Below are positions 1 to 64,000 of a DNA stretch of 64,000 nt, piece after piece; within the stretch, counting starts at the first letter, position 1, and the number at the start of each line of letters is the position of its first letter. Below the pieces are notes generated by a model. The model did not search any database. It was given only the letters and a program-made list of their open reading frames with translations, and was not told where the DNA came from. The position numbers and the translations under genes are program-made. Where the stretch lies: NCBI RefSeq assembly GCF_003918875.1, contig NW_025766558.1, positions 992,001 through 1,056,000 on the forward strand. The letters run 5' to 3'. This DNA is from Haliotis rubra. Lineage: Eukaryota.

Positions 1-932
1 AACCCATAGCTCACTAGGACTCCTTCTAAATTTAAATGGAGTTATTTGTTGTTCTCAAAAATAAATATTCTGTGACACTAATAGACAGTCTACCGTAACA
101 CCAGCTTTAATGTTTGCATGTGTTGGGGCAACTATAGCCGAGAGCCGCGATGCGATGCAGGGTCATGTCTTGACTGTATAGGACCGCATCGCGGCTCTCG
201 GCTAGGATTTGTCTAGCTGTACATCGACTACAGGCTACAGTATCACGTGGCCACGTTAATCCCACCCACTGTGTCACGGGGTAGTGAGGATAAACAACTC
301 TAGTCAAATACAAACCCTATAGAGCTGCTTGGAAAAGCTTGGATATTGTTATAAAACTTAAATACAGATGTTCACAGGGTTAATAGTCTTGATAGCATTT
401 CCCGGTCCCTAAAATATCGTCTGCAACAACATCCGGTATGTGATATGCAAAAGAGAACACTATTAACGGAACCCGCTTGGTCAATTTGGAGAATTGTTTC
501 AAAGAGAGAAATGCATATACCTCACAAATATAACTTTTGGGCCTATCTTTAATCACAAGGACAACATATGTATACTTTAAAATATATAAGTTTAAGCCAT
601 AGTTTATTTTGACATTTTGGTTTTTACAAGTTGCCTCATACCATGCCGACTTTTTAATCAACTCAAGGGAAGTAAGCAGGCGCGACTTCCTCACAACTGC
701 AACACGTCGCCCTAAAACTATAAAACCAACCAACTCACAATTGAGTTATCATCCAGAGACGATGTAAATATTACACATATATCGGCGTGTAGTCTCTGGT
801 TTGACAAGCGTTTTCATACTAATTAAAATATGCGCCAGGTATTGGTTTAAATGTGCCTCCAATTGAACCTGACAATGAGAGGATCATCTAGTTTAGTGTG
901 TAACATGTTTTTGGCCTCTTCCTGTGACATCA

Positions 933-975
933 GGGGAGATGGGTTGGCCTAGTGGTTAAAGCGTTCGCGTGTCAG
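933..975 (+). mobile_element. 5' fragment of tRNA-derived SINE (family A)
   Basis: ggggagatgggttggcctagtggttaaagcgttcgc matches the head of the fuller copies at 14119, 35757 and 57360. Confidence 0.55.
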
Positions 976-1011
976 AAAAATGTAGCGCGAATCCCCAGCA
1001 CATAGGGTTAT

Positions 1012-1314
1012 TAGGGCTGGGACAGGTAGGGTGGGCAATGGACCAGGAGGCATTGTGCTCATGTGACTAATATATTAATATACTTTCATGATTAAAATGT
1101 TGTATTGTGTTTGAAGATTTAGACATAATGTACAGTCACTTTTTTAATATATACAAGATAACGAAAAACTCGAAATTTTAGCCTCCGACCCGAAGAATAT
1201 ATTGCCATTTCTTGCAAATTTGATGTCAGGAATTATCATAACGGATACCCGGGTAGGGTAGGGTAATAGTGGGTGGGGTACCCGGGTAGAAAATTTGGAC
1301 CCGTCCCAGCCCTA
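1012..1314. mobile_element. hAT-like MITE
   Basis: TIRs TAGGGCTGGGAC...GTCCCAGCCCTA; flanks are only an imperfect 8-bp match. Confidence 0.65.
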
Positions 1315-3321
1315 TGGGGTATCATGCAAGAAACTCGCCACCTATGAGTAGCTACTCCAAGTATGTGTAGATTCATAGACTGTCTAACTAATCACTCTCC
1401 ACAGCAGAGAGTCTAGGTAAGCCATATTTAGACTTCCATCGTCATAGCAATAATGGTTAGGGTAGCTAGGGCGGGCATGCATGACGATCGCCCGTTTTAA
1501 CTATAAGGCTGCCCCACCGCCTTCGCAGTTCATGGAATCAGAACCGAATAACTAAAGGTCCAAAGAGGCACTGAATGTAAGTGATGACCTACTCGGCGAA
1601 ACCCACAAGCACAGTCACCGTCCCGGAAGACATGGTTCATAATCGGAGGACCTTACATGGTACACTGAGATGCTGATCCATGTACGCAATCAGGCCAAAC
1701 TACGACTCAGCTCCCCAGGCTGTGTGAATGTGATGAGTTTGTTAATAATGGAATTATTCAGACGCTACATTAAACCCGATACAACCTAATCCATTCGCGT
1801 CTCACAGTAATTAAGGAAGGTAGACTTGAGTTGTATTTGCAGGTCCTATTATGTATTAGCACTGTTCACTTAAACATAGGCTGTAACCGGCACCGTATGC
1901 ATGAGGATGTTATCAGTACATGTCTGCCGTGAGGCGAGGAGATGGATATTGCTCTACATGAATGTTTTATGGAGAATGCAGCAGCTCCGGTCCACTCCGC
2001 GAGCTTTATGATACATTATATACAGGGAGGTTGTTTATTGCAGCAGTGAGCATTACTCCAGCTCAATCAGACTGATCGTGGACGAGAAAATATTCCTGTA
2101 ACACAGTTTGTACATAACAAGGGTAGACTGACGCTTAGTCCCTGAATATATATAATTTTGATAGTAACAAATAAACCCATTTATATTGAAAAAGCGCTCC
2201 AGTGAGTTGGGAGATTCATTTAGCGCTTTATCATTGCAGGGATAACTAGGCAGTATGGAAAATAATATGGTTCAGGGACTGTGAGACAGACTAATAGCAA
2301 AGGATGCACTGGTGAGACGGACATGCTTATATTGCTGAGATTAACAACAACCCCAGAGTGACAAATGATCACAACCGATGAAGCTTGGTGCACAAAGGTA
2401 CCCCCATCTAAGCCGTTTTGAAAGTATACACATGTCGGGCATGTTCTGTTGATAGAGCTGTGATACTGTATGGTACAGGTCGACGTGATACATGCCACAT
2501 TGTTTGTGTATATGTCGATATGGTACATCCTTTATGCTGTTGGCTATAGGCTGACGTGATCAGATGTTTTATTGTTGGCTACAGGTCCACCTGATAATGT
2601 CATACTGCTCGGTGCACGTGGACATGGCACATCCTGTATGTTGTTGGCCCACATGATATACATGTACATGTAGTTGTACACGTATTTCACACGGTGTTGA
2701 TTTATACAGACAACAAACAAGGTGATATGCTTGTGTTATAGTGTATATAGACACAGACAAGAAACAAGGTGATATGCTTGTGTTATAGTGTATATAGAAA
2801 CAATGCCTCCAAGCAGTACACACCTTTAGCCCTTATCATCAATGGACATAATCAGCATGCACATAAAGAACATCCCAACCGCCCTGCCATCAGTCACTCG
2901 CGATATATACACTGGTGGCCGCAAGTTAACAAACACCCATGGCCCTGGTAGACACACCACGGTCACTGGGTCAGCCTTGTATCGGCACTAATGTGTCATT
3001 AAACAAGACTTGCCCCTGCAGTTTGGTCTGTTATGCTTCACCCTTTAGGAGTCGCACCTTCCTTCTTCCCAGATTGAGACTATTACGATTCATGGCTTAT
3101 CAATACGAGGTGGTGTCGATAGTGACGTAGGGCGACCATTTTGATAATGTAAGCGTGGTTATCCCCTGTGAGAGAATTAACATCCTTACAGACTGTAAAG
3201 TAGTTATTTCAAACAGAATGACAAAGTCTACCGTGAAAACGTGTCCATGGCAACCGTGGCACAATAGATCTACCAAGGTAACTTCGTGTGGTTTTCTAAC
3301 GTCCTCGCGGTAGTTGACCAA

Positions 3322-5753
3322 CTACGACACAATTGTGTTGGCTCTCGGAACCACTGGTTCAAGGTCACTATCGCCCTGCACAATGTTCCGTCTGTGAGTG
3401 GACACAATGGGTAGATGGTCCAAAACATTTGTCGTCTGCTGTCTGGAGTTGAACCTAGGAACCCTACTGTTTGCTAAAGGCGGTAACCGAAATGTGCTCC
3501 GCCTTCGCGTGAGGTAGGCTGGTGTGGTGCTGCGATCATTTTCTCGGAGCTTCTCAAAACTGGACCTCAGAAACGAGTAGTGGTCGTCCATTAGTGTGTG
3601 GAACCTGTCCATTGATTGACCATAGTCAACAAGACGTCCTGTCGCCTTCCCCTCCGTCTTCATCTGTTCCACCTTCCTCAACCGTCGTTGACGAGGATGC
3701 ATTCGATCGATGACTGACTGAATCTCAGGTCTGAAGGAGGCCAGGTCTTCCCCGCCATACATACCAAACAGCAGCGTTTGGTGGTTAGTGAGGGAAGCTG
3801 CCTCGCGCTTCCTTCTTAAACACTTCTGTAGACCTCTCTTCTCCACCAAGGACTTCTTGATCGGGAGGCTTCGTTGCCAGCCCAGGAAGTCTTCCGTCTG
3901 CTTATGTCGATCGATGCTCTTGGCGAAGATGTCACTCCTCATCTTTATCTTCTCGTTGTGGACGATGATGTTCTTCCTGGCACGGGACACCTTGCGGTGG
4001 ATGTGGCAGAGACGCTGGTCCCCCAGGGTGGGTATCTGACTCAGGTTCTCCATCTTGTGGGGGTTCTTGTCCTGCAGCTGCTGTTTCAGAACTTGTTCCC
4101 TGAAAGTAGTGAATGAGTGAGTGAGTGGTAGTTCTCACAGGGCAAAAAGACAGCTTCAGTGACAACGGTTTGGGAAACGAACCCGGATTGATTGGCAGAT
4201 GGTTGTTTGACGCTGCATTCAGGAATAGTAAGGCTATATGAGGGATGTTTGTAAATATGGAGTTTGGAACAGACACTCCGGGGACTGACATCACGAGCAT
4301 CCATCTACGCAATTTTGATATGATGCCATGCATTGACTAAGTCAGCGAACCTGACCACCCCGTCAGTCACCTCGAGCTCTAACCACCCCATCAGTCACCT
4401 CGAGCACTAACCACCCCGTCAGTCACCTCGAGCACAAACCACCCCATCAGTCACCTCGAGCACTAACCACCCGGTCAGTCACCTCGAGCACTAACCACCC
4501 CGTCAGTCACCTCGAGCACAAACCACCCCATCAGTCACCTCGAGCACTAACCACCCCGTCAGTCACCTCGAGCACTAACCACCCCGTCAGTCACCTCGAG
4601 CACAAACCACCCCATCAGTCACCTCGAGCACTAACCACCCCGTCAGTCACCTCGAGCACTAACCACCCCGTCAGTCACCTCGAGCACTAACCACCCCGTC
4701 AGTCACCTCGAGCACAAACCACCCCGTCCGTCACCTCGAGCACTAACCACCCCGTCAGTCACCTCGAGCACTAACCACCCCATCAGTCACCTCGAGCACT
4801 AACCACCCCATCAGTCACCTCGAGCACTAACCACCCCGTCAGTCACCTCGAGCACAAACCACCCCGTCAGTCACCTCGAGCACTAACCACCCCGTCAGTC
4901 ACCTCGAGCACTAACCACCCCGTCAGTCACCTCGAGCACTAACCACCCCGTCAGTCACCTCGAGCACAAACCACCCCGTCCGTCACCTCTAGCACAAACC
5001 ATCCCGTCAGTCACCTCGAGCACTAACCACCCCATCAGTCACCTCGAGCACAAACCACCCCATCAGTCACCTCGAGCACTAACCACCCCATCAGTCACCT
5101 CGAGCACAAACCACCCCATCAGTCACCTCGAGCTCTCACGACAAGCATGGGTCGGTAGGGTTCAATTCTAACCGGGGTCTTCACGGGGTTGACAAGAAAA
5201 TGAACAGGAATGTAGACGACGACTGACATGTAGGTTTACTCTAAATACACAAATTGCGAACATCGTGCGTTAGTTGTGTTGTAGAAGATAATTCGGAGTT
5301 GTTTGAAAGTACCCTTGTGACCAACATACATAAACATCAGTATCAACGAGGCTTAATCGAACAGTTCATACATATAAACCATGACTGTGATTCACACAAC
5401 GCTCTACTGTGTTGGTCTAGAGACGTCGTAATGACTCTCAGTCCCTAAGCCACACAACGTTCTACTGTGTTGGTCTAGAGACGTCGTAATGACTCTCAGT
5501 CCCTAAGCCACACAACGTTCTACTGTGTTGGTCTAGAGACGTCGTAATGACTCTCAGTCCCTTAGTCACACAACGTTCTACTCATAATGGTACATTTCGA
5601 TTGTATTTGCTACATTACGCCATCCTATTTATATACCAGACCCATGTTTCACAACACGATATCTTGAACTACACAGGACAGTTTTGTTTATGAAGAATAC
5701 TGTGGAAGTAAATCAAAATATATAATTTGAACTTACTGTGGAGGGACCTCCAT
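3322..5753 (-). CDS. Uncharacterised basic (Arg/Lys-rich) protein, ~264 aa, 2 coding exons
   Basis: Exon 1 is 5753-5737 (ATG GAG GTC CCT CCA CA|gtaagt). Exon 2 is 4099-3322 (ctactttcag|G GAA CAA...). The phase-2 junction is in frame with the 243-aa ORF, giving MEVPPQEQVLKQQLQDKNPHKMENLSQ... No family recognised. Confidence 0.7.
4270..5188 (-). mobile_element. SINE family B copy split by an internal 28-bp minisatellite
   Basis: Left part (gagcatccatctacgcaatt...aagtcagcgaacctgaccacc) and right part (ctctcacgacaagcatggg...accggggtcttcacggg) are collinear with the intact copy at 33452-33694. Confidence 0.75.
4355..5135. repeat. 28-bp minisatellite (AACCACCCCRTCAGTCACCTCGAGCACW), ~28 copies
   Basis: Directly visible tandem array in the intron of the 3322-5753 gene. 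Confidence 0.95.
5393..5582. repeat. 58-bp tandem repeat, ~3 copies
   Basis: cacacaacgttctactgtgttggtctagagacgtcgtaatgactctcagtccctaagc repeated. Confidence 0.9.
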
Positions 5754-6915
5754 TGTGTAAAGTATTACGAGCCCAACGGTGTGGTAACACTTTTTACATG
5801 CACTACGCCTTCACCCACACTCTGCCGTCATCTGTCTCAACTGTTGAACAGAGGCCTCAACAGCAGTCGGTGGAATTTTATACCTTACGAATGAAGTGAT
5901 CCATATAAAGTTCATAATCTTACGATCTTATAATGACAATTGTGTTATTCGGACGGCGCATTGCTGTCCTCGCAAATCATCCCTTCAGCAAATCGCTGGG
6001 GGACCCCAAGTAGTTACCATATTTAACGGCAAGGGAGTGGCTGTTATATACAGTGAGACAGATTGATCCTACGGGGTGCTTCATGAATTATTGAAAACTT
6101 TTAGTGAGAGATTGCCCCGTTTTTCGTCAACGATATCGAGATTTTAATGGAATGTGGATTGTCAATGGGCAGAGTGTGGATTTCAGGTACATTGTAACTG
6201 TGACATTTTGGTCGCAAAGTGGTCTGTGGTGCCCTAACTCACTGCATTGAGTTTCCAGTTTTCGTGTTTGAATTCGAAGGTCCATGGTTTCCAGACAGGC
6301 TTCAACAACAACGCCTGATTTGACAGAATGATACCGGAGTATGTGGTCACAACTTTTACATGACCCTAAGCTGAAATACTATTCAGAACGGCTTTAAAAC
6401 TACGTGCAAACTCAACTCGCTCAAAATATCACTTATAACCTTCCCTTTAAGCCTAGTCACAATGTCACGAGATTTAGATTGTCTTTTTCACCGTATTCTT
6501 ATCCCATCAACCAACTTCCAACGAATGCTGTCACCATAACTGACCTGTGACCCATAGGGATGGCTATTGTACCCCCAATATTACCCCCCGGTGCCTGTAA
6601 CGGCACACTACGGTAGTGAAGACATGGAGCGTGACTCGACTACGGATCCCCGAGTGTAACATGGTTCCTGGGACGGGGATTGTACAGGTCTGTTACACCT
6701 GACAGGGAACTCGATATCCGGAACGACTCAGAATGAATATGTCAGTTGTGTTGTTGTCTTAACGTCAGACAGGGGGAAACTAACACCAGTTAGGAAAACC
6801 TAGTGTAAAACTGTCAACGGGTCTCCCAGCACTCCAATACAATACTTGTCACAATAGTGTACTCATGTATGTAATAACGGTTTAATATATACCACACATG
6901 GTAGCTGGGAGTGAT

Positions 6916-9193
6916 GTACACCACACAACGACTTCAGGTTGAATATACACCCCACAACGACTTCAGGTTGAATATACACCACACATTGACTTCAGGTTTA
7001 ATATACACCACACATCGACCTCAGGTTTAATATACACCCCACAACGACTTCAGGTTGAATATACACCCCACAACGATTTCAGGTTTAATATACACCACAC
7101 ATCGACCTCAGGTTTATTATACACCCCACAACGACTTCAGGTTGAATATACACCACACAACGATTTCAGGATTAATATACACCACACATTGACTTCAGGT
7201 TTAATATACACCACACATCGACCTCAGGTTTAATATACACCCCACAACGACTTCAGGTTGAATATACACCACAGAACGACCTCAGGTTGAATATACACCA
7301 CAGAACGACTTCAGGTTTAATATACACCACACATTGACTTCAGGTTTAATATACACCACACAACGACTTCAGGTTTAATATACACCACAGAACGACCTCA
7401 GGTTGAATATACACCACACATCGACCTCAGGTTTAATATACACCACAGAACGACCTCGGGTTGAATATACACCACAGAACGACTTCGAGTTGAATATACA
7501 CTACACAACGATTTCAGGTTTAATATACACCACACATCGACCTCAGGTTTAATATACACCCCACAACGACTTCAGGTTGAATATACATCACACAACGATT
7601 TCAGGTTTAATATACACCACATTGACTTCAGGTTTAATACACACCACACATCGACCTCAGGTTTAATATACACCCCACAACGACTTCAGGTTTAATATAC
7701 ACCACAGAACGACCTCAGGTTGAATATACACCACAGAACGACTTCAGGTTTAATATACACCACACATTGACTTCAGGTTTAATACACACCACACAACGAC
7801 TTCAGGTTTAATATACACCACAGAACGACCTCAGGTTTAATATACACCACAGAACGACTTCGAGTTGAATATACACCACACAACGATTTCAGGTTTAATA
7901 TACACCACACATCGACTTCAGGTTTAATATACACCCCACAACGACTTCAGGTTGAATATACACCACACAACGATTTCAGGTTTAATATACACCACACATT
8001 GACTTCAGGTTTAATATACACCCCACACACATCGACCTCAGGTTTAATATCAGGTTTAATATACACCACATTGACCCACAACGACTTCAGGTTGAATATA
8101 CACCACAGAACGACCTCAGGTTGAATATACACCACAGAACGACTTCAGGTTTAATATACACCCCACAATGACCTCAGGTTTAATATACACCACACAACGA
8201 CCTCAGGTTTAATATACACCACAGAACGACCTCAGGTTTAATATACACCACACACCGACTTCAGGTTTAATATACACCACACATCGACCTCAGGTTTAAT
8301 ATACACCGCACATCGACTTCAGGTTTAATATACACCACAGAACGACATCAGGTTTAATATACACCACACATCGACCTCAGGTTGAATATACACCACACAT
8401 CGACTTCAGGTTGAATATACACCACACATCGACCTCAGGTTGAATATACACCACACATCGACTTCAGGTTGAATATACACCACACATCGACCTCAGGTTT
8501 AATATACACCACACATCGACCTCATGTTTAATATACACCACACATCGACCTCATGTTTAATATACACCACAGAACGACATCAGGTTTAATATACACCCCA
8601 CATCGATCTCAGGTTTAATATACATCACACATCGACTTCGGGTTGAATATACACCACACATCGACTTCAGGTTGAATATACACCACACATCCACCTCAGG
8701 TTTAATATACACCACACATCGACCTCAGGTTGAATATACACCACACATCGACCTCAGGTTGAATATACACCACACATCGATCTCAGGTTTAATATACACC
8801 ACACATCGACCTCAGGTTTAATATACACGACACATCGACCTCAGGTTTAATATACACGACACATCGACCTCAGGTTTAATATACACCCCACAACGACCTC
8901 AGGTTTAATATACACCACACATCGACTTCAGGTTGAATATACACCACTCATCGACCTCAGGTTTAATATACACCACACATCGACCTCATGTTTAATATAC
9001 ACCACAGAACGACATCAGGTTGAATATACACCACACATCGACCTCAGGTTTAATATACACCCCACATCGACCTCAGGTTGAATATACACCCCACATCGAC
9101 CTCAGGTTTAATATACACCACAGAACGACCTCAGGTTTAATATACACCCCACATCGACCTCAGGTTGAATATACACCACACAACGACCTCAGG
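6916..9193. repeat. 29-bp minisatellite (ATATACACCACACAACGACTTCAGGTTKA), ~78 copies
   Basis: Directly visible tandem array with a few variant unit types. Confidence 0.97.
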
Positions 9194-10299
9194 CTTTCAT
9201 GTGTATGGAATACCTACTTAGTTTTAGACGTAGTATACGTACTGTTAGACGTATTGTCGCTTTTATTAAGAACTGAACGAGTATTAAATGATGATGATAT
9301 TGATTAATATGTGATTGACTGCCAATTCCCCTATCAGAGTTGTACCTCTTAGCCTTGCCAGGATACAAATAGGAGTTCTGGTTGGTCATCGCCATGTTCT
9401 TGCTGGCGTGTATCACCAAAGGGACAAAAGTTGAAGACCTGTATGTCTCTGGGCCTTTCCCAAACATGAAGCTACACGATGTATATAACTCAAATACTGT
9501 TCAAAGCGGAGCCTACTCAACCTGTGAATTAGGCTGAAGTTTCAGGTGGTCAGCGTTTACTGAGATGTACATGTCGCCGTTTTCATGAACCAACGGTATA
9601 CCGGAGTGGCGATGTGCAAGTCGTTGCTGTAGTATGCGCATGGATCAACACGTCAATACAAAAATGTGTAACTCCACCAGACAAGGAAGTCACCTTGCGA
9701 GGAAAATTCTACAAGGAAACAAATATAAAGAGTATTTTCAAACAGCAGTTCCCTGAAAATACGTGCTGTGCATACCGTGGTACGTGATTGTCTAAATAAC
9801 AAATCATTTCTAACTAAATTCGTATTTACAATCGACATTTCCCAGATCCGAGTGTTAGTCACATTGTAAGTCTTTGTTTTACCTCAGCATAGATTCATCG
9901 TCCATCGGACTGAACCGTGCCCCCTCACACAGACCAGATGAATGTACTTGGAGGTATTGTCTAATGATGTGAAATGTGTACGTGACAAACTGTGGTAATT
10001 TGGCTCAGGATAAAGCAAAGGTACCTCATGCTTGTCGTGAAAGCTGACAAACATGGCGATATGAGATGGGTGATAAAGCTCTGTCGCTTGGCTGACTGCG
10101 TGTTATCATACACCGATGTAGTGGTTCGACGCTGATGTTGTGAGACACTGGTTTGAGTGGTCCTGACTTGAAAATGCATAAGTCGCCGTATGAATAAAGA
10201 TATGAGAAGGTCACGCTCGCCACACGATATACCAGTACATGTATATGGGTCAACATGCATGTAGCATTTTCCACTGTTTTTCTCCTGGGTAACGACAGT

Positions 10300-10782
10300 T
10301 GTGTCCCGGGATTGTCTCACAGTGATTGTGTCACGGAAGTTTTGCACGGTGGTTGTGTCTCGGTGGTTGTGCCCGGTGAATGTGTCACGGTGGTTGTGTC
10401 ATGGCGGTTGCGTCACGGTGGTTGTGTCATGGCGGTTGTGTCACGGTGGTTGTGCCCGGTGAATGTGTCACGGTGGTTGTGTCATGGCGGTTGCGTCACG
10501 GTGGTTGTGTCACGGTGGTTGTGTCATGGCGGTTGCGTCACGGTGGTTGTGTCATGGCGGTTGCGTCCCGGTGGTTGTGCCCGGTGAATGTGTCACGGTG
10601 ATTGTGTCTCGGTGGTTGTGCCCGGTGAATGTGTCACGGTGGTTGTGTCATGGCGGTTGCGTCACGGTGGTTGTGTCATGGCGGTTGTGCCCGGTGGATG
10701 TGTCCCGGTGGTTGTGTCACGGTGGTTGTGCCCGGTGGATGTGTCCCGGTGATTGTGTCACGGCAGTTGTGTCACGGTGGTT
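10300..10782. repeat. GT-rich ~14-bp degenerate minisatellite (CACGGTGGTTGTGT)
   Basis: Visible tandem array; it explains the spurious Cys/Val-rich ORFs. Confidence 0.9.
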
Positions 10783-11239
10783 AGAGACATTATGAATGCA
10801 CACAATCATCGGGTCGAAACTATGATTAAACGCCCAAGGGAGACAACTCTGCTCTTGCTAGTGTTCATGCGTCTTCGGCCGAAATCCTGTCCCTAGCCTA
10901 AGTTAAATGATGCTTGTCAAGTCTATATGTTCGGGTGGAAGCTGTCCATATTTTCTTTATGAACTAACACTGAGTATATATACATGAAAAATATATTTTT
11001 CATACTATTGAACTGTTACTATCCACCATAGCAAAGGAACCTCAATTTACCTTACTATCTGGATAAACTAACCCACTAGGAATAGATAATGGCAAACCTG
11101 AACGCAAAAAGAACAAATACACTACAGTTTCTTCCTTGAAATCTTTATTGTAGTGCTATAACTATGGTCGTAAGACGTTAACAGGATTCTGGCAGACAAC
11201 CATCCAGAAATCCCATCTGTATCAATCACCGGACACAAT

Positions 11240-11830
11240 GGTAATATCTGGTGTAACAACCTACGCCAACTGCAACAACATTCCTCCTCTTCCTCACTGA
11301 CTGTTTCAGACTGTGAATTTGAAGTTGAGGCATTGCGTCCGATTCTTGATGGAGGGGTTGTTCCAATACATTAACATTTTGAACTGCAGGATTTCTCTGC
11401 TGTAATCTGCGATACTGATTGACTGAGTATGGTTTTACGCCGCTTTTAGAATCTGCGATACGCAATGCCCCAAACATTTATAGGATTGAGATATGGATTC
11501 CCGACAGACAAAGGTAGAGTTACTACCGCCTCTTGATGTAAGAAATCACCAACATCTCGTACACGATTTCGCCTAGTATTGTCGTCCATGAAGGCCGACC
11601 TTGTATTTAGAGGTCATCGAAATGTGGTACAGTGGGATGTAAGTGATATAATTGCCAATGTCCATTCAGTTTTTGTCTGATCATCACAATGTCAAGTTTA
11701 CAGACATGTGTCACCCTACGGTTAGAAAAACATAGGTGTTGCGATACTTTTAGCATGTGCATATATTCCAGATTTAAAATGTAAGTTTCTGCTAGGTCGT
11801 GCCAGGGAGTCACCTTCAACTGTTGATACT
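11240..11830 (-). mobile_element. Tc1-family transposase relic (C-terminal part)
   Basis: Minus strand reads FMDDNTRRNRVRDVGDFLHQEAVVTLP...PYLNPI, like Tc1 FMDDNARPHR...PDLNPIE. It continues RNPAVQNVNVLEQPLHQE and ends ...GCYTRY, like GGYTRY. A SINE tail is inserted at ~11415-11450. Confidence 0.6.
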
Positions 11831-12345
11831 GTTTCTAGCCATATGGTGGGTGAGTTTGCCTGAACGTCCGTATGAACAGTATGTCAGTAATGTTACGTAA
11901 GCTTGATGGGGGGGGGGACAGGAACTAGAAACCCGGCATACATGATCAAGGCCAATCTAAGAATGGAACCACATATGCATACACACGCCCTTGGCGACAG
12001 CACCAACTGTGCCCCCGTAGTTTACATCAGGCTGTGTAATGTCACAGGAAACGGAAAAAATGAACACACGCACGCACACATACCATGAGCACAGATGACT
12101 GCGTCATGAATCGAATTTCTTTTTCGAAAGAGTAGCTTGTGTCAGCGACTGTTCCAACAGAGTGGTGAAACCAATGATTGCAGGTACTTACAAACCAATG
12201 AATGTTATCATGCGGAGATTCAAATTCAGTCTGACAGCACGAGTGTTACAGCTTTAGGAGGAGTGAGTGAGTGGGAACCGATAGCTTTAGGAGGGGACTG
12301 CTGAGACGAAACACTGAAATTGTTGTTCTCAAAATATTTACTGTA

Positions 12346-12493
12346 ACAGTAAACTTCGGTTATAACGAACTCAAAGGGAACCCTAGTCTTTGTTCGTTCT
12401 AACCCTTGTTCGTTGTACATATGTCGATAAAACTTTACAGCAAGTAGCCAGGACAGAAACTCCGTTCGCTATAAGCGAGTTCGTTATAACCGT
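12346..12493. mobile_element. Partial Tc1/pogo-type MITE
   Basis: cagtaaacttcggttataacgaactc ... gagttcgttataaccg inverted repeat; similar design to the 46376-46549 element. Confidence 0.55.
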
Positions 12494-14118
12494 AGTAACG
12501 ACTTACCTTAGAAACACGCGCTGGCACTTTCATCCACGGAGTCGTCTGCTCTGTATTGAGTGGCGGGAGCGGGAGTTGCTCTGTGTGATGGATCCACTCG
12601 CACCAGTTCTGTACACCCTGTGGTTGGGTGAATGCCGTTTTTTTTTATCCGATTGTCATGACAGACTAGGATCGAGAAGCATTATTCACACCCGCTCCCA
12701 GAGAGAAAGTTGTTGTTTAAATGCAGCCACGGTTGAGGGGGCACTTTGTTCGTACATTCCCAGATAACTTGTTTCAGTGTCGGGTGGCCCAACACACGAC
12801 GATTTTCGGATCAAGGGCTACCCCCGGAGTGCAGTTCGTGGGTTATCGGTAAACATCGGGGTTATGTGATCCCAATATTTACACAACAATCAACAACATT
12901 GTAATAGCATAATTCGGTTGGGGGCCGCCGTTTGAAAGTGATTACCGTCTTAGTGACACACGGTCAGAATTGTTAATTATATGTATTCATGAACTGATAA
13001 AGAAGCCGTATGTTCTAGTGTTATACAGGTGTTTAAGCATACGTTTTAGAGATATTGAAAGTGTTTCATTTGCGCATATACTATTAAGAAAGATTATGTA
13101 TTTTCCACCTTTATTTACATGTATATTTCAGTGAAAAGAAATGCGGAAAACGAAATTGTCAACAAAAAAATACAATACATACTTCCTCGTTAACTTGACG
13201 AAGTTCTCATTTTCAGGAGAACAGAAAAAAAATGTTGAATGCTTATTTTAATTCGAAAGACGCAAAAACACAAGAAACTTTCAAAATCCAAACCACATCA
13301 ACATGCACTGCTGGGTTTCTGCACATTTCTTCACGTTCTCTGCGTAAGCAGAATATTATTTCCTCCTTAAAACTTCCCTATTTTGCGTAACATGTTTCTT
13401 CCTTTCCTGACTACTCGGATGTATGGTACCGTGCAATGGTGGACTGTTGACGTGGTGGAACTCAGACACCCAGGAACAGAATCGCCCTTCAAAGACGTTG
13501 GTTGTGTACAATCCTGAACAGTTTAGTGGAATGTATATTTCCGGAAACCATTAATCCTAAGGCACGGGTGGGTACTTCTCAGTAAATATGAAATACTGAC
13601 ATTTTTCCCAAACAGAGACACCTTAGGAACCCACACTCAAAGCGTTTACAGTGGTCATACAGGTACATATGATATTGATTCACAAGTAACCTCATCATTA
13701 GATTTGACATAAATAATAACGTAGTTTGGTGGTGCCACAACACGGCTTTGTGTAACACTTCTCGGGTAGTTCAGTGAGCACGATGGTGGTACTACCGTCA
13801 TATATGTCCTCATTCACTAAATTAAAAACATATGCTTTGCTTGTGTAAAACACTGTCTCCCTTTTGGGGAATCCTCGGGTCATTAGTAACCGTCGCTGGC
13901 AGCCAAAACCAGTTTCGTGTCCATGCATGTAGCAGAATTGGTCCGGTCTTCCACGTGTTACTCCCTGGTTGGGGCTTCCTGACGTATGCGAGGTCACCAG
14001 TAACCAGTGTTGATGTAGGGAACTGCAGCTACAACTCATCTGACGGCGTGTTATCAACTACTGTTTAGCCTGGTCTTGACTCGGCCCTGACGGTGTACAA
14101 CATTCCCTCTCACTGTGT

Positions 14119-14272
14119 GGGGCGGGGCGGTAGCCTAGTGGTCAGAGCGTGTCCTCGTCACGCCGGGCGTTTGATGCCGCGCGTGGGTACAATATGTAAA
14201 ACCCATTTATGGCGTCCCCCACAGTGATATTGCTGGAATATTGCAAACAGCGGTGTAAAACCGTATTCATTC
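14119..14272 (+). mobile_element. tRNA-derived SINE (family A)
   Basis: A-box-like tagcctagtggt, internal core gggtacaat.tgt.aa.cccattt, tail gctggaatattgc...gcggtgtaaaacc. Confidence 0.8.
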
Positions 14273-14669
14273 CGATGCACACAACACCAAGCAGCCAGTC
14301 AATGTTGTTGATTGTTGTCAACTGTTACCTTGCAGAGATGTAAAGCCGGATGAGACATCTTAAAATAAGGGAAGCTATGTCTATAAACACCTTGTTTATT
14401 CTAATAATGGTATATATGTAAATATATAATATATGCGTATAATATACATTTTAGCAACAACTGACTGAAGCACTAGATTCACAAAATAATCTCTATGACA
14501 TTCAACAAAATAAACTCACGAAAACAGTATAACAGTCTAACAACCTATTGGGCATGCATGGCGCCCGCAAACTCCCGAGACAATATCCAGTTAATTCGAA
14601 AGGGATAATATCCATCAATCTGTTCTAAGGGGAAGACATCCAGTTGTTAATTCTAACAGGACAATAACA

Positions 14670-15416
14670 AACTGTCAGTTCTAACGGGATAATATCCAAC
14701 TGTCAGTTCTAACGGGATAATATCCAACTGTCAGTTCTAACGGGATAAAATCCAACAGTCAGTTCTAACGGGATAATATCCAACTGTCAGTTCTAACGGG
14801 ATAATATCCAACTGTCAGTTCTAACGGGATAATATCCAATTGTCAGTTCTAACGGGATAATATCCAACTGTCAGTTCTAACGGGATAATATCCAACTGTC
14901 AGTTCTAACGGGATAATATCCAACTGTCAGTTCTAACGGGATAAAATCCAACAGTCAGTTCTAACGGGATAATATCCAACTGTCAGTTCTAACGGGATAA
15001 TATCCAACTGTCAGTTCTAACGGGATAATATCCAACTGTTAGTTCTAACGGGATAATATCCAACTGTCAGTTCTAACGGGATAATATCCAACTGTCAGTT
15101 CTAACAGGATAATATCCAACTGTCAGTTCTAACGGGATAATATCCAACTGTCAGTTCTAACGGGATAATATCCAACTGTCAGTTCTAACGGGATAATATC
15201 CAACTGTCAGTTCAAACGGGATAAAATCCAACTGTCAGTTCTAACGGGATAATATCCAACTGTCAGTTCTAACGGGATAATATCCAACTGTCAGTTCTAA
15301 CGGGATAATATCCAACTGTCAGTTCTAACGGGATAATATCGAACTGTCAGTTCTAACGGGATAATATCCAACTGTTAGTTCTAACGGGATAATATCCAAC
15401 TGTCAGTTCTAACGGG
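14670..15416. repeat. 28-bp minisatellite (AACTGTCAGTTCTAACGGGATAATATCC), ~26 copies
   Basis: Directly visible, highly homogeneous array with degenerate precursor units at 14580-14670. Confidence 0.97.
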
Positions 15417-17664
15417 CGCGGTTATTCATTGCCTGTATTTCATTAGTTGGTTTACGGACATTTTTGGTCAAAAGTCTGCATCGTTGGTAGAAACAAATAT
15501 GAAACATAGCAGTTTCAAAACAAATAGGTAGGTAAGTGGAAATATTAAAACGTAATGTTACAAGAATGTACATTTAATAGCCAGACACTGATTTGGGTAT
15601 TGGTGAATCGATAAATAATATTGGCGGTGGTTCAGGGGGTTCATGGGGTTCCTGCCCAGGTTTTTCTTGTCTTAGTTGCGATAGGGAAACGATCTGGGAT
15701 CGATATTCTCTGTAAGACTCTTGGATTGGGCACTTAGATATCTCCTTTCAAATGTGAATCTATTTTGTACATTCCTGTCGTTTCTGTTCAGTGGATCCGT
15801 AAACCAAATATATAAGAAATCTAACGCGTCAATAGTACTGGTGGTGAAACACGGTGCACAGCAAGGTGCAGGCCTTCCTTCCCAGCACTCTGTCGTCATG
15901 ATGGCTATAGATTAATAGCACTACTACACCTGTATGGAGACACACGATAATACGCCAGGCGACGACAGCACATTGACTCGTCACACATTACATTCGTTTA
16001 CCGTCTGCTATTCTCTGCATGGTCTGATGCTGTTGGTGAAATAATAGAAAACGTACACTTGGATAACTTGATGACGTTTGATCTTTACGTGTGGTAATAA
16101 CACTACTTAACTTAGGAATACAGGGGCTTGGTTGTAGCTTAAAATACGTCGTTTCCATGGCAATATCAGACACGGCGACATTTGAAATCAATGGGACAGG
16201 TTCAGCACCAACGGGCCGCTCAGTGTTTCCCTAGCAAAGGTTGAGCAGTACATTATATATCTAGTAGTAACTGATGGGGATCATGCATGGCACAGGTCGA
16301 CCAAGTCATTACAAGCCAATGTTCAGCTGCATACATTGAGAATGCTGGAGACAAATATATCATTCAAATTTTGATAGGAATACTAGTCATTCCACTACAG
16401 ACCAATGTTTACTTATGGTCTAGAAACACTTGCATATCTCTGTGCCCCTATTAATAGTTGAATAGTACACTACCTGTAATAGCTACCTGTTCACTAACGC
16501 AATCTCCGCCGCCCCCAAACTGCCGTGACTTCCTTACTTTTACACAGAAATGCCATATTTGTAGCACCATATGAAGTCGCTCTCCGGTAACCTGTATCAG
16601 CACCTCTAGAGGGCCCCTCTACAAATACAGTGCTGGTTTAGAAGACGTAATGCATGAGGTGCGACCGTCACATATGAAACCTGATGAAAACTTAAATGAC
16701 AGTCAAGAATGTATACAGAAGAAAGACATAGTTTGGGTTTTCCCGATGCCCAGAAGACCATGACCGTACCCCAATAAAGGCTCGCATCACGGTCATAGGT
16801 CCATATATAAAAGTCGTGAAACTGGATCTCCTAGAAACAGTATGGTCCATGCTGTTTTACAACACACAGCGGTTATTTACGCATACTCTACTCAACATGT
16901 TAGGTGCATACTCATAATACTGACACTTATGACTAGTAATACTTTTGCATGATCTGTTATCAATACTGAGGCTCTAATTAACGCTATACTGGCTCTCAAT
17001 ATCTTTGTCGTGTTAACATCCCTTCCTTGACACAGTTATATTGTCACTCCTGGCTAAATTGGAAGGTAATAGAATGAACTTACCTCCAAGTTATCGCATT
17101 TTACCTGAAACCTGACCCTCGTCTCGCGAGACAGGCGATATTACTAAGACCCCCTTACTGATGGTTTCTGTACGGCTGTGCGCAAGTCCAGGATGTACTT
17201 CCGGTCTCATGTCCCACGTGGTCTAGCTTTTCAAACCATGACACCAACATTTTACGGCACATTTGCTTCAATAAATACTTTGATTATTTTCCTTTTAAAT
17301 TCTAAGTTCTCTAGAATAGTTCTGAGATCGACCAGATCAGAAATCACCATTCCCGTTACAGAAGCAGTTTTAGATATTCATCCAGTAAAGATAAAATGGC
17401 CGTTCCTTAACATGACAAACAACAGTGACATGACAACAACCCAGTCATACCAATACAGTTAGGCCCTTTCTCTGGTTCTATGATAGATACATCTATGAAT
17501 TCTTGCAATCAAAGTTTGCTTTAACATTTTCTGAAACTGTAAGTGAACAATATTGACATTTACTAATGAGTCATGTGCAATGATTGGCGTCCATCTAAGA
17601 CCGTTCTGGGATAGGTATTCATATCGCAGCTTCCCGGAAACTGGGCCAACTGCACTGGGAGCAG

Positions 17665-20600
17665 CTACTCGGTGAGATCGCTGTAGTCCAGGAAGTTCTT
17701 GAGAACATGAGGCAGTTTCAGCTGCCGAATCTTGTTGGTGATGATCTTCCCGGGCCCTAATTCTGCCCTGATCTGCTTCCGACAAAGACAAAGCAGAGAC
17801 TGTGGCGCCTGGATGTGCTCTTGGACACTGGACAGGAAGGTCTTGTTGATGGACGCTAACTTGTCCGACTCGGACAGATGAGATCGTAGAACATTGGCAG
17901 CCTCCTCACAATATGTGCTGATTAGCCAAACGATGACTTGAAGTTTTTGTTTGTGCAGAGCGTGCTCAATAGCGTTGCATGGCCCACAGGAATTGCTTAG
18001 CGCGGATCTCATGTTGAACCTACAGTTTGATCTCAGCAACAACTTCAGATTTTCCATGGAAGACTGGTCGACGGCAAACCACAACGGTAATGTTCCTGCA
18101 TCGTCCTCAATATCCGGGTCGGCTCCGTAATCCAACAACATTGACAGCAGAAGAGGGTGGTTGTAGAAGACGGCTTCGTTGAGTGCTGTCATGCCGTGAA
18201 GGCCACGATAGGTTGTCTTGCATCCCGCCTGCAGCAGCAGCCGGGCGGTCGTTACCTGCTTGGTGTGCACTGAGCTGATCAGTGGCGTGATTCCATCATT
18301 GTTCTGGGCGTTGATGTCAAAGCCTCTGGTGATCAGTTCTTGACAGCAGTCCTCGTTTCCGCCAGCGGCAGCATAGTGCAAGAGACTGTGGCCATTGTTT
18401 GGTCTTTTGTGGAGATCAGCACCGCTGGTTATCAGATACTTCATAACCTGTACATGCCCCTTGAGGGCAGCCATGTGTACTGGCGTACATCCCAGAGAGT
18501 CTTGACTATCGATTCTCGCTCCTGCGTTCAACAGAAGACTACAACATTTGAGTTTGCCTCGTTCTGCCGCCAGGTGGAGGGCGATACGCTTGTTGTAAGC
18601 CACCATATTAACATTGCACTTCCAATCTATGAGCATAGCCACAACGTCATCATGACCATTCATGGCGGCCATCATGAGCGGTGTGAAGCGGCGGATGTCC
18701 TGAGCGTCTATCTCGGCTCCGTTCTGCAGGAGTATCCCGCAGCAGACGCTGTCGCCATGTTGTGCCGCGTAGTGGAGGGCGGTGGCGGCGCTGTGGCTCA
18801 TGCGGTTCACGTCACACTTGTTGGACAGAAACAACTTCAACAGCTCCACATAGCCCTTCTCGGCAGCACATATCAAGGGAGTATTGCCAAATGTATCTTC
18901 TTCCTCTAAATCTGCCTTGGCACTCACTAAAAACCTGCAGACACTCAAATGTCCATTTTCTGTTGCACAGTGTAGGGCGGTTCTCTCGTGGTATCCTCTC
19001 CGTCTGACAGAGGCGTGGAAGGCAAGCAATCGCTTCACGACTGGCAAGTGGCCATTCATAGCGGCGAGGATGAGTGGAGTGTCCTCTTGCGTGTTTCTTG
19101 CATTAATATCTGCATTGGCATTGATAAGACATTGTACACAATCAACATGTCCGTCTGCGGAGGCGTTGTGTAGCGGTGTGTTCCCCAAAGGCCCACTAGG
19201 AGACGAGGCATAGCAGTGCGACTGCAGCAGCTGCTCCACAATAGGTGCTGAGCCCAGTTTGGCTGCCACTGCAAGAGGTGTGAAGTGATCAGCATCCCGA
19301 ATCTCGGTTGGAACTCCAAACTTCAAGATGGCGGCCACGCATCTCGGACACTCCTGGTTGATAACACCAAACAGCTCCTGGTGCAGCCCCTCTTCACTGA
19401 TGCCGCTGTTGACGACGGAGGCAACCAGTCGACAGTCATGCTGTTCCACGTCACTGAAGGCACTGCAAGAGAAGCTGGAAGTCAGACATGTTATGTATAA
19501 GTTTTGATATTAAGTGGGTCAGTACAATACAACAGTATCCCTGTTACATGACGGTCTGGTTTACAGAGGTACCCACGGAGGAACTGTTCAGCCTGGAATA
19601 CCCACATGGGCGGCGTTTACGGGGGAACCCTCGAGTAAGAATTCAGCCTCTAATACCCACATGGGCGGCGTCTATAAATCATATCTCTCTTACCAACGGT
19701 AAAGTCCTAGCTGGTAGTATTTGCAAGCAAACGGCCGTACATAAACCGTTCCAATCGGAGATATGGGTGTACCGTTGGTACGGTGTGTACTTTTACTGAC
19801 AACCGGAAGTCGGTCCTACAGAATATCCTACAGAGTAAATTAAAAACGAGTCAAGCTCAAATCTATAATGACTGGACAGGTTTTGATTGGCTGAAGAAGT
19901 GGTCTGGGATCCCTTCGGGTTTTTTTAAAATATACATGTATTTTTAATTAAGATAACTGTAATTCCGGGGGTAAATGTCAGTCCAGACAACCAACTGCCG
20001 GGACTTTTACAGTAACAAATTACAGTGTAGTTTCTGATACTACCTTCCTGACACACTGTTTCCGGCTATCACACACACCTGCATCTTGTCAGAGACCCTC
20101 ACATGCTGTCCTAATGTGGATCAAGGCCGACCCTAACACGATATCAGGAAAGCGGGAATAAGGCCGGCGCGTCGTGTCTCGCTCCAACTATACAGTATCT
20201 AACACCTCATGCCGCGTCACGAGTCAAACTAATTCCTTGTCATGCACTATTACTAAATATACAGCATCGCTATTGTTGTCACACATATTTGTCATATTCA
20301 TAATTACCTACGAGACGTGTAAGGAGCGGTTCATAATTTATGGCTAGGGGGTGGGTGTGTGATGATGATTATATCAGTCATAGGTTCTTCCTTAGACACA
20401 ATCCGCCACTACACGGGATAGAATTGTTTGTTTGTTTGTTTGTTGTATTCCAGCTATGTGACGGCGGTCTGTAAATAATCGAGTCTGGGCCAGACAGACC
20501 AGTGATCAACAGCACGAGCATCGATCTAGGCAATTGGGATACGATGACATGTGTCAACCAAGTCAGCGAGCCTAACCACCCGATCCCGTTAGTCGCCCCG

Positions 20601-21696
20601 TACGACAAGCTAACATGGGTTAATGCAGACAATTCTACCCCGGATCTTCACGGGTCGGATCGTAAAGTGAGTGAGTGAGGGGTACGCGGGAAGGATGTGC
20701 TGCAAAGATGCATATTTACGTAGATGTCCGGGCGCACATTTTTAAAAGGAAATTGTAGAAATTTACAGAAACATGTCAGGGAAAATGAGTAATATAAAAT
20801 GGTTATTTTCAACGAAAACAATTTTACATCCTCAAAACCCAGGTGCACTGGAGGATGTAAAACTGGAGCTGACGATACTTTTCTCCTTCCGCCCTAGCAT
20901 GGAGATTCCTGGGCACATACATCAACCGACATCCAAACACATGGATTATATATTCGTATTCATTACTATCCAAGACCTCGTTTCATCTGTGAGAAACACG
21001 TAGCTGTGATGAAACGTGTTTGGAACATTGAACTTCTTACAAACGGTGCGTAGATAACATTTAACCATTCAACATGTATACGTGCACACATACAACACCA
21101 AGTGTCTACAGATCTCACCTCATATTGTTGGTAAACCTATCGAACGAACTGCAAGGAATCTCCCACTGTGTCACCCTATGTATACATGTAATGCTTGAAG
21201 CACGCGACCTCATCTAATATTCTTGGAATAATGGTTCAGTGGGATCGGTCCGTGTAACTATGTGTACGGCGGAGTGGTGCAGACGGCGAGTCAACGCTGA
21301 CGGCCTCCATCCATCCAGTCTAACGCAGATGTAAACATGTCTAGTACGATGCAGTATTAAGGCCGAGATGTATTCCCCGCAATCCCGCGCGAGAAGGTAT
21401 CACGATGCTCTAATGACAGGATACGGGGATGATATATCAATATTTATCTGAATTTTATCAAAATGACGCGACTCAAATATGTAGTAGCTAAATTTACGCA
21501 CGCACATTCCTAAGTAGAAGTCGGTTGGAGCTGAGATGGTAAACAGGCTGATATAAATAGCATTTCGTCTGGGGTAAACAACACTGACCCGGGCTGAGAA
21601 CACGACTCGGCCATTGCCATAGACGATGAAAATATCAGTTACAGGCTGATGTTGCACAGTTTCGTGCACGGCGTGCTGTGTGTACACTCACCTCAT
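17665..21696 (-). CDS. Ankyrin repeat and SOCS box protein (ASB-type Cullin5 E3 substrate receptor), ~600 aa
   Basis: About 14 ankyrin repeats (TPLHxAAxxG pattern) and a C-terminal SOCS box (PQSLLCLCRKQIRAELG...IRQLKLPHVLKNFL). The ORF-track start is GTG. The likely true start is a micro-exon ATG AG at 21696-21692 (|gtgagt) spliced to ctcttgcag|T at 19462, giving MSAFSDVEQH in frame. Main coding exon is 19462-17665. Confidence 0.9.
20427..20656 (-). mobile_element. SINE family B
   Basis: Full-length match to copies at 22721 and 33452, with an (aaac)n tail; lies in the ASB intron. Confidence 0.85.
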
Positions 21697-22720
21697 TTTG
21701 ACACACAAATGGAAGATTCACTGTCACTGCACGTACTGTGCATTTCCAGTCAGGTCGAGCGTGTCACTGTAAACACCAGTCGAATCACGGTTCCTCGTCA
21801 TAATGAGATCATGTGATCAATACGATTAAAGGGGCATAACTCCATGGATCTTATCGTCAAAGCAGTAATCCATCGTTCGTGTTGGTGGCAGATATTATTA
21901 GGATGCTGACCCCACTATCCTGAATCCCGAAAACCACCTTAAGTTTCCACCCCGTTTGCTCACCTCTGAATCACAAATACTAATGAGCACAACTTTGAAC
22001 ACTTCAGAATTCACTCAACGAAGTCTGAATGTCGATCACAGAGGACACTCATCCATGTTCATGAATGGGTAGCGAGTTGAAGATAGAATTACTACAAAAG
22101 TATTGAAAATGCGAAGGAATTTCTATGTACACCATTTTTTAAAAGGACAGTTGAACCAGCGTACCTCAAGCAATTTTATTTGAGTCCCGCGTGCCACATC
22201 AATTAATTCCATATACCATACCCTTAAAGGGGCACTGATCCAGAGCAATTTCCGTGGACTGGTTGTTGCTTTTGTTATTGTTTTTCTCCCGTGAGTACCC
22301 GGATGATATCCCAGAATTCATGACTGGTTCGTTACCTCTGCTGCGCCACCATCATGCGCAATTGATAGTACAAGTATAGACTGATCAACTACTCGATAAT
22401 ATTTCCATCTTCATTATTTTGATAACAAATGAAAACATTTTGAAGTTTAACCATCTGCCAGTGGTAAAAAATGTTAGGACTGAAATAACGAAGTCAATGT
22501 ACGTCTTTATATTTTGTCTTATAATCCTAATTAGTTTATTATACTAATTAGTATTTGTATGCATTTTGAAACTTAATAAAATGCACACGATCTGCTTATA
22601 CTTAGTGAATTTATAACATGACTGTAATATCTAAACATTTCATAGATTGCCAACATGAATCACATTTCACACACACGCCCTAAGTGCGAACTAGTGTATG
22701 TTATCTGTCTCATTACACTT

Positions 22721-22912
22721 CGACTAACGGGATCGGGTGGTCAGGCTCGCTGACTTGGTTGACACATGTCATCGGTTCCCAATTGCGCAGATCGATGTTC
22801 GTGCTGTTGATCACTGGATCGTCTGGTCCAGACTCGATTATTTACAGACCGCCGCCATATAGCTGGAATTTTAGCTGAGTGCGGCATAAAACTAAATTCA
22901 CTTACTCACTCA
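22721..22912 (+). mobile_element. SINE family B (5'-truncated)
   Basis: gactaacgggatcgggtggtcaggctcgctgacttggttgacac...gcggcataaaactaaattcacttactcactca. Confidence 0.85.
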
Positions 22913-23211
22913 TTACACTTCACGGCAAAACAAAAATAAATGATTCTGTTGAAAGCTAACCCCGAATCCTGCATACCTGAAGGGAAGGACATCCGTAACG
23001 CAATAAAAATGTCGCAGTTTATTTTTCAACACCATTATGAATATAATTTCGGATTGAATGCTACAATATCTTATTCCTTCGTTAATTATAGTCTTTGTGT
23101 ACTGCCAATTTCCATTCAATTCATTTTTAAGTAGCTAGGTCAATGCCGTGTTCGATTTCATTGTTTAATATTGTTTTATTTTTTACATTATCTCAAGTGT
23201 GTATTACGTAG

Positions 23212-23303
23212 AGGGTAATGTCCGAGTAACTCTCCATTCCTTAAAAATGGTGGAGCCGAGGCACATTATTTTTAAGGAATGGAGAGTTACGAGGATATTA
23301 CCC
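23212..23303. repeat. Palindromic hairpin element
   Basis: gggtaat.tcc.agtaactctccattccttaaaaat ... atttttaaggaatggagagttacgaggatattaccc; probably the core of a non-autonomous element. Confidence 0.7.
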
Positions 23304-25015
23304 AACTTACATTATATTCAAAGTATTGGGAATATTTCTGTTATCAAAATTAAATGTCAAAACGACAAAATAATGGCTTTAATTTGAAAATGGTACACAT
23401 CGCTCCATTCCTGAAAAGTAAACGAGCGAGCAGACAATGGAATGAAGTCACAAATGTAATTTATTGGCAGTACTATTAATCAAATTAAGGTTTGACCTCT
23501 TAAAATATGTTAACAACTGTAATCATTTCGACGTTTGGTTTGTGCTCTTGACATACGTACATAAAAATAATCAATCACTTTTACTTGCGATCAGCAAGAC
23601 TTAGTGATTACTGGTTGATTACCTCCCTTGAAGGAAGTTTTGGAGTTATCCCCCTTTTTCGATCAGACGTTTAATTGTTTATTCAGTTTATTTTTGGCGT
23701 CAGTTCTACAGTATACGTCGTAGTAGATCTCATCAAGCCAGACAAACTGTAAGTTTACTGTTAAGGTTATTTCTGCTCCTTTTTATATTAAATCATTTAC
23801 GTTATGTTAGTAACTGCCCGTCTATACCCAGTACTGTGACACAGAAATGTAGACCTAGAGATAAAAACATATTCTCGTGTTATGGTTTTCGGGCACTTAA
23901 GAACATCCTATGTCGTCTCGTTTATCACTAATTTTTAAAGATAATTTTATCGTAAACACAAGCCATCACAATGGCTTTGTGAGGCAACACTGCTCGATAC
24001 AGTCCGAGTGAGCACCACCGTCGCAAAACCTATGATCCGACGCCGGATAGTAACCCCTGTGTGTGTAGGCTACATTATCATAAATGGGATATATTTTGAT
24101 CAGTTAATTTTCTAGAACACTGACTGATTGTTATGCAAAATGTGCTGAAGGTTTCCGGAAAATGTTACACGTCTCAAAAAGCAAAATCACTCAATATTCG
24201 TGTAATATGTCATGCCTATATCCTGATCGTTTGGGGCAGAGATATAGTCCTAAGGATGTTCCACTCATTCCCATTAAAACATTTCACAAGAGAGAAAGTT
24301 TTAATTCTTGGTCAGAAGACTGACAAGCATAGGGAAAGGAATGGAGATCCTTCATGTTTTGCTGTGTACCCCTATGGTGTTGGTCGCCGCTCATGGTGTC
24401 AGTCACTTGTCCAGACTCATTAAATTACATGCAGTCGTGATGGCTTGGGTGTGGCTCTCCGCGATGTAGACAATAGGGAGAAGGGTTGGAGAGGCAATAT
24501 TATCTTATTAACTTAAAACTATCATTTGTCGATGTTTTATCCGTAAATACGATACGCCTCATTCACACGTGTATATAATTTTCCGCATCATCAAAGTTTT
24601 GTAAAACAAATTGTGTTTGTTTATTATGGCCCACTTGAATTTGACAAAAAAGAACCACATTTCAATCAGAATATGTGAAACAAAACAAACTGCAACAGGA
24701 CACTGTATTTGTGGTATCTACATTTGGTAAACGATCCGTTCAAAGTTTTCATGTATAATCAGCTATATATATTGATCTTAAAAACACCTCATTTGTTTCA
24801 AACAAGCCCATTTTGTGTGTTACTTTTAGGCTCACATTCTTTCTATATTTATGTCAGAATCATTCCAGGTGTCAAAATTATAGCTTCATAGCCATCGCTT
24901 TCAATTAGACATATCTTTAATAACTTTATTATTCACACAATTTAGACTATTACCTCTACGTTGCAGGAAACAGTTGAAGTGTTTGGACCTGAAGCTGGTC
25001 ACCAGGCATGCTGGC

Positions 25016-28000
25016 ATGCATCATCTCCCAATTTATGAATCAGTTGTTGAGGTTGTATCAAGAAGGGTCCTATATTCCTTAGTTTGTGAATTAATGTTCA
25101 GCAAATATTAAAGGCTTACGTTAGTAAAAGCAATGTTTTAACTAAATTAGAGCAATTACTTGGGATGTTTGAATAGCCGACTGTTTATTCAATACCTTAT
25201 ATTGTTTGCACTAGGTTATACAAGCGTTGCTGCTGTCGTTTCCTCTTGCTGACTTTGATGCATCTGGTTGCAATATAGCTGTTGACATCAAAGCCAAGAA
25301 AAAGGTTAATCCTGACAATGACAGACAGGTGTTTTATGTTCGGGGTAAGTCAGCTTACATCACATATCAGGGGTATTTGATCTGACATTTACAACAGGAA
25401 ATCTTTTTCCAGTCCTGTAAAACTTGAAGAATACACACTGACATAAATACAAATTCAGGCTGTGTCAATAATATGTATTAACAAAACGAAACAAAACTGA
25501 CACATAAATGTTCAATTTTCAGTATCAAGTAGTCAAGACTTGGATTTGGAAACTCTTTTTAAAGGTATTCATATGGTTTCATAGTAGTAGAAATTACTCA
25601 CTTACATTCAACGCCAAATTCCAAGAAATGGGCGCACCTTGGGCGCACTATTATTTACTTAAATAGTAGTACTGCATAGCAGTCGTTTTGCTAATTACAT
25701 ATGAAAATGATGATTATTGACAATACCTTTTTCTTAATATCTTTAAATACACAACCTCTATGAACTCCAGTGTATGTTCCATGTATATTTGCAAAAATAT
25801 AGCAAATATACTCTCACGGATGGGAACGCAGATTTACAAATTACACCTCAGAAACACCATGCAGATTGACACATTTATGGTGCAGAAACGCGTGTTTCTT
25901 TGTGATGAATAATTTTTGGGGCATGGTTTGATTATTATTCACCATGCCCTTACTGGACAATGTGGAAACATTGTCTCACATGCAATGTTATAAATGTTTG
26001 TTGTGATAGAAAAGGTCCTGACACGATTTGCCGAGGTTCTGCTGTACATGCAATGTGGGGAGGAGGAGGGTCACTTGTCGGTACAGCGGCCATGTCGGGA
26101 GGAGACAGGCAGCAGTGTACACGAGGTCTTCTGGCTGGAACAGACAAATCTTGGAGACATGACCCTCAAATGTCAGCATTCTTCACAGACTCAAAATACA
26201 GACTTCACCGAAACACCGCCCCGTTTTGTCATACATTTCAGGGTATGTATGTCAAGTCCTGAATAACTACCCCATATGGGACCTGGTATGTATGTCAAGT
26301 CCTGAATAACTACCCTATATGGGACCTGGTATGTATGTCAAGTCCTGTCATAGTGGGACCTGAATAACTACCCTATATGGGACCTGGTATGTATGTCAAG
26401 TCCTGAATAACTACCCCATATGGGACCTGGTATGTATGTCAAGTCCTGAATAACTACCCTATATGGGACCTGGTATGTATGTCAAGTCCTGAATAACTAC
26501 CCTATATGGGACCTGGTATGTATGTCAAGTCCTGAATAACTACCCCCTGGTATGGGACCTCCCTATATGGGACCTGGTATGTATGTCAAGTCCTGAATAA
26601 CTACCCCATATGGGACCTGGTATGTATGTCAAGTCCTGAATAACTACCCTATATGGGACCTGGTATGTATGTCAAGTCCTGAATAACTACCCTATATGGG
26701 ACCTGGTATGTATGTCAAGTCCTGAATAACTACCCTATATGAGACCTCACCAAATGTTGTTGGGACCTGGTATGTAGTCAAGTCCCACCCTATATGACTT
26801 TGTATTTCAGCAACCCATGATTGCAGTAAGAGGTGATGAGACCTCACCAAATGTTGGTCAACTGGTCAGCTGGTCAGAATCATGGATCTGGTTGATGCAT
26901 GTCATGGATCTTATAGACCAACACTGCTTAGATGGATGAACATGGAGACTTTCTGGGTTTCATCTGCTTTTTATTGTTTGGTGCAACGTTTCAGGGTTCT
27001 AAAAGAAGATGAAACCCAGAAAAGTCTCTATGTTCATAAAATAGCATCATCTAAAATGCCAATCAAACGTCTAATGCTTAGATGGATGTCTCTAACTGGA
27101 CTGGATGCTCCAGACTCGATCATCTAAAGACCCCGGGGCATATTGCTAAAATACAGTAACATAATTTATTTTTCTATTAAGACTGGTGAAGACAGGTGGT
27201 ATATCTGCGTTCATTACTGACACATTTTCTATTGAGATAGAAGTCTGTTCCACATGGAAACTTACTTACAAATGACTGACATAAGTTCTAAATCTGTTTG
27301 TGATTCATCTACACCTATTTCAGATCGTTCAGAGCGAAAGCCACATCATGTCAGAAGGACAGCTTATACACAGGTTCTTACACAAACTGAAATTCCTACA
27401 CGGAAAGGTTTGCTTCAATTTGAAATTTCTAAATACACAAGAATTACAACGGTTGGTTCACTCATGATGGGTGTTAACTGGCATGTTTGAAATAACTATA
27501 ATCTCCCGCAACAGATGATTCATGGAGATGAGTGAGTCCGCTAGATAAAGTACAAGAATATGGTTAAATAGTTGTCAAACTTCGTTATAGAAGTTTTATT
27601 ATATCTTCATGTTTTAACAAATTACATGCGAGTTGAAATTTTCTGGTTCCGTTTGTTGCATCAGTAATATATGTTTTAGCTGGACACCACATTTTCCATG
27701 AAAGTGTGTGGAGCAGTATGTCAAACCGATTTCAGGTAAGGTGTATGTTTTCAGGTATATAACTGGTATATAACAGCAATACTTTAGACTCGTTAAAGTC
27801 TACCTGTGTTTTGCGTAATTAGCACATATCTTTCCTTCTCTTATGGGTCAATTTTAACGTTTATGATTATGAACTATTTTAGTTCGAAATGTAATCGATT
27901 TCATTTCTAAATTAGACCAGGCACTCAAAGGTTTCATATTTATCCCATAGACAGTTGTCAGATAAATTTAAAACTCAAATTTTACTTCAGAAATTAAAGT

Positions 28001-31000
28001 AAACCGCAAATATTGTTTAAAGAATATTTGAACTTATACATGAGAGAGATTGAACAAAATCACACATTTCTTTTCCTTCATGTTTACAGTGCAAGGAATT
28101 GCGTGCAAGTCAAAGGCATATCTTTAGTTGATGACTTAAGATTCTTCTTTGGGTAGGTTTTTCAGTGTATATACTCATGATCACCACGTAACAGGGTACA
28201 TCTTACCCGGTCACGCCCACGTGAATTAGGATCCCGGTTAGAATTGTCTTTAGCAACCTATGCTTGTCGTAAACGCCATTACCATAGTCAGGATCGACTC
28301 GACTGATGCATATGATGTCCCCTAATGGTGTTAATTGATTAATCCAGTCTCCCGTTATGTTCCAGGAAGGGCTGTCTTAAGTCTATGTGTTGTGGGACTG
28401 TGCGTGGGTTCAGGGGAAGAAGCCTTGCAGCTGGACTGAACTCGGGAGGTCTCCTCTCTCCTTCCCCCATCTCTTTGTCCACCCTGGCTTGTCTCTACCC
28501 AGTCACAGAGCGGTACCCCCAGCACACAGGCTCCCAGGACATGACAGGCCAGGTCTTCGTATCTTTTAGTACAAGAACCGATAGAGTCCTGGTAAATTAG
28601 TTTTTACCTCAACAATTGTATTGCTTATGAGAGGTCCGTTTGGTATTTAAATGGGAATCCAGTCGGTTTGCATAACAGTTGAAAACAACTGGAGCGAGTG
28701 AGTGGGTTGGGACTTACGCCCCTTCATACAGTGTTCCAGATATATCAGGTTCTTTCAGCCCATGAACACGGGTATATATAATAGTGTTGACAAAACTAGA
28801 AACAATCGGGTAGTCAAACCTACAATCATAGGTTTCTGACGTACCCATGGGACGCAACTCTGTACAGAGAATTGCAACGCCCTAAAAGACTGGACCACCG
28901 ATGTTCCAGTGATAGCAGCTTGTTCTGAGACCTTATACATCTATGTCTATCCTTGATGAATCCAGATAAATTTTTATGGCCCACTCCTAACTCCACTACT
29001 TCTGAGCAGTAGACAGTTGGAGATGCTGGACATACACAAACTTACTGATTGGAGTACATTGTCATTGCGGTTGACAGACACGGAACAAAAGATGCAAAGT
29101 AAGTTGTACATTCAACATAATAGTATTTAATTAGAAACTACATTTCATCGCAAAGCCTCACTAAAAAGCAGAAGTTTCATTTCTAGAAAGGTTCTGCCGA
29201 TGGATCAGATAAAAGCACCCTCAAGACCCTATGGATTACCTCACAGGGCCAATGGTTTGAAGGCGATATTGAGTTGGGTGTCGACCTCGCTCCTCTCCTT
29301 CCCTAAAGTGAACCATTGTTTTAGTGTTTCAGGGCATTTTGGCCAAAACTTTGAAAACTGGAATTACCCCATCATATGTTAGCGGGATGATTCCAAACCT
29401 ATTGGTTATAATCTAGTGAGAGATCAGCCATTGACTTGGAAGTAGCGTTACCTGAGCACAGGTCTATACCAAATCCCAGATGGTTTACCTTTGTGTGAGA
29501 TAACAGGCTTGAACACTTTGACCAGACCATTTTGCCAGAAGAACCTTTGAACACATCTGTGAACTTAGTAATATCCAAACTGAATATTGAATACATCGAA
29601 GTAGCGCTGGTGGTGCTGCTTCTGACATGAAAAAAAATGTATGCTGAATATGAACTGAAACAGAAACTTTAAGGACATATATACCGACTTCAGTAGTGAT
29701 GGAAATGTCAGTAGGCTGAGTGGCGTAACTGTTGTCTATAATCTATATACAAGTCCCACTCCATTAACACGCTAGGACTCACGGATACATATCATCCTAA
29801 GTGTAAAATATTCCACTTAACTATCTTAAAATCTGGCATCAGTACATACTTCTACACTGCCCATCAAAAGTTTAGACTCACTTAAAGCACTCACTATTTG
29901 TTATGTTATATATACTGAAAGCCATTAAAAATGCAATTTGACGTTCATACTTTCTTTATTCACACTAATTTCAACATATATAAACCTAACTGGCAGATAT
30001 GTTTTAAGTGAACATCTGTGAATAATTTCATCTGAAAATGTCCAGTCAACAACAACATCAGTGACGCAACAACGACATCACACGAAGGAGGGGTCACTCG
30101 CAGTCAATATCGTGTGTGTCCACCGTGCGCTGCAAGACATGCTCGCAGTCTTTGGGGCATTGAAAGACACACATTTCTCAGGAACAGCTGTTTGATGGTC
30201 TGCAGCCTCTGATGGTCTGTGGTCTGATCATGACACCACCCCCTCCAAAACGATCATGTTCAAGGACACAGTTTGGCGCAAGTCTTTCTCCTTTACGTCG
30301 ATAAATCTGTTGACGTCCATCTGCAAAGAATAAGTTAAACCTGGATTCATCTGAGAAAATGACATCTGGCCATGTCCTGTTGCCAAGATTGGCCCCATTT
30401 GCTACCCATCGCTGTCTGGCAAGTCTGTGGCGATGCAATAAGGTTGGACCACGGTACGGGTGACGACACCGGATGTTGAAGGCAGCAAGGCGTCCTTGCA
30501 CCTTTTGGGCGCTGAAATGACGTTGACTTGTCCCAATTGTCCTCCTTGCCTAATCATCAGCTGTTTGGAACCGATTTCGCAAGTGTGAAACTCGGATATT
30601 GCGGTTTTGTCGAGCTGTTATCACAGGTGGTGCACCAGGTCGCGGACGATCAGCAACACTTCCGGTAGCCCGAAAACGTTGTCTGAGTCGACTTACAGTG
30701 GATGGATGCACATTAAAGTGCCTGGCAATCATCACATCTGAAGCACCTTGGCTGACCATACCGATGACTTGTCCCAATTGTCCTCCTTGCCTAATCATCA
30801 GCTGTTTGGAACCGATTTCGCAAGTGTGAAACTCGGATATTGCGGTTTTGTCGAGCTGTTATCACAGGTGGTGCACCAGGTCGCGGACGATCAGCAACAC
30901 TTCCGGTAGCCCGAAAACGTTGTCTGAGTCGACTTACAGTGGATGGATGCACATTAAAGTGCCTGGCAATCATCACATCTGAAGCACCTTGGCTGACCAT

Positions 31001-34000
31001 ACCGATAACCTGATTCCTTTCGTCTTGTGTCAAGTGTGGCATTTTCTCAAAGTGATTGAGTTCCACAATTCCTTGTGCTTTTACAGGGCCTGGGTGCAGG
31101 TAATGCATGTGCACAACGTGTTTCATGAATGTGGTTGTGTTTACGAGAAATGTCAAAGGTTCAGTTTTAAGTATCAAAGTTCATGTGAGAGGAATGCTCC
31201 GGGACTCGAACCCGAAATGGGCCAGAATAACAGCCTTTTATCCATACATCCTCTGTATCGCAGGAAAAAATCTTCAATAGAACTTTTGTAAGTTTCAGGA
31301 CAACAAATACCAATTGCGTTTTTAATGGCTTTCAGTATATATGGTTACAGCGAAGATGAATGCAGATGAATTGCACGAGGATCATGCTTCAAATTGCTGA
31401 AAAGCATGTGCAAATATCGTGCATGCGATCAGCTGCGTTTTGGTGTAAAGTTTTCTTAAGAATTCGCCAGTTTTCAATGTGTTTCATCGTTTATTGAACT
31501 CATGACAATAATCTTTTTTACGTTACGAATTTGTTTTACAATACATCAGTTCATGTGTAAACATACCTTTAAACAGTTGACTGAAGTAAGTGGCTACATT
31601 TACGCTTTTGATTTGTAGTATACATCCGAATTGGTTTGTTCGCTGGCGGTATTGAAAACGTGTTTCTGGGCTTATCTCACAGATATATTAATAGGAAAAC
31701 AAATAAGTGGACTATAAATATATGACATCCAACCTCTCTGTTCTCTTTGTTAACTGTTATGGTTTTACCTTTTTCATTGTGCATTCAACCCTTATGTCCA
31801 TGCTCAATACAAAGGTCAGACTATTTTGAGAAAGTATTGGAATGTGAATAATATAGATACATTACTTTAATTGGTGTAATTATGACCCAGTTTGTCTGGT
31901 CTGAGTTGTAGATCGTCACATATCTGTTTCTACAAAGGTGACATGACCGCTACAGCAACACTGATGAATCAGCGCTACATGCCACCCTGGGCCGCCGGAG
32001 CCACAACGTTCCTCCTGGGCCTGGCCGTGATTGTCTCCGACCTTTGTGCAGATGACGACGCAAACAGAGATCGAGGTACGGAAGGTAACAACAAATTGGG
32101 TATATGTCAAGAAAAAATAATTTAAAGACGTGCATGTATGCAGCAATTATATAAACTGTATACAAAGAGGCACGCATGCACTGTTTACAGCGAACTTGAA
32201 CACTGTATACAAACGGACATAATGACTGTGTACACACTGACACATATACACTGTACAAGCGAACATATATACCTGTTAAAGACGAACATATACACTTAAT
32301 ACATATGAGCATATGGCACTGTATACAAATATGATTGGCAAGGGCTGTTTATTCACCTAGCCCAGGTGTTAGATTGATCAGTGACATTCGGTCGGGCGAG
32401 ATTTACACATGTTAAGTCTCAGCCAAGATTTCCATGACAAAAGCAATGCCACAGCAGAGTGAAAACACTCTTATCCTCTTAGCATAAGAATGCCAACCTC
32501 TCATTCTGGAGTAGAATATATGTGGCTGTGTAGAACCATGTTTGTGAAACTACTACTCCAAAACAGATGAGAGACCTAGATAAAGTGCAAATTGCAGTCT
32601 CTCAATTTGGCATCATACCAGCTCGTGTCGCTCAAACCAGAAATTGTATTGATATTCTGGTTCTACAGGATGCACATAAACCATGTGAATAATTCTCTCC
32701 ATTGTAGCAACTGCAGCCAGCTGTTGTTAATTCCCCAGCGAGCAACTGTTACACGATATAATGCTATGATCGATCTTTACATGCTATGCATTATAATATC
32801 TATATGTTGTGTTTATACTCTGTGGTGTTAGTGTGTATTCAGTACTGTTAACCGAGTAATGGGCCCCACATTGTTGTTCTAGATACCCACCCACTCTATA
32901 TAATCTAGACATTTGTTTATTGTGTATATTTATTCTGTTTCCAACAAGACCAGACTTTTATATAGTCGTTTTACTCCCATATCTCGGAGAGAGTGCGCAG
33001 TCACTAAAGCATATAGGGTGAAACTTATACCTTGGAAACACATTTTGCTCACAAGAGCAAATATAACTACTGTATATTTAAGATAATATTATTGCGTAAC
33101 TACACGTTTCTTCAAAGGTCATTCAACTGATCATATAAATAGTTGATGCAGTGCTTTTTATACGTAAATTTTTAATTAGATTTCCTGGTACCTACAAAGT
33201 TCAGCTCATAGCTCAGAGTCGCCCCTTAAAGAAGAAAGAATTGCCTGGCCTGACAAAGATAGTTTTTCTACAGAACGGTCCTTTTATGTCAAACGGTATA
33301 TTCTGATTGTGATAATTGCAGAGATCATCAGACATCTTCAGGGTGACGTCAGCCTGCTTCCCCAGCTGTACCCAGCCATCTCAGAAAGCCTGCAGTCATC
33401 CTTACAACACATCTTTGCAAACAGAGTTACTGAATATGAGAAGATGGTAATAGTGAGTGAGTTTAGTTTTACGCCGCACTCGGCAATATTCCAGCTATAT
33501 GGCGGCGGTCTGTAAATAATCGAGTCTGGACCAGACAATCCAGTGATCAACAGTATGAGCATCGATCTGCGCAATTGAGAACCGATGACATGTGTCAACC
33601 AAGTCAGCAAGCCTGACCACCCAATCCCGGTAGTCGCCTCTCACGACAAGCATGGGTTACTGAAGATCAATATTCTAACCCGGACCTTCACGGATCAGAT
33701 GGTAATAGGTTATAGGAATGACAAGTGTTGCATTACAAACATAGGGCGAACAACCTTAAAAAACAATATTTCATGTACATAATAGTTTGTCGGCATAAGG
33801 TGGAAGGAAAGCCAAAAGTGATGTAGGTATATATATTTACCACGAGAAGGAACGAGAATGGTGCTGACAACAATATAAACGTAGTCATGTCTAACCAGGA
33901 TTCGAACCCAGTCCCTAAGGGAATCGACTCTGCACAACGATAACAAGTATAAGTGTATGCGCCCTAATACAATTTGAAGGAACCTAACATAAACTGCCCC

Positions 34001-37000
34001 GCAATAGAAAGTATACAGCCATGTTTCATCAGGACAAATATCAAACCAACGAAAAGTCGTTTGTGGTTCATGATATATTTGATACAGGTATCACAGCACA
34101 ATGTGAACTTGAATGTATCAGTTTTAATGTTTTTGTGACATCCAATTTTCAAATATCTGCTGTCATTTTCCCGTCAGTTTATCTTCTATATTTCTAAAGA
34201 AAACACATTTTGCTGGAGAATCATTTGGTTTGTAATTAGCAAATCTAGAGTAGCAATCTAGATGAAACTTGACAGATTCCAACATATACCAAAGAACATA
34301 CAAGGTATTTCTTAAATTTACCGAGAGATTAAACATGTCTACTCCTAATGCTCCTTTGAGTATTTGTGCTTGAAACATGGACCTTAAAGGGATTATTCTC
34401 AGGATCTTGTTGGAACGGCCAAAACAGCCACAGATCACTGACAAGTATACAAGTGTATTTTGGTCAACATTTATAGTTTCGACATATTGCAATATCGACA
34501 ATATACGATTTAAATGTTCTTGTGAATGCAAGAAATATTTCACGGGGTTCCTATTCAAGGTAAGTACCGAAAGGCCCTTGCAATAAGGGTTTTGTCCAGC
34601 CAGGATATGAACCTTGATCACAGCCTATTACCTTATTCTTTCAAGTTCTTGGTGTACATTTCAGCACGAGAAGACGTACACCCAGTCAATCCAGATGATA
34701 ACATCCGCCATCTGTCATGTCTTCAATCACAGCACAAATGTCAACTTCAGAAATGACATGAGCCATTTGTTACAGGTTTGTGTGGCAAGCTGCATCAACC
34801 CGTGATAGAACTAATCACACAGTAGTAATTCAGTGACAGACTGACTAGCATGTTAGTGTTGCCGGAAGGTGTATAGGATTCTATATGTCAGACAATAAAC
34901 ACAAATAAACACGGGAGTATGAAGCCACTTACTTGTGTGTTGTTAAACCATGTCCCATTTACCTGGTAGAAGACATAAGATGTTAAATTATGTTTATATA
35001 TATTTCCTTCAAATATTAGGTTGACACGAGGCAGGCATTGGAGAAGGCGCTCAAGACACGACTTCGGGAAATAGCCCATGTATCAGATGCCCAGATACAG
35101 GAGGTTAGATACAACCTGACAGATGTTCGATTCCTTGAATTAGTGAGAAATATGCACTGTTGTTCATCTGGTAGTCTCAGAATACATTGACAAGTGACAT
35201 ATGATGGTGCAATGGTCGCGAGGCTCTTATAATCCCGATGGTTGTGTCATGTGGTAATGACAATAGGTTACTTATACTGTTGAAGCAATATTCCTGTAAA
35301 TTAACAGACCTCAGACATACCAGTGGTTGACATTAGGATGGGTAGGGCTGGTTGAAACATTCTGTCGCTATGTCTGTGTTGTTGGACCGCGTTCATAGAG
35401 TTAATTGCTAATATTTTTCAACATGATCCCGTCCACGACCCACACAGTTCTGCCAACTGTGTTGGGGCGCTGGATGTCACTGGTGAAGAAGGCTTTCGCT
35501 TGGTGGTGTACAACATCTCCATAACAGTAGTTGCGTCGTCATTTGCATAATTCTTACCTGTGTGTTCTTTATTCACTATTTTGCAATAGGTGGAAATCTG
35601 ATGGTATCAAACTTGTTGAACAAAGGCATAAAGGACTTGAGTCTGACCCGTTTAGTGGCCTCTTACAAGCACAGATTAATTGGGTATGATCTCAACAGGT
35701 CCTATTCCCATTACATATGGTCATCGGGACATGAATTTCATACTGATCAATGTACTAGTGAGTGAGTGAGTTTGATTTTACGCAGCTTTTAGCAATATTC
35801 CAGCAATATCACGGCGGGGGACACCGGAAATGGGCTTCACACATTGTACCCATGTGAGGAATCGAACCCGGGTCTTCGGCGTGACGTCGAACGCTTTACC
35901 ACTAGACTAACCCACCGCCCCGATCAATGTACTAAACGAAAAAGCCTTTCTATAATAAAAAGTGGTTTAAGAATGCACCTTTCCCTATATAGATCGAGAC
36001 CGATGATGCAGACACGGACATAGATGAATGGGGCGAAGCTACCTATCCTAGGCTTGCCGACACTGCAGGTGCTACTGGTGACCTTCAGGACACTCCAGAC
36101 GCCATAGCAACCTCACAGGTATCATACCAGTTTCATGACATGGGACTAATATCAGGTCTCAAACTATATACACGTCATTCTCAAAATTCGTGCATATTTA
36201 TGTTATATGTTTGTACTCGACAAACTTAAGTCAAAATCAATAATTTGTTTATGGTAACTAATCTAATCTCAGTTTATTCTACACTTTACAGTAACAAAAT
36301 TGGGGGAAAAAAAATTATATGTATTTTAAACCCCCAATTGTACTCAGTTGTCATGTGTCACAACTCCCGTGGTCGATATGCAATTTGATTTTTTTTTAGT
36401 CTTTTTCATGTTTTTCAAAAGAAATCCTTAACATATCATAATTAATGATGTTACAGCTACATGCTCGGCGTGGTTTGGCCTTTTTTGTTTGAAAAAAGCA
36501 TATTGTAAAAAAAGGTCAAACTTTGTCACAAGGTTTGATGTCACTACCATAACATCTCCCCCAAAATTGCAATAATGATTACTCCCTGTACTGTCTTCTG
36601 ATTCTACTTCATGTTTGCAAGCAATGGCAGTGAGGAAACATGACTGTCAAACACCGACACACACACAAAAAAATCATTTTTCTGATCATTTTTTGAATAG
36701 CAAAAAAGGTGTGTACAAACTGATATCTGAGATTTTTGCATGTCCTAACCCTTACAGTGGTTACCGCTGAAACCAATAAATCTTGTGAAGCCAAACAATG
36801 CCAAGTACCTTAGACAGTAGGGGAAATCATCTGAAACCATGTGCTCAGTAAACTTTGGGGACCAGTTATTGTTATAAAACTGATATTGTTAGTGGCTGTC
36901 ACTACCATTACTTACGGTCACTGCCGTTATCATGGGTTTTGTTACGGTAAGGACAGATTTTGTGACGACAGTGACATTTTTCTAGTTTAATGTTGTTTGT

Positions 37001-39745
37001 ATCTAAACTTTCACTTCAAAGATATCAAATGTTTTGGAATCTTAAAAGTTTGTATCAAATGAATAAAATCAATAAGCGTATAAGTATGATTTTTTTTGTT
37101 ACGGTAAGGACAGGGTAGTATAACGGCTATGACAAAGAAGAAAACGGCTCGTTACGGTAGTGACATTATATACCGTCACAATGTCACTGCAGTAACATTC
37201 AGTCTTTACCTGTTTTTCACATGACAGGGACATCCATAAGTAAATCTGTTGCCTATTACATATTGTTCAAACATTCTGAAATATCTGACTGACAAATTTC
37301 ATTAAATTACCTAACAGTAAACATATAAAACTGGCTATTATTAAAAATGTCACTACCGTTGTGTCACTGCCGTAACAATAAACTCCAATCTCCATGCCAT
37401 AACAATATCATTTGCCATATTTAATTAAAATTGATTTATCTGTTTATGTCTGGAATTTGAATTACAATTATGTTTGGTAGTAGAGCTTCAAAAAAGCATA
37501 ATATAATAGATATACTCATTTCTAATTTTTTGCTACATATTACTTTACATTTGCAAATCAGAAATGAAATGAATTTTGACTTGTCCCCTTTTAAGCAATA
37601 AATATAAAATTTCTAAACTCATTAGCCAAGTTATATTGTAAAACTAGATATTTTAATATGTATGCACATTAACTGAATATCATCTTTGGATTTATTCTTT
37701 TTAAAATGACGTTACAAATTTCGAAACGGTAGTGATGCAATTTCATGAAATGACTAGAAAAAAGGGTAAAATATGAAAAATGAGACGTTAAGCTTGCATA
37801 ATTTATAATTTGTACATTCAGAATACTATGAACGTAATCAACAACATTTCAAAATAAAACGAGAAAACAAAATTTACAATTTTTGCCAACATGAAATATG
37901 CACGAATTTTGAGAATGACTCGTACACATTTCTCATCCATTTAAACTGTAAGCAAGAAATGTCCCGAATTCATCACAAACGTTTGTACTGTATGGGCATA
38001 CTAGTACCTCTACATGCGCCTGACTGGAGCAGCCAAGCCGACACTAGCCATGGGGCTACCCCAAACCCCTTTTCTGAAGGTAAGGTGAAATGGAGTCTTA
38101 TCAGACTAATGCTGATTTTATAGTCCACTTAATACCAAGTCACATTTTAACATGGATAGCCCACTCAGACACACCATGCAGACTCTCCATGGACAAGTCA
38201 TTCTGCGGATCCCTCAATGCCCAGTGCCACTCAGTTTAACAAGTACAGACTTGTTTTTGAACTTTTCGCTTTACTCTAATGTACACCTAATCTTCTTTTA
38301 TCTTTACTATGTACTTGTGGAATCTGAAGTTGAGAACGCTGCGCCATATCCTGTTTCAGGTTCGTTGGAATCTGCCTTCAAGACAGCAAGAAAACCTTGC
38401 CCAAAATATGGTGCAAGATGTTGATCACTTGGATGAAGGCGATGGGACCAGGTCACAGCATCTACACGACAACAGTTCCCATACACAAGCCCACCAGGAT
38501 ATCAATGTTAATGCGAACCCAAGGCAGAGATCGCCCAGCATGATGAGGGAAGACTTCGACTCTCAAATGAGTTGGGATATTCAGGATACAGATATTGTTG
38601 AAGATGACACAGGATCATGGTCTCTCACAAGCAGAGTTCTCCATACAAATCAGGTCTCAATGCAAGAGCCACGTTTTTACCCAGGTAAGATAAACCAAGG
38701 TAAATTCATATTGACATTTATTTATACTATAGACACTAAACTCCAGGCAGATGATATTTCAGTGGAATGTATATATTTACTGTTGTCTCTCTGATTTAGT
38801 GACCCAAAGGGAAGATGATGATCTGCTTGTTCCGCCGATGTCCTCCGCCACACTCACACACCCTGACAGACCAAACGATCACCAGCAGTCAGTAAGGAAA
38901 CCTGTTTATATCCTTCAGAGAGCATGGGTTCAGCATTAAGAATACATTTTCTGTTGGGTGAAGTGCAAGATAACTGACATTGTTACATAATATAAAGATT
39001 TCATGAAGTATGGCAATACTGTTGATGAACACGTCTAAAGACGACAGCATCTTATTCAAGATCCAGTTGCGGGTTGGTTGCACCCATTGTCTTAACAGTG
39101 ACGTCACTGTACCTCGCCTAGGTTGTACAGGGCTCCAGATAAGGGCCGTATCGGCGTATGTACGGCTAAAAAAATATGCACGATACGGTAGGAAATATTT
39201 TGAAAAACGTAGCAGATACGCACCACAGCAATGGTGTACGGTCTTAGAATCATTTACACTCGTATTTATCGGGAAAAGTATTGTTTTATTGTTTATTGAC
39301 CTGTTTACACAAGAGTAACAACGTCGTGGTGCATACATGAAACGAATGACAAGATTACTGATACTCCATTAATTTCCATTCAGTACTCTAAATGTACACT
39401 TAAGGTTTTCTAGTACTCTTATATTGCAAAAAATAAGCAGTACGTACTCCTGATGTTGAAAAATTATCTGGAGCCCTGAGTTGTAAATACTATCAGTTAC
39501 TGGTGTTTATGTGTCAAACCTAGTGTAAGTAGGGCTACCTCTCACAGAGCAGAATTATTCCTCCAGCAGTACAAGACAACATTCACCCATTCTCTTTAAT
39601 CATGAAGACAAAACCCAAGGACCAGGTCAAATGATAACAACAATTGGCATACATGTATTGTATATGATAACCCAACCCTGTTACTTTGTTCCAGGTAGAT
39701 GACTGGTTGAATGAAGTAATGCTGGATGTTGCAGACTGGCTCTGA
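25016..39745 (+). CDS. TOP6BL: Meiotic topoisomerase VIB-like subunit (TOPOVIBL, SPO11 partner), ~655 aa, 15 coding exons
   Basis: Phase-consistent GT-AG exons: 25016-25051, 25215-25344, 26010-26242, 27324-27451, 28090-28152, 28366-28558, 28966-29098, 31938-32075, 33322-33446, 34665-34775, 35020-35103, 35993-36118, 38360-38684, 38800-38891, 39695-39745 (1968 nt). A possible extra in-frame exon lies at 38005-38079 and a probable 5'UTR exon ends at 23748. Motifs are collinear with recalled vertebrate TOP6BL: FLHKLKFLHGKVCFNLK, KGISLVDD, LACLYP, VFINFYGPLLTPL (cf. SIFLYGPLGLPL), LTDWSTLSL (cf. LVDWKKYHL), ITSAICHVFNHSTNVNFR (cf. VNSIMSILTGSTRSSFR), LKTRLREI, and terminal DDWLNEVMLDVADWL (cf. LWLQEVSNLSEWL). 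Confidence 0.85.
26242..26790. repeat. 43-bp minisatellite starting at a TOP6BL splice donor, ~11 copies
   Basis: Unit ggtatgtatgtcaagtcctgaataactaccctatatgggacct. Confidence 0.93.
26806..27150 (+). mobile_element. Degenerate SINE family B copy containing a ~100-bp hairpin insertion (26936-27036)
   Basis: ttcagcaacccatg...ggactggatgctccagactcgat matches SINE B. The insert has arms atgaacatggagactttctgggtttcatct / agatgaaacccagaaaagtctctatgttcat, and tgcttagatggatg is duplicated on either side. Confidence 0.6.
28559..28965 (+). other. Candidate U12-type (minor spliceosome) GT-AG intron in TOP6BL
   Basis: 5' site GTATCTTTT; branch-like TCCTTGAT at 28950-28957 just before gaatccAG; no polypyrimidine tract. 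Confidence 0.6.
29855..31620 (-). mobile_element. Defective Tc1-family DNA transposon in a TOP6BL intron
   Basis: Transposase MPHLTQDERNQVIGM...IARHFNVHPSTVSRLRQRFRATGSVADRPRPG, then VIFSDESRF...DRFGGGGVMI, then a deletion of most of the DDE core before ...ARGGHTRY. It has an in-frame stop, a 241-bp internal tandem duplication, a 30-bp inverted repeat (29909-29938 / 31313-31342) and degenerate TA-flanked termini. Confidence 0.9.
33452..33694 (-). mobile_element. SINE family B (near full length)
   Basis: (actc)n tail starts ~5 bp after the TOP6BL donor at 33447; high similarity to the 20427 and 22721 copies. Confidence 0.9.
35757..35921 (-). mobile_element. tRNA-derived SINE (family A), full length
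   Basis: Reverse strand ggggcggtgggttagtctagtggt...gggttcgattcc (A/B boxes)...ctcactcact tail; gatcaatgtacta occurs on both flanks (TSD-like). Confidence 0.9.
36171..37922. mobile_element. Non-autonomous DNA transposon (~1.75 kb) with TA flanks and internal GTCACTRCCGTAAC repeats
   Basis: TIR gtcattctcaaaattcgtgcatattt / aaatatgcacgaattttgagaatgac; about 10 dispersed copies of the motif in both orientations; AT-rich and non-coding. Confidence 0.8.
39128..39478. mobile_element. hAT-like MITE
   Basis: TIR CAGGGCTCCAGATAA...TTATCTGGAGCCCTG; imperfect flank duplication (aggttgta / agttgtaa). Confidence 0.75.
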
Positions 39746-40148
39746 CTAAATCAGATACACTGTTGACCCAATTTTAAACGTTGTTGTATAAGACAGTACA
39801 GTTTGGTTGCTGGCAAAGTGTCTATGAATATTTTTTACTAATATTTACTTGAAATGTATCTGACATTGATGGTGATCGTTTATCATTTACAAGTTGACAT
39901 AAAATGTTTTTTCCATTCTTCTGCTACATAACTGGTACCACCATCTCTTTTCTGTCTTAGCTGAAGAGAAACTGAGCATATTTTACCTGAAATGGCTGGT
40001 TGGTAGATAAAGTTAACAAACTGACTCCTGTTGAGCTCTGTCCTGTGTGGTATAATGTGTGTAGCAAGGATCAGTCCCCCTAACACGTCCCTCCACTGGC
40101 TTTCCCTACACACTAGTGAGTGAATCAGTTGAGGATGCTGCTGCTTGG

Positions 40149-40593
40149 AACATCAGCTCATACACGTCTCAGCCTGCCACGTTAATGTGGCAGAGCCTAA
40201 AGTGATGCAGGTAACATCAGCTCATTCACGTCTCAGCCTGCCACGTTAATGTGGCAGAGCCTACAGTGATGCAGGTAACATCAGCTCATTCACGTCTCAG
40301 CCTGCCACGTTAATGTGGCAGAGCCTACAGTGATGCAGGTAACATCAGCTCATTCACGTCTCAGCCTGCCCAGTTAATGTGGCAGAGCCTACAGTGATGC
40401 AGGTAACATCAGCTCATTCACGTCTCAGCCTGCCCAGTTAATGTGGCAGAGCCTACAGTGATGCAGGTAACATCAGCTCATTCACGTCTCAGCCTGCCCA
40501 GTTAATGTGGCAGAGCCTACAGTGATGCAGGTAACATCAGCTCATTCACGTCTCAGCCTGCCACGTTAATGTGGCAGAGCCTACAGTGATGCA
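40149..40593. repeat. 64-bp minisatellite, 7 copies, most units with a CTGCCAC-N6-GTGGCAG hairpin
   Basis: Visible tandem array between the convergent TOP6BL and MBIP stop codons. Confidence 0.95.
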
Positions 40594-40958
40594 AGTCTAG
40601 CACACATGTGCCTCTGGTCTCCAGGAGACAATAGGGCTCGACTGTGTATACACTGTATACATCTGCATTGTGAATTATGTTGCATCTCTGCATTAAACTG
40701 AACATTTCTCAGTGAGAATAGTCTCTTATAATCTCATGAATCTAAATAACAAACCTGACACACACTACCTAGTAGATTGATACCTTGCAAAATAACCTTC
40801 GAGTAACATTCTGAAGTGTGTTCAGAAAGACAAGGGGGATAACTCCATTAGTCATAACAAACAAATCAGGCCTTTGTCAATGCTCTGACAACAGAACAAT
40901 CAGTTTGTGAATGTTTATCCATCAATAACAAAACAAGGAGATATACATGAGCTCTGAG

Positions 40959-43900
40959 TTAATGCAGCCATCCAGTGCCAGGTCTCTTCAGCTTCAGGGA
41001 CGACTGTAGAGCTTGTATCCTATCGTCTATATCTTGCAAACTCATTTCCTGAAAATATCCAAACAGATCATCATATCTCATTATAACCACATTAAATTCA
41101 GATGTATTATTATGATATGATACCTCTCTGCATGAAAATCTTAAGGTCCTGACCCCACCTCCTGTGTATGTCCTCAGATAATCAGTCAGAGGTACTGTTC
41201 CGAGTATAAGATACATTGTCAATGAGACTGAGTTTACTGATATGATGATTTGTGATCATTATAACTATAGCAATTATGATATTCAGCCTGTACTACTCAA
41301 ACAAGACCATGTGTATACAGAAATCTAAAAAAACCTTGGAGTATGAGCTGGTTGAAAATTATACACTTCAACATCACTGACTGGCATTTAGCAGTAGTAG
41401 AAGACAAGCAGTCTAACAAAATCTTGCACTTAGGAAAACAGAAGCCGAAATTCAGAATAAGTCATAATCCAGCCTTCTGTTTGGTTTCCATTCATCTTTT
41501 ATCTCCAAATAGTTTGAATTATAACTTAAGGTTCTAGAAGTGACATCATTGGCAGGGTGTCAAAGTAATCGGTGGTTGTTTTCCTGAAACACATGCACTG
41601 AGACCTACATGGAGAGGGTCCTTCACCACAGCAGGTACTTCTTTCTGTCTTTTTGGCCCCGGCTGTGTGAGACAAACACCATATATTAATCAGATACCAA
41701 TAATACATATGTATTCAATACTATATGACCAGATCACAGCTGTGCGTGGTAACCAACCATGCTAATATAATGGTAGTGGGAAAGGCTGTGTGTGTAATTA
41801 TCACAGACATAGAATCCATGGGTTTGTAGCTAAGCCAGAGAGTGCGACAAACCCCGCTACACCTTGATAGGTGTGAATCATGACATCAAAATATAAGCTC
41901 ATTTTGTGTACACGTTTACTCAGCCTATATGCCGGATATATATCTATGAGTTACGGATTGTTCTAACATCACTCACACCATGACACTGCCTCACACCATC
42001 CAGAGTGACACAAAGGCTCTCTACAATCAACCAGCTAACTGCTCACACAAATCTACCATTCCAGGAATAACAACTGTATAAGAAACTGGGGGTCATTCAT
42101 GGATAGATTAAACAAACTTACCACATTCTGAAAATATTCTGGTGACAATCCTTCAAGGAATAATATCCGATCTTCCAGTGCTTTTAGTCTTGTGTAGACA
42201 TCCGATTTGGACCCATCTAAACAATGACAACAACACAAGTATATAAACATCCCTGCCCATTGTCTGATCTAGATCTGATCATGTGCAAAGGAATGTAATA
42301 TTGTAAATATAAACTGCTTTGCCCACCTCCCTGTAGAGACATACTGTATGACATCTGCATTAAACTTTGTACATATAGTATAGACTAATGCATTCTCTTC
42401 CCACAGAGGTTACTTGTCATAGCTTTCTATGAACCACTGTTCTAATACGGCCATATTTCCCGGTTCTTGTAAAGTCCCCTAGCGGCAAAATTATCTCACA
42501 ATTTATCTCCCTTCTTTCTATGCAATCAGAACATGTGTTACATCGACTTAGATCCAGCTTGACTAATACAAGCAAATGTGAGGCCACAAATATACCTCCT
42601 CTGCCGGGGACTTGTGTTGATGTGACACACAAGGCTTTTAATGGCTAGCGTGTCCGTTGTCAACAAGGGCGATGGAGATGCCATTGACCCGCTATTACAT
42701 GACTAAGTTCTGTCTAGAAGAAACGTTTGAACATCGCGCAGGGGAAGAGGTTCTAGTTTTCCCGTAGCATCAGAAATTACCGAGACCTTGTGAATGATCA
42801 CTTTTAAAACAACATCGCTGATTGCACAACTAAATCTGATTGCAACCCATCACGAATCCTGAACACTCGCACCATGAAAGGGACGTATTTGAACAGAGGT
42901 TCATAGGAAGATATGACAAGTAACCTCTGTGGGAAGAGAATGAGACTAATGATAAACAGAGAATAAATTATTTTTACCAGTTAAAGGTAACTTCAAGTGG
43001 GCTTCAATATTCCTCATCCTTTCTTCAAATCCAGCTGACTGGGACTTCATGTTCAGATCAAATCTCTGCCTGGGCCCTTCTGGAATTAGTCTTGTCTGTG
43101 GTCCATATGGATTGACAACACGTGATATCTTGATATGACTTTTACACCCAGCACGTGGCACGAACACTGCATCTGTTCTGGCACAAGAAGACTCCACCTC
43201 TGCAACACATAGGAATACAAGCAAACTGATCATTTGTTGTTTAATGCTGCACTCAGGAATATCTAAGACCTATGATCGTAATACTTAAATAAGTCCAGAC
43301 ATTCCAGTGATTGACATCAGGAGTATCCATCTACATCACTGGGATACTATGACATGCATCAACCCTGTCAGGGATACTATGACATGCATCAACCCTGTCA
43401 GGAGTATCCATCTACATCACTGGGATACTATGACATGCATCAACCCTGTCAGGAGTATCCATCTACATCACTGGGATACTATGACATGCATCAACCCTGT
43501 CAGGAGTATCCATCTACATCACTGGGATACTATGACATGCATCAACCCTGTCAGGAGTATCCATCTACATCACTGGGATACTATGACATGCATCAACCCT
43601 GTCAGGAGTATCCATCTACATCACTGGGATACTATGACATGCATCAACCCTGTCAGGAGTATCCATCTACATCACTGGGATACTATGACATGCATCAACC
43701 CTGTCAGGAGTATCTATGACACTGCATCAACATCTGTCAGGAGTATCCATCTACATCACTGGGATACTATGACATGCATCAACCCTGTCAGGAGTATCCA
43801 TCTACATCACTGGGATACTATGACATGCATCAACCCTGTCAGGAGTATCCATCTACATCCTGGGATACTATGACATGCATCAACCCTGTCAGGAGTATCC

Positions 43901-46900
43901 ATCTACATCACTGGGATACTATGACATGCATCAACCCTGTCAGGAGTATCCATCTACATCACTGGGATACTATGACATGCATCAACCCTGTCAGGAGTAT
44001 CCATCTACATCACTGGGATACTATGACATGCATCAACCCTGTCAGGGTATCCATCTACATACTGGGATACTATGACATGCATCAACCCTGTCAGGAGTAT
44101 CCATCTACATCACTGGGATACTATGACATGCATCAACCCTGTCAGGAGTATCCATCTACATCACTGGGATACTATGACATGCATCAACCCTGTCAGGAGT
44201 ATCCATCTACATCATGCTGGGATACTATGACATGCATCAACCCTGTCAGGAGTATCCATCTACCCCTGTCATCTGGGATACTATGACATGCATCAACCCT
44301 GTCAGGAGTATCCATCATCACTGGGATACTATGACATACAGGAGTATCCATCTACATCACTGGGATGCATCTATGACATGCATGTCAGGAGTATCCATCT
44401 ACATCACTGGGATACTATGACATGCATCAACCCTGTCACCTGTCAGAGTATCCATCTACATCACTGGGATACTATGACATGCATCAACCCTGTCAGGAGT
44501 ATATACCATCTATGACATGCATCAACCCTGTCAGGGATACTGGGATATTATATGACATCAACCCTGTCAGGAGTATCCATCTACATCACTGGGATACTAT
44601 GACATGCATCAACCCTGTCAGGAGTATCCATCATGCATCAACCCTGTCAGGAGTATCCATCTACATCATCGCTGGGATACTATGACTGTCAGGGTATCCA
44701 TCTACATCACATCTACATCACTGGGATACTATGACATGCATCAACCCTGTGTATCCATCTACATCAGGATGACATGCATATCCATCCATCCCTGGGTATA
44801 CTATGACATGCATCAACCATGTCAGGAGTATCCATCTACATCTGTCAGGGAGTATCCATCTACATCACTGGGATACTATGACATGCATCAACCCTGTCAG
44901 GAGTATCCATCTACATCACTGGGATACTATGACATGCATCAACCCTGTCAGGAGTATCCATCTACATCACTGGGATACTATGACATGCATCAACCCTGTC
45001 AGGAGTATCCATCTACATCATACTATGACATGTCAGGAGTATCCATCTACATCACTGGGATACTATGACATGCATCAACCCTGTCAGGAGTATCCATCTA
45101 CATCACTGGGATACTATGACATGCATCAACCCTGTCAGGAGTATCCATCTACATCACTGGGATACTATGACATGCATCAACCCTGTCAGGAGTATCCATC
45201 TACATCACTGGGATACTATGACATGCATCAATAGATTAGTGAGCATTTTTCTGAGAGCTGAATCTTCTTTGAAAGGAAAACTTGTGTCTTACCTGTGTCA
45301 GGGGTGAGGACACTACAGAATTCACGATTATTCTGCTGGTTCACCTCCGTCTGCTTCTTCTCTATGAACGCATTAATCCTCCTGTCAACCTGGGCACCAC
45401 AATAGGACACACTGGCTCAGTAATGTAACTGTATAACAACTGCACAGTGAGACCCGCATCGAAGAATGTATTTCTATCAAACATGTTTTTATGTCTTGAA
45501 TAAGAACACAACTGCATGATTAGAAAATGTGTTTGTGAAAAACAAACATTTTGTTGTTAATCTTGACAAATTTGGTCTTGGGAATATTGAGTATTGTTGC
45601 TAAACCCAAAAGTCAGAGTCACATTAACTGATTACAAAATCAAAATGTAACCACTTGAAAAGAACATGCACTTTATTCAAGCCCATTATACAAACCTCTT
45701 CTTTGGATGCCTTGATTTGCACATTATAGGGGCTGATCGTTGTTGCAGGCCGTTTGTCAGTTTTTCTACAGTCGCTCTGTGGAGGTAGGACTGATTCTGA
45801 CATATCAGAGGCAGTGTCTGTAACCATGGAAACAACTGGTGGATCTGTGAGCTCCAGTCCTGGTCTTTGAAGAACTGATGTTTCCATGTCGGTATCTGTG
45901 TTTGGCACTTCTGTATTATGGACCTTATCCTGCTTTATCTTCTTTGCCAGATGTGTATGAACTGTCTGAAATTAATAAAGTAAAACTTAGGCCAGCATCT
46001 ATTCCATGCATAGTAAAGGGTGACATGGGGTGTTGTACCATGATGTAATATATTGAAGTAAGCCAATATCTAAACATGTTGAATTGTTATCACATATTGT
46101 GAGATAATCCTGCCAATCTTTTCATTCCAGCATGTTTAATAACTTTTTGTCATCAGTTGGAATATGTAGATGTACCCAGCTGTGAATGGGTACCTCGTAA
46201 GGATGGGAAAGCCACACTAACTTGGTGCGCCTAGTGGCTGCAAGAATTGTCTGATCCCTAGGGAGTTGAGATTGATAATACGACGTGCTGTGGAGATTGA
46301 CATCCAGTGATTGAAGGAAAAACAAAGCGCCTTTGAGCAGCTGAGCTGGATATCGGTGCTATACAAATGTTAGTACAGTAAAATACCTTTATAACGACAT
46401 CCAGGGGACCACTGAAATTAGTTCGTTATATCCGTAGTTCGCTATTCACTTTTTTATGTGATAATATAAGGTTTATTCGGGACTTTTAAAACAGTTCGCT
46501 ATAGCAGCCAGTTCGTTATATCCGTGTTCGTTATGAAAGTATTCCACTGTATGCATGTATATGAGTGAGAATGGTTTGATGCTTGTTTGAACAGTATTTC
46601 ATATATATAGCACAGCATGCCAGTTTGATTCAGGAGAAAAACCCTGTGATCCCAAATTGTAGTGTAACCATAGATATATTGACTTTGTCATTACACAATA
46701 TATCATGCAACTAACCACAATGTTCCTGGGTTCTTTTATTAAAGACACATCTGAGATGAATACCCTAGTTATTGTCCAAATTACTCTCCCCTATTCAGCA
46801 GGGCTTGTAAACAGAGCCATGATGGTAAAGACCTTGTCAAGGATGAAAGCAGTACCTGAAGCTGGTCAATGAGTTTCCCCACAGACAGCATTATGTCCTC

Positions 46901-47424
46901 CACGGACAGCTGTTGGTCTTGGGACACTTTCAACAAATTCTTCACCTCAAAACCATCACCGACGTCAGACTGGAAGCAGAAAGGATAAATTGCAGTCAAC
47001 CAGTTGTGTAAAAAGACGGCATATTACAGCATTAGATCCCTTGGTGTAGAGTCATAGGGGCACCTGTCGTCACTATATGAGGGCAATAACACGAAAACAG
47101 TAAACTCAGCATCTTCACATATAGTATGATGAAGCATATATTACGACAGATACTCAGGTAGTGCTACTGTCAGGGTACACAGCTGTACTGTACTCATTTG
47201 TAAAACCAGGGAGACTATATAGCGGTAGATTGATTATCCCTGGTAAAACATTGAATGTAATGCATAGTCTACAGGGTAGACGTCTTGCTGTCATGAATAA
47301 TCAACTAATAAACTTAGCTGACTTATTTATATTGTCATATAATTTCAATAATTCACTACGAAACCTTCACCACTGTCTTCAAGAACACTGACAAACACTC
47401 AAACACTTCTTCCAAGCTGCCCAT
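40959..47424 (-). CDS. MBIP: MAP3K12-binding inhibitory protein 1 (ATAC complex subunit), 333 aa, 8 exons
   Basis: Phase-consistent exons 47424-47365, 46969-46856, 45965-45696, 45389-45293, 43199-42978, 42216-42122, 41662-41609, 41048-40959 (1002 nt). Hallmark motifs: VQIKASKEEVDRRINAFIEKKQTEVNQQNNREFC, SCARTDAVF...KSHIKISRVVNPYGPQT, EERMRNIEAHLKL, DVYTRLKALEDRILFLEGLSPEYF, SLQDIDDRIQAL. Confidence 0.93.
42391..42942. mobile_element. Mutator (MULE)-like MITE with 9-bp TSD
   Basis: ~65-bp TIRs (cattctcttcccacagaggttacttgtcata...) and a perfect 9-bp duplication agactaatg at 42382-42390 and 42943-42951; in MBIP intron 5. Confidence 0.88.
43316..45230. repeat. 51-bp minisatellite (AGGAGTATCCATCTACATCACTGGGATACTATGACATGCATCAACCCTGTC), ~35 copies, SINE-derived
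   Basis: Fills most of MBIP intron 4; the unit resembles an internal SINE B segment and a SINE tail precedes it at 43235-43315. Confidence 0.95.
46376..46549. mobile_element. Tc1/mariner(pogo)-type MITE with TA TSD
   Basis: TA|CAGTAAAATACCTTTATAACG...CGTTATGAAAGTATTCCACTG|TA with internal gttcgttata repeats. Confidence 0.8.
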
Positions 47425-47436
47425 GTTGAAAACTCT

Positions 47437-47450
47437 AAGGGAGGTAACTC
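47437..47450 (-). promoter_or_regulatory. GAGTTACCTCCCTT motif 12 bp upstream of the MBIP ATG
   Basis: The same 14-mer family occurs in sense orientation at the 5' ends of ASB (21829-21842) and TOP6BL (23643-23656). Confidence 0.45.
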
Positions 47451-48429
47451 TTGTCAACTCTTGATTAGGTGACGACCTCACAACAAAACAAAGGGTGTAG
47501 TGCGAAACCAGACAGATGGATATGGATATAGCTAATATTGTTAACGAACATAAAGGTAACACATTTACAAAGATCGTGGATTCTAGAAGAGTTTTGTTTC
47601 CGAGTCACAGTTTATTTTCCTTTTACCACATACAAGTATTTGATAAATAATTGCCTTCATCGTTATCTGCTTGTAATCTTCAAATGACATTTTAAGGAGT
47701 GGGTCTTTCATCTATCATCATCAATATTGATCATCAAATTTGATTGTTATAGTTTGTGAAATGGTAGACAAACAGTATATTCGTACAAAGGCCATGCAGG
47801 AGGCCAGACAGTATAATTTGTAATTCTATTCCCATGAAGTAAGGAATTTGGTATGTATACAGTTTGACATAATGAACATTGCTTCATCATCCCGTGTTGC
47901 TTCACGTCCATCAACGTGGTTGAATACCATCGTGGCCCACATTGTCTCCTGTGTGAATTCTTGGTCAGGTGGTCACGTTCTGGACCCGATGATGTTGACC
48001 GTTATTCTTGCATTCGATCACTGGTTAGATTATGGCTTAGACGCTGTCGATCACAGAGTCAAACAAAATTCACTCAGTTATAAACTCGCCGATAAGTAGC
48101 AAGAAGTGAACAGGTTTTAATATTTTCCCCGCATTGATATCATGGCATATAAATTTGTCGGTAGCCCCGTCAGGAGGCACATGACGTTCAGATAATCGTT
48201 GACTGTTAGATTGATGAATACATAATAACAACAAACTTAGACTCAGTCCTTCTTGTTTACATTCCTACATGAATATACACCTGTCAATCAATGAAACAGT
48301 CTCAGTGAGGTGCACAGGTATCTGATTCCTCCAGTCTATCTAAACCTGAACAAATGACCTAATCAATGGTGTCTCGGACACACGTGCGGGGTCTGTGTAT
48401 AGCAGCACGTGTATAACACACTGTGTGTC

Positions 48430-49515
48430 GACGTCTGTTGCGACCAGAACTCGGATACGACCAGAACTGGGATAACTAATATGGAGAATTATACGTCTTA
48501 CTGTCAACTATGTATTTAATCGACAAACAATTATTAAGATCAAAATCAGCTGCACAACTCGTGTCCTTTATTTTAACTACTGATTGCTAAAAATGCCAAT
48601 GGCAGCGCTCCATAGTCGATGTCCGCCATAATAGCTAAATATAGCAGCGCAAAAAATGTAGAAACGTGAAACTGAAACGAAATAGAATTCATTTTCATGC
48701 GCTTTACTGTAATTACTCTACTAGCTTAAAATAAGTGAGCGACCAATTAATGTTCCTGGTTGTGGATGCTGAATTTAGGTGTCAGGTTTTTTCATTCATT
48801 TTTTATTCATAATGATTCATTCATTCCCAGAAATGGTTACTGCTCAACTTGAAATATGACTTTCTTGCAATATCTAATGATATTTTAAGAGATGAGATGT
48901 TATCGCAATGATTCATTTCCGTGCTGTATCCCTGTCGCATCATATCGGCATGTACAGGTCCATACATGGCAAGTAGGAAATAACTTCTGTTTCCCCCTCC
49001 AAACGTGTCGTCCGTGACTATGTTCAGTAACGACATCAAACGTCTCCCACAACATCACTACCACTCAGCTGGACGTCTGTAGAGCGACCAGAACTGGGAT
49101 ACGACCAGAACTGGGATAAACAGTCCACAATTTCGTAAAACCCTATTTACTGCAGTACTACTCCCGGTTAACTCTAAAACTTAAGGCGATCTATGCGCGG
49201 AATATGATTTAGTTAATGTTTTTGTGAGGAGACACTGAACATTATCAGTTACATATTTCCATATTCCTCTGCAAATATGTAGCTCACATTTAATTTTCCA
49301 ATATAGGTTGGAAGAACCTTAAGAGTTTCTAATTATTTTTGTACTCGTCAGTTATTCAATCGTTTATATCGTGTGGCAATTCCCACTCAAGCAAACCTCT
49401 CATGGTGTACGATGTGTCATTTTCATTAACTTTGTTTGTTTTAGAATCGTTTTTAAATTTTGTCATGTACAAAACATCTCTCTCTCTCTCTCCCCCTCCC
49501 TCCCTCTCTCCCTCA

Positions 49516-49565
<50 letters not shown>

Positions 49566-50315
49566 ACCCCTAGTATTTGTGTACAAAATAGATGTCCCTT
49601 CTACCTCCCCAGAACAAAATGGGTGACCCCCCTAAAATCATCATCACCCCCCACACCCCCAGCCATAAATTATAAACGGTCCCAAATGTGATTTGTTTGG
49701 CTTCAGCTTTGAGCCGTACCCAATACAGCTGAACTATGCAACCAATTTAAAGTAAAGGATCATTTAAAATGCTGCAAATTCGGTCACAAACACCTGAATA
49801 CGGAAATGTTTTCACAGTTACATAGCTTATTACGACAAAAATCAGAATTATTTCAGAACACAATAGGGTGTTTGAACTATTTCCATTAACGTGGCCGATT
49901 ATATGATATTTATTACGTGATGTAAATTACATGATGCTTGCATTATAAAACAACAAAGTTAATGAAAATGAAACATCGTACACCATGAGAGGTTTGCTTG
50001 AGTGGGAATTGCCACACGATATAAACGATTGAATAACTGACGAGTACAAAAATAATTAGAAACTCTTAAGGTTCTTCCAACCTATATTGGAAAATTAAAT
50101 GTGAGCTACATATTTGCAGAGGAATATGGAAATATGTAACTGATAATTTTCAGTGTCTCCTCACAAAAACATTAACTAAATCATATTCCGCGCATAGATC
50201 GCCTTAAGTTTTAGAGTTAACCGGGAGCAGTACTGCAGTAAATAGGGTTTTACGAAATTGTGGACTGTTTATCCCAGTTCTGGTCGTATCCCAGTTCTGG
50301 TCGCTCTACAGACGT
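48430..50315. mobile_element. Non-autonomous TIR element, rearranged
   Basis: TIR gacgtctgt..gcgaccagaactgggatacgaccagaactgggataa at 48430 and its reverse complement ending at 50315; a third copy lies at 49073. Confidence 0.6.
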
Positions 50316-50500
50316 CCAACTGAGTGGTAGTGATGTTGTGGGAGACGTTTGATGTCGTTACTGAACATAGTCACGGACGACACGTTTGGAAGGGGAAACA
50401 GAAGTTATTTCCTACTTGCCATGTATGGACCTGTACATGCCGATATGATGCGACAGGGATACAGCACGGAAATGAATCATTGCGAAGACATCTAATCTCA
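48888..50500. repeat. Long inverted repeat: ~550-bp near-identical arms with a ~500-bp spacer
   Basis: 48888-49446 is the reverse complement of ~49943-50500 with only a few mismatches; the spacer holds a (CT)n(CA)n microsatellite at 49477-49564. Confidence 0.92.
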
Positions 50501-51622
50501 AACACTGCTTCCTATGAAGATGAAATATTTGTAGATTCGATTTTCCATTGTCGTTGCCGTATATCCACACAAGTCTCACCATTACCGTATATCCCTAAAT
50601 GCAGTATTCCACCAATATTCTAGTAATAGTCCAGCAGTATTCCACCACAATTCAGCAATACGAACACAAGGCACGCGCTTTTCATGAATTGAACGCGGTT
50701 TTTTTTGCCGTTACGTTACTCTGCAAAATTATCATCAGATATTTCCAACCGCTGTAACTATTCAAACTCTAGGACTGTAGACTTTGGAATATGTGTATTC
50801 TATACAATATCCCAACCAGACCTGTGTATGCACTTGTAAACCTAGGTGTCTAATGTGTAATAAAGAATGCGATGACATAGTAAATCACCAACCTGTATAT
50901 TGTACAGCTTAAACCGATGCAAGAAACATTCTTTGCGAGCATTTATTTGACACATTAAGCCTTCAACAGTACATAAGCATCGAAGACTGAGCAGATGACG
51001 AAGTCAAAATTGTGACATTGCTAGGTATAACCCCTATTGTAGAGAATATGAACCTTGGCACGTGGGCTGAATTCAGAGGATGTGTATCACGTGACATAAG
51101 CTCCTGGAGCCTGCGATCACTGCTTTATCTATAGACAGTGACTTAATTCTCACCAGAATCATCATGTATGTATACAGAGTATAGAGAGAGAGAAAGACAC
51201 ACACACACATAGTGTACTGTGTTCTACTGCACTTGTGTTTTTAAGTAATGAGTCCAACAACATCCCGTGCAGCCTGCAGTGGTCACCGCGCCACTAGCGG
51301 GTCTCATCCAAACATCAGCCTCGTGGGTCTTGTTTCAAGACACTCCAAGTGTTTATGTCAGATTTGATAGCGAAGTAGGCGGGAGTAGCCACAAATCTTC
51401 ATATACAGTGATAATGGGGTGGAATGTTGGTTGAAAGTATCACTTTAATACGTAGGTTTTGCTTTGATGACATACAACAGTCAGGTCATTGACAAATATC
51501 AGAATATAAAGATATGTGGATAACGTAGAGTGACCACTGATGTGGACCGACATGTTCAACATGTAGTAATAGTGTACCTGGTATGGGATGTTTTATTACA
51601 TTTTTACCCATGCTTACTGTCA

Positions 51623-51754
51623 TGACGTCATTATGTGACCATGTCTTCGTCTCCGCCTGCAGCGCGCACTCTACCACCGACGTCGGGGCTAGACCGGTTA
51701 AGCCCTGCGTACAGGGGCGTGTCTCTGTAATCCTGAGTGTTGTGCCATATATGG
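51623..51754. promoter_or_regulatory. Candidate CRE (TGACGTCA, 51623-51630) and CArG/SRF box (CCATATATGG, 51745-51754) upstream of the Rho-like gene
   Basis: Both are perfect consensus matches, ~120 bp apart, flanking a GC-rich patch 365-500 bp before the ATG. Confidence 0.5.
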
Positions 51755-52118
51755 AATGCGCGAGACCAGTGTTCTTGTAAGTGACTCGCGGATGCGGGCT
51801 TCCTATTGCCGGCTATTTACCGTTACTTCTGTGGAATGTCACAACCAGTCACTATTACTGGCAAAACAATACCATTATTTTCCTATCAACAAGCAGCCGA
51901 CGCCGTATATTCAATTGCTACGGATTGTACACCAACCTCGTATACAGGAGTACCCGGCCATTACATCATAACAGTGATATCTGTCGGGATAAAGACATCA
52001 TTTAGTCGCCTGAGCTACACAGTTCATCCCATCCTTTGAAAGAGAGAAATCCTTTTCGCTGCATTCAGAGCGTTAAGAGCACGCGGGGTTCACTATATTC
52101 ATCTGCAATTGCCAGACG

Positions 52119-55100
52119 ATGTCAAGCTCTGGCAAGCGACGAGTTATCAACAAGAACAGAACGCTGAAGGTGACCGTGGTCGGAGACAGTCAAGTGGGCA
52201 AGACTTGTTTGTTGCTGACTTACGTGACCAAGAAGTACCCAGCATGCGTTCCGGCGTCCTTCGAGTGGCATCTTGGTGAGTAGACGGAGACCCAGTCTGA
52301 GATCACACCTGAAACTACTGATCTAATGATATACGCCATTGAGTAGACGCATAACCAGTCTAAGACTCTTTGGACACTGTATGTATAGAGAGGGATACTC
52401 AGTCTGACATGGAATCACATCGGTATCAGACAGTAGCTTATATACACTGAGTAGAAGCGTACCCAGTCACACCATATGCGTATACCTTCGCTGGTACGGA
52501 GATATATATCGATAGCTCGCCATTTGACTAGAAGACCCCAGTTTGTCGGGTGCTGCTCCGAGGTGTTGTTCGGCGTTCGGCTTCTCCTTTGCACCAATTG
52601 TTCAATCAAATATTGTTGTACATATACATATGGCTGTGGTATATATAACCCTGGTATATGACCGTGCCATATGACTATGGTATATGACCGTGCCATATGA
52701 CTATGGTATATGACCGTGCCATATGACTATGGTATATGACCGTGGTATATGGCTATCGTATATGACCGTGGTATATGGCTATTGTATATGCCTCTGGTAT
52801 ATGGCTATGGTATATGGCCATGGTATATGGTTATGGTATATATGACCGTGGTATATGGCTATGGTTTATGACCGTGATATATGGCTATTGTTTATGACCG
52901 TGGTATATGGCTGTGGTATATGGCCGTGGTATATGGTTGTGGTATATATGACCGTGGTATATGGCTATGGTATATATGACCGTGATATATGGCTATGGTT
53001 TATGACCGTGGTATATGGCTGTGGTATATGGCCGTGGTATATGGTTGTGGTATATATGACCGTGGTATATGGTCGTGGTATATATGACCGTGGTATATGG
53101 TTGTGGTATATATGACCGTGGTATATGGCTATGGTATATATGACCGTGATATATGGCTATGGTTTATGACCGTGGTATATGGCTGTGGTATATGGCCGTG
53201 GTATATGGTTGTGGTATATATGACCGTGGTTTTATGGCTATGGTATATATGACCGTGATATATGGCTATGGTTTATGACCGTGGTATATGGCTGTGGTAT
53301 ATGGCCGTGGTATATGGTTGTGGTATATATGACCGTGGTTTTATGGCTATGGTATATATGACCGTGATATATGGCTATGGTTTATGACCGTGGTATATGA
53401 CTGTGGTATATGGCCGTGGTATATGGTTGTGGTATATATGACCGTGGTTTTATGGCTATGGTATATATGACCGTGGTATATGACCGTGGTATATGGTTGT
53501 GATATATGACCGTGGTATATGGCTGTGGTATATGGTTGTGGTATATGACTGTGGTATATGGCTGTGGTATATGATCGTGGTATATGCCTGTGTAATATGA
53601 CCCTGATATATGTCTATGGTATATAACTGTGTTATATGGTTGTGATATATGACCGTGGGATATGGCTGTGGTATATGGTTGTGGTATATGACCGTGGTGT
53701 ATGGCCAAGGTATATGATCGTGGTATATGCCTGTGTAATATGACCCTGATATATGTCTATGGTATATGACCGTGTTATATGGCCGTGGTATATGGCTGTG
53801 GTATACGATCGTGGTATATGCCTGGTATATGACCGTGGTATATGCCTGTGTAATATGACCCTGATATATGTCTATGGTATATGACCGTGTTATATGGCCG
53901 TGGTATATGGCTGTGGTATACGATCGTGGTATATGCTTGTGTAATATGACCCTGATATATGTCTATGGTATATGACCGTGTTATATGACTATGGCATAGG
54001 TATATAGTAAATGATCTTCGCCTACTATCACGTTATATCCAAACATCGACACTAACGTAAGTAACCAAGGCTCGAGGATCTGCACTCTAGAAATCGGGAA
54101 AAAACCGCCTTGTGTGAGCATTTGTTGACTGTAACTTCACCATATCCAAGCCAGGCCCGGATGTTATATCACGAGTGTTGATGTGTGATGCATGCTACTA
54201 GAATGTCCCATTTAGACGCTACTCAACCATTTCCCTTTGCATTGCCACCACACAATCTACACTCTGCCTCTCCAGCATCTCGCGGATGACAGGGGTGCCG
54301 ATCCATCAGGTCGCCTGTATAACGGTTCTCCCCTCCAAAACAGCTGATATGAGACCAGTATGATTATATAGTGGGTCACTATGTACATTAACATTTATTA
54401 ACCACCAACATCGAAAGATATGCTAATATGTTGTGCTGTAATGTCGCTCTAAATTGACAGCCGCCTGCTGATGCTGTGACATTTCCACTGTAGTCGACGC
54501 TGCTCGCCCTGTTTACATTGCCTAGAACCAAATACAGCAGCGGACATATTCCACATTAGATCAAGCAGTTAGGGTTTCGACAAAACCAGATTCCCCTCCC
54601 TTTCACATTTTTAATGTCCTCAGGATTTGAAAACAAAGACATCAGTGTTAGCTTGGCAAACAAAATCAATTCAGCGGGCCTGCCCGTTTCTATAATATGA
54701 AAAATGTCATTTTGATTTTCTTACACATATAATCCTTTGGTTGACACAGTTGAACATAACTTTTGGGAAGTTCTGTCCTTCTAAACCTAACTTGTATGTG
54801 TATCGCCAAGAACCCTTTTTCATTTGATTTATTTATGACATACATGTAGAAACATGTTCACGAAACAGTATGTTTTGTATTGGATGATTATACATTATAT
54901 AATACTTTATCGCCTGCGTACACAATGTATCTTCACAACAGTAATGTATATTAATAATACTTAAAATTCATAAATACATTTCCCAGGGTTATTTCTCAAT
55001 ATGTATGACCTATATTAATATTCCGCTCAAATGGATAAAATATTACAATACCATTAGTGACCCACACCTTTCATTCATTACTGAAGTATGTGAGAGGTGA

Positions 55101-56551
55101 AGAATGCCAACAGCTGATATACCCTTATGTTACTTCTGTTCCAGCCGGGACCGGTTTCAGCCAGAGCACCTACCCAAACATCCAGGTTGACGGACAGCGT
55201 TACGATCTCGACTTCACCGACACTTTGGGACTGGTCAGTACCTTGGACATTGGCTCAATGTCGTGTTATATACATGATGAACCCAGAGTGGTGTTTTGTG
55301 TTTGCAGGGTGGTGTGTAGAGTGTGGAGTGTGTAGAATGATTACCCCGACGTCTTCCAGGAGTGGCGACATCTGTGTATCTGTGTCAGAGAACGGGTGTC
55401 AGTTTCTCTTGTCTACACAGCTCGTGCAATCCTCACATGCATTTGTTTATTTTTATAAAGAAAAGTAATACGCAGTTGATTTTTTCAAACTGTTCAAGGA
55501 AAACATGTCTTCATGTGGTATTACATTACTGGCAAAGGGTAGGCCTGTCTCATGACTCGTCCTTCTGCGTACATCATCTGTGGACTGCCACCGATCCCCT
55601 CAACGCGATGACATCGGCGGCCCTGGTTATGGCTGAATGTTGTTTTATTCCGCACCGTCAGCTACAAATGATTGATTCTGTACCGGGCGATTCGCTGGGC
55701 GATATCATGACCACCATATCAGACCACAGAGTCGAACCACCCGATCCTCATTCTAGTCTGCTCTTACAGCAAGCACGGGGATAAAAGGACACATAGGTTG
55801 CCCTCGTTACATGATCAATGCTTTGTTTTTATAAAAGATTCTCTTAAGAAACGTAAAATACATTAAAAATGTAATTTAAAAAATTATGTTCTCGAGTCTT
55901 ATTTCTCTTAAATATTTAAATTTTGATAGAAACAAAGAATTCCATCTTAACTGAAAAGAAGGTACTAGTGAGGTCAACCTGCACAACGTGACAGGCTTGC
56001 TTCATATAGGTCTTTAACACTGCAGTAAGGGTGGAGGGAAACAACATGGTTCAGGAACAGTCACACAGACTGGATGCAGTCAATGTAAACATTGAATCCT
56101 TTCTATATACTTTTCGTCATTGTTTCAGGACAGTTCCCTGTCTCTACGGCTGCTGGAGTATATGACCACTGATGTGTTCGTCGTCTGCTTCGACATTTCC
56201 TGTCCTGAATCTTTTGAAAATGTGCGGGAAAAATGGATGCCGGAAATCCGGTCTGCTCAGCCTGAGATCCCAATAATCATAGTTGGTACCAAACTAGACC
56301 TACGGAACAATTCCGATGTGAAGTCGGGCTTAGCCGAGATCGGGAAAAAGCCCGTTTTGCACGAGGAAGGTCAGAGGTTGGCACGTGAGTTGAAGGTCGT
56401 GGACTATGTCGAGTGTTCGTCTCTTAATAACGATGGCGTCAGGTCAGTGTTTCTGACAGCTGCGCACGCAGCTTGTATGGCAAAGAAGAGCCGGGTTGGT
56501 GGAGGTGAAAGTGAGAAAGAGGAGGACTGCTGCAGGTGTGTCATACTATGA
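52119..56551 (+). CDS. Atypical Rho-family (Rac/Cdc42-related) small GTPase, 222 aa, 3 exons
   Basis: Exons 52119-52275, 55145-55233, 56129-56551 (669 nt, phases 1 and 0). G1 GDSQVGKT, switch I CVPASF, G3 DTLGL, TDVFVVCF...SFENVREKWMPEI, G4 GTKLDLR, Rho insert, G5 ECSS, CaaX CVIL. Confidence 0.92.
52625..53995. repeat. Degenerate 12/14-bp minisatellite (TATGRCYGTGGTA) in Rho-gene intron 1
   Basis: Visible tandem array with higher-order blocks. Confidence 0.92.
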
Positions 56552-57359
56552 ACGGGATCTTACGCGGAATTTCTTATCGAAAACCAACACATTCAATAGC
56601 AACATTCCGTCGCCCTTCCCGTGGAAGTCGATACCATCACTCGGCTCCTTCAATGACGTGTTAATAAACTGGATGTTCCAGGCGTTCGTCTGTAGGATCG
56701 GTTTCTGGGCTTGCCAAGTCTGGATTTGCTTCAATAAGCTGTCCCTGTTAAACATTCATGGGGGATCATCCACATTGTAGAAGTCCATTGACTCCAGTAG
56801 GTAATATCCGAAGTAGCCTACAGCCAATCGACCATTTTAAACATATATTATACTAGTATTTGGGATTACACTTTCTCTGTAAAGTACAGATTCTAGTACT
56901 TGTTTTGGGTTGAGTCCCATCCGGGATTCTAAAATGGCATGGTGTATTTCACAACCATTTGAATGTGAGAATGCAGTAGCTTCCAATGTATTATAATACC
57001 GTGTAAATAGTGTCTCCTGTACCGTTAGTCTTCAGGGCTCGTGTTTCGGTAAACACTAAACAGTGGGTCCATTCCTTTGGTTTCCTCGATCCCAACCCGT
57101 TGATTTCATCAACCAGTTTATTTTGCCAAGCTACTCGGTCTAACGGACCAGTAAGAATGCGGGTTGCAAAGAAGCCCCAATGATTACACTGACTGACACG
57201 CTAACGAAAGCCCTCAATAAATTTCTTGATGGAAAAAATGCGTTAAAACGAGTTGGCGAGTCCCGATGCTAGCAAGCACTGCCTGTAATGTAATGCAACA
57301 GGAATGGACCCAGGGCTTGGTGAGGTTTACCGACATGCAAGGCACCAAGAAAAAGAGGA

Positions 57360-57521
57360 CTGACTGAGTTTGGTTTTACGCCGCTTTTAGCAATATTCCA
57401 GCTACATCACGGCGGGGGACACCAGAAATGGGCTTCACACATTGTACCCATGTGGGGATTCGAACCCTGGTCTTCGGCGTGACGAGCCAACGCTTTAACC
57501 ACTAGGCTACCCCACCGCCCC
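57360..57521 (-). mobile_element. tRNA-derived SINE (family A), full length
   Basis: Very similar to 35757-35921; aaagaggac on both flanks (TSD-like). Confidence 0.9.
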
Positions 57522-58439
57522 AGATAAAGAGGACGATGATGAGGTTATAATGTGTCTGACGTTATTTTTTCATATACAGTATATTACGTTTGAATTCATA
57601 TTGGAAACAGGAACTGGTTCCAGTCGGATTAGCTTGGTACGTATCCTTTACACCGAAAGTCTGTGTGAACACCACAACAAATTTGTAGGTACTTTCTATG
57701 GCCAATATCGACGTATAGCCTGTATCATCATCGACGTCACAGTAATCTTTGTCATCATCGACGTCACAGTAATCTTTGTCATCATCGACGTCATTGTAGC
57801 CTCTGTCAATAACAAGCATCTGAGTGAGTGAGTTGGTTGTATTTCACGCCGCTTTTAACAATATGTCAGTTCAGTCATGTGCCAGGTCAAAGTTTAAGCA
57901 AAGGCCGAAGTGATGCAGATGTGTGACGTTTACTACGAAATAGGTGCTAACATGAAACATCGTGATAACAAACCAGTGACCACTATCAGACAAAGACTGG
58001 AATCGACCACAGGATCCTGGTGAATCTAAGGGATACAACTCTGTACAGAGCGTTAAGTTCACTGACCTTCACCCAAGACAATATTGTTTCATATGAAGAA
58101 GACGTCTGATTTATGTGAAACCGATTAAACGATAAAGTATTTATGCTTTCTTTGTTTGTCTTTAAATTCTATCAGTGGACGATCTATCTTATGCCACAGT
58201 CGGCACCTGTAAATGAGATATCTAAGTGAGATATATCAGGTATGTGTTACATTCCTGCCTGTATGACATATACTAACTGTAGCTCCCTCCCAATTTCAGA
58301 CAGCAGGCGTTGTATATTAACATGAAGCAAAGCACTGTGCATGAAATTATGTGCACAATGAACTTACTCACTTTTTGCATGCATTTTGACACCTGAAAGT
58401 CAAACACCAGATATTGAAAATTGAAGAACCGTTGATTAT

Positions 58440-58790
58440 TCTCTAGCCTCTGAATGTTGTGGAAAGCACGTAAACGGAACCGACTGAGGGAACACAACAT
58501 CCGGCCTCGACGGCCTCCAATACGTCTAACTTTGCTCCCATGTCACTCGTGTTGTGACACATTTCCTCAGACAGCAGAACATTCCGGTACTCTCCTGGCC
58601 AGCTACATTTCTCGGGACCTGTCCCCCATCGAGCATGCTTGGGATGAAATGGAGAGACGTTTACGTCAAGCCCAGAATCAGCCATTGGCGTAAGTTGAGT
58701 TGGTTCAGACATGGAACAACATTCCCCAAGCTTTCTTCAATCGCTTAGTGTCGTCTATGCGATGCCTGCATCAACAGGAATCCTGAATAT
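58440..58790 (+). mobile_element. Tc1-family transposase relic (internally deleted)
   Basis: RNRLREHNIRPRRP fused to THFLRQQNIPVLSWPA...LSPIEHAWDEMERRLR...WNNIPQAF. Confidence 0.75.
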
Positions 58791-59169
58791 GTGAACTGAC
58801 CGATATAATCCTGTCAACAGTAAAAAGTGATTAAGAAAAACACCGCAAATCATGTTATTATCTTTTTGCATTAAAATGGCATAACATGAAATAATGCATA
58901 GTTTTCAGAATTAGTGTTTGATTGTTACAATTTCGCCATTTAAATGCCGGTTTGTGTACATGGAAGGAATGCACAGCACAAAAACGCATCTTCGGAAACA
59001 TTAATGCATGTTTACGTTCGAAAGTGTCAATTTGCAGGAAAATGTCAGAGAGAAGAGGTGGTCTGTAATGTGCAGGTGCAGCGCTGGGGAATGTCGAGGA
59101 GGGACATTGCCTATATAAGGCCGTTTTGTTTTTAGACGGTCATTCGCCCTATTTAGCTAAATGAAAGAA

Positions 59170-59990
59170 TATCGTTATGTCGGGACTCACTGCCATTGGA
59201 CGTCTGGAGGCCGGGGAGTCTCAATCTGGCGTTGCACGTCACTCCAGTGTTTACCAGAGTACCATCAGTCGTTTATAGGACCGATATCATCAAACCAATT
59301 CTACGCAAGCTCGGCCTCGAAGTGAGTAGATCTCGTATTACAACTGAAGCGCGGTATACGTACATCCGGGTACTTCATTTGCGGAATCGAACTGTCACAG
59401 CAACTGTAACTGCAGTAATCGTTTACGAGAAGCTGGACTTGGAGCCAGAAGACTTTATTTTGGCCCTGTGCTGCGACGGCTACATCGACGTCGACGGTTC
59501 CAATGGCACAATAACATTCCATTCTGGAATCCACAACACTGGCGACGTGCGTGGTTCAGTGACGAATCTTGCTTCAGTGCCGTGACGGAAGACGTTTTCC
59601 CAAGATTTTCGTCGCCCACGTTGACCGATATGGTGGTGAGAGTGTCATAATGTGCCATATCCAACACGCAGAAATCTAACTTTCTGCGCCTTCAAGGAAA
59701 TTTTACTAATACGTTGTATTATGTACAAAATCTTAAGGATTCACATGGTTCCGATCATTGACCGCAAGGGGAAGTTGTTCCAGCATGATAGTGCCAGGTC
59801 TCACAAGGCACATGCCACTATTCAGTATCTTCACACAGCACATGCCACTATTCAGTATCTTCAGCATGAGAACATTACAGTGCTTCCATGGCCTTCCAAA
59901 TCGTCCAACCTCCACCCCATCGAGCTCTTGTGGGATGACCTCGTACGTGATGTGTAGGCGAACGTCAACAGGCGCCCCTGACGTTAGATC
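59170..59990 (+). mobile_element. Tc1-family transposase relic (frameshifted)
   Basis: AIGRLEAGESQSGVA..., YIRVLHLRNRTVTA, WRRAWFSDESCF, LFQHDSARSH...LPWPSKSSNLHPIELLWDDL. Confidence 0.85.
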
Positions 59991-60632
59991 AATTTCGCTG
60001 GCCAGAATAACACATGGTCCTGATTATATATATATCATATACCACGGCGATATGACAGATACATACTGCCGGCTGTCGGATACAAGTACCAATGTTATTC
60101 GATAGACGTCAACGCAGCATTAAAGATGCATACATGGAATGGCAGAGCGGCATCAGATAAATACACCAGACAGATAATCCACGATTGTATGATGGATACG
60201 TCATATTGGTATGACAGATACTCCACGACTGTCTGATACATATATTACGGCTATATGATAGATAATCCCTGCCTGACTGACAGTTAAAACATGCCTCAGG
60301 TGGTATGACAGATATACAGCTATCTCACAGGTATATCATGACGGTACGACAGATATATCTGTGCGGAAAACACACACGGGCATTAATCACGCACCACTAA
60401 CATGTTGTTTTTTTATAGATAAGTACGAAAACACAACATGTTGTACATGTTTTGAAAACCAAATTCCTCGTATTAAAATGGTAAATCAACATTTTCACTC
60501 TGATTAAAACGAAAATAAAGCTGAAATTGACATTTTGTAACTATTTACACTCACAATTTACTAAAAAGAGTGAAAATCAACAATGCTGGAAAATATGGTC
60601 ACCGTGACTCCGCCACCAATCTGCTTGTCACA

Positions 60633-60964
60633 CAGTGTTCGAAATAGCCACTGGCCCGCTAGCCAGTGGCTAGTAAAAATCCAGTCGGGACTGTAAATCT
60701 CACAGTCACTGGCCCGACTGGCTAGTGACTTTTCATGGGGTCATTTTGTAAATATATCACTCTCTCCGACTTGTTAAGTTATGATACACTTTTAAATCAT
60801 GCAATATTATGGCCTAATAAAAATGTTCATCATATCAGCAGCTTAATGATGAAACCCGTGTCTACATTCAGATTTCGGGCTTGTGAATTATGTTCTGGGC
60901 TAGTAACTTTCAGGCATAGCTAGCCCGAATGGCTAGCACAATTTGGAAACTATTTCGAACACTG
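60633..60964. mobile_element. hAT-like MITE with perfect 8-bp TSD
   Basis: TIR CAGTGTTCGAAATAG...CTATTTCGAACACTG; TSD ttgtcaca on both sides; internal gctagc/ggcccg repeats. Confidence 0.9.
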
Positions 60965-61029
60965 TTGTCACATAGCTATCAAATACATAGCTCTCAAATA
61001 CATAGCTCTCCTCACACTGGCAGTCAAGC

Positions 61030-61850
61030 GTCAAATTCTCAGCATCGGAATCCTCCGCTATTCCTCATGGAGTGCCAGTGTTAGTTCCTGCAGTTTTTGA
61101 ACAGCTCAAACTTGGCGTCCAATATTGCCCCAAAGATGTTCCAGAATTTCATATCGGGGCGGTAATGTATTGATGGCGTCCATGAATATCGGACGACTGG
61201 CAAGGGGGTGGCAATCAAAATGTGGTTCAACGGCGGTACCTAGTACTTTCTGTTGATAACATTGACTATTTAGTGTTGCAGTCACACGAAACTGACCCAC
61301 ACCATCACTGAGGCATCACCAAAGGGTTCCGCTGCACGGATCATCTTTATATCCCACACCGGCAGTGTAGAAGGCAGCAACCGTCATCAGACCAATGTCC
61401 CTATGTCCTCAAGTGGCGGTTATCTGTCCACGTAAGGCGTTCCTGTCTGTGTGTACCTGGGAGGAAGAAACGTGTGACCGGGAGACGTCTGACCGGGAGA
61501 CGTCTGATCGGGGGACGTATGACCGGGGGACGTCTGATCGGGGGACGTCTGACCGGGGGACGTCTGACCTGGAGACGTGTGACCGGGGAGACGTCTGACC
61601 GGGGGACGTCTGACCGGGAGACGTCTGACCGGGGGACGCCTGATCGGGGGACGTCTGCTCGCACGACGTTCCCACAAACCAGTAGCAGGCAGCCTCCTTC
61701 TGGTGGTACTGGTCACGGAGAATCGGACAGTTTTTCGGCCTGGGTCATGTGGTATTGCGTCTGGCCAGACGGACACCACGGTCATTGTTCTTCCTCAGTC
61801 TTCCAGGTCTTCGCTTTACAAGCAGACTAATCTCCGTGTGGTTCATGTTC
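61030..61850 (-). mobile_element. Tc1-family transposase relic carrying an internal 15-bp minisatellite (61470-61657)
   Basis: ...TTRRRLPATGLWERRASRRP-(RRPPV)n-...THRQERLTW, then LNSQCYQQKVL...VEPHFD...PIFMD...LEHLWGNIGR. Confidence 0.75.
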
Positions 61851-62283
61851 AAGTTGGAACCAATGTTGAGACAGGATTACGGCCTTCCCGCTAATAACTT
61901 GCATTCGTGTATTAGATGAAAGTGTACTTCTTGTCATACCATTTTTAGTACTTCCGTCTGTTAAATCAGTTCAGAAAACTGTACTGCACATATTGCAATT
62001 TTAAAATCTTAACCCAAACGTGCAATGTGCCTTCACAGCAAATGAACATGCGACCAACAGCTTTTGAGATATTGTGTGAAGGACGTGTTTTACATGTGCA
62101 TTCCAGTATGCGAGGGTATGTATGTACGCCTGTTTGGACCAAGGCTTTAAATGGCCCTTGGATTAGGGTGGAGCTTAATCATTGCTCGAGTGTATATCAC
62201 GACGTTCCCATATCTGTACCACGTTGGTGTGTCATGCGACTCATGTCTAGTATCTATTCCGGCCATCATTTGGTTTCATGCCG

Positions 62284-63635
62284 CTTGTAGTATTTACCAA
62301 TACATGTCTTGCAGTATTTACCAATACATGTCTTGCAGTATTTACCAATACATGTCTTGCAGTATTTACCCATACATGTCTTGTAGTATTTACCCATACA
62401 TGTCTTGCAGTATTTACCCATACATGTCTTGTAGTATTTACCATTACATGTCTTGCAGTATTTACCAATACATGTCTTGCAGTATTTACCCATACATGTC
62501 TTGCAGTATTTACCAATACATGTCTTGCAGTATTTACCCATACATGTCTTGTAGTATTTACCAATACATGTCTTGCAGTATTTACCAATACATGTCTTGC
62601 AGTATTTACCCATACATGTCTTGCAGTATTTACCCATACATGTCTTGCAGTATTTACCCATACATGTCTTGCAGTATTTACCAATACATGTCTTGCAGTA
62701 TTTACCCATACATGTCTTGCAGTATTTACCCATACATGTCTTGCAGTATTTACCAATACATGTCTTGCAGTATTTACCAATACATGTCTTGCAGTATTTA
62801 CCCATACATGTCTTGTAGTATTTACCCATACATGTCTTGCAGTATTTACCCATACATGTCTTGTAGTATTTACCAATACATGTCTTGCAGTATTTACCCA
62901 TACATGTCTTGCAGTATTTACCAATACATGTCTTGCAGTATTTACCAATACATGTCTTGCAGTATTTACCAATACATGTCTTGCAGTATTTACCAATACA
63001 TGTCTTGCAGTATTTACCAATACATGTCTTGCAGTATTTACCAATACATGTCTTGCAGTATTTACCCATACATGTCTTGCAGTATTTACCAATACATGTC
63101 TTGCAGTATTTACCAATACATGTCTTGCAGTATTTACCAATACATGTCTTGCAGTATTTACCAATACATGTCTTGCAGTATTTACCAATACATGTCTTGC
63201 AGTATTTACCAATACATGTCTTGCAGTATTTACCAATACATGTCTTGCAGTATTTACCAATACATGTCTTGCAGTATTTACCCATACATGTCTTGCAGTA
63301 TTTACCCATACATGTCTTGCAGTATTTACCCATACATGTCTTGTAGTATTTACCCATACATGTCTTGCAGTATTTACCCATACATGTCTTGCAGTATTTA
63401 CCAATACATGTCTTGCAGTATTTACCAATACATGTCTTGCAGTATTTACCAATACATGTCTTGCAGTATTTACCCATACATGTCTTGCAGTATTTACCAA
63501 TACATGTCTTGCAGTATTTACCAATACATGTCTTGCAGTATTTACCAATGCATGTCTTGCCGTATTTACCAATACATGTCTTGCAGTATTTACCCATACA
63601 TGTCTTGTAGTATTTAGCCATACATGTCTTGCAGT
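62284..63635. repeat. 24-bp minisatellite (GCAGTATTTACCMATACATGTCTT), ~56 copies
   Basis: Visible array; the unit is a multiple of 3 and lacks stops in several frames, which produces the 440-490 aa pseudo-ORFs. Confidence 0.97.
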
Positions 63636-63710
63636 GAGTATTGCATGTGAGTTTCCTTGGGTCCCTCGGGTCCTGTTTCAACACTCGGTGCCACTGACTA
63701 GAGTACTCCT

Positions 63711-64000
63711 ATTCGGGCAGAAAGAGAGCAGGGGATAACAGCATTCGGGCAGAAAGAGAGCAGGGGATAACAGCATTCGGGCAGAAAGAGAGCAGGGGAT
63801 AACAGCATTCGGGCAGAATGAGAGCAGGGGATAACAACATTCGGGCAGAAAGAGAGCAGGGGATAACAACATTCGGGCAGAAAGAGAGCAGGGGATAACA
63901 ACATTCGGGCAGAAAGAGAGCAGGGGATAACAACATTTGGGCAGAAAGAGAGCAGGGGATAACAACATTCGGGCAGAATGAGAGCAGGGGATAACATTCA
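63711..64000. repeat. 32-bp minisatellite (ATTCGGGCAGAAAGAGAGCAGGGGATAACARC), runs off the window
   Basis: About 9 copies visible. Confidence 0.95.

What the first reader, a model, noticed from the sequence alone, without database searches (positions are those of the whole stretch)
52119..56551. Atypical Rho GTPase naturally carrying G12S + A59L + Q61L (hydrolysis-dead type) and a rebuilt switch I
Seen: the spliced protein has GDSQVGKT, KKYPACVPASFEWHLAGTGFSQSTYPN and FTDTLGLDSSLSLR, where Rac1 has GDGAVGKT, AFPGEYIPTVFDNY and WDTAGQEDYDRLR. In Rac1 numbering this is G12S, F28Y, Y32C, T35A, W56T, A59L, Q61L plus a ~9-10 aa insertion after switch I. G4, G5 and the CaaX box are intact and there are no stops or frameshifts. 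Established: substitutions at 12/59/61 abolish GTP hydrolysis in Rnd1-3 and RhoH; Q61L is the classic activating mutation; T35A blocks canonical effector binding. Inference: this is an independently evolved invertebrate GTP-locked or pseudo-GTPase Rho with non-canonical partners (or a GAP/GEF decoy), possibly an undescribed lineage-specific Rho subfamily.
Basis: partly seen in the sequence, partly recalled or inferred. Interest (0 to 1): 0.72.

Follow-up and report, generated by a model that had tools for sequence, protein, structure and literature searches.

The report
Mollusc-specific hydrolysis-deficient-type Rho GTPase gene
This abalone gene is real, spliced in transcript contigs and under strong purifying selection; it encodes a Rho-family switch protein that lacks the residues needed to turn itself off and belongs to an apparently undescribed mollusc-only branch of the family.

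Summary
Three GT-AG exons (52119-52275, 55145-55233, 56129-56551, + strand) give a 222-aa protein identical to the RefSeq model "cdc42 homolog" of Haliotis rubra. Against Cdc42/Rac it carries G12S, T35A, W56T, A59L and Q61L plus a 10-residue insert after switch I. The nucleotide-binding motifs, the Rho insert and the CaaX box are kept.

It is not a decaying copy. Four Haliotis species keep every atypical residue, with dN/dS of 0.05-0.08 (0.025 in the core). Spliced contigs confirm the exon 2-3 junction. No alternative exon encodes PTVF or DTAGQ.

A 53%-identical orthologue exists in Gigantopelta. Mytilus, Tegillarca and Mactra proteins form one clade with it and share the 3-exon layout, the insert and the loss of T35, A59 and Q61. 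The clade lies outside Rac/Cdc42/RhoA, and orthology to Cdc42 is rejected (p-AU 0.027). Bivalves also have a separate Rnd.

The best reading is an ancient molluscan subfamily of membrane-anchored Rho proteins that bind nucleotide but cannot hydrolyse GTP, with a rebuilt effector face. This would be a parallel to Rnd and RhoH. The biochemistry is inferred, not shown. An earlier scan note reports another atypical Rho cluster elsewhere in this genome.

The parts
52119..52275 (+). Exon 1 coding part (Met1 to the first base of codon 53). It holds the P-loop GDSQVGKT (52182-52205) and the rebuilt switch I YPACVPASFEWHL (52236-52274).
   Evidence: The donor is TTG|gtgagt. The same exon end is found in H. 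asinina, H. rufescens and H. cracherodii.
52276..55144 (+). Intron 1 (2869 nt, phase 1). It contains a 26-bp x 50 minisatellite at 52642-53989.
   Evidence: Intron length varies from 2232 to 3301 nt among Haliotis species.
55145..55233 (+). Exon 2. It encodes the 10-residue insert AGTGFSQSTY (its first base is 52275 at the end of exon 1; then 55145-55173), beta2/beta3 and DTLGL (55219-55233), and ends exactly after residue 61 (Rac1 numbering).
   Evidence: Spliced contigs of runs X1 and X3 start their match at 55144/55145 and join 55232/55233 to 56128/56129.
55234..56128 (+). Intron 2 (895 nt, phase 0, GT..AG).
   Evidence: 'skips 895, GT..AG' in X1 and X3. The stretch is collinear in the DNA contig of X16.
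56129..56551 (+). Exon 3 coding part. It holds the rest of switch II (DSSLSLRLLEY), G4 TKLD (56288-56299), the Rho insert, G5 CSSL (56414-56425), the upstream cysteines CC and the CaaX box CVIL (56537-56548), then the stop codon TGA.
   Evidence: (PF00071, 73 bits).
56552..56927 (+). 3' untranslated region, at least as far as the spliced contigs reach. From 56857 it runs into a very high-copy interspersed repeat.
   Evidence: table 8 (records 1 and 24) and table 2 (depth rises about 1000-fold from 56766).

Best explanation
The locus is a functional three-exon gene of the blacklip abalone. It encodes a 222-residue Rho-family protein that belongs to an old, apparently mollusc-restricted subfamily. 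The members seen here are four Haliotis species, Gigantopelta (two tandem genes), Mytilus, Tegillarca and Mactra.

Shown: the gene is spliced as modelled, is under strong purifying selection, has the Rho fold and Rho insert, and keeps every residue that contacts the nucleotide and Mg2+ (G10, G15, K16, T17, aromatic 28, D57, T58, G60, K116, D118, S158). The whole clade lacks the hydrolysis and switch residues (Q61, A59, T35, mostly G12). It shares an 8-13-residue insert between switch I and beta2, and a private exon layout.

Inferred: the protein binds guanine nucleotide but cannot hydrolyse GTP, either on its own or with an arginine-finger RhoGAP. It would therefore sit permanently GTP-loaded, like Rnd and RhoH. 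Its output would be set by expression, turnover and localisation rather than by GEF/GAP cycling. CVIL predicts geranylgeranylation, and the conserved upstream cysteines (CCxCVIL) predict RhoB-like palmitoylation and membrane anchoring. Without T35, and with a remodelled switch I, insert and switch II face (identical from abalone to Gigantopelta over CVPASFEWHLAG), it probably does not engage canonical CRIB or rhotekin-type effectors. It would instead signal through, or sequester, lineage-specific partners.
For: Gene model and identity to RefSeq.

Splicing: the spliced contigs are about 97% identical to the window and join exon 2 to exon 3. All three of their coding differences are synonymous.

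Selection: pairwise dN/dS is 0.05-0.08 at dS 0.28-0.62. In the G-domain core it is 0.024-0.029. All atypical residues are invariant in four species.

Orthologue: Gigantopelta P0159 is 53% identical, with identical switch I, an insert of the same length at the same position, and DTLGM.

Clade: the ten-row clade has support 99/77 in the careful tree. It is still monophyletic at 87/69 after removing the P-loop, switch I, insert and switch II columns.

Exon layout: the three-exon layout with an intron exactly after residue 61 is shared by Haliotis, both Gigantopelta genes, Tegillarca and Mactra. A bivalve Rac1 instead has introns at residues 12, 36, about 75 and 96.

Residues: the residue table is.

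Fold: the AlphaFold2 model has pLDDT 86 and matches RhoA, Rac and Cdc42 structures with TM about 0.9 when normalised by the target.

Established knowledge: loss of Gly12 and Gln61 makes Rnd1-3 and RhoH GTPase-deficient and constitutively GTP-bound (PMC8305018; PMC13236570).
Against: No biochemical datum exists; GTPase deficiency is read from residues only. Rap proteins lack Gln61 and are still switched off by a GAP that supplies the catalytic residue, so a dedicated GAP cannot be excluded. Loss of T35 and a bulky Leu at position 59 could weaken Mg2+/GTP binding, leaving a GDP-bound or empty protein. Support for the union of the gastropod and bivalve branches is moderate (SH-aLRT 77 and 69), and these are long branches. 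Rnd, RhoH, RhoBTB and RhoD/F sequences could not be included in the tree. The runs with spliced contigs are only guessed to be RNA. Tissue and expression level are unknown.
Confidence: 0.6

Rival explanations
1. It is still a regulated on/off switch. GTP is hydrolysed with help in trans from a dedicated GAP that supplies the catalytic residue (as RapGAP does for Rap, which has Thr61), or by another residue in cis. The unusual switch regions would reflect co-evolution with private regulators.
For: All nucleotide-binding residues and G60 are conserved across the clade. The switch I segment CVPASFEWHLAG is identical between abalone and Gigantopelta, as expected for a surface that docks a conserved partner, which could be a regulator. 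Position 61 varies within the clade (L, M, G, T), so it is not itself under strict constraint.
Against: Nine of the ten clade members also carry Ser at position 12, which, from established knowledge, hinders arginine-finger GAPs. T35, which closes switch I on the gamma-phosphate, is missing in all but Mactra. No candidate GAP is known. In the known Rho cases with this residue pattern (Rnd, RhoH) no hydrolysis is found.
Confidence: 0.2
2. It is a pseudo-GTPase that no longer uses GTP at all. It would be nucleotide-free or locked on GDP, acting as a prenylated scaffold or as a decoy that titrates GEFs, GDIs or other Rho regulators.
For: T35A removes a Mg2+/gamma-phosphate ligand, and A59L puts a bulky side chain next to the phosphate site. 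The switch II residues Y64 and R66 are replaced in Haliotis.
Against: The P-loop, D57, G60, TKxD and the G5 serine are invariant in a clade that spans gastropods and bivalves. The core dN/dS is about 0.025. Such conservation is hard to explain if no nucleotide is bound. Other GTPase families tolerate large residues at the second x of DxxG (own knowledge).
Confidence: 0.15
3. It is an ordinary Cdc42 or Rac orthologue (as the RefSeq names say), a member of the Rnd subfamily, or a decaying duplicate of one of these.
For: RefSeq product names are 'cdc42 homolog', 'cell division control protein 42-like' and 'rac1B-like'. The best solved-structure hits are Cdc42, RhoG and Rac1. By eye, GDSQ.GKT and CFDIS also occur in zebrafish Rnd3/RhoE (PMC4669188, S1 Table).
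Against: Identity to Cdc42 or Rac is only about 40-46%. Holding the gene with canonical Cdc42 costs 50.8 lnL (p-AU 0.027). The clade lies outside the Rac/Cdc42/RhoG/Mtl/RhoUV group (93/99). Rnd hallmarks are absent: an intact YVPTVFENY switch I, WDTSG, GCK[ST]DL, and a long tail ending in CaaM. Bivalves have a separate Rnd. Decay is excluded by dN/dS of 0.05-0.08 and by conservation as far as Gigantopelta.
Confidence: 0.04

Closest known systems
Rnd1-3 (RhoE/Rnd3 and relatives), GTPase-deficient atypical Rho proteins
   Same: Both are Rho-fold proteins with a non-glycine residue at position 12 and no Gln at 61, and are prenylated at a CaaX box. By analogy this gene's product is expected to be constitutively GTP-bound and controlled by expression and turnover (PMC8305018, PMC13236570).
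   Different: Rnd keeps a RhoA-like switch I with the threonine (YVPTVFENY) and has WDTSG, G4 GCK[ST]DL, no insert after switch I, a long C-terminal extension and a farnesyl CaaM box (sequences in PMC4669188 S1 Table). The abalone protein has A35, DTLGL, GTKLDL, a 10-residue insert and CVIL. Bivalves carry a separate Rnd gene.
RhoH
   Same: RhoH naturally lacks Gly12 and has a changed G3/switch II. It is GTPase-deficient, insensitive to GAPs, and its output is set by expression level.
   Different: RhoH is vertebrate-specific and haematopoietic. In the zebrafish sequence seen it has T35, a shortened Rho insert and an ATQTD G4. It has no switch I insert.
Cdc42 / Rac1 / RhoG (classical switches; the RefSeq name of this gene)
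   Same: These are the best sequence and structure matches (E about 1e-43, about 45% identity, TM about 0.9). The G4 is of the GTKLDLR type, the Rho insert has normal length, and the CaaL box predicts geranylgeranylation.
   Different: All catalytic and switch hallmarks (G12, Y32, T35, F/W56, A59, Q61, Y64, R66) are replaced. The exon layout differs. Orthology to Cdc42 is rejected by the AU test.
RhoB / TC10-type C-termini (prenyl plus palmitoyl)
   Same: Cysteines lie just upstream of the CaaX box (CCRCVIL in Haliotis, GCHCVVL in Gigantopelta), as in palmitoylated RhoB. RhoB binds GDI poorly and is GTP-loaded on synthesis.
   Different: This is a resemblance of the tail only. Palmitoylation is not tested, and the bivalve members have a single cysteine and a CaaS box (farnesyl type).
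Rap1/RapGAP (a switch without Gln61)
   Same: Rap has no glutamine at position 61 yet hydrolysis can still be regulated. This is the model for the main rival explanation (own knowledge).
   Different: Rap keeps G12 and T35 and belongs to the Ras family, not the Rho family.

Membership tests
Rho family of small GTPases | Ras-like G domain with a P-loop, DxxG and [NT]KxD | tested here: met
   Pfam PF00071 matches exons 1 and 3. TIGR00231 scores 76.6 bits. The motifs GDSQVGKT, DTLG and TKLD are present.
Rho family of small GTPases | Rho-specific helical insert between G4 and G5 | tested here: met
   The protein aligns to Cdc42 without gaps across the insert. The model has a helix at residues 144-152.
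Rho family of small GTPases | The closest solved structures and sequences are Rho proteins | tested here: met
   The best 60 PDB sequence hits are all Cdc42, RhoG or Rac1. The best 50 Foldseek hits are all Rho-family structures (RhoA/B/C, Rac1/Rac3, Cdc42, RhoG, one fungal Rho1), with target-normalised TM 0.85-0.94 for single-domain chains.
Rho family of small GTPases | C-terminal CaaX prenylation box | tested here: met
   CVIL lies at residues 219-222 and is conserved in four Haliotis species; Gigantopelta has CVVL. Prenylation itself was not tested.
Cdc42 subfamily (RefSeq product name) | Groups with canonical Cdc42 in a phylogeny | tested here: not met
   The free tree places it elsewhere. 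Forcing it together with Cdc42 costs 50.8 lnL, p-AU 0.027.
Cdc42 subfamily (RefSeq product name) | Canonical switch residues G12, T35, F56, Q61 and a TQIDLR G4 | tested here: not met
   The residues are S12, A35, T56, L61 and the G4 is TKLDLR.
Rnd subfamily | Non-Gly at position 12 and non-Gln at position 61 | tested here: met
   S12 and L61. Other lineages share this feature too, so it is not sufficient for membership.
Rnd subfamily | RhoA-like intact switch I (YVPTVFENY), WDTSG switch II and GCK[ST]DL G4 | tested here: not met
   The protein has CVPASFEWH plus the insert, TDTLG and GTKLDL. Compared by eye with BfRnd, DrRhoE, PyRnd and CgRnd in PMC4669188 S1 Table.
Rnd subfamily | Long C-terminal extension ending in a farnesyl CaaM box | tested here: not met
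   The tail is short and ends in CVIL.
Rnd subfamily | Groups with Rnd proteins in a phylogeny | not tested
Indirect evidence: all 60 listed PDB hits are Cdc42, RhoG or Rac1, and no Rnd signature occurs in any protein fetched in the searches.
Proposed molluscan atypical Rho clade (Haliotis, Gigantopelta 1 and 2, Mytilus, Tegillarca, Mactra) | Monophyly in a maximum-likelihood tree, also without the trait columns | tested here: met
   Support is 99/77 with all columns and 87/69 with the P-loop, switch I, insert and switch II columns removed. This is moderate support on long branches.
Proposed molluscan atypical Rho clade (Haliotis, Gigantopelta 1 and 2, Mytilus, Tegillarca, Mactra) | Three coding exons, with intron 2 exactly after residue 61 and one large 3' exon | tested here: met
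   Seen in four Haliotis species, both Gigantopelta genes, Tegillarca and Mactra. The Rac1 gene of Potamilus differs. The Mytilus genes were not examined.
Proposed molluscan atypical Rho clade (Haliotis, Gigantopelta 1 and 2, Mytilus, Tegillarca, Mactra) | No T35, A59, Q61 or W/F56; an 8-13-residue insert between switch I and beta2; nucleotide-contact residues kept | tested here: met
   Residue table and alignment. Exceptions: Mactra has Ser at position 35 and Gigantopelta-2 has Gly at position 12.
GTPase-deficient (constitutively GTP-bound) small GTPases | Binds GTP and shows no intrinsic or GAP-stimulated hydrolysis | not testable with these tools
   This needs recombinant protein. Here it is only inferred from residues 12, 35, 59 and 61.

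The most novel reading that the evidence does not exclude
Molluscs possess an ancient Rho subfamily of their own, predating the gastropod-bivalve split. It gave up the GTPase cycle independently of vertebrate Rnd and RhoH and built a new structured element after switch I as a private effector interface.

The subfamily lacks Y32, T35 and Q61. These are the residues that bacterial Rho-modifying toxins AMPylate, glucosylate or deamidate. It could therefore act as a toxin-insensitive cytoskeletal or immune signal, or as a decoy, in animals whose main pathogens are vibrios.
Probability: 0.1. Interest if true: 0.75.

Novelty: new variant of a known kind. Interest (0 to 1): 0.5.

Why it matters
Naturally GTPase-deficient Rho proteins are so far described in the chordate/vertebrate Rnd and RhoH lineages, with a Rnd also reported in bivalves. 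Reviews treat them as exceptions. This clade would be a second or third independent origin of a 'switch that cannot switch off', kept for hundreds of millions of years across a major phylum.

The clade combines loss of Q61, G12 and A59 with loss of the switch I threonine and a conserved insert. No described Rho subfamily shows that combination. It offers a natural experiment on which parts of the Rho switch can be dispensed with while nucleotide binding is retained.

In practical terms, the RefSeq and UniProt names for these genes ('cdc42 homolog', 'RHOQ', 'rac1B-like') are misleading. Studies that count Cdc42 or Rac transcripts in abalone or mussel immune or developmental data may be mixing them with a protein of quite different behaviour. 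Published bivalve Rho inventories (PMC4669188) do not list this group.

Tried and rejected
1. Alternative exons that would restore PTVF or DTAGQ. A six-frame motif scan and tblastn with Rac, Cdc42 and RhoA types over 51001-57500 found none.

2. A second copy or tandem paralogue in the window: none found.

3. Decaying duplicate: rejected by dN/dS and by deep conservation.

4. An abalone-only gene. The first word search and the 50%-clustered exhaustive search suggested this. A full-length word search then found the Gigantopelta orthologue, which had been hidden inside the 50% cluster.

5. The profile of the five orthologues does not separate the bivalve members (168 bits) from ordinary Rac (about 165 bits). 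The family's range therefore could not be mapped by score. It rests on the tree, the exon layout and the motifs.

6. P0071, a metagenome protein with the same GDSQVGKT and an insert, looked like kin but fell among Rac-like rows in the tree. P0016 joined the clade in the quick tree only.

7. Synteny between Haliotis, Gigantopelta, Tegillarca and Mactra: nothing detectable in the 8-10 kb flanks.

8. Atlas feature searches gave only generic Rho clusters.

9. Rnd, RhoH, RhoBTB and RhoD/F could not be added to the tree. The only copies seen were printed in a paper's supplement and have no reference, so that step was left out rather than typing them in.

10. Reads were laid on 54050-56950 only, to stay clear of the 1.3-kb minisatellite in intron 1. 
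Full report
**What is at the locus.** Between 52119 and 56551 on the + strand lie three exons with canonical borders: 52119-52275 (TTG|gtgagt), 55145-55233 (ttccag|CC ... CTG|gtcagt) and 56129-56551 (tttcag|GAC ... TGA). Joined, they give an open 669-nt frame and a 222-residue protein. That protein is identical to P0007, RefSeq XP_046571152.1 'cdc42 homolog' of Haliotis rubra. Pfam finds the Ras family domain in exons 1 and 3. The window holds no second copy.

**The observation.** In Rac1/Cdc42 numbering these are G12S, A13Q, F28Y, one residue lost at position 31, Y32C, T35A, V36S, N39W and Y40H. A 10-residue insert (AGTGFSQSTY) then precedes beta2. After it come T at position 56, A59L, Q61L, E62D, Y64S and R66S. 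The following are kept:
- the P-loop (GxxxxGKT)
- D57, T58 and G60
- the G4 motif TKLD
- the Rho insert
- the CaaX box CVIL, with two further cysteines just upstream

G5 reads SSL rather than SAL, a minor variant. A six-frame scan of 51001-57500 finds no alternative exon encoding PT[VIA]F or DT[AS]G[QS].

**Splicing in transcript contigs.** Logan contigs of two small runs of one study (X1 and X3; the tool guesses them to be RNA) cover only the exons. They join 55232/55233 directly to 56128/56129, skipping 895 nt with GT..AG ends. They then continue through the stop codon to about 56927. A contig of another run (X16) is collinear with the intron, as DNA would be. The spliced contigs are about 97% identical to the window. 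Their three coding differences are all synonymous. In X1 the contig carries 449 further letters upstream of exon 2, enough for exon 1 plus a 5' UTR. I did not lay reads on exon 1, to stay clear of the 26-bp x 50 minisatellite in intron 1. The exon 1-exon 2 junction therefore rests on the sharp start of the match at 55144/55145, on the reading frame, and on conservation of the same layout in other species.

**Selection.** I fetched the orthologous loci of H. asinina, H. rufescens and H. cracherodii and recovered their coding sequences. All have the same three exons and GT-AG borders, while intron lengths differ.
- Nei-Gojobori dN/dS is 0.05-0.08 for pairs with dS between 0.28 and 0.62.
- Bootstrap upper bounds are at most 0.14.
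- In the G-domain core dN/dS is 0.024-0.029.
- Most amino-acid changes lie in the N- and C-terminal tails.
- Every atypical residue and the insert are invariant, apart from one S/N difference in the insert.

This is not a decaying duplicate.

**Relatives.** The exhaustive search of 50%-identity representatives found nothing between the Haliotis cluster and generic Rho proteins. Cdc42-, RhoG-, RhoA-, Rac- and RhoU-type rows, as judged from their switch motifs, all scored 138-147 bits at about 45% identity. A full-length word search then uncovered P0159 of the vent snail Gigantopelta aegis (Neomphalina). It is 53% identical. It has GDSGVGKT, an identical CVPASFEWHLAG, an insert of the same length, DFSDTLGMD and CVVL. 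In Gigantopelta a second, more divergent gene lies 2 kb downstream. It encodes 203 aa with GDGGVGKT, LPGAMEWN, LVDTVGLDEY and CAIS, and has the same three-exon layout.

Four bivalve proteins share the pattern: Mactra P0088, Tegillarca P0292, and P0335, whose 90% cluster is Mytilus 'cdc42 homolog'/'RHOQ', with its relative P0295. They have GDSGVGKT, no threonine in switch I, a 12-13-residue insert at the same place with a shared AG..S.[FY]..P motif, LTDT[VI]G[LGT][DE], and a CaaS box.

**Is this one family?** Three lines of evidence agree.

(i) A careful IQ-TREE analysis of 75 Rho domains joins the four bivalve rows, both Gigantopelta genes and the four Haliotis rows.
- Support for the ten-row clade is ultrafast bootstrap 99 / SH-aLRT 77.
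- Haliotis plus Gigantopelta-1 has 100/95.
- (Gigantopelta-2, (Gigantopelta-1, Haliotis)) has 97/83.
- The clade lies outside a 93/99 group that holds the Rac, Cdc42, RhoG, Mtl and RhoU/V types, and outside the RhoA-like group.

(ii) I deleted the columns that carry the shared oddities (P-loop 12-13, switch I plus insert, switch II). The same ten rows are still monophyletic at 87/69, so convergence at the switch residues is not the sole cause.

(iii) Tegillarca and Mactra have the same private gene structure. Exon 2 ends exactly after residue 61 and one exon carries the rest. The Rac1 gene of the bivalve Potamilus has introns at residues 12, 36, about 75 and 96.

Holding Haliotis plus Gigantopelta-1 with canonical Cdc42 costs 50.8 log-likelihood units (p-AU 0.027). 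Support for the deepest node is moderate and the branches are long. I put the common origin of the gastropod and bivalve members at about 0.8.

**Not Rnd.** The only genome-wide molluscan Rho survey I found (Li et al. [quoted passage not shown] Its S1 Table prints PyRnd and CgRnd. They have WDTSG, GCKTDL, a long tail and CaaM, as chordate Rnd proteins do, and they have no switch I insert. Molluscs thus have a separate Rnd, and the present clade is not in that inventory. I could not put Rnd, RhoH, RhoBTB or RhoD/F in the tree, because no copy was available by reference. The indirect evidence is that all 60 listed PDB hits are Cdc42, RhoG or Rac1, and that no Rnd or RhoH signature occurs in any protein fetched in the searches. 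GDSQ.GKT and CFDIS also occur in zebrafish Rnd3. I regard this as convergence, but it is the reason a proper test is listed among the next steps.

**Structure.** AlphaFold2 with a 59-row alignment gives mean pLDDT 86.4 and pTM 0.83. The model has the full Rho fold, including the insert helix at 144-152. The region 48-55 (FEWHLAGT) is predicted helical at moderate confidence (pLDDT 70-83). Foldseek's best matches are RhoA, Rac and Cdc42 structures, with TM about 0.9 normalised by the target. A model of the Mytilus member is equally confident overall. It is again least certain in the switch I and insert segment, predicted there as short helical turns before beta2. The tools give no coordinates, so contacts of the insert could not be examined.

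**How it most likely works.** Shown: all ten clade members keep G10, G15, K16, T17, an aromatic residue at 28, D57, T58, G60, K116, D118 and S158. None has Q61, A59 or W/F56. Nine of ten lack a hydroxyl residue at position 35, and nine of ten have S12.

Established: Gly12 and Gln61 are critical for hydrolysis, and their natural absence makes Rnd1-3 and RhoH GTPase-deficient and constitutively GTP-bound. Palmitoylated RhoB escapes GDI and is GTP-loaded on synthesis (PMC8305018; PMC13236570). T35 ligates Mg2+ and the gamma-phosphate, and effector-loop mutants at T35 lose canonical effectors (own knowledge).

Inferred: the protein binds guanine nucleotide, cannot hydrolyse GTP, and is anchored to membranes by geranylgeranyl (CVIL), probably with palmitate on the upstream cysteines. 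It would act as an always-on or non-cycling signal whose level is set by transcription and turnover, and it would use a lineage-specific surface. The identity of CVPASFEWHLAG from abalone to Gigantopelta points to a conserved docking site. I give this 0.6.

The main rivals are a switch that still cycles with a dedicated trans-acting GAP, as in Rap/RapGAP (0.2), and a nucleotide-free or GDP-locked scaffold or decoy (0.15). An ordinary Cdc42, Rac or Rnd orthologue, or a decaying copy, is essentially excluded (0.04).

**Novelty and context.** The gene models exist in RefSeq under inconsistent automatic names. I found no paper describing the group. It is a new variant of a known kind: a further, probably independent, lineage of hydrolysis-deficient-type Rho proteins, with a feature set (no T35, a conserved insert, a private intron pattern) not seen in Rnd or RhoH.

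I could not examine it. It suggests that abalone carries more than one atypical Rho lineage, which lowers the singularity of this gene but raises the interest of the phylum. Other isolated natural position-61 variants also turned up in molluscs, for example Batillaria P0316 (DTSGLC) and Ruditapes P0128 (GDACVGKT, DTSGLD).

**Verdict.** Interest 0.5.

Noticed in passing
window 52642-53989: Intron 1 holds a 1.35-kb minisatellite of about 50 copies of a 26-bp unit (TGGTATATGACCGTGGTATATGGCTG; 82% matches). Intron 1 length differs by more than 1 kb among Haliotis species.
   Followed up: partly
window 56857-56929: A short element in the 3' UTR or flank is present at enormous copy number in the DNA runs laid (summed contig depth up to about 1.4 million, against 16 for the gene). 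Many contigs end or begin there. It is probably a SINE-like interspersed repeat.
   Followed up: no
window 61470-61657, 62284-63635, 63711-63996: Three more minisatellites lie downstream of the gene (15-bp x 12.5, 24-bp x 56, 32-bp x 9). The 24-bp array creates stop-free ORFs of 440-490 aa in several frames on both strands, which are not genes. The seven ORFs scanned from 43-64 kb (of those at least 110 aa long) had no Pfam match reaching the curated cut-off.
   Followed up: partly
L004:14603-18240 (Gigantopelta aegis CM027793.1): A tandem paralogue lies 2 kb downstream of the Gigantopelta orthologue. It encodes 203 aa with G12 kept but LPGAMEWN in switch I, LVDTVGLDEY, an unusual G4 (GMKTD) and CAIS. 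It has the same three-exon layout. No counterpart exists within 7.4 kb downstream in the abalone window.
   Followed up: partly
L002 (H. rufescens JALGQA010000051.1), whole locus, minus strand: The H. rufescens annotation has a 358-aa gene on the opposite strand whose span covers the whole 10.6-kb locus. The Rho gene may therefore sit inside an intron of another gene. No such call exists in the H. asinina or H. cracherodii loci.
   Followed up: no
P0071 (ENA metagenome contig, 215 aa): An unnamed protein has the identical P-loop GDSQVGKTCLLL, an insert after switch I, CSSL, and a switch II with G60/Q61 deleted (WDTF--ERGD). It did not join the molluscan clade in the tree. Its source organism is unknown.
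   Followed up: partly
P0316 (Batillaria attramentaria), P0128 (Ruditapes philippinarum), P0013 (Batillaria): Further molluscan Rho-like proteins have natural changes at position 61 or 12 (DTSGLC; GDACVGKT with DTSGLD; GDSACGKT with DTAGVD). They group with Rac-, Cdc42- or RhoA-type rows rather than with this clade. Loss of catalytic residues seems to have happened repeatedly in molluscs.
   Followed up: no
Databases: Members of one clade carry at least six different automatic names: 'cdc42 homolog', 'cell division control protein 42-like', 'ras-like GTP-binding protein RHO', 'uncharacterized protein', 'rho-related protein rac1B-like' and 'RHOQ'.
   Followed up: yes
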